A stretch of 29,549 nucleotides of DNA from positions 1-29,549 of IMG/VR virus record IMGVR_UViG_3300020294_000021; one strand, written 5' to 3'. The notes beneath the pieces were generated by a model, which ran no database searches, was not told the DNA's origin, and saw only the letters and a program-made list of their open reading frames with translations. The translations under genes and the position numbers were made by a program. Of the stretch, positions 1 to 29,549 are shown one piece after another; within the stretch, counting starts at the first letter, position 1; each line of letters opens with the position of its first letter. This DNA is from a virus. Taxonomy: Duplodnaviria; Caudoviricetes.

Positions 1-16
1 GTTTAAAAGATTTCAT
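1..16 (-). CDS. 5' end of a gene running off the window (MKSFK...), possible capsid-targeted internal protein
   Basis: ATG at 16-14 overlaps the TGA of the 45-aa ORF (ATGA). Reads ATG AAA TCT TTT AAA = MKSFK, resembling the MK(T/S)F(K/Q)xF leader of T4-like internal head proteins. Only 5 codons visible. Confidence 0.45.
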
Positions 17-150
17 ATCTGATTAAATGGATATTGTTTTAGTTTTTCTTCAACAGTCCTAAGATCTATTGGAAGATGAAATTTGACTAATTTACCAGAT
101 CCACTAGGATCTATAATAAATTTAGTTGCTGGATTTACCGAATTCCTCAT
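13..150 (-). CDS. Small hypothetical protein, 45 aa (MRNSVNPATKFIIDPSGSGKLVKFHLPIDLRTVEEKLKQYPFNQI), not in ORF track
   Basis: Translated by hand. ATG (150-148) overlaps the TGA of the 169-aa gene, and its own TGA (15-13) overlaps the next ATG. ATGA coupling at both ends fills the gap exactly. Confidence 0.7.
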   Translation of the reverse strand: MRNSVNPATKFIIDPSGSGKLVKFHLPIDLRTVEEKLKQYPFNQI

Positions 151-656
151 GAATAATGGAAGTCTCTATCCTTTTTCTTATCTTTTAATTTTTTACCACG
201 TTGTCTCTTTTCCCCAGTTTCGCCATAACCATCTGGATGTGGACCTGCTTTTGCTGATCCTATATTATCAGGACTTCTTCCACTATCATCAGTATAGTGT
301 AATCTAGCATCCTTTCCTGCCTTCTTTGTAATAACTGATTCTTGACCATACTTACTACCAAGTCGTCTCATAACTCTACCAAACCTTGTCTTTGACATAG
401 TATTTGGTCTTGATGTTGAATAAGAAACTTCACGAGCATCCGATCCATCATCGTACTTATATTTTCCAGTTGATTTTTTAAAACCAATTTTATTTCGTTT
501 CAAATCATTTTCAAGATTTGATCTTTTTTTACGATTCTCATTTTCATCATCACCACGATCTGGTGATATGTGACCAGTATCAAATTTGTCAGACTTAGAA
601 AGAGATCTTGCTAATCCACCTTCACATAATTGTAAAAATTCTTGAAATGTTTTCAT
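147..656 (-). CDS. Putative capsid-internal protein with SAM lyase (T3 SAMase/DUF3293-like) motif pattern, 169 aa
   Basis: N-terminus MKTFQEFLQLCE resembles the T4 capsid-targeting sequence with an L-x-E cleavage site. Core ISPDR..ENRKKRSNLENDL..GKY..REVSY..LGSKYGQESV..ARLHY follows the SAMase motif order. Start overlaps the upstream stop (TAATG at 656). The CDS itself is secure; the function is inferred. Confidence 0.6.
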   Translation of the reverse strand: MKTFQEFLQLCEGGLARSLSKSDKFDTGHISPDRGDDENENRKKRSNLENDLKRNKIGFKKSTGKYKYDDGSDAREVSYSTSRPNTMSKTRFGRVMRRLGSKYGQESVITKKAGKDARLHYTDDSGRSPDNIGSAKAGPHPDGYGETGEKRQRGKKLKDKKKDRDFHYS

Positions 657-3600
657 TATGCTAAAGCAATTGCTCTAAAGTCTTTTAATTTAACAGGAAC
701 ACATTCATTAGTAGATGTCATTACAATCTTAATTACAAATCCACTAAATTGCTCTAAATCATCAATGCTAAACTGATACTCTGAGAAGTCATTTTGACCA
801 CTCTTATTGACTTTAGCATCTGCTCTACCGTCATTCAAACCAATATCAATAATTTGATCACCAAATCCATCACCATCTGTATCAATTAGATTTTTATATC
901 CAGCGAATGCTCTATAATTTTGAGAAACTTCACTAGAATCTGCAGTAAACAGTCTATAATAAACTCTGAAATCTGCTTCTGGTTGTACATTAGCAGCAAC
1001 AAGAACTTTTAATGAACTTGCTGGTTGCTTCAAATTAACCCTTCTTGTCACATAGATGGATCCATGTGGATCACCAGTAACTTTTGTTGTCCTAGTATCA
1101 CTAGCATAATTATCTATGCCTATTGGATTGTTAATCTTATTTCTTCCAGCAATAAATGTTGCGTTCTGAGCATCCAATACTGGTGAAAGATTGGGATCAC
1201 TGGATACCATATCAACTTTCAGTGTAAGTGATTTTTGATTTGGAAGAGAATCTAATCTAGCAGCCTCGTTAACTCTAGAAGCAATAAGTCTAGGTGTTGG
1301 GAAGAATGTAGTTTCATTTAAAATAGTAGGTTCAAATCCTTGATCAATGAAGGATACTTCGTTTCCATTAGCACTTGTACCAGTTATAGTTCTAAATGAT
1401 GAACTAACTTGTGTTTTGCCAGGTGTTATTACATTAAATTGAGCAGATAGTGTACTAAACTGATGATTCTGAGATATTCCAACAGTATTGCCACCAACAG
1501 TCTTTTCACTAATAAAGTTTAATTGATTTTTACCAGCAGCTCTATTGCCAATTCCTCTATCAATTTCCAAGTAATAATTATCAATATTAGATAGATTTCT
1601 TAGTGTAGAATTTGTTGGAATTGTATGCGTGGTATTGATTTTAGTCAATGGCATTCCATTAACTTCATATGGTTGGATAGTAGATCCGCTTTGATGAGAG
1701 AGTGCAAAAGTTTCATCAACACCCCTACCACTTAATGATAATATATTAGAAGAACCGATTACATACGATACAATCTCATTATTCAATAATGCTTCACCTC
1801 TATCAGTTGTTATACCAGCAAAATTAGCAAAAATTGACGTTGATGCTACTGATACTGCGGTAGCAGAAGCAGATATGTCTTGTGTTGTTTCAGACTTAGA
1901 AGTATCTGGTAAAATATTTGTAATTTTAATTGTGTTATTAGAACCATGATGAGCATGATTATGCTGAATAACTTCAACAATATTTCCAGAATGTAAATCA
2001 TCAATAACAACTGAATCTGCTGCAGCAGTCACTGCAGTAAGAACTGTTCTTGTATCATTATTAGCACCATAATGAATAATTTGATCACCACTGACAAATT
2101 TTTCACCCTGAACATCAGTTAGGTATAATGTATCAATACTATTTTGTTGAATATCAGTAACAACAAATTTAGCACCTGCTCCACCAGTTAATGTTGATGT
2201 CTGAGAAACATCCATAGTAACAATTTCACCAACTCTGTATCCAGATCCCCCATTAGTTAAACTACTGACACTTAATGCTCCATTAGTCGCAACAACAACA
2301 CTTCCTGATAATCCTGTACCATTACCATCTACAGAAAGGAAATTTGTAGAAGAATGAGTGGCAACATCATATCCAGAACCATTTGCTACTGGGGTTAATC
2401 CAACAGGTGTTGTTGAAATAGGACCACCTCTTTCTTCAATAACAGCAGTAATACTATTATCCTCAATATCACCAACAAGTCCTGTACTTATCTTTCTACC
2501 TACAGGTATACTTGATACAGTTGCTTCAGCAACACCAGATAAACCAACTCTAAGTTTTCTAGGTAAAGATCTAATTGGATTGCTAGGTAATAATTGAGTA
2601 TTAATATCACCAGGTTGAATAGGTGTATTATAGAAAGTTACTGATCCTGAAGGAACAAATGATGCTTTCTTAAGAGTAAACTTAAGATCTTGATATTGGC
2701 TTGGTGTCCAAATTGTACCGTTCTGTGATTTAAATAAACTACCACCAATGTATTGCTTAGTAACAACACCGAATTGAGAATCATCAGTTGTTGCAGGTAG
2801 TCCTACAGGAGGAGTCACATTCTTTTGACCCATAGTGGCAACCCACATCTCAAATCCATCAGATCCTGGTGATAAGAATACTAAAGCATACTCTTTACCA
2901 GATTCCAAGAATATTGGTGATGGAAAATTAACTGTAGTTGCTACAGACGCATCATCTGAAATATTAATATTATTTGGATTTAATGCTACTTGAGCATAAT
3001 CTTGAACAAGGAAACTTGTAGGTGTTCCTAGTTCTACAGTTCTTAGTTCAACAAATACTTTAGCATTATCATCTTTAGTTTTAAAGAATACATCAAATGA
3101 TGTTAAGAACGCTCCAGTTTCATCAACAGTAAATGATTGTGCTAGAGGATCTCTATATGGTGCTTCTACTCTCGTTGTAGATGATGTTGAATTTACACTT
3201 ATTGTAGATGTAGTTTCATTAGGTTTCTGTGAAGGTTCTGGTGGATTTCTAACTCCAACAGTACTTGTATTTACTTCTAATATTGTTCCAGTTCCTGTAT
3301 AAGTTCCACTAGCATCACTAGAAAGAGGACCAGCACCTGGAGGAGCAAATGCTCCAGTTGTATTAGCAGTTAATCTAAAGGTCTTAGTTCCTGTGTAGAA
3401 CAATACTGAAGGTTGTGGTGTTTGATTAGCATTTCTAAAGAAGAATGCCCCTAAAACATCACCCCAGTTATCAGACATGAGATCTGTATTTGTTACTGTT
3501 GCTTCAGTACCAGATGTTTCTCCAACTAACTTAGCACCCTTAACAACATAACCATAATGAGTTGTTCCATTTGCTAAGGCACTAATATCACAGTTAAACA

Positions 3601-6600
3601 AAACTGATGTTGAAGAATATGTATTTGAAGGTGCAGGTCTTGATTTATCAAATGGATCAACACTATATGACTCTACAGTAACTGCAGGATGTCCCAATCC
3701 AGCAGCAAATTCTGGTCTACTTTCATCACCAAATTTATGATTTGGTGCTTGTGCTTTAACATAACCTATGGTATAAAACCCATTCATTACCCTAACATTT
3801 TCACCAACTGTAAATCCATTACCAGATCCAGCAGTAGTTGAAATTTCAATTAATTTAGGGAATATATCAGGAACTCCACTATCAAGTTTATGAATATGTT
3901 TTGTACCTGGTTTTAATCCATTAGCAGCAAAGTAAACATTCCTAGATCTCATGAATGGATCTGTATTACCATTAATCTTAATACTTTCAACATAATCAAA
4001 TTCTTGGTTATTACCAGTTAATTGATTAGTAAAACTAGTCTCTACAGTTTGTGTTGTAGTTGTAGTGGTTGTTGTGGTGGTATCAATATGATTACCATCA
4101 AACTGTCCATGTGTATTTGGATCATCCTCTCCAGGATCAACTTCAGTTACAGTTACATCTACATCAGTTGCTGTTGTTGTGTTATCAGAAACAACATTAG
4201 ATATTGTATTCCAAGTATTACCAGTAGACTCTGTTCTCTTATTGTCAACATAAATTGTTCTTGTCCAGTTATCTGATGGTGGATCTAATTGAATAGCACC
4301 AACATAGGTAATAACATTAAATGGATTAATATTTTCAAAACCAGATGCTTGTGGTTGGACAATCCAATTATCTTCAGTATAATCTAAAGTTATTAAATCT
4401 CCAGTCTTCTTGGTATTGCTATCCAACAAACTTAAGTTGGATGTCATATCAGCAGTTGTTGCATCAATTCCAGGATTGAGTGCTAACTGTGCTTTCATTG
4501 ACCAAAAATCAACCGCACTAACTAATTGCTTATTTACAACATCAACATCACATCTTGATCCATCTTCAGTATTGAAGTTAATAAAATCTCTATTTTTAAA
4601 GTCATTAACTACAAAACCAGATTTAAATCGATCCATACCGTCAGCATCTTTGACTTGAAGTGATTTTGTATCAAGTTCAAGAGCAGTTAATGAAGTCATT
4701 ACTTCAAGATTGGTAATTCTCTTTTCAAGTTTACCAATATCTCTCATAGTAAATCTTCTATTATCATATAATCTAATCTTAGGTCCTTTAATAGGATCAT
4801 AAAGATATGGTGGGAAGGTAATCTGAGCGATTTCCATAGAATCACCAACTTCAGTTGGTGGTGCTGGATTATCGTCTGATACACCTTTAACTAATTTTAC
4901 TTGTTCATTTTTATTAATTACTACCTTATCAATTCTAGGTAAGTAATAACTATATCCAAGAACTGTACTTTCATCTGGTGTAACAACATATCTTGTAACA
5001 GTTTCAAATACTCTATTCTCATATGCGAATGGTGATTCAGCATTACCAGATGGTACGGTTACATCAGCAAATGCCTTAACTCTTGGTCTAAAATCAAGAA
5101 CATCAGATGCTCTATTACCAGCAATAGCAGGAACATCATTTGTAAATCTATTTCTAGAATATGAATTTACTGTATAGAAGTCACCTATAGTTCCAGCATT
5201 TTCATAATGATCAAAAATAATCAATAATCTCTTAGAAGGATTGGTAGAATTACCTCTCCTCATAATTCTAGAATAGTCGCAGAACTGTTTTCTATGACCC
5301 TTATCTAGAGTATAATTTGATGTTCTATCAATATAATTACCTTCAATTGATTTTTGTATATTTGCAGTAATTTGAGATTCTTTAAAAGTTACAGATTCAC
5401 CAGCAATAAATCTATTTCCATTTAAATATACAAATTCAATTTTATTTCCAACATTAGGTCTGTTTACAACTTGACCAATAGCTCTACTATCTACTCCTAA
5501 GACCTGTTCACCAACAAAAGTATTTGTATTAAGATCTAATCCAGATACAAATTCTAAAGTATCAAGAGTTGGTTTAGAATTATCAGTTGATTCTAATACA
5601 GCATGAACCTTAACAGCATCAGGAACATTTAATGATATTTCTTTATCTTCAACACGTAGACCATAAGCATTACTTTGTGTAATAAATGTAGAAAGTCCTA
5701 CTGAACTTGTTACCTCTAGTTGAGCACTTCTATTATAAGTTTTACCTTTACTACTGAGTCCCAACTTCTTCATAGTAACATTAACTGTTATATTACTATC
5801 CAAAACTCCTTGGTTTGATGGATTGGCAGTATCCCATTCTCCAGGTCTTTGTACATTAAATCTTATTGCAGAACCACCAGATAAAATTTCTACTCTGTCT
5901 GATGTTAATTTTTCAATAGTACCATCATTATAGTGAATTGAATATCTTTCAGCATCAAATGGTTCAAAGAATGCAGTTGTAATACCTAAAGCACCATCTG
6001 CTCCAGAATTTTCAAATACTTGACTAGCTTGAACTACTAAATTTCCATTATAAGTACCACTTGACTCTAATGACTTACCAGAAACCTGTCTCGATACTAT
6101 AAGATTAGAATCTGATAAATCTACAGTAGAAATATTTCTCTTAGGTAATCTACTATAAAGTCCAGATCTATTAAAATTGACTATTTTAGGAACTTTAACT
6201 GTAAATGTTGAACTAACTGTTGTGCTAGTTCCTGGTAAATCTTTATCACAGATACCAGTAACATCAGCAGGTGCTGCTGTAAGAGTAACAGTACCACCAT
6301 CACTACTAATAGCAGAAACTACATTATAAACTGGATCAGTTGAAGTGCTATTTGAATATCCAAGTATACTATCTACTTTTACACCATTAACACCAGAAAA
6401 TCTTCTTTGTGGACAGGTCGCAGTAGTAACATTACTTCCATCAGTAGCAACATTTAATTGATCCGTTTTAGAGAAATTTGGTAAAGTTCTATCATAAAGA
6501 ACAGCATCTGCAGTAAAATCTTTTTGAAGAGATCCGACAGTTGTTGGTTGGAAAACTGATTTTATATCATCAATGGTATATTGTGTTACAGCAGATACTG

Positions 6601-8266
6601 AAGCTGTACATGTATCTAATCCAACACTACTTGTTCTTTCATTGAATACTAACTTTTCACCAGCAACAAAATTTCCAGTAGTTTGAGAAACATTTATAGT
6701 ACCTGCAGTTGGATGATCAGCAACATATGCTTCAGCACCACTACTCATTCCCCTAACTTTAGATCCAACTGGAGCTAAAGTATTTTGCTGATAAGTTAAT
6801 CCACCAGCACCATTACCAATTTCTAATGCTGTATATGTTTGGAGATCATACATGTATAGATCCCATTCAGTAGTTGCATCCTTATAAGTGTCATCTGAAG
6901 GAGAAAATGAATAAACACGAGCTTCACCAACTTTAGTTCCAGCACCAGCAGTTGGAACACCAGTTCCCTTTCTTTGACTGAAAAGATCTACATTATTAGC
7001 AAGTTTACTGCCCGTTGATGAGTTTCCAAGGTTTACGAGAGGAGTTCCATGTGGATTATTAATTCTTAAAAGACTTCCCATCTTGAAAGATATTGAGGAA
7101 GATTTTATGGACTTAGTATCTCTTGGTTTTTCAACATCTAAAACTGTAGTACCCGTTATTGGTACATCAAATCCCCTAACATACGCTGTGCCTGGTGATA
7201 ACTTTATACACGCTAAATCATCGTTAGGTGTATTAAGTTCGTCTGTTTTCTCACCCTCCACAAATAAACCATTAGATCCTATTTCATCATTCAATGAATT
7301 TTGAACATTGACTGTAAATGGTCTTATAGCATAGTTACCAGATTCATCGTATGTTCTCTTAGCAAGATATTTTCTTATCTCAGAATAAAGAGTACTATTC
7401 TGTATTTTCTTGACTTCACCTTTTTTTACTTTAACTAATTCTACAAAATTAGTATCATCAAAGTCATCAAGTGCTTTTTTCGCTAATTTAACACTAATTT
7501 TAAACCTATCCGCACCTGGAGCAGCAAAATTAGTAAAACCTTTTGCATTATCATTTAAAGTAGAATCATCATTAGAAGATACAGTTTCTTCAATAATTTC
7601 AAATCCAACTCTATATGATGGTTTGTTTGTATATGGTTCTAATACTATTAGAGATTTTGTTACATCTACAAAAGTACCTCTTATAAAATAGACACCATTA
7701 TCTACACCAACAGCAGATCCAGTTGCTGTAGAATTTTCACTAACCAATGTTAGTACAGTATCACCAGAATTTAATGTTGTATTCCCATAAGTAACATTCT
7801 CATCAAGAACTAATATTTCTCCATTTGGGAATGGTTCACTTGCACCAACACTATCAGACTCTGTATACTTTACAAATATTGTAATATCATCAACACCTTC
7901 TGCTGGTGGTAAAACATAATTAACAATTTTACCTACTATCTGAGAGTTTTGACCTCTTACCTTTGTTCCACCATTAGCTATTAATGAATCAAGGTATATA
8001 CTAACATCTATACCTAAATGATCATCATTTACCTTACATGAAAAATATGTACTATCATATGTGACAGATCCAGGTATAACCATAGATCCTTCTCTGAATA
8101 TATGATTACCGAAAGATTCTATCTGATTCTGTAATATTGATTGGAGTCCTGTTAATTCTCTTGCTTGAACTGGATATCCAGGTTTAAACAAGACCTTATA
8201 ATAGTTCTTCGCCTTATCAAAATCATCGTAATAAGGACTTATATTTAAATTAGTCTTTTGTGGCAT
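656..8266 (-). CDS. Large virion structural protein, VrlC-like / DUF4815 family, baseplate-associated, 2536 aa
   Basis: N-terminus TNLNISPYYDDFD..NYYKVLFKPGYPVQARELTGLQSILQNQIE; internal APGADRFKI, KRTYDESGNY, YYLPRIDK, RRFTMRDIGKLEKRI, DPLAQSF and GSLFKSQNGTIW; C-terminal FVIKIVM..DFRAIALA. Typical of the large protein following gp8 in cyanomyoviruses. Confidence 0.85.
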   Translation of the reverse strand: MPQKTNLNISPYYDDFDKAKNYYKVLFKPGYPVQARELTGLQSILQNQIESFGNHIFREGSMVIPGSVTYDSTYFSCKVNDDHLGIDVSIYLDSLIANGGTKVRGQNSQIVGKIVNYVLPPAEGVDDITIFVKYTESDSVGASEPFPNGEILVLDENVTYGNTTLNSGDTVLTLVSENSTATGSAVGVDNGVYFIRGTFVDVTKSLIVLEPYTNKPSYRVGFEIIEETVSSNDDSTLNDNAKGFTNFAAPGADRFKISVKLAKKALDDFDDTNFVELVKVKKGEVKKIQNSTLYSEIRKYLAKRTYDESGNYAIRPFTVNVQNSLNDEIGSNGLFVEGEKTDELNTPNDDLACIKLSPGTAYVRGFDVPITGTTVLDVEKPRDTKSIKSSSISFKMGSLLRINNPHGTPLVNLGNSSTGSKLANNVDLFSQRKGTGVPTAGAGTKVGEARVYSFSPSDDTYKDATTEWDLYMYDLQTYTALEIGNGAGGLTYQQNTLAPVGSKVRGMSSGAEAYVADHPTAGTINVSQTTGNFVAGEKLVFNERTSSVGLDTCTASVSAVTQYTIDDIKSVFQPTTVGSLQKDFTADAVLYDRTLPNFSKTDQLNVATDGSNVTTATCPQRRFSGVNGVKVDSILGYSNSTSTDPVYNVVSAISSDGGTVTLTAAPADVTGICDKDLPGTSTTVSSTFTVKVPKIVNFNRSGLYSRLPKRNISTVDLSDSNLIVSRQVSGKSLESSGTYNGNLVVQASQVFENSGADGALGITTAFFEPFDAERYSIHYNDGTIEKLTSDRVEILSGGSAIRFNVQRPGEWDTANPSNQGVLDSNITVNVTMKKLGLSSKGKTYNRSAQLEVTSSVGLSTFITQSNAYGLRVEDKEISLNVPDAVKVHAVLESTDNSKPTLDTLEFVSGLDLNTNTFVGEQVLGVDSRAIGQVVNRPNVGNKIEFVYLNGNRFIAGESVTFKESQITANIQKSIEGNYIDRTSNYTLDKGHRKQFCDYSRIMRRGNSTNPSKRLLIIFDHYENAGTIGDFYTVNSYSRNRFTNDVPAIAGNRASDVLDFRPRVKAFADVTVPSGNAESPFAYENRVFETVTRYVVTPDESTVLGYSYYLPRIDKVVINKNEQVKLVKGVSDDNPAPPTEVGDSMEIAQITFPPYLYDPIKGPKIRLYDNRRFTMRDIGKLEKRITNLEVMTSLTALELDTKSLQVKDADGMDRFKSGFVVNDFKNRDFINFNTEDGSRCDVDVVNKQLVSAVDFWSMKAQLALNPGIDATTADMTSNLSLLDSNTKKTGDLITLDYTEDNWIVQPQASGFENINPFNVITYVGAIQLDPPSDNWTRTIYVDNKRTESTGNTWNTISNVVSDNTTTATDVDVTVTEVDPGEDDPNTHGQFDGNHIDTTTTTTTTTTQTVETSFTNQLTGNNQEFDYVESIKINGNTDPFMRSRNVYFAANGLKPGTKHIHKLDSGVPDIFPKLIEISTTAGSGNGFTVGENVRVMNGFYTIGYVKAQAPNHKFGDESRPEFAAGLGHPAVTVESYSVDPFDKSRPAPSNTYSSTSVLFNCDISALANGTTHYGYVVKGAKLVGETSGTEATVTNTDLMSDNWGDVLGAFFFRNANQTPQPSVLFYTGTKTFRLTANTTGAFAPPGAGPLSSDASGTYTGTGTILEVNTSTVGVRNPPEPSQKPNETTSTISVNSTSSTTRVEAPYRDPLAQSFTVDETGAFLTSFDVFFKTKDDNAKVFVELRTVELGTPTSFLVQDYAQVALNPNNINISDDASVATTVNFPSPIFLESGKEYALVFLSPGSDGFEMWVATMGQKNVTPPVGLPATTDDSQFGVVTKQYIGGSLFKSQNGTIWTPSQYQDLKFTLKKASFVPSGSVTFYNTPIQPGDINTQLLPSNPIRSLPRKLRVGLSGVAEATVSSIPVGRKISTGLVGDIEDNSITAVIEERGGPISTTPVGLTPVANGSGYDVATHSSTNFLSVDGNGTGLSGSVVVATNGALSVSSLTNGGSGYRVGEIVTMDVSQTSTLTGGAGAKFVVTDIQQNSIDTLYLTDVQGEKFVSGDQIIHYGANNDTRTVLTAVTAAADSVVIDDLHSGNIVEVIQHNHAHHGSNNTIKITNILPDTSKSETTQDISASATAVSVASTSIFANFAGITTDRGEALLNNEIVSYVIGSSNILSLSGRGVDETFALSHQSGSTIQPYEVNGMPLTKINTTHTIPTNSTLRNLSNIDNYYLEIDRGIGNRAAGKNQLNFISEKTVGGNTVGISQNHQFSTLSAQFNVITPGKTQVSSSFRTITGTSANGNEVSFIDQGFEPTILNETTFFPTPRLIASRVNEAARLDSLPNQKSLTLKVDMVSSDPNLSPVLDAQNATFIAGRNKINNPIGIDNYASDTRTTKVTGDPHGSIYVTRRVNLKQPASSLKVLVAANVQPEADFRVYYRLFTADSSEVSQNYRAFAGYKNLIDTDGDGFGDQIIDIGLNDGRADAKVNKSGQNDFSEYQFSIDDLEQFSGFVIKIVMTSTNECVPVKLKDFRAIALA

Positions 8267-8272
8267 TTTACT

Positions 8273-9892
8273 TTAGAATTCCAGGATGATTTTAACGTCT
8301 TCTTTTTGTCGAGTATTTCGAGCAATCAAAGGTCTATGGTCAATATAAACCAAATCCCCTGATCCTTTATTTATCTCTGGTTTGGATAACCCACTTGTGA
8401 AGGAGGTATTCAAATTAATTTGCTTAGATCCAGTTGGATTTGTGGTGATTCCAGTGTAACCACTGTTTATATAACCTTTAAATCCAGAGGAATTACCTTC
8501 AACTACAGGTCCAGTAGATGAAAAATCAAAAAAGCGACCTTCAGTTGAGATACCAATATAATCAGTTTGATCTCTACTACCTTTGTAGTTTAATGATCTG
8601 TCAGTAAAGTATTTTAAAACTTTAGTTTCAGTATCAAAAGAAGCAACATATGCTCTCGCAACTCTTGTATCACCATTAGCAAGAATTAATTGCTGTTCAA
8701 TAATTTCACCAACTTCAGGATTTCCCTGAACCTTCTTAGTAACATCATTACTATTTGGTTCATCATGAAATATCATTGCGTTTAATGATGAAAACTGACT
8801 TCCAGTAAATCCAGTAGAAACTGTACCACCACTACCACCAACAGTTGGATTTTTTACTATACCAACTACGGAAAATTTAGTGTCTGTTGGGAAATCTTTA
8901 GATGAATCATCAAATCTAGCATAAATTAAAACTTTATCTGTACCCAGTTCTGTGTAAATGTCATATCCATGACCTTTACTTGGAGGAACTATAGGAACTA
9001 ACTTTGCAGAAGTACCAGAAGATGTATTGTTGATTGCTTGTAAATCAACTAATCCATAACTATACCCTTGCCCACCAGCACTAACTGTTACATCAGATAT
9101 AACACCCTGATTAACACTTACTCTTGCCTTTGCTCCTGTACCATCTCCTACAATATCAACCTCTTGACCCGTTAATGTTTGGTATGAAGAACCACCATTA
9201 TCGATGTATACATGCTTAATTTGGTTGTTATTGATAGAAGAATCACCATTCTCCCTGACTGCTCTTATTTGAGGATCAGTGCTTGTTGCCCAATTGTTTG
9301 GGACAGTAATATATTCTGTAGAATCAAACTTTATAATATCACTAGGAGAAACTGTATATAAGTATTTCCAAACATATCCATCACCAGATCCACCAGCCTT
9401 TGATGGTTCTAAATCAGTAAATGTTGGTTCGTCCTGAGAAACATTTCCCTTTTCATTATCTCCATTAGAACCATTATCAATACAAATATAAACTTTAAAA
9501 TCAGCATTCATTACATAATACTGAGCATCATATAATCTACCAGCACTTTTCAGAGGACTTCGATTATCACTAGCATAATCATCTCTGTATATTTCATATC
9601 TAGTACCTGCTGTCCAATCAACTCTCTTTATAACCCTACGAATATTAGCAGAAGTAATCTTCTTACCAAACATCATAGTATCTCCTGCATGAGCATTAGT
9701 AGAGAAACTATCAAGTGGTTGTGGTGGATTGGTATTCCAATTTGCTGATCTACCATAACCAACAACAGTTGATTCTGTTAATTGTGTTGGGTTAGGTAAA
9801 CCAATAAAAACGTAGTAATTATTATTATCAATAGAATCTACGAAATTACTAGCATTTAATATCCTAAATTGGTCGGTGACAATTGCTGGCAT
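8273..9892 (-). CDS. gp8: Baseplate wedge subunit gp8, 539 aa
   Basis: MPAIVTDQFRILNA start; DW.AGTRYEIYRDDY, YYVMNADFKVYICIDN, GDGYVWKYLY; C-terminal SGDLVYIDHRPLIARNTRQKEDVKIILEF. Position after gp6 and gp7. Confidence 0.9.
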   Translation of the reverse strand: MPAIVTDQFRILNASNFVDSIDNNNYYVFIGLPNPTQLTESTVVGYGRSANWNTNPPQPLDSFSTNAHAGDTMMFGKKITSANIRRVIKRVDWTAGTRYEIYRDDYASDNRSPLKSAGRLYDAQYYVMNADFKVYICIDNGSNGDNEKGNVSQDEPTFTDLEPSKAGGSGDGYVWKYLYTVSPSDIIKFDSTEYITVPNNWATSTDPQIRAVRENGDSSINNNQIKHVYIDNGGSSYQTLTGQEVDIVGDGTGAKARVSVNQGVISDVTVSAGGQGYSYGLVDLQAINNTSSGTSAKLVPIVPPSKGHGYDIYTELGTDKVLIYARFDDSSKDFPTDTKFSVVGIVKNPTVGGSGGTVSTGFTGSQFSSLNAMIFHDEPNSNDVTKKVQGNPEVGEIIEQQLILANGDTRVARAYVASFDTETKVLKYFTDRSLNYKGSRDQTDYIGISTEGRFFDFSSTGPVVEGNSSGFKGYINSGYTGITTNPTGSKQINLNTSFTSGLSKPEINKGSGDLVYIDHRPLIARNTRQKEDVKIILEF

Positions 9893-9921
9893 TATCTTGT
9901 CTTAATTACACTTTTTTTCTT

Positions 9922-9929
9922 TATTTATA
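9922..9929 (-). promoter_or_regulatory. T4-type late promoter (gp55-dependent) TATAAATA upstream of gp8
   Basis: Plus strand tatttata at 9922-9929 is an exact TATAAATA on the minus strand, in the 44-nt gp7/gp8 intergenic gap, about 30 nt upstream of the gp8 ATG. Confidence 0.85.
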
Positions 9930-9936
9930 GACATAA

Positions 9937-12900
9937 TCAAACTTGTAATCTAATAGCACCAGTATTCCTCAATCCTTTGAGGGATCCGAGAGAATAATTT
10001 CTTCTTTGAAGAACTGGGAATGTAGATAATCCAGAATCAATAGTTAGTCCAGTTACACCAATTGAAATTGGATTTGCTGCTCTAACTGTATCTGCTCCAT
10101 ATAATCTTCCCCATGAAATTGTTCCTAGAGAAGTTGTTATACCAATGTCAGTTTGGTTATACTGTCCAGTAGATGCCATTCCAACCGTATTAGTTGTACT
10201 TAGTATATTACAGGTAATTTCACCTGTCTTATCCGCAGTAGTAATAGCATGGACCTTGTATATATTATCTAAGAACTGAGTACCAATACCAATGAGTGAA
10301 GTATCATGACTGTCAATGGATGTAACACCATCACCAATCTTAGTATCTTTAATAGCAATTGGATATCCAACTCTTAAATCACCTGCCTGATTTCCATCAA
10401 CAGTCTTAAAGAAGAATTTAACAGCAACAGGATTGTTATTTGTACCTGCAGAAGTTGAAATACCAGTGATTATTCCAGTAAATCCTTGAGCAAACTTAAA
10501 TAACTCAATTTTTTCTGGCTTATATGCAGGTCTTTCAATAATAACATTTGGAATTCCTCCCTGATATAATCCAGGATTAGTAATAGTTACTGATGTAACA
10601 GAACCATTTGTAATTGTCGTTGTTGCTGTAGCAGTTGTTCCAATACCAACTCCAATTATTGGTGGAGCTGATAATTTAATAGTAGGAGCAGTAGTATAAC
10701 CAGATCCACCATCAGTGATAGTTATTGAAGTAACCTGTTCTTGAGGAATAGTGGTAGAAGCCATAGAAACAGTATTAAGCATAGCAGTAACAGATGCTCC
10801 TGCTGGACTCTCTGCACCACTTGCTGGTAACATTAATGCGTCAACAGCATCAACTGTAATACCATATCTTTCAGAACTAGGAATGCGAAGTGGTCCTTCC
10901 TCATAGAAGAAGAATTCAGCATCATCTACAAATATTCCATCTTGTAATCCAATACCTACACCAGATGTTGTACTAACATCACCAATGATCTTTGCGGTTG
11001 GATATACACAAGGTTCAAGAGATTCTCTTGCTTTAGTTACCAATTCACCTGCTATTACCTTATCAATCTTCTGTTTAGTCCAACTAAGTGGTTTATCGTC
11101 ATCTTCATTGATTCCTTGTCCAGTATAGATATCGGTTTCAATTAAATCGGATGATAAAATTTCTTTTACAACTCTTTCTCTATCTTGACTAATAGAATTT
11201 GGTAATGCTGGATGACGATAGATTCTAACATCATCACCTGGTTTGATTGTTTCTTGAATATCAATCAACTCAACATCAATTCCTCTTTGTCCAAGATAGA
11301 AGAATATATCAACCTTATCACCAGCACCTGGTGATTCAGTAAATGTAAACGTAGTTCCACCTTCAAACTGATATGCAGTTCCTGGTGTCTGTAATACTCC
11401 ATTTACGAATATTAGTAATACTGCGTTTAGGTTTATATCAGCAGATAATGGATCGGTTTCATCCTTTTCAAAACTGAGCAATTGTCCATTAAAGAATAGA
11501 GGGAATCTCTTTCTAATTCCATTCTGAAGATCTCTAATAGTATCAATAAAGTCTATCTCACCAAATTGCCATGAGGAGAAGTAATCATTGAAGATTTCAA
11601 TAACTTCTAATTCAAAGTCTTTTAATGGTTCCTCAACTTCAGCAGAAGTAACTAGTCCAAGTGGTGTAAATTTATCACCAACTTTAAATGAATGTCCAGG
11701 TCTTGCTATATCAAATTTTGATATTTCAAATAGTGAAGAAGAAATACCTACAGAAGTTTGTGCTGCTCCGACTGTTAAATTAAGTAATAGATTAACACCT
11801 GTAGTTGTTGTTTTTCCAATACCAAGTCTAGAAACACCCTTAACAGGGACATTTTCATAATTTGGTTCTGGGATAACAATTTCAGGATTAACATATCCAG
11901 ATCCACCATTCTCAATGGTAAATTCTAGAGATCCACCAGTTCCATATGGAGATCTACCAACGTCTATACTAAACTTAGTAGTACTTTCAACTGCCTCAAT
12001 ACCAACAGGTCTATTATAAACAGGATCAGTTGTTCTTGGATAAGAATGATTTGTAGCATGACGATCCTTATTACAGGTAAGTGTTAAAGAACCAGCAGCA
12101 ATTTGAACAGTATTATTTGCTCCCATAATATTTGCTGCTATAGACCTCTCATAACTATGGTCTGATACATTTGTTGAAGGTATATTTACTAATGATTGAA
12201 CTTCAAACTTCTTAGCAGTAATATTTGAAACTTGTACCCACCTATTAAAGAGAGGATCTCCTTTTCTTGGATAACTATGCTCACTAATAAATCCATCCTT
12301 AGCACATGAGAATATTAAAGAATTCTCAGCAATCTTAATATAATCACCATTACTAAATCCATGATTTACATTTGTAGTGACTGTTAATATTCCAACATTT
12401 GGATTATATACAGCATTAGTTGTATTTCTAACAGCAGCAGCAGTAAATCCATGAGCAGCAGAAGTCGTAACAGTCATGATTCCACATTGTGGGTCATAAT
12501 CAACTGTATCTGCCGTGAAAGGACCTCCAACATCTGCGGTAATTCCTTCATACTGATAAGGAATACCAACATTACATGTAATAGTACCACCAGACTGATC
12601 TACAGCAGTAATTGCTAATGCTGTATTATATGCTGGATCAGTTGTGCGAGGATATGCGTGTTCTGTAGCATGATTATCAGCATCGCAAGTAAAGTTAAGT
12701 GCTTTAGGTGCGATAGTTACAGTATCACTAGTACTGAAAGTGTGTGCTCCTATGGTTAATACCAATACTCCAGTACTTGGGGTATATGCAGCATTAGTAA
12801 CATCCTTTTTAGTGCTACCAATGGTAACGGCATTGCTTATAGAACTCTTGTATATGTGAGTCCCAATAGAATTTACAAATTTATGAGTATTTGATGCTAT

Positions 12901-15900
12901 CTTAGCAGTTACTATTGCTCCTTTACCAGCACCACCACCAGATCCAACATTAGTTGAAATTGTATCTAATGTTGTGGATACTATTGGTAAGAAAGTATCA
13001 TATGCAGGATCAGCATTTCCATCACCAGCAACTTGACGAGGATATGGATGATTGCTCATGTAATCATCTTTAGAACAAGTAAACACCATCGATTCAGTAG
13101 CAATCTTAAGTGATTTTGTTGCTTTAGCACCATTAGATGTTGCAGAATCAAATACATGAGCGTAATACCCACCAGATTTAACAGCTCCTGCTGTAGCACT
13201 TACAAATGTATGAGGATCAGTGTTTGTAGAAGGAACAGTGTTCAATACCTTTAAGGTTATTGTAGTTGCTGTTACCGATTCAATAGTAATCGCAGTATTA
13301 TAATATGGATCATTTCCATTAGATCTTGGATATGCTTTCTGAGCAGCAGCACCAGTAGCACCATTATATCCACAACTGAAGGTAATTGATTCTTCTTCCA
13401 ATTTAACACTTGTACCTGCTGTCAAACTATGAGCACCAATCTCTAAAGTCATTAATCCAGTATTAGGATCATATGTAGTACCTGATACTGGTGTATGTGA
13501 AACTAATGGACTTGTCCCAACATTAACTTCAAATTCAGTTGATGTTGCATTAGAAACTAATAACCATTTACCATTTGATGGATCACTTTCTCTTGGATAA
13601 GTGTGTGTAGTGGAATTATTATCCATAGCACACTTAAATGTGATTGAATTCTGTTCAAAGTAAACTTGCTCATTATTAGTGAATACTCTTGGTGCAAATA
13701 CTGCTCCAGCAGTAGCACTAACAAATGTATGAGGATCAACGTTTGTAGAAGGAGTAGTACTCAATACTTTCACCGCAACTGTTCCAGCGACAGTATCTAC
13801 AGCAGTTATATCTAAGAAAGTATTATATCCAGGATCAGGAGTTCCAGCATTTACGCCTGTTCCAGTTGCTCTTGGATATGTTTTCTGAGCAGCAGAACCT
13901 GTAGCACCGTTATATCCACAACTGAATGTTAATGAATTTGCTTCTATCCTAAGTTTATCGTTGGTAGTTAAAGTATGTGTACCAATTGTCAATACTATAA
14001 TACCAGTGGTTGGATTATAAGTAGCATCACTAACGTCAAATTTTGTACCAGCACTTGCTGTTAATATTCCAACATTAGCATCATATTCGGCAGAATTAAC
14101 TGTTAAATCAACTGGTCCTGGTATTCCATGATTGGATACTGTCATTAAGAAAGCACCTGTAACTGAATCATAATCAGCATCTATAGGTGTTAAATTTTGA
14201 CCCATAAAGGATCCAGTGTATGCTGTGACAGAATCTGTGGCAGCACTTACAAAATTATGAATATAAGCAATATCAGTAACACCAATAGAAACTGGTTCAC
14301 GATATCCAGATCCAAATGTTAATTCGTTTTCATAACGCCAAACTGAACCACCTTTAACATATACATGTGGGATACTGGTAATTCCAACATTAACTTCAAA
14401 CGATCTTTCAGAAACAATACCAACTAATTGAAGTGGTCTTTCATGATCTTGGAATATTGTTGTAGTAACTCCTACATATCCACCACCACCAATTGTTCTT
14501 ACAGCATTAGTTGTTGCTGAAACGAACGTGTGTGCGTCTGTATTGGTAGGTGTAACACCAAACAATACATTCACCTTAAATGTATCTGTAGTAACGTCAG
14601 AGACGTACATATACCTATCATAGGCAGGGTCAGTTTCTCTTGGATATGCCTTTTCAGCAGCAGCACCCGTAGCACCGCCATATCCACAACTGAAGGTAAT
14701 TGATTCTTTTTCTAACTTAACTGCATCACCATTTGAAAGACCGTGACCAGCAATTGTTATTACCATATCACCCGTTGCTGGATCATATGTTGTGCCTGTA
14801 ACAGGAGTACCAACAGCATTAGTTGGACAAATAAATTCAAAATCTTCTAATTTAACTGTATCAGGACTACCTAATCCAAATCCATGAACTTTATTAGTTG
14901 TAACTGTAATAATTCCAGTATTGTTATCATAATTTGCAGTTTCAATACCAGAACCTATAGGTCCAACTGACATACCCATACCAACAATACTACTAATAGC
15001 ACTATTGGTCATCTTAGGATAGACTCTAGCACCAACTAGTGGAGCATATCCAACACCAGTAGTAGAACCCATAGAAACAATCAATCCACCTCTTGGAACC
15101 TGATTTTGATTAATATCAAATTCTGATTGAATTAATTGTCCATTTTCAGAACTAATTCCAGTAAAGGTAACACTAGAGACTCCAGAAACAGTATCTGCTT
15201 CGATTTCATAATTATTGCCTAAGTTGTTAAGTGTTAATGGTGTCTGGAATACTCCATTAATGAATAAAATACCATTTCCTACACCAACACCAGTAGAAGT
15301 ATTAGCACCACCAACGGTTAGACTATAAGTTCTGCCAATACCAGTAAAGGAATCTGATATATCATCAAATACCATATTGGTATCATAATTTGTTCTTAAG
15401 AATGTTCTACCACTAAATTCTGCCTTTACATATGGGAGATTAGTAGCATCTCTTCTAGTTCTAGTATTACCTTTAGGTGGATCTAAGAACCACAATGTAC
15501 TATCAACAATATTAAATGATCCTCTATGTACTTGAACACTAGTTGTAGCAGTATGAACACCAGCAGATACACCTAGAGATCCTCTAATAACCTTAACTTC
15601 AGGAATAGTTCCATTGAATGAATTAATAGTTGCACCTGTTTCTGTAGCAAATCCAACTTCAACAACCTTCATATATTCATCATCAATCTTCAATACATCC
15701 CTTGGTTGTACTGAACTAATACCACTTAAACTGAATTGTGATAATCCAATACCAATATCATTTGATAATGTATGCTTAATTGATGTATATGTAATTGGTT
15801 GTTGAATAATACCATCAAGACCAATAACAGTTTTACTCAATTTATTGGACATTTCAAGTTTATGAGCATTGCCAGAACCAACATTTGTTACTTCAATTGG

Positions 15901-18900
15901 TTTACCGTCAGCAATATATTCTTTCTTGGTGAATAGTTGGAAAGAATCTGGAGTTAATGCCTTAACAAATACTGTTGGTGGCATAATAGTAACCAAGTTA
16001 CCATCATTATCTGCTGTTTGAGCAATACCTACAGAAACAGGAGAAACACCAATGAAAGTAGACGCTGCTTTATATGACAACACTTCATTCGTATTGAAGA
16101 AATGACTAGGTATACTAAACGTAGTTCCTGCTCCAGTTGAATTAATAACCTGAGTGGTATTTGATGGATTAAATTTCTTAAAGTATACTGGAGTTCCTTC
16201 GTGCTTAATATCAAAGTTAATTCTATTTCCTCTTGTGCCATTAATACCATCATAAGAAGATACTATGACTTCGGATGATACTGGACCAAACTGTAAAGCA
16301 CTTGGTTCATTTTCAAAATCATTTACAGTTTGGAATATTTCAGTAAATGCTTGAATTTCTACCAATCCTGAATTATACTTAGAGTCTGGATAAAACTCAA
16401 GTCTAACCTTTTGATTAGTAATATCAGTAACTGTGCCAAATGTTCCTATACCACTTATATCATCAATTGAAACATGTGGATATTGAATACTTATAGCATC
16501 ATCATTTTGATCTTGAATAAGTAATGCTTGATGAATAGCACTAGTTTGACCACAAGAAACTCTAACTAATGCTTTTATACTACTATCAACATTTCTATCA
16601 ATAGTTGTAATTGTTGCTGATGTGCCGTTATTCGTGGTAACATAATTTGATTCAAATCTAGCAGTTCTTTCAGATCCATCAGGTTGTCCTGGAACTTGAT
16701 ATCTAAATGTTCCAATACCAGCAGTTGTAGTTCCTAAACCAACAACATTAGCACTAACAACTAATTTAGATGATCTATCATTGATACAATCAAAGAAAAT
16801 TGTACCAGAATCATATCTAGCAGTTAATACACCAACTTTACTATTAGAACTAGAACTATATGTAACTCCTAAAACGTCAGTATAAGATTCTGAAATATAA
16901 GTATCTGTACCATCGAAGTTAACAATAACTTCATTATAATCAATTTCACCAGAAGCATCATCTCTAACTAAAACATTAGCAAAGAAACCATTAAAATCTG
17001 TATCTGAGAATTGTAAAATATTAGTTGTAGTTGTGCCAGTAACAATAACATTATTACCACTCATTGCTGTTTGTGCAGCAGAAACCGCAACATTTTTACC
17101 AACTAAATCTACACATCCAATTTCTTTAATACCATCAGATATTGTATCTGTATTAAATGATGTCTTAACAACTTTTATATCAAAATCCTTTTCAAACTTT
17201 TCAATAGGAGAGAATTCTAAAGTTTTTCTATTAAATCTATCAATCTTAGTATCAAATGATCCCAATACTTGATTAGTGTAATCACTAGTTCTTTCTAATA
17301 AGAAAACATCACTTGTAGTAGTTAATGTGACTATATCGTTAATTTGAACGTCAAAGGTATCAGCATCAACAACCTGTATTGTATATTTTGAGAACCTTGA
17401 TGATATTTCTTCAATTTCAGTAAATCCATCTTGACTTCCTTTACTTGAGAACTTATCACTTATATCATCATGTATTAGAACTCTATTAGTCTTACACTTA
17501 GTAAAGTCTGTTAATTTTCTATTTTTAAAGTCAATAAATTTAGATTTATTGTCTCTAGCATCATAATCAATAACCAAATCAAAGTCATTAATTGTATCTA
17601 CTCTTCTCTCACCGAATACATCTAGAATAACCACTGCACTTGATGGTTCAGTGCTTCCTAGACCCACTCTAACATCAACATTAGTCTCAACTAACGTATC
17701 AGCAAAATTCTTTAATCCTGCTGGATGTATGACCCTATTCAGAGGATCTACAAAATCATCCCACGCTTTAGAACTTCTAACAGAGTATGATAAGTTTTGA
17801 TAATAATCATTATTAGGTAATACTTGGAAATCTTCATTTAAAAGTCCTGTATTATCATTCCATCCAATCTCTCTTCTATTTGAGAAGTCAACATCAAATT
17901 TAGCAGAATTTGCCACAATTCCAGTAACTGTAGCAGTAACACCACTAAATTCTCCAGCGATTCTATCCCCAATCTTCAGAACATGAAGTCCTGATGTTTT
18001 GATAAAATCTTCTCTAATATCAATCGCCTTAAGATCTTTAGATTGGAATGTATTTGTTTGACCTTCTTTAACTAATAATGGTTCATTAATTGAGAATTTA
18101 GATCTACCTTGAACAGGTGCAAATACTGGGTACTTATTTCTGTTTATAACATTGGCATATCCTGATTGATATGTCTTAGCAATTCCTGGATTAGTCGTTA
18201 TTCCTGCTAAATCAAATTCTAAAATATCTGGATTTGCCGAGATATAAGATTTAACTTTAAAGAACTGATATCCATGATTTGAGGAGTTCCATCCATCACC
18301 ATCTGTTGATATACCAGTATTTGAAGAAGTTTGAGTACCTATACCAGATTCTCCAAATAATTGAATACCTTCAACAAATATTTCATCATCAATCGCAAAT
18401 GGTGCTTGAGTATATCCATTAATTGGAGTCTCCATCACACATCTAGCAGTAGTATTATTGATAACTGTCATGGAATTAATACCAATTCCATTTGAATTAT
18501 TAATAGCAATAACTCTATGTGTTATAGATTCTAATCCTTTTATAGGAGCAATTACACTAACTCCAGCAACACCTTGATTAGGAACTAACGCTTCTAATGA
18601 AGTATCGTCAACAACTTCGCCCGTTTCTGGATTAATTAGAACTAAATCAGGTGCATTTAGATAATCAGTTCCAGTATCAACAACAGAGACACTATCAATA
18701 AAGTCTAAATCATCAATTCTAACAACTGGTGATATAAATGCCTCTGGTCTCAATGTTCTGTCTGAAGAATATTCGTATCCAACATCAACAATTCTCAAAT
18801 CATTGATTCTACCAATTGATGTTGATATTGCTACAATATTGGCGTTAGATCCACTTACACTATTAACTGAAAGGAATTTTGGTACTTTCTTATAACTAGA

Positions 18901-21900
18901 TCCTTCAGAAATTAATCTAATATTCTTAATAGGTCCTTCTACATTTCCAGACTTACTAGAATATTCAAGTTTATCGCATTGATCTTCTTCATATTTTAAA
19001 ACTTCTGGAATTGATCTAGGAGAGAACTTAAATGTCTCAGTAGTAGAATCAAATATATTATATTCACCAGAATACTTACTATCAGTAAATACAATCTTTG
19101 AATAATTTTTTACATCTTTATCAGAAGTACTAATATAACCACCTTTCTCTAAAGCATAGTATAAAATAGCAGGAACTGCTGTGGAGAATCCTATCGATAC
19201 TGCAGCACCAACAACGGGACTGGATAAGAATGTACCAACACCAATTGTTCCTATACCACTAACATTAAATTCATTAAGATCACCAGCAGTTACAAATTCA
19301 TTCTTAAATTCATGATCATAGAAGAATTTAAGATTATAACCTGCTAGATTAGTAGATCCAACACCAAATGTTAATTTAGAATTTTTAACAACATCTATCT
19401 TAGGATTAACTAAAGATAACTTATGATAATTTCCACCAATTCCAGTAATATTGACAAATAATGGTGGAGTCAAAAATGTATCAGTATAAGTTTCTGATAA
19501 ATTAAATTTATTTGAATCTAATACATGAATATAATAACATCCTGTAGTGAGTCCAGTAGCTACTTCAGTACTATCGTAAAATACTTTATCCCCAGTTTTA
19601 TAACCATGATCAGTAATTGTTATGGAATTAGTAACAATATCAACATCAGGAGACTCAAAACCTACAGTATTAATTAATAATTTCTGATATTGCTCATTAT
19701 AATCTAAGACTAGTGGTGAAGTTGTACCTAATCCTACTGTAGTGTTTGGTACAACATTAAGACTAACCCTATCACCATTCTGCAATCCATGAGTTGTTGT
19801 ATTAGCAGCACCAATTTTAGTGGTTACTGTGGAAACTATTCTATCAATATTACCTGTTAATTGGGTAAAATTAGTTTCTAACTGATACTGATAATCGTCA
19901 TCACCATTTCCAAAGAAGAATAAACCACCTTCAGTATTTGCTGCCCCAACATTAGTAGCAAGTCCAATATAATCAGTTCCTTTATCAACAATATAAAGGT
20001 CTATGGTAGATGTAGTTTGATCAGGAATATAGAATTGATTAGCAGCATCTACTGTTCTACCTACTAAGAATGAGGATTTAGCAGGTCTCTTTGTGAAAGT
20101 AACTTTTTCTCCACCTTTAAATGGGTGTGATGGTAAATAAATGCTTTGTGGTGGGACATTAATTGACTTTGTAGACTCTCCTATAGCATAATCAATAACA
20201 CTTCCTGATGTAGTACCAATACCAACTGATAGAGTTCCATTAAAATGCTCAATTAAATTAAGATCGGAGTTAAATGGAGTGGTCTTAACTGGAATACTAA
20301 TCTTTGTATTCAATACGTCAATTTGTGATCCAAGAGTATGAGCAATACCTGATGAAGGTCTAAATGCCCTAATAATAGATCCTATCTTATAAAGATTCAA
20401 TACCTTCAGTACTTCATCACCTACTCTAAGAGATCCACCAATTGAAACTGTATTTGGTATGTAATTAACGTAGATATCTTCAGTAATACCAGCACTGTTA
20501 TTATTGAGTGACATTGTTTTTGCCAATCCAATAACATCTGTACTAACACCTACAGTAAACGAATTATTTAATTTATAATTAGCAGTGCTTAATCCAGAGA
20601 TCAAAACAGTGTCTTGATCATTTAATTCTATATTCGGTAAATGATGAGCAGTAACAGTATCTGCAGATTCCCAAACAAATACTGCTTTATCAAAGGAAGT
20701 TAATTCAGTATTGATACTAGAAACTCCAATACCAACGATTTCATCAACCTGTCCTCTAGCACCTACACCATTAGTACCATCATCATCAAATACTGTAAAG
20801 TCACCAACTTTATATCCATCACCACCATCTAATATTTGGAATGTATCTACAACACCCCTAGTTACAGACTCAACAATTGATTTTTGCTTAATTGTTTCAT
20901 TGGATTCTATAATAAAATCATTATCAGCAAACTCTTCATTAACTTTATAAGGTAATGTGTTTCTAGAAAGATTAGAGTTATTAAAATCAAATGATTGATC
21001 TAATGTAGTATTTTCCTCGATATAAGGTAATCTATATGTTGGACCAACAAAATATGGATATACTGGATTATCATTAGCATCTCTAGTAGCAAAATATGCA
21101 TATACACCATCTGGGAATTCTGGAGTTTTACCAAATCTTCCATTATGGATGTCTAAATCACCAGATCCATCATAAACATTATCTTCAATAAAGAACTTAG
21201 AAGGATATTCTCCTACAGAAGGTCTATCAGAGTATGATGTGTTATTAACAAAACTGGATTCCATTCTTTTGATTCCAGAGTTGATATCATTAGGATCTTT
21301 ATAAGCAAAAGGTCCATATATTGGATTGCCATCATATGCCCATCCAATTAATGCTGAGTGTGTTCCTACTCCAGCATTAGTAACACCCCCAATATCATTA
21401 AATGATTCTGCTATATCTTGATCATAAGCATGAATACTATATTGTAATAGATCATTATTAAGATTTTCAAGATGATCTATACCCTGCCATTGATAATTAT
21501 CAATAGATAATTTTCTTATTTTAGCATTTAATAATCCATTCTTGCCCCTAGATTCTACAAATATACTTGTATTAGTAGAATAACCAATACCAGGATTAAT
21601 TACAATAATATCATCTAATTGACCCAATTCATTAATAACTGGTTTTAATTGTACTCCACTACCAGTTGTTCCAGATCCAACTACACTAAGTTCTGGTAAT
21701 GAGAAGTATTCTTTTCCTTTATTAACTACAAAAGCATCAACAATTTTTCCACCTTCAATTATTGGTTTTACTTCAGCAGTTCTTCCATTTTGTATTGTTA
21801 CTTGAGGATTAAAATAATGCCCAGAGATTTTTGATCCATATTTACTACCTTGATCATATAGATAAGCACCTGTTATCTCACCAGTAACAATTGGAGTAAA

Positions 21901-24900
21901 TGTAAATGATCCAGTAACTGATGAAGCAAATGATACTTTAGCATCTATTTTTATATCTGGATATTTAAATACCTGATAACCAGTACCAGTAGAATTTAAT
22001 CCAACATAATTACCTCTTTCATAATTTACAGTAGATGTTCCACCAATTCCTGCATCCGCTAATCTAAACGAATTGTCATTTAATTTAATAACATTATATG
22101 AATGAGTGGTATCTAATCCCTGAATTGCTTTTGGTTGAGTAGACCCTATTCCAACCATAGTAGAATATTCTACTAAATCACCATCTCCAAATCCATGATT
22201 ATTAAAATTAACACTATCAAAAGAGGTTGAAATGCCTGAAGGATTTACAGGTAATTTTCTATATTGGAAATCATAACCAGAATTTAATACCTTTACCTTT
22301 CTTAGAGTATTCTTAGATTCTGTTCTAAACTTATGGAAACCAGCAGCACTTGTTGCGGTAGAAAATCCTATGGTATTAATACCAGTGACACCAAACATGG
22401 CATCTGCTTCAGTTTTAAATAAGAATACCCTCTTTGGATTAATAACCTTAATAAAATAAGGTGCACCATTAACTAAAAATTCAGTAACAACGTTACTAAC
22501 TTCTTTGAATTTAGTAATTCCTACAGAATCTTGTCCATTACTATTATAAAAAACTTTTTGACCATCAACAAGATTATGATCAGATTTAAATGTTATTGTT
22601 TCTTCTTGTATATCTAAACCACCTGAGAAGAATATATCTCTACTATCAAATTGAATTTCTCTAAATCTTGGACCAGTTATTGGTTCCAATAAACAATCTT
22701 TACCATTACCACCAGTTAAACTTACAGATAAAACCCTATCAATATCAAAGTTTTGCTCATCTACAAGAACTTCTTTAACAGTTCCGCTAATAATAGGTTC
22801 TGCATAAGCAATTGTACCATCCGAATCTAAAGGTGCTTCTATTGATAGTTTTGGTGGATTAGCAACATCATATCCAGTACCGCTATTATATACATCAATA
22901 GACGACACAGGACCATATGACATGGTTTCATTTGCTATGGTAGATCTTATCTGAACACCATCTATTAAAACACCAATATCATTTACAGGTACATCTTTCT
23001 CTGTAGTAACACTTAAATCTTGAGATAATGGGAATTTTCTTAAGATTCTATTCTCATATAACTGTCTTTGATAATGATCTTTAAGAATGAAACTATGAAC
23101 ATGTGTACCACCTGCTCCAACTGGATCATTCCAAGTTACACTACTAGCACTACCAACAGCACTAATGGAGTTATATAAACTTATAGTTTTTCTATCAGAA
23201 CCTTCAGCAATACTTACATAATAAGTTTCACCATCATCTAAACCATTAAATGGAATTCCATCATTACCTGCAGAATCTCTCACCTGATAGATGACATCAT
23301 TACCTGTAATAAACTTTGTTGGAGTTGCTAATTTAAACGCACTAAAGTCATATTCTAATCCACTAATAGGATCTATTTGAGTAGCATTAGTAGAAGCAGT
23401 ACCAACCTGATCATCTTGAATAGGTGAAATTCCACTTAATGGATAATGAAGTTCTGATACAAACTGTTCTAATTTAAGTGTACGACTTGGTAATGAGTTA
23501 GAAGCAACATAACCATCTTTTTTACCATCAACATAAACGTTTAGTATATCTGAAAGAATAACACTATTTGATGCCCCAATACCAATTGAAGTTCCAGGTA
23601 TTGTTACTGAATCGGTAGTTTTTACTTTATTTAAATTTCTTCTTAAATCATACTTAGCACCTGAATTTGGTTCTCCTGTAATAAATGATACTCCATCTAG
23701 AGTAATTACATTAGAAGAATCAATTCTCTTAATTATACCACCACCAACTACTGACATAGTGCCTCTTCTTAAGAAGCTAACATTATCACCAACTTTTAAA
23801 CTTGATTTATCAATAGTACTTAATAAAGTAAAGGAGGTTTGTCCTGACTGTATACTTGAAACCTGATATCTAGAACTAGTGTTATAGATCCAACTATTAG
23901 CAAAAACTTCCTTATATGATTGAGTAGTCTCTGGTGTGTTTAGTATAACTTCACCAACATTCTTTATAGAAATCTCTTCACGTTCAGAGACTAATGATAT
24001 ATCTTCACCAGCAACAAACTTAGATAGAACACCAGTAATTCTTATTTCACATTTTTTAGATATATCTCCATTTTCATACCCATATACATTTTCAGAAGTT
24101 CTTATACCATTTCCTTGATCAATAGTAGTAAGAATATTAGAACACCCAAAGAATTGATTTATTGACTTATTAGTGTAAGTAATAACATTATTTTGATCTT
24201 TAGCAATAAGTGATCCTGTATTACCAAAACCAATAGTAGAATCTACGGAGATAATAGAAGATCCAACAGAAACTGATTCTAAAACTTTAGTTTTTGCTTG
24301 AATACTAAAAGTTCCTTGAATTGTATCTCTATCGTCAAATCCAACAAATAATGATAGTTGATAATAAGTTTTACCTTCTCTTGTTATAATCTCAACTTCA
24401 GATACAGAAGCATTAGTTCCAGTATCATTTGATTTGAATATTGTCTGTCCTACTAGATTATATGGATCACCAGATATTGCTTCTGCAACAACTATTTCTC
24501 TACGAATAAATTCCGCAGTTGATGGTTTTACTAAACGTTCTTCAAGATCTAATACCTTAGCATCAACACCATATAAAAGTTTGAATAGTATTATTATAGA
24601 CTCTTGAATACCTTTTGATTGATAGAATGATCTAGCATTCTTTATAAAGTTACCAACATCAATACCAGGATGAAATGTTTCATCCTCCAAACCTGGTAAA
24701 AAGGTTCTTTTTATCTTCTTATAAAACTCTTGTAAAAATAGTACGCTTAAATTGGTAACTATTGAATTAATATTATGAGAAAGAGCATTAGTTTCATTAA
24801 ATACTAAACTTTCCCTATTAACATCTAATAATGAAGAGGAAATGCCTACATTATATCCACTTACACCACTAAAACCACGAATACATCCAGTGAAAGTAGT

Positions 24901-25242
24901 GTCTGTTTTACCAGTATATGATATAATTTCATCATCAATCTTAATAAGACCGTAAGAACTAGGAAATCCTTTAGTTGAAGCAACTGTAATAGTTGTGTCA
25001 GAAGCACTAATATCTGCAGGTAGATTAGTTGTTCCAGTAATAACTTCTGGAACTAGGTTATCAACCTTAAGATATCGATCTAAATTATCAATTAGATCAG
25101 TAGCACCACCTTGATACTCTTGAGAAATATAGTATTGCTTTAGAAAATCAGTTGCTAATGGAAAATCAGCTACCACGAATTCGGGTAACTGACTTTCTAT
25201 TATTTTATTGACTTGTACTCTTTTGTCAAATTCTATGCTCAT
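9937..25242 (-). CDS. gp7: Giant baseplate wedge initiator, gp7-like, with YHYH-like domain and a long repeat-rich C-terminal half, 5101 aa
   Basis: Lies between gp6 and gp8. N-terminal IIESQLPEFV..FLKQYY and FYQSKG..LFKLLYG; internal NDYYQNLSYSVRS..VIHPAGLKNF as seen in cyanophage gp7-like proteins; many G(S/T)GY-bounded beta domains. Uninterrupted 15.3-kb ORF. Confidence 0.8.
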   Translation of the reverse strand: MSIEFDKRVQVNKIIESQLPEFVVADFPLATDFLKQYYISQEYQGGATDLIDNLDRYLKVDNLVPEVITGTTNLPADISASDTTITVASTKGFPSSYGLIKIDDEIISYTGKTDTTFTGCIRGFSGVSGYNVGISSSLLDVNRESLVFNETNALSHNINSIVTNLSVLFLQEFYKKIKRTFLPGLEDETFHPGIDVGNFIKNARSFYQSKGIQESIIILFKLLYGVDAKVLDLEERLVKPSTAEFIRREIVVAEAISGDPYNLVGQTIFKSNDTGTNASVSEVEIITREGKTYYQLSLFVGFDDRDTIQGTFSIQAKTKVLESVSVGSSIISVDSTIGFGNTGSLIAKDQNNVITYTNKSINQFFGCSNILTTIDQGNGIRTSENVYGYENGDISKKCEIRITGVLSKFVAGEDISLVSEREEISIKNVGEVILNTPETTQSYKEVFANSWIYNTSSRYQVSSIQSGQTSFTLLSTIDKSSLKVGDNVSFLRRGTMSVVGGGIIKRIDSSNVITLDGVSFITGEPNSGAKYDLRRNLNKVKTTDSVTIPGTSIGIGASNSVILSDILNVYVDGKKDGYVASNSLPSRTLKLEQFVSELHYPLSGISPIQDDQVGTASTNATQIDPISGLEYDFSAFKLATPTKFITGNDVIYQVRDSAGNDGIPFNGLDDGETYYVSIAEGSDRKTISLYNSISAVGSASSVTWNDPVGAGGTHVHSFILKDHYQRQLYENRILRKFPLSQDLSVTTEKDVPVNDIGVLIDGVQIRSTIANETMSYGPVSSIDVYNSGTGYDVANPPKLSIEAPLDSDGTIAYAEPIISGTVKEVLVDEQNFDIDRVLSVSLTGGNGKDCLLEPITGPRFREIQFDSRDIFFSGGLDIQEETITFKSDHNLVDGQKVFYNSNGQDSVGITKFKEVSNVVTEFLVNGAPYFIKVINPKRVFLFKTEADAMFGVTGINTIGFSTATSAAGFHKFRTESKNTLRKVKVLNSGYDFQYRKLPVNPSGISTSFDSVNFNNHGFGDGDLVEYSTMVGIGSTQPKAIQGLDTTHSYNVIKLNDNSFRLADAGIGGTSTVNYERGNYVGLNSTGTGYQVFKYPDIKIDAKVSFASSVTGSFTFTPIVTGEITGAYLYDQGSKYGSKISGHYFNPQVTIQNGRTAEVKPIIEGGKIVDAFVVNKGKEYFSLPELSVVGSGTTGSGVQLKPVINELGQLDDIIVINPGIGYSTNTSIFVESRGKNGLLNAKIRKLSIDNYQWQGIDHLENLNNDLLQYSIHAYDQDIAESFNDIGGVTNAGVGTHSALIGWAYDGNPIYGPFAYKDPNDINSGIKRMESSFVNNTSYSDRPSVGEYPSKFFIEDNVYDGSGDLDIHNGRFGKTPEFPDGVYAYFATRDANDNPVYPYFVGPTYRLPYIEENTTLDQSFDFNNSNLSRNTLPYKVNEEFADNDFIIESNETIKQKSIVESVTRGVVDTFQILDGGDGYKVGDFTVFDDDGTNGVGARGQVDEIVGIGVSSINTELTSFDKAVFVWESADTVTAHHLPNIELNDQDTVLISGLSTANYKLNNSFTVGVSTDVIGLAKTMSLNNNSAGITEDIYVNYIPNTVSIGGSLRVGDEVLKVLNLYKIGSIIRAFRPSSGIAHTLGSQIDVLNTKISIPVKTTPFNSDLNLIEHFNGTLSVGIGTTSGSVIDYAIGESTKSINVPPQSIYLPSHPFKGGEKVTFTKRPAKSSFLVGRTVDAANQFYIPDQTTSTIDLYIVDKGTDYIGLATNVGAANTEGGLFFFGNGDDDYQYQLETNFTQLTGNIDRIVSTVTTKIGAANTTTHGLQNGDRVSLNVVPNTTVGLGTTSPLVLDYNEQYQKLLINTVGFESPDVDIVTNSITITDHGYKTGDKVFYDSTEVATGLTTGCYYIHVLDSNKFNLSETYTDTFLTPPLFVNITGIGGNYHKLSLVNPKIDVVKNSKLTFGVGSTNLAGYNLKFFYDHEFKNEFVTAGDLNEFNVSGIGTIGVGTFLSSPVVGAAVSIGFSTAVPAILYYALEKGGYISTSDKDVKNYSKIVFTDSKYSGEYNIFDSTTETFKFSPRSIPEVLKYEEDQCDKLEYSSKSGNVEGPIKNIRLISEGSSYKKVPKFLSVNSVSGSNANIVAISTSIGRINDLRIVDVGYEYSSDRTLRPEAFISPVVRIDDLDFIDSVSVVDTGTDYLNAPDLVLINPETGEVVDDTSLEALVPNQGVAGVSVIAPIKGLESITHRVIAINNSNGIGINSMTVINNTTARCVMETPINGYTQAPFAIDDEIFVEGIQLFGESGIGTQTSSNTGISTDGDGWNSSNHGYQFFKVKSYISANPDILEFDLAGITTNPGIAKTYQSGYANVINRNKYPVFAPVQGRSKFSINEPLLVKEGQTNTFQSKDLKAIDIREDFIKTSGLHVLKIGDRIAGEFSGVTATVTGIVANSAKFDVDFSNRREIGWNDNTGLLNEDFQVLPNNDYYQNLSYSVRSSKAWDDFVDPLNRVIHPAGLKNFADTLVETNVDVRVGLGSTEPSSAVVILDVFGERRVDTINDFDLVIDYDARDNKSKFIDFKNRKLTDFTKCKTNRVLIHDDISDKFSSKGSQDGFTEIEEISSRFSKYTIQVVDADTFDVQINDIVTLTTTSDVFLLERTSDYTNQVLGSFDTKIDRFNRKTLEFSPIEKFEKDFDIKVVKTSFNTDTISDGIKEIGCVDLVGKNVAVSAAQTAMSGNNVIVTGTTTTNILQFSDTDFNGFFANVLVRDDASGEIDYNEVIVNFDGTDTYISESYTDVLGVTYSSSSNSKVGVLTARYDSGTIFFDCINDRSSKLVVSANVVGLGTTTAGIGTFRYQVPGQPDGSERTARFESNYVTTNNGTSATITTIDRNVDSSIKALVRVSCGQTSAIHQALLIQDQNDDAISIQYPHVSIDDISGIGTFGTVTDITNQKVRLEFYPDSKYNSGLVEIQAFTEIFQTVNDFENEPSALQFGPVSSEVIVSSYDGINGTRGNRINFDIKHEGTPVYFKKFNPSNTTQVINSTGAGTTFSIPSHFFNTNEVLSYKAASTFIGVSPVSVGIAQTADNDGNLVTIMPPTVFVKALTPDSFQLFTKKEYIADGKPIEVTNVGSGNAHKLEMSNKLSKTVIGLDGIIQQPITYTSIKHTLSNDIGIGLSQFSLSGISSVQPRDVLKIDDEYMKVVEVGFATETGATINSFNGTIPEVKVIRGSLGVSAGVHTATTSVQVHRGSFNIVDSTLWFLDPPKGNTRTRRDATNLPYVKAEFSGRTFLRTNYDTNMVFDDISDSFTGIGRTYSLTVGGANTSTGVGVGNGILFINGVFQTPLTLNNLGNNYEIEADTVSGVSSVTFTGISSENGQLIQSEFDINQNQVPRGGLIVSMGSTTGVGYAPLVGARVYPKMTNSAISSIVGMGMSVGPIGSGIETANYDNNTGIITVTTNKVHGFGLGSPDTVKLEDFEFICPTNAVGTPVTGTTYDPATGDMVITIAGHGLSNGDAVKLEKESITFSCGYGGATGAAAEKAYPRETDPAYDRYMYVSDVTTDTFKVNVLFGVTPTNTDAHTFVSATTNAVRTIGGGGYVGVTTTIFQDHERPLQLVGIVSERSFEVNVGITSIPHVYVKGGSVWRYENELTFGSGYREPVSIGVTDIAYIHNFVSAATDSVTAYTGSFMGQNLTPIDADYDSVTGAFLMTVSNHGIPGPVDLTVNSAEYDANVGILTASAGTKFDVSDATYNPTTGIIVLTIGTHTLTTNDKLRIEANSLTFSCGYNGATGSAAQKTYPRATGTGVNAGTPDPGYNTFLDITAVDTVAGTVAVKVLSTTPSTNVDPHTFVSATAGAVFAPRVFTNNEQVYFEQNSITFKCAMDNNSTTHTYPRESDPSNGKWLLVSNATSTEFEVNVGTSPLVSHTPVSGTTYDPNTGLMTLEIGAHSLTAGTSVKLEEESITFSCGYNGATGAAAQKAYPRSNGNDPYYNTAITIESVTATTITLKVLNTVPSTNTDPHTFVSATAGAVKSGGYYAHVFDSATSNGAKATKSLKIATESMVFTCSKDDYMSNHPYPRQVAGDGNADPAYDTFLPIVSTTLDTISTNVGSGGGAGKGAIVTAKIASNTHKFVNSIGTHIYKSSISNAVTIGSTKKDVTNAAYTPSTGVLVLTIGAHTFSTSDTVTIAPKALNFTCDADNHATEHAYPRTTDPAYNTALAITAVDQSGGTITCNVGIPYQYEGITADVGGPFTADTVDYDPQCGIMTVTTSAAHGFTAAAVRNTTNAVYNPNVGILTVTTNVNHGFSNGDYIKIAENSLIFSCAKDGFISEHSYPRKGDPLFNRWVQVSNITAKKFEVQSLVNIPSTNVSDHSYERSIAANIMGANNTVQIAAGSLTLTCNKDRHATNHSYPRTTDPVYNRPVGIEAVESTTKFSIDVGRSPYGTGGSLEFTIENGGSGYVNPEIVIPEPNYENVPVKGVSRLGIGKTTTTGVNLLLNLTVGAAQTSVGISSSLFEISKFDIARPGHSFKVGDKFTPLGLVTSAEVEEPLKDFELEVIEIFNDYFSSWQFGEIDFIDTIRDLQNGIRKRFPLFFNGQLLSFEKDETDPLSADINLNAVLLIFVNGVLQTPGTAYQFEGGTTFTFTESPGAGDKVDIFFYLGQRGIDVELIDIQETIKPGDDVRIYRHPALPNSISQDRERVVKEILSSDLIETDIYTGQGINEDDDKPLSWTKQKIDKVIAGELVTKARESLEPCVYPTAKIIGDVSTTSGVGIGLQDGIFVDDAEFFFYEEGPLRIPSSERYGITVDAVDALMLPASGAESPAGASVTAMLNTVSMASTTIPQEQVTSITITDGGSGYTTAPTIKLSAPPIIGVGIGTTATATTTITNGSVTSVTITNPGLYQGGIPNVIIERPAYKPEKIELFKFAQGFTGIITGISTSAGTNNNPVAVKFFFKTVDGNQAGDLRVGYPIAIKDTKIGDGVTSIDSHDTSLIGIGTQFLDNIYKVHAITTADKTGEITCNILSTTNTVGMASTGQYNQTDIGITTSLGTISWGRLYGADTVRAANPISIGVTGLTIDSGLSTFPVLQRRNYSLGSLKGLRNTGAIRLQV
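11950..14946 (-). repeat. Array of about nine ~100-aa intragenic repeat domains (Yxxx(T/V)G..H..S(I/L)TFxC..YPR..DP..VNVG..HxFVSA) within gp7
   Basis: Eight YPR..DP motifs (AYPRETDP, TYPRATG..PDP, TYPRESDP, AYPRSNGNDP, PYPRQVAG..ADP, AYPRTTDP, SYPRKGDP, SYPRTTDP) plus one divergent copy. Boundaries approximate. Confidence 0.85.
13325..14708. repeat. Three near-identical 56-70 bp DNA direct repeats (13325-13394, 13871-13926, 14639-14708)
   Basis: Shared core cttggatatg..agcag(c/a)acc.gtagcacc...atatccacaactgaa. Hand alignment gives 7 mismatches in 70 nt (copy 1 vs 3) and 4 in 56 nt (copy 1 vs 2). Confidence 0.9.
21034..21360 (-). other. YHYH-like domain embedded in gp7
   Basis: HSALIGWAYDGNPIYGP..GSGDLDIHNGRFGKTPEFPDGVYAYFAT..YPYFVGPTY matches the recalled YHYH family signature (IG.A.DG.PIYG; LD..NG; Y.Y..T; .PY..G), with YAYF in place of YHYH. 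Confidence 0.7.
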
Positions 25243-25243
25243 T

Positions 25244-27217
25244 CTACTTTCTTTCTATTGATCCGTTAGAATAACTTGATGTATAATAGTCTCTTGAGAA
25301 TACAACGCCTGAAACGTCTTCACCAGAAGCAATTACATCCTTCACCATATTTATCTTACTATTTGAAACGTCAAAACTGAGGTATAAATCCTTCAATCCT
25401 ATGATGTCATTAGAATCTGGAAATGCCTGTATTTCAATTAAATCGTTGGCAGAGACTGTAGATGTAATGTTAACAGTATTAATAAGAAGTTCTCCTTTGT
25501 TATAATCAACTGTACCAACATCCTTTTTAACAATCTTCATTTCATTCTTATCATCTTTGGATACAATACATAAAACACCCTTTTTACTACCATCCAAATC
25601 ACCTATATTATTTTTATTTGGAATGTCAGTCAAATAAACAGTATTTGGATATCCAGAAATATTAAATCCAGTACTTTTTATATTAAACCCTGCTTGATTT
25701 ATATAAAAACGATTACCATAACATAATTCATATTGTGCAAATTGGTTTATCAAGACTTTCATATCCCTTCTAATTTTCACTTTGGTGATATTAGAAGTAA
25801 TAGCATTGTTAACCCTATCAATCAGTTGGTTAATTTTACTAAATTTAAATCTACCACCAAATTTATTAATTTCTACATTATTACCATACTTTTGAAGAGT
25901 GTTAACAATACTACTTCTTAGTAAATTACCACTTGAGAATTGCGAAGTATTATAGTAAACTGTTGAATCAATCTCCACATATAGTATTTTAAGGTCAACA
26001 ATCTCCGAATTAATACCAGCAATAGCATAACTCTTTAATTTATTTTTAATTTGATGCTTATCAAAATCAGAAACAAATGTTCCATTCTTTGGTTTAATAC
26101 TAATCTTTACCTTACCAAACTGTGGTGGATCTAATTCTTCACCACCAACAACCGCAACAGACTCTGTTGCAGGATAAATTGACTGTATTATCGCTTCATA
26201 ATCTCTTGGCGTAACTGCCCTGTATTGTGCCGAATATAGTCTAGGAGCCAAATACTTGATTGACGCTAAATCTTCGTTCTCAGACCCATTTGAGGCACGA
26301 TTAACGGTAGTTACTGTTACAGTATCGACTGGTATTACTGGTACAGTGTCAATATTATTAGTTAAAAGATAATCACATGTTCCTTGGAAGTCAAATACAC
26401 CTGTAGATCCTTCTTTTCCACCTGCTCCATTACCTTCAGCACCATCAGTTACGATATATCTGACTAAAACTTGGGCATTATTCTCAAGTTTTTTACCAAA
26501 GAAACCATCACCAAAGAGAATTTCTACTTTTTCGTCCTGAACCTCTTGGATTAAGAAGATTTCAGAATCTTTATTCAAGTTAAGGATATTATCAATCTTT
26601 TTATACTCCCTACCTTCACCTAATTCATTAACTCCTTTGACTTTAACTACTATAGTTGAGGTATCAATCTGAGAATTATCTAAAATAAACCTTTGATCTT
26701 GACCAGTATTAACTAAAAACCTAGTTTCAACTGCAGTTCCCTGTCTTACTTCGATATTCTCAAAAGATGCTACTCTTTGACCTAGAGTATTAGTTGCTAC
26801 GTTTGCTGTAACAGGGTTTGAAATTGAAAATCTATAGTTTGTGTTATTAGCATTTCCTACACATACAATGCCAGGTCTTATTCTAAGTTGCTTTATGTCA
26901 TTATTACTATCTTGTATCTGTACATCAAAATTAACTGTTGCTGTTGCTGCAGTTTTAGATCTAGGTACATATCCAATGTTACGGGCAAGTGATATTACGT
27001 TCTCTCTTACAGTAGCAGAGTCTAAAAACGACTCATTTACCACTAAATTGGCATTAAATGCGTTAATATAGGTATTATATGCTAAGGCATCTATTAAAAC
27101 AGAAAAATTAGACCCTTCAAAGTCGAAATCAGTAAAATTTGAGTTGGATTGTAAGAAATCCTTTAACTGAGTTTTGATCTGATCATAATCTAGCGTACTA
27201 AATTGGGTGAATGGCAT
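25244..27217 (-). CDS. gp6: Baseplate wedge subunit gp6, 657 aa
   Basis: LDYDQIKTQLKDFL..FTDFDFEGSNFSVLIDALAYNTY..ESFLDSATVRENVISLARNIGYVPRS, FGDGFFGKKL, QYRAVTPRDY and GGEELDPPQFGKV are hallmark gp6 motifs; length is typical. Confidence 0.95.
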   Translation of the reverse strand: MPFTQFSTLDYDQIKTQLKDFLQSNSNFTDFDFEGSNFSVLIDALAYNTYINAFNANLVVNESFLDSATVRENVISLARNIGYVPRSKTAATATVNFDVQIQDSNNDIKQLRIRPGIVCVGNANNTNYRFSISNPVTANVATNTLGQRVASFENIEVRQGTAVETRFLVNTGQDQRFILDNSQIDTSTIVVKVKGVNELGEGREYKKIDNILNLNKDSEIFLIQEVQDEKVEILFGDGFFGKKLENNAQVLVRYIVTDGAEGNGAGGKEGSTGVFDFQGTCDYLLTNNIDTVPVIPVDTVTVTTVNRASNGSENEDLASIKYLAPRLYSAQYRAVTPRDYEAIIQSIYPATESVAVVGGEELDPPQFGKVKISIKPKNGTFVSDFDKHQIKNKLKSYAIAGINSEIVDLKILYVEIDSTVYYNTSQFSSGNLLRSSIVNTLQKYGNNVEINKFGGRFKFSKINQLIDRVNNAITSNITKVKIRRDMKVLINQFAQYELCYGNRFYINQAGFNIKSTGFNISGYPNTVYLTDIPNKNNIGDLDGSKKGVLCIVSKDDKNEMKIVKKDVGTVDYNKGELLINTVNITSTVSANDLIEIQAFPDSNDIIGLKDLYLSFDVSNSKINMVKDVIASGEDVSGVVFSRDYYTSSYSNGSIERK

Positions 27218-27221
27218 TATC

Positions 27222-27623
27222 TTATCTGGTAGGTTCTAACAAAAAGGTAAAAGATTGACGAGGAACCTCTAAACCAACAATATCAAATACAACTGTAACT
27301 TCAAAAGCGTTCAAATCTGGTTTTCCCTGAACAATAGTTCTAATATTGTTCACTCTAGGTTCATAGTTTCTAATTGAAGTCTTAATTTGATCTTCAATTA
27401 CATAAGAAGTGGTCTGAGTATAGTTCTCAAACAACATTCCTCTCACATTGGAACCGAATAAGGGGTCAAAGAACTTCTCAGTAGGTATAGTTTCCACTAT
27501 GTTCCTAACTGACCTAGCAATTGCACGTTCATTAAGTAGAACGGGCATATCATTGGTAACTGGGTGGGGCATAAACGACAAACTTATGTCTTTAAATGCC
27601 CTAGATGTTCGCTTAATCGGCAT
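27222..27623 (-). CDS. gp25: Baseplate wedge subunit gp25 (GPW/gp25 family), 133 aa
   Basis: FKDISLSF..HPVTND..NERAIARSVRNIVET..EKFFDPLFGS..LFE..IRNYEPRV..LEPTR; immediately upstream of gp6. Confidence 0.93.
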   Translation of the reverse strand: MPIKRTSRAFKDISLSFMPHPVTNDMPVLLNERAIARSVRNIVETIPTEKFFDPLFGSNVRGMLFENYTQTTSYVIEDQIKTSIRNYEPRVNNIRTIVQGKPDLNAFEVTVVFDIVGLEVPRQSFTFLLEPTR

Positions 27624-27653
27624 TGACGAAGCAATGTATATTATTTCTCTTGT

Positions 27654-27661
27654 TATTTATA
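27654..27661 (-). promoter_or_regulatory. T4-type late promoter TATAAATA upstream of gp25
   Basis: Plus strand tatttata at 27654-27661 is an exact TATAAATA on the minus strand, in the 47-nt intergenic gap, about 30 nt upstream of the gp25 ATG. Confidence 0.85.
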
Positions 27662-27670
27662 CCAGATTTC

Positions 27671-28297
27671 TTAATTTATGCCATGTTGATAAGAATTCTG
27701 CGGAAATTCCTCAATCCAACCGTTCATAATGTACTTATTACCAGTTAAAGGTGGATTTCCACGGTGTGTATGAGTCCATCCTGCAGGAAAAACAATGATT
27801 TTACCTTTCTTTGGAGCAATCCTACACCTTTGATATAAGAATTCAGTCTCTCCACCTTCAAATCCATCATTTAAGTAAGTAATGACGACTAACTTACGAT
27901 AGGTGTCAGGAGCACATGCATCATGATGCCACGTATGATACCCTTCAGAGGGACGAGTCTTCTGTAGTTTACAATACTTGTACTCAAAGGGAGTATTTTT
28001 AAGTATTTCATATGTTTCCATGTAATGATTAAGTACACTCATTACAATATGATTCCAATCCTGTGCGATTGGTAATGTAGTATTATAGACACTCTGTTCT
28101 TCATGCTGTAATAGTTGTGTAAGAAACAGTTGTTCGTTCTTTACTGCACCTGTACTACGAGGAGTAATTAGACCAGCACCAGCAGATGCCATACGCTCAT
28201 AAAAATCGACAAATTTATCTCCATCAAGGTTACTTTGATATTCGGAAATAAAGTTGTCGTGATTTCTATAGCCCGTGATTTCGGGGGATTGACTCAT
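27671..28297 (-). CDS. 2OG-Fe(II) oxygenase (prolyl-4-hydroxylase-like family common in cyanophages), 208 aa
   Basis: HxD motif in GYHTWHHD, YLNDGFEGGETEF, distal His in FPAGWTHTHRG, and a basic 2OG-binding position in GNKYIMNGW. Confidence 0.92.
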   Translation of the reverse strand: MSQSPEITGYRNHDNFISEYQSNLDGDKFVDFYERMASAGAGLITPRSTGAVKNEQLFLTQLLQHEEQSVYNTTLPIAQDWNHIVMSVLNHYMETYEILKNTPFEYKYCKLQKTRPSEGYHTWHHDACAPDTYRKLVVITYLNDGFEGGETEFLYQRCRIAPKKGKIIVFPAGWTHTHRGNPPLTGNKYIMNGWIEEFPQNSYQHGIN

Positions 28298-28437
28298 CTC
28301 CCCTGACCTCTGTATCTTTTACGAGACGAGTTACGGGATGTGGGGGCATATTTTGTATGCTTTCCTGTTCCTTGACGAGTTTTTTTCGGTTTTGATTCTA
28401 CTGTTTCAACACCGTTAGCGTTAAACATTTTTGCCAT
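28294..28437 (-). CDS. Small basic protein, 47 aa (MAKMFNANGVETVESKPKKTRQGTGKHTKYAPTSRNSSRKRYRGQGR), not in ORF track
   Basis: Translated by hand. TGA overlaps the oxygenase ATG (ATGA); the start is 2 nt after the upstream stop. The C-terminal KRYRGQG motif is recalled from small marine phage proteins. Confidence 0.85.
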   Translation of the reverse strand: MAKMFNANGVETVESKPKKTRQGTGKHTKYAPTSRNSSRKRYRGQGR

Positions 28438-28439
28438 AA

Positions 28440-28595
28440 TTAATCTTCAATAAATTCAGTTTTAATATGAGAAGGATCTGGTGTTCCATCGATATAGAAG
28501 TCCTGTGCCAAATCCTCCATAGTGTTAAAATACTCGTCTTGAGAGAGATCCTCATAAGCAACCTTGCCATCAATTAGAATATTATAACGAGTCAT
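28440..28595 (-). CDS. Small acidic protein, 51 aa (MTRYNILIDGKVAYEDLSQDEYFNTMEDLAQDFYIDGTPDPSHIKTEFIED), not in ORF track
   Basis: Translated by hand. ATG overlaps the TAA of the 251-aa gene (TAATG at 28593-28597) and the ORF fills the gap exactly. Confidence 0.85.
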   Translation of the reverse strand: MTRYNILIDGKVAYEDLSQDEYFNTMEDLAQDFYIDGTPDPSHIKTEFIED

Positions 28596-29350
28596 TAGAT
28601 TACCCTTGTCTTCTCATGACCGACTCGAACTCTTGGATCACACCAGATCTCGAAACCTGCCTCCTTTGCATCCAAGCAGAATGAGACATCTTCGCCACAC
28701 ATGTCTTGGACTTCGCCACTTTCAAAGATTTGCATCTTCGGAGCGAACCAAGGATATGGCATACCTTCATGCTCAAATACTCCATTCTTGATGAGTAACC
28801 AACCAAAACCAGTATAGTCTACTGTAAATGGTTTCTTTCTCTTTGAGATACTTTCAATGGTTTCATGATTCATCACACCACCATTAGTACGGAAGTCATC
28901 CTCCTCTAACCAATGAGCAACTGATGTAGTCTTACCATCTTCTGTACAATACCAACCACCAGCAAGATCCTGATCCATTAGAACTAATTGCCAGAACTTC
29001 TCTGTATTGAATACTATATCACTATCAATCCATAACTGATAGTCATACTGTAACTTACCATCCCAAGGTTTCTGATCAGGTCCTCTTAAGACGTTAGCAC
29101 CTAAGCACTTACATCTTGCGAAGTTAACCATTGATGAATAATCTTGGGAGATCTGTATCGAAGCCTGTGCTTGGACAAGATCAAAGCATAACTGTACAAA
29201 ACTCTTTAGAAATTGATATGAAACTCCACGACCTGGTAAACAGAATACTACTGTCTTTCCTTTAATGAGTTCTCTTGCTTTATCGTAATCCCACTCTGCT
29301 TCTTTTTTTACCACAGGGGATTTCGCTTTAACTGTAAATCCTTTTGACAT
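28595..29350 (-). CDS. GT-A fold glycosyltransferase-like protein, 251 aa
   Basis: VVFCLPG strand, NFARCK helix, YDYQLWIDSDIVF (DxD), TGFGWLLIK..VFE, GEDVSFC and WCDPRVRVGH match the GT2-like motif order. Donor and acceptor unknown. Confidence 0.75.
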   Translation of the reverse strand: MSKGFTVKAKSPVVKKEAEWDYDKARELIKGKTVVFCLPGRGVSYQFLKSFVQLCFDLVQAQASIQISQDYSSMVNFARCKCLGANVLRGPDQKPWDGKLQYDYQLWIDSDIVFNTEKFWQLVLMDQDLAGGWYCTEDGKTTSVAHWLEEDDFRTNGGVMNHETIESISKRKKPFTVDYTGFGWLLIKNGVFEHEGMPYPWFAPKMQIFESGEVQDMCGEDVSFCLDAKEAGFEIWCDPRVRVGHEKTRVI

Positions 29351-29373
29351 AACCTACGTAATGTTATAATGAT

Positions 29374-29402
29374 ATTATATCCCATTATGTATGGTAAGTC
29401 AA
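29374..29402 (-). promoter_or_regulatory. Sigma70-type (early) promoter TTGACT-N17-TATAAT
   Basis: Minus strand: -35 TTGACT (29402-29397), 17-nt spacer, -10 TATAAT (29379-29374), 23 nt upstream of the ATG at 29350, in an intergenic gap. Confidence 0.85.
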
Positions 29403-29424
29403 CTTAAATTATAAGGTAGTGATA

Positions 29425-29549
29425 TCAGTAACTTGCATCTGTCATATTCTCTTGTTGAAATTCTTCATATGATAATTCTTCCCTAAAGTATGATTGATAT
29501 ATTCTTCCCCATATAATATTAAATTCATACTCATCAAGATCTTTGAAGA
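29425..29549 (-). CDS. 3' end of a small acidic hypothetical protein entering from outside the window (...FKDLDEYEFNIIWGRIYQSYFREELSYEEFQQENMTDASY*)
   Basis: Open frame of 40 sense codons from the window edge to TGA at 29427-29425, ending just before the sigma70 promoter; same strand as all other genes. Confidence 0.7.
   Translation of the reverse strand, partial: FKDLDEYEFNIIWGRIYQSYFREELSYEEFQQENMTDASY

Follow-up and report, generated by a model that had tools for sequence, protein, structure and literature searches.

T3, a T7-like phage, makes its SAM lyase (SAMase) early. This enzyme (gp0.3; PDB 7OCK, 8BB1) binds MetK through its N-terminal tail and a loop, is reported to act in E. coli with ~10,000 copies per cell plus MetK inhibition, and is inactive as E68Q/Q94A (bioRxiv 10.1101/2023.02.27.530186). 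Svi3-3 (PDB 6ZM9, 6ZNB), another phage SAM lyase, is a trimer with active sites between its subunits. The report on it describes three strictly conserved residues in SAM lyases and conserved ligand contacts that include G56, E69, Q104 and Y58; activity fell 4500-fold in E69Q and 1500-fold in E69A, whereas the losses in Y58F and E105Q were fivefold and threefold (PMC7877911). The PII-like SAM lyase fold and its key glutamate are also described for SAM-AMP lyases such as AcrIIIB4, which cleaves SAM-AMP rather than SAM and is tied to type III CRISPR-CorA systems (PMC12255297).

For delivery from the virion, the described precedent is the set of T4 internal proteins, Ip1-3, which bear a leader, are injected and act against restriction (PMC12373910). 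The first 10 residues are reported to be enough for packaging, with positions 4 and 7 mattering most, and the protease gp21 to cut after L/I-X-E (PMC9026906). The function of this capsid-targeting leader has been proven in T4 only. Both the SAM lyase family and T4 capsid targeting are already known, and a virion-associated SAM ‘hydrolase’ of the T4-like cyanophage S-CREM2, ORF6 (OR473000), was published in 2023 with the same injection hypothesis that we consider here (PMC10665884). Its authors detected 19 ORF6 peptides (26.3% coverage) in CsCl-purified virions and proposed that this SAM hydrolase passes into the host cell and there guards the phage DNA against restriction-modification (R-M), cautioning that such proteins were possibly co-purified contaminants (PMC10665884). 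The sections on ORF6 in that paper mention neither a leader nor an activity test.

The window, by which we mean the whole 29.5 kb stretch of viral DNA analysed, is a T4-like cyanophage baseplate region. Its minus strand holds gp25, gp6, a gene of 5101 aa, gp8 and a DUF4815 gene of 2536 aa, and the lyase gene comes next. Ahead of the baseplate genes lies ordinary cyanophage content, namely a 2OG-Fe(II) oxygenase and a phrog_1574 protein that weakly matches a glycosyltransferase. The features referred to below are as follows.

147..656, minus: SAM lyase gene (P0001), 169 aa, from the ORF call and PF23780; homolog of PSSM2_114
621..656, minus: capsid-targeting-like leader MKTFQEFLQLCE, residues 1-12, by likeness to the starts of T4 internal proteins
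252..551, minus: PF23780 match, residues 36-135 (Pfam); the fold match spans about residues 20-149
459..467, minus: G64-x-Y66, corresponding to G56/Y58 of Svi3-3 and G55/Y57 of T3
429..431, minus: E76, corresponding to E69 of Svi3-3, critical there according to PMC7877911, and E68 of T3
336..344, minus: Q105-E106-S107, corresponding to Q104-E105-S106 of Svi3-3 and Q94-D95 of T3
150..251, minus: basic C-terminal tail, residues 136-169, of low model confidence
656..8266, minus: 2536-aa DUF4815 virion gene, upstream of the lyase
9922..9929, minus: T4-type late promoter consensus TATAAATA before the gp8 gene, the exact copy nearest upstream of the lyase
13..150, minus: 45-aa ORF overlapping the lyase stop (ATGA), with no family match
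1..16, minus: first residues (MKSFK) of the following ORF, which runs off the window
27671-28297 and 28595-29350, both minus: 2OG-Fe(II) oxygenase and phrog_1574 protein, respectively

A first-pass annotation made from the letters of the window had placed a SAM-lyase-like domain at 147..620. That range holds residues 13-169 plus the stop; the full gene extends to 656 on the minus strand and includes the leader, and the plus-strand frame over 147-620 is riddled with stops. The proposal had been built on motifs, all of which do occur in the order given: GHISPDR (residues 28-34), ENRKKRSNLENDL (40-52), TGKY (63-66), AREVSY (74-79), RRLGSKYGQESVITK (97-111), ARLHY (117-121) and IG (132-133). Its spacings are exact, with 10 aa from Y66 to E76 and 29 aa from E76 to Q105, and the T3 SAMase pattern that it gave agrees with the sequence of the T3 PDB chain. 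The motif alone is weak, because a bare G-x-Y..E..Q-E pattern arises in ~1% of 20,000 shuffles of the protein; the family assignment is carried instead by the Pfam match, the fold matches and a profile alignment to T3 SAMase.

Pfam family PF23780 (SAM lyase) matches residues 36-135 with 31 bits against a cut-off of 28, a margin of 3 bits (E 2.7e-7). An AlphaFold2 model, built from 70 of 120 listed close homologs (query counted), has a mean pLDDT of 69; values drop below 50 in residues 1-13 and over most of the tail. When this model was searched with Foldseek, ranks 1-6 were all phage SAM lyases, Svi3-3 first (E 2.4e-4 and 4e-4) and then T3 SAMase chains, the outcome that the first-pass annotation had anticipated. 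These two enzymes were also the best matches in VIA-align, where T3 SAMase reached Z 10.8 (rmsd 4.6, 118 aligned, 15% identity) and Svi3-3 Z 7.7 (rmsd 3.8, 103 aligned); T3 alone stands clear there, because unrelated ferredoxin-like folds score from Z 7.2 down. The model supports the PII/ferredoxin-like alpha-beta sandwich fold of SAM lyases for this protein. The PHROGs matches were two families of no known function and a weak one (E 0.01) labelled ‘SAM-dependent methyltransferase’, an identity that we rejected on fold, and no family in PADLOC or NCBIfam matched the protein.

PDB sequence searches with the single sequence or with close homologs found no SAM lyase, so a diverse alignment was needed; an alginate lyase and a G protein were hit by chance only. 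We aligned 57 full-length, mostly single-domain homologs, hand-picked with fragments and most long fusions left out, and at identities down to 23% no column but those of G64, E76 and Q105 is invariant. Searched against PDB sequences, the resulting profile gave two hits only, T3 SAMase (E 2.5e-6) and Svi3-3 (E 0.005); SAM-AMP lyases (the C. botulinum enzyme and AcrIIIB4) had no PDB sequence match to this profile and were unlisted in the fold searches, an absence from the listing that does not speak against them. The protein almost certainly belongs to the phage SAM lyase family.

In the profile alignment, G64, Y66, E76, S78, Q105, E106 and S107 stand opposite G56, Y58, E69, S71, Q104, E105 and S106 of Svi3-3, and the first, second, third, fifth and sixth of these opposite G55, Y57, E68, Q94 and D95 of T3, counted along the PDB chain, so the catalytic residues proposed at the outset do line up with both enzymes. 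The differences lie around them: the column of Svi3-3 Ser50, an adenine/ribose contact, is glycine here, the E-to-Q spacing is 29 against 35 in Svi3-3, and the Y-x-E of T3 and Svi3-3 reads Y-K-Y. All five core residues (G, aromatic, E, Q, E/D) are kept in 117/117 close homologs spanning the sites (120 examined) and, in a HMMER alignment, in 30/32 strong and 49/80 distant representatives; where the set is incomplete, the E76 position mostly reads K, perhaps through an alignment register slip. A catalytically altered relative, the alternative offered by the first-pass annotation, is disfavored because the active-site residues align with the tested residues of both enzymes, all of which are kept, and from these residues the protein is likely active on SAM.

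Like T4 IPI, IPII and IPIII (PMC9026906, PMC12373910), the protein combines a leader with an L/I-x-E site. Six of its first seven residues are identical to those of T4 IPII/IPIII, with aromatics at F4 and F7, and the leader ends in L-x-E, in agreement with the capsid-targeting role suggested for it; T4 (NC_000866) IPII and IPIII start MKTYQEFIAE and IPI starts MKTFKEF. L10-C11-E12 is the sole L/I-x-E in the protein, and E12 is kept in 113/117 close homologs. Assuming that the cyanophage protease has gp21-like specificity, we predict a prohead protease cut after this site, which would close a propeptide of 12 residues, inside the 10-19 expected of T4-type internal proteins.

The leader is a recurrent companion of the lyase domain. 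Of 80 viral loci fetched, 57 had a complete gene; in 31 of these the protein begins with a leader, in 23 a leader-like motif immediately precedes an internal domain, and 3 show neither. Among distant relatives, too, a leader at the start is frequent. Leader-bearing ORFs also occupy the next three positions in 14/56, 16/51 and 4/50 loci against 7/316 farther off, counts that are not independent because the loci are related; on the upstream side most neighbors were shadow ORFs within the truncated virion gene, and counts there were set aside. Long relatives (400-760 aa) have the lyase domain at the C-terminus with a leader-like motif before it, as in S-SZBM1_194 (L010 29252-31375), where TYREFIAE lies directly ahead of the domain. 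Those at P0122-P0146 are rich in K and E, and in loci L078 and L083 the front part begins like PSSM2_123; such K/E-rich, lyase-ended proteins resemble polyproteins that the head protease would process. Site counts were dropped as evidence: in 23 long relatives, L/I-x-E was expected 11.4 times in the lyase parts and 48.4 times in the extensions but counted 0 and 84 times, and 27 non-redundant cores give z -2.8, but the L/I-x-D control gives -2.7, control spacings shifted equally and the sequences are related.

The lyase ATG and the TAA of the 2536-aa ORF share base 656 (TAATG, a one-base overlap), which, with the late-operon position, bears out the proposed coupling to a late virion gene as far as sequence can. 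The genes syntenic with the 2536-aa gene, S-CREM2 ORF124 and S-SZBM1_203, encode virion proteins according to proteome data. We surveyed the slot behind this gene by searching for the last bases of the virion gene, without selecting for the lyase, in 32 contigs. A conserved 66-aa gene follows directly in 24/32, and the other 8 have an insert that in every case (8/8) starts with a leader: 3 are lyases and 5 are others. The lyase gene is thus an optional insert in a late-operon slot. The slot resembles the T-even ip loci, where unrelated cargo has only the leader in common (PMC12373910, PMC3012670) and the T4 genes are likewise optional in a variable locus (PMC12373910). The five other inserts, at the slot corresponding to window position 656 in the L099-L130 survey, are small, basic and of no recognised kind (57-86 aa). 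One contig from an RNA run joins 149 to 660, as in a strain that lacks the lyase, weak evidence with a short side of 26 letters. The place corresponding to window 1..16 is filled in close relatives by genes starting MKTFKQF or MKSFKQF, and the ORF starting MKSFK there is likely a second leader-bearing cargo gene.

Sequence signals around the gene would fit late expression. The window holds two exact minus-strand copies of the T4 late promoter consensus TATAAATA, one shortly before gp25 and one shortly before gp8, and the nearer lies 9.3 kb upstream of the lyase gene, a distance that weakens the case. A sigma-70 scan, a weak one, returned 38 sites against 50.9 expected, with none close upstream on the minus strand and no sign of an early promoter near the lyase; the nearest minus-strand site is at 1134-1106 (9/12). 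The lyase is likely made late, in a structural operon and with a capsid-type leader, in contrast to the early T3 SAMase.

S-CREM2 ORF6 allows the question of packaging to be approached through a relative. Homology to the window protein is shown by 37% identity over 140 aa (E 2e-15), a profile probability of 97.8% and a PF23780 match. ORF6 comes from a T4-like cyanophage (PMC10665884) and has the same kind of leader at its N-terminus, but it is 414 aa long against 169 aa, falls in another tree clade and lies in another genomic place. ORF6 is annotated ‘S-adenosyl methionine hydrolase (virion protein)’, whereas the clade of the window protein is annotated ‘hypothetical’. In the region from ORF6 to ORF15 (L002 1338-10832), the virion-detected, non-structural ORFs 6, 12, 13, 14 and 15 carry F-x-x-F..E-like motifs, with L at the first place in ORF13 and with one motif in the N-terminal part and one at the C-terminus in ORF12; interspersed with these genes are one for an adenine methylase and one whose annotation reads EcoRI-like endonuclease.

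Leader patterns were written after ORFs 6 and 12-15 had been seen, so the S-CREM2 counts (219 ORFs) are not blind: the loose pattern matched 6/26 non-structural virion proteins against 6/167 undetected ones (p 0.0018) and 0/26 structural proteins, and the strict pattern matched 4/26 against 0/167 (p 2.7e-4). The window protein fits the loose pattern only. Applied blind to the 218 ORFs of S-SZBM1, whose proteome is shallow, the loose pattern matched 1/12 against 4/188 (p 0.27) and the strict pattern 1/12 against 1/188 (p 0.12). In the virion proteome reported for that phage (PMC9146016), S-SZBM1_194, with 30 observable tryptic peptides, is absent among the 30 proteins of this shallow set, as are the leader-bearing proteins 191 and 192. 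The single S-SZBM1 match is a ‘cytidylyltransferase’ (NMNAT-like) that bears a leader and is detected in the virions of both phages (S-CREM2 ORF154, L006 34608-35468; S-SZBM1_140, L009 33389-34477), a candidate injected enzyme. The S-CREM2 data speak for packaging and the S-SZBM1 data against it; by analogy with ORF6 and the T4 proteins, we consider it likely that the window protein is carried in the virion.

The closest public record is the marine virus AG-345-F15 (97.6%, Salacisavirus), followed by P-SSM2 and P-SSM5 (63%). P-SSM2 has the same gene order as the window, with PSSM2_114 annotated as hypothetical, and on these grounds the host is likely Prochlorococcus. Matches occur in 34/50,697 phage records, all of them cyanophages or marine viruses; 527 viral stretches encode a relative, and at E <= 0.001 a profile search matched 363 proteins among 1.84 billion representatives. 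Selection on the gene is purifying, with dN/dS of 0.08-0.33 against 14/14 relatives compared. Metatranscriptome contigs cover the lyase gene in 3/3 runs from 2 studies, contigs that show neither strand, timing nor RNA origin. Across 185,579 prokaryote genomes, relatives turned up at three loci only, in two marine MAGs and one Nonlabens xiamenensis contig (L094-L096), which are probably viral contigs in assemblies or bins.

Our best explanation for the whole is a leader-tagged SAM lyase that would be synthesized late, guided by its leader into the prohead, cut there after E12 by the prohead protease and injected along with the DNA, where it would drain host SAM and so blunt SAM-dependent defence in the first minutes. 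By the mechanism of the known enzymes, SAM would be split unimolecularly into MTA and homoserine lactone, with E76 and Q105 holding the methionine end and Y66 the sulfonium. We infer these steps (SAM cleavage, packaging, proteolysis, injection and the defence targeted), and regard the complete chain as evenly balanced between right and wrong. Taken by itself, a counter-defence purpose is probable. To gauge the dose, we assumed a 0.6-micron cell with 0.1-0.4 mM SAM. At the Svi3-3 rate of 9.5 per second, 9-90 active sites would clear the SAM pool in 8-310 seconds, a rough sum that ignores Km and resynthesis; a small packaged dose is therefore plausible in a small cell. A virion would nevertheless carry far fewer copies than the ~10,000 of T3, which counts against the explanation.

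The defence to be blunted is the weak step. Recognisable defences are reported in only 4/17 marine strains (PMC6708340) and 0 to 1 R-M systems in each Prochlorococcus genome (PMC8262939). With so few such systems in the likely hosts, Type I R-M or BREX is possibly the wrong target, and the anti-restriction role is a putative one. An enzyme that is packaged, injected and active might instead be aimed at an undescribed SAM-dependent defence, or at host methylation or methionine-cycle metabolism during takeover; that known defences are rare, yet the gene is under purifying selection and its relatives span 527 viral stretches with all named hits (34 records) in cyanophages or marine viruses, would fit such a target. 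We think it unlikely nonetheless, given that the gene is optional, as counter-defence genes are expected to be, that R-M is present in some hosts, and that, wherever function has been tested among the T4 internal proteins and in T3 SAMase, it is directed against defence. Different chemistry in the same fold and site is a little less probable still: the protein could cleave SAM-AMP or another sulfonium, or mainly bind, as a SAM sponge or MetK inhibitor. A phage SAM-AMP lyase with the fold and key glutamate is reported to ignore SAM (PMC12255297), catalytically dead T3 SAMase to keep its anti-BREX effect through MetK binding (bioRxiv 10.1101/2023.02.27.530186), the Ser50 and Y-x-E positions differ here, and the model is nearer the T3 chain than Svi3-3. 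Set against this, every residue tested in both SAM lyases is kept, the profile found only those two enzymes among PDB sequences, and CRISPR-Cas is described as uncommon in the likely hosts (PMC6708340).

Whether the protein leaves the producing cell can also be doubted. A late lyase acting there, unpackaged, with a leader that is a relic of the insertion slot, would agree with the absence of the S-SZBM1 homolog and its two leader-bearing neighbors from virions, and the S-CREM2 detection was possibly carry-over. Against it, the leader or its internal copy travels with the domain across loci and distant phages and is under purifying selection, and late SAM loss would presumably hinder the carrier phages’ own SAM-using enzymes (an adenine methylase in S-CREM2; a cytosine methyltransferase and a SAM decarboxylase in S-SZBM1); we judge this reading, too, quite improbable. 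Least credible, and very improbable, is a basic internal head protein that neutralizes DNA and has lost its enzyme function. The mature protein does have a pI of 9.9, with K+R at 39/157 residues, and lysines of a T4 internal protein are reported to contact DNA (PMC3012670), but the invariant columns are active-site residues only.

Within the packaged, SAM-cleaving reading, a bolder version makes the leader both packing tag and lock, with the lyase silent until it is cut after E12; we offer it as speculation and think it unlikely. If true, the phage could make the lyase late without draining SAM needed by its own enzymes and bring to the next host a lyase that depletes SAM at once. Leader-tagged lyases would then be widespread injected counter-defences swapped in and out of the cargo slot across T4-like phages, their range taking in cyanophages and distant relatives in Campylobacter, Alishewanella and Lak phages, and those of Prochlorococcus phages would point to an undescribed SAM-dependent defence.

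What is new here is the proposed delivery route of a SAM lyase, partly anticipated by S-CREM2, and the surprise is limited because the concept is partly in print. We found no paper linking the leader to SAM lyases or assigning the P-SSM2 clade in a search that left subscription journals and supplements mostly outside, and the S-CREM1 and S-SCSM2R papers hold nothing on this SAM lyase family. The T3 lyase has to be expressed once the phage has entered; a lyase delivered from the virion would be at work ahead of all phage gene expression and would suit phages that inject all their DNA at once. T4 internal proteins with known targets inhibit specific GmrSD Type IV nucleases, one nuclease each, whereas a catalytic cargo protein, by depleting a cofactor common to many defences, would counter them together. 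The analysis raises the question of which SAM-dependent process is attacked in hosts mostly without restriction systems. The idea is testable now, because the gene sits, annotated ‘hypothetical’, in the cultured phages P-SSM2, P-SSM4, P-TIM40 and S-TIM4, and the leader offers a possible means to list cyanophage head cargo.

The family extends at greater distance to group II phages of Campylobacter, to Lak megaphages and to Alishewanella, Paraglaciecola and Microcystis phages (hits H76, H87 and H94-H121). Of these, Campylobacter phage CP220 CPT_0131 (L097 3923-4552) bears a leader; it is not listed in the CP220 proteome, which at 11 gel bands is too shallow to weigh. Tandem double lyase domains are found in P0189, P0201, P0224, P0234, P0263 and P0208, the last of which (1591 aa) resembles a polyvalent protein, with its two lyase domains accompanied by a GNAT domain and by a poly(A) polymerase/tRNA nucleotidyltransferase domain.
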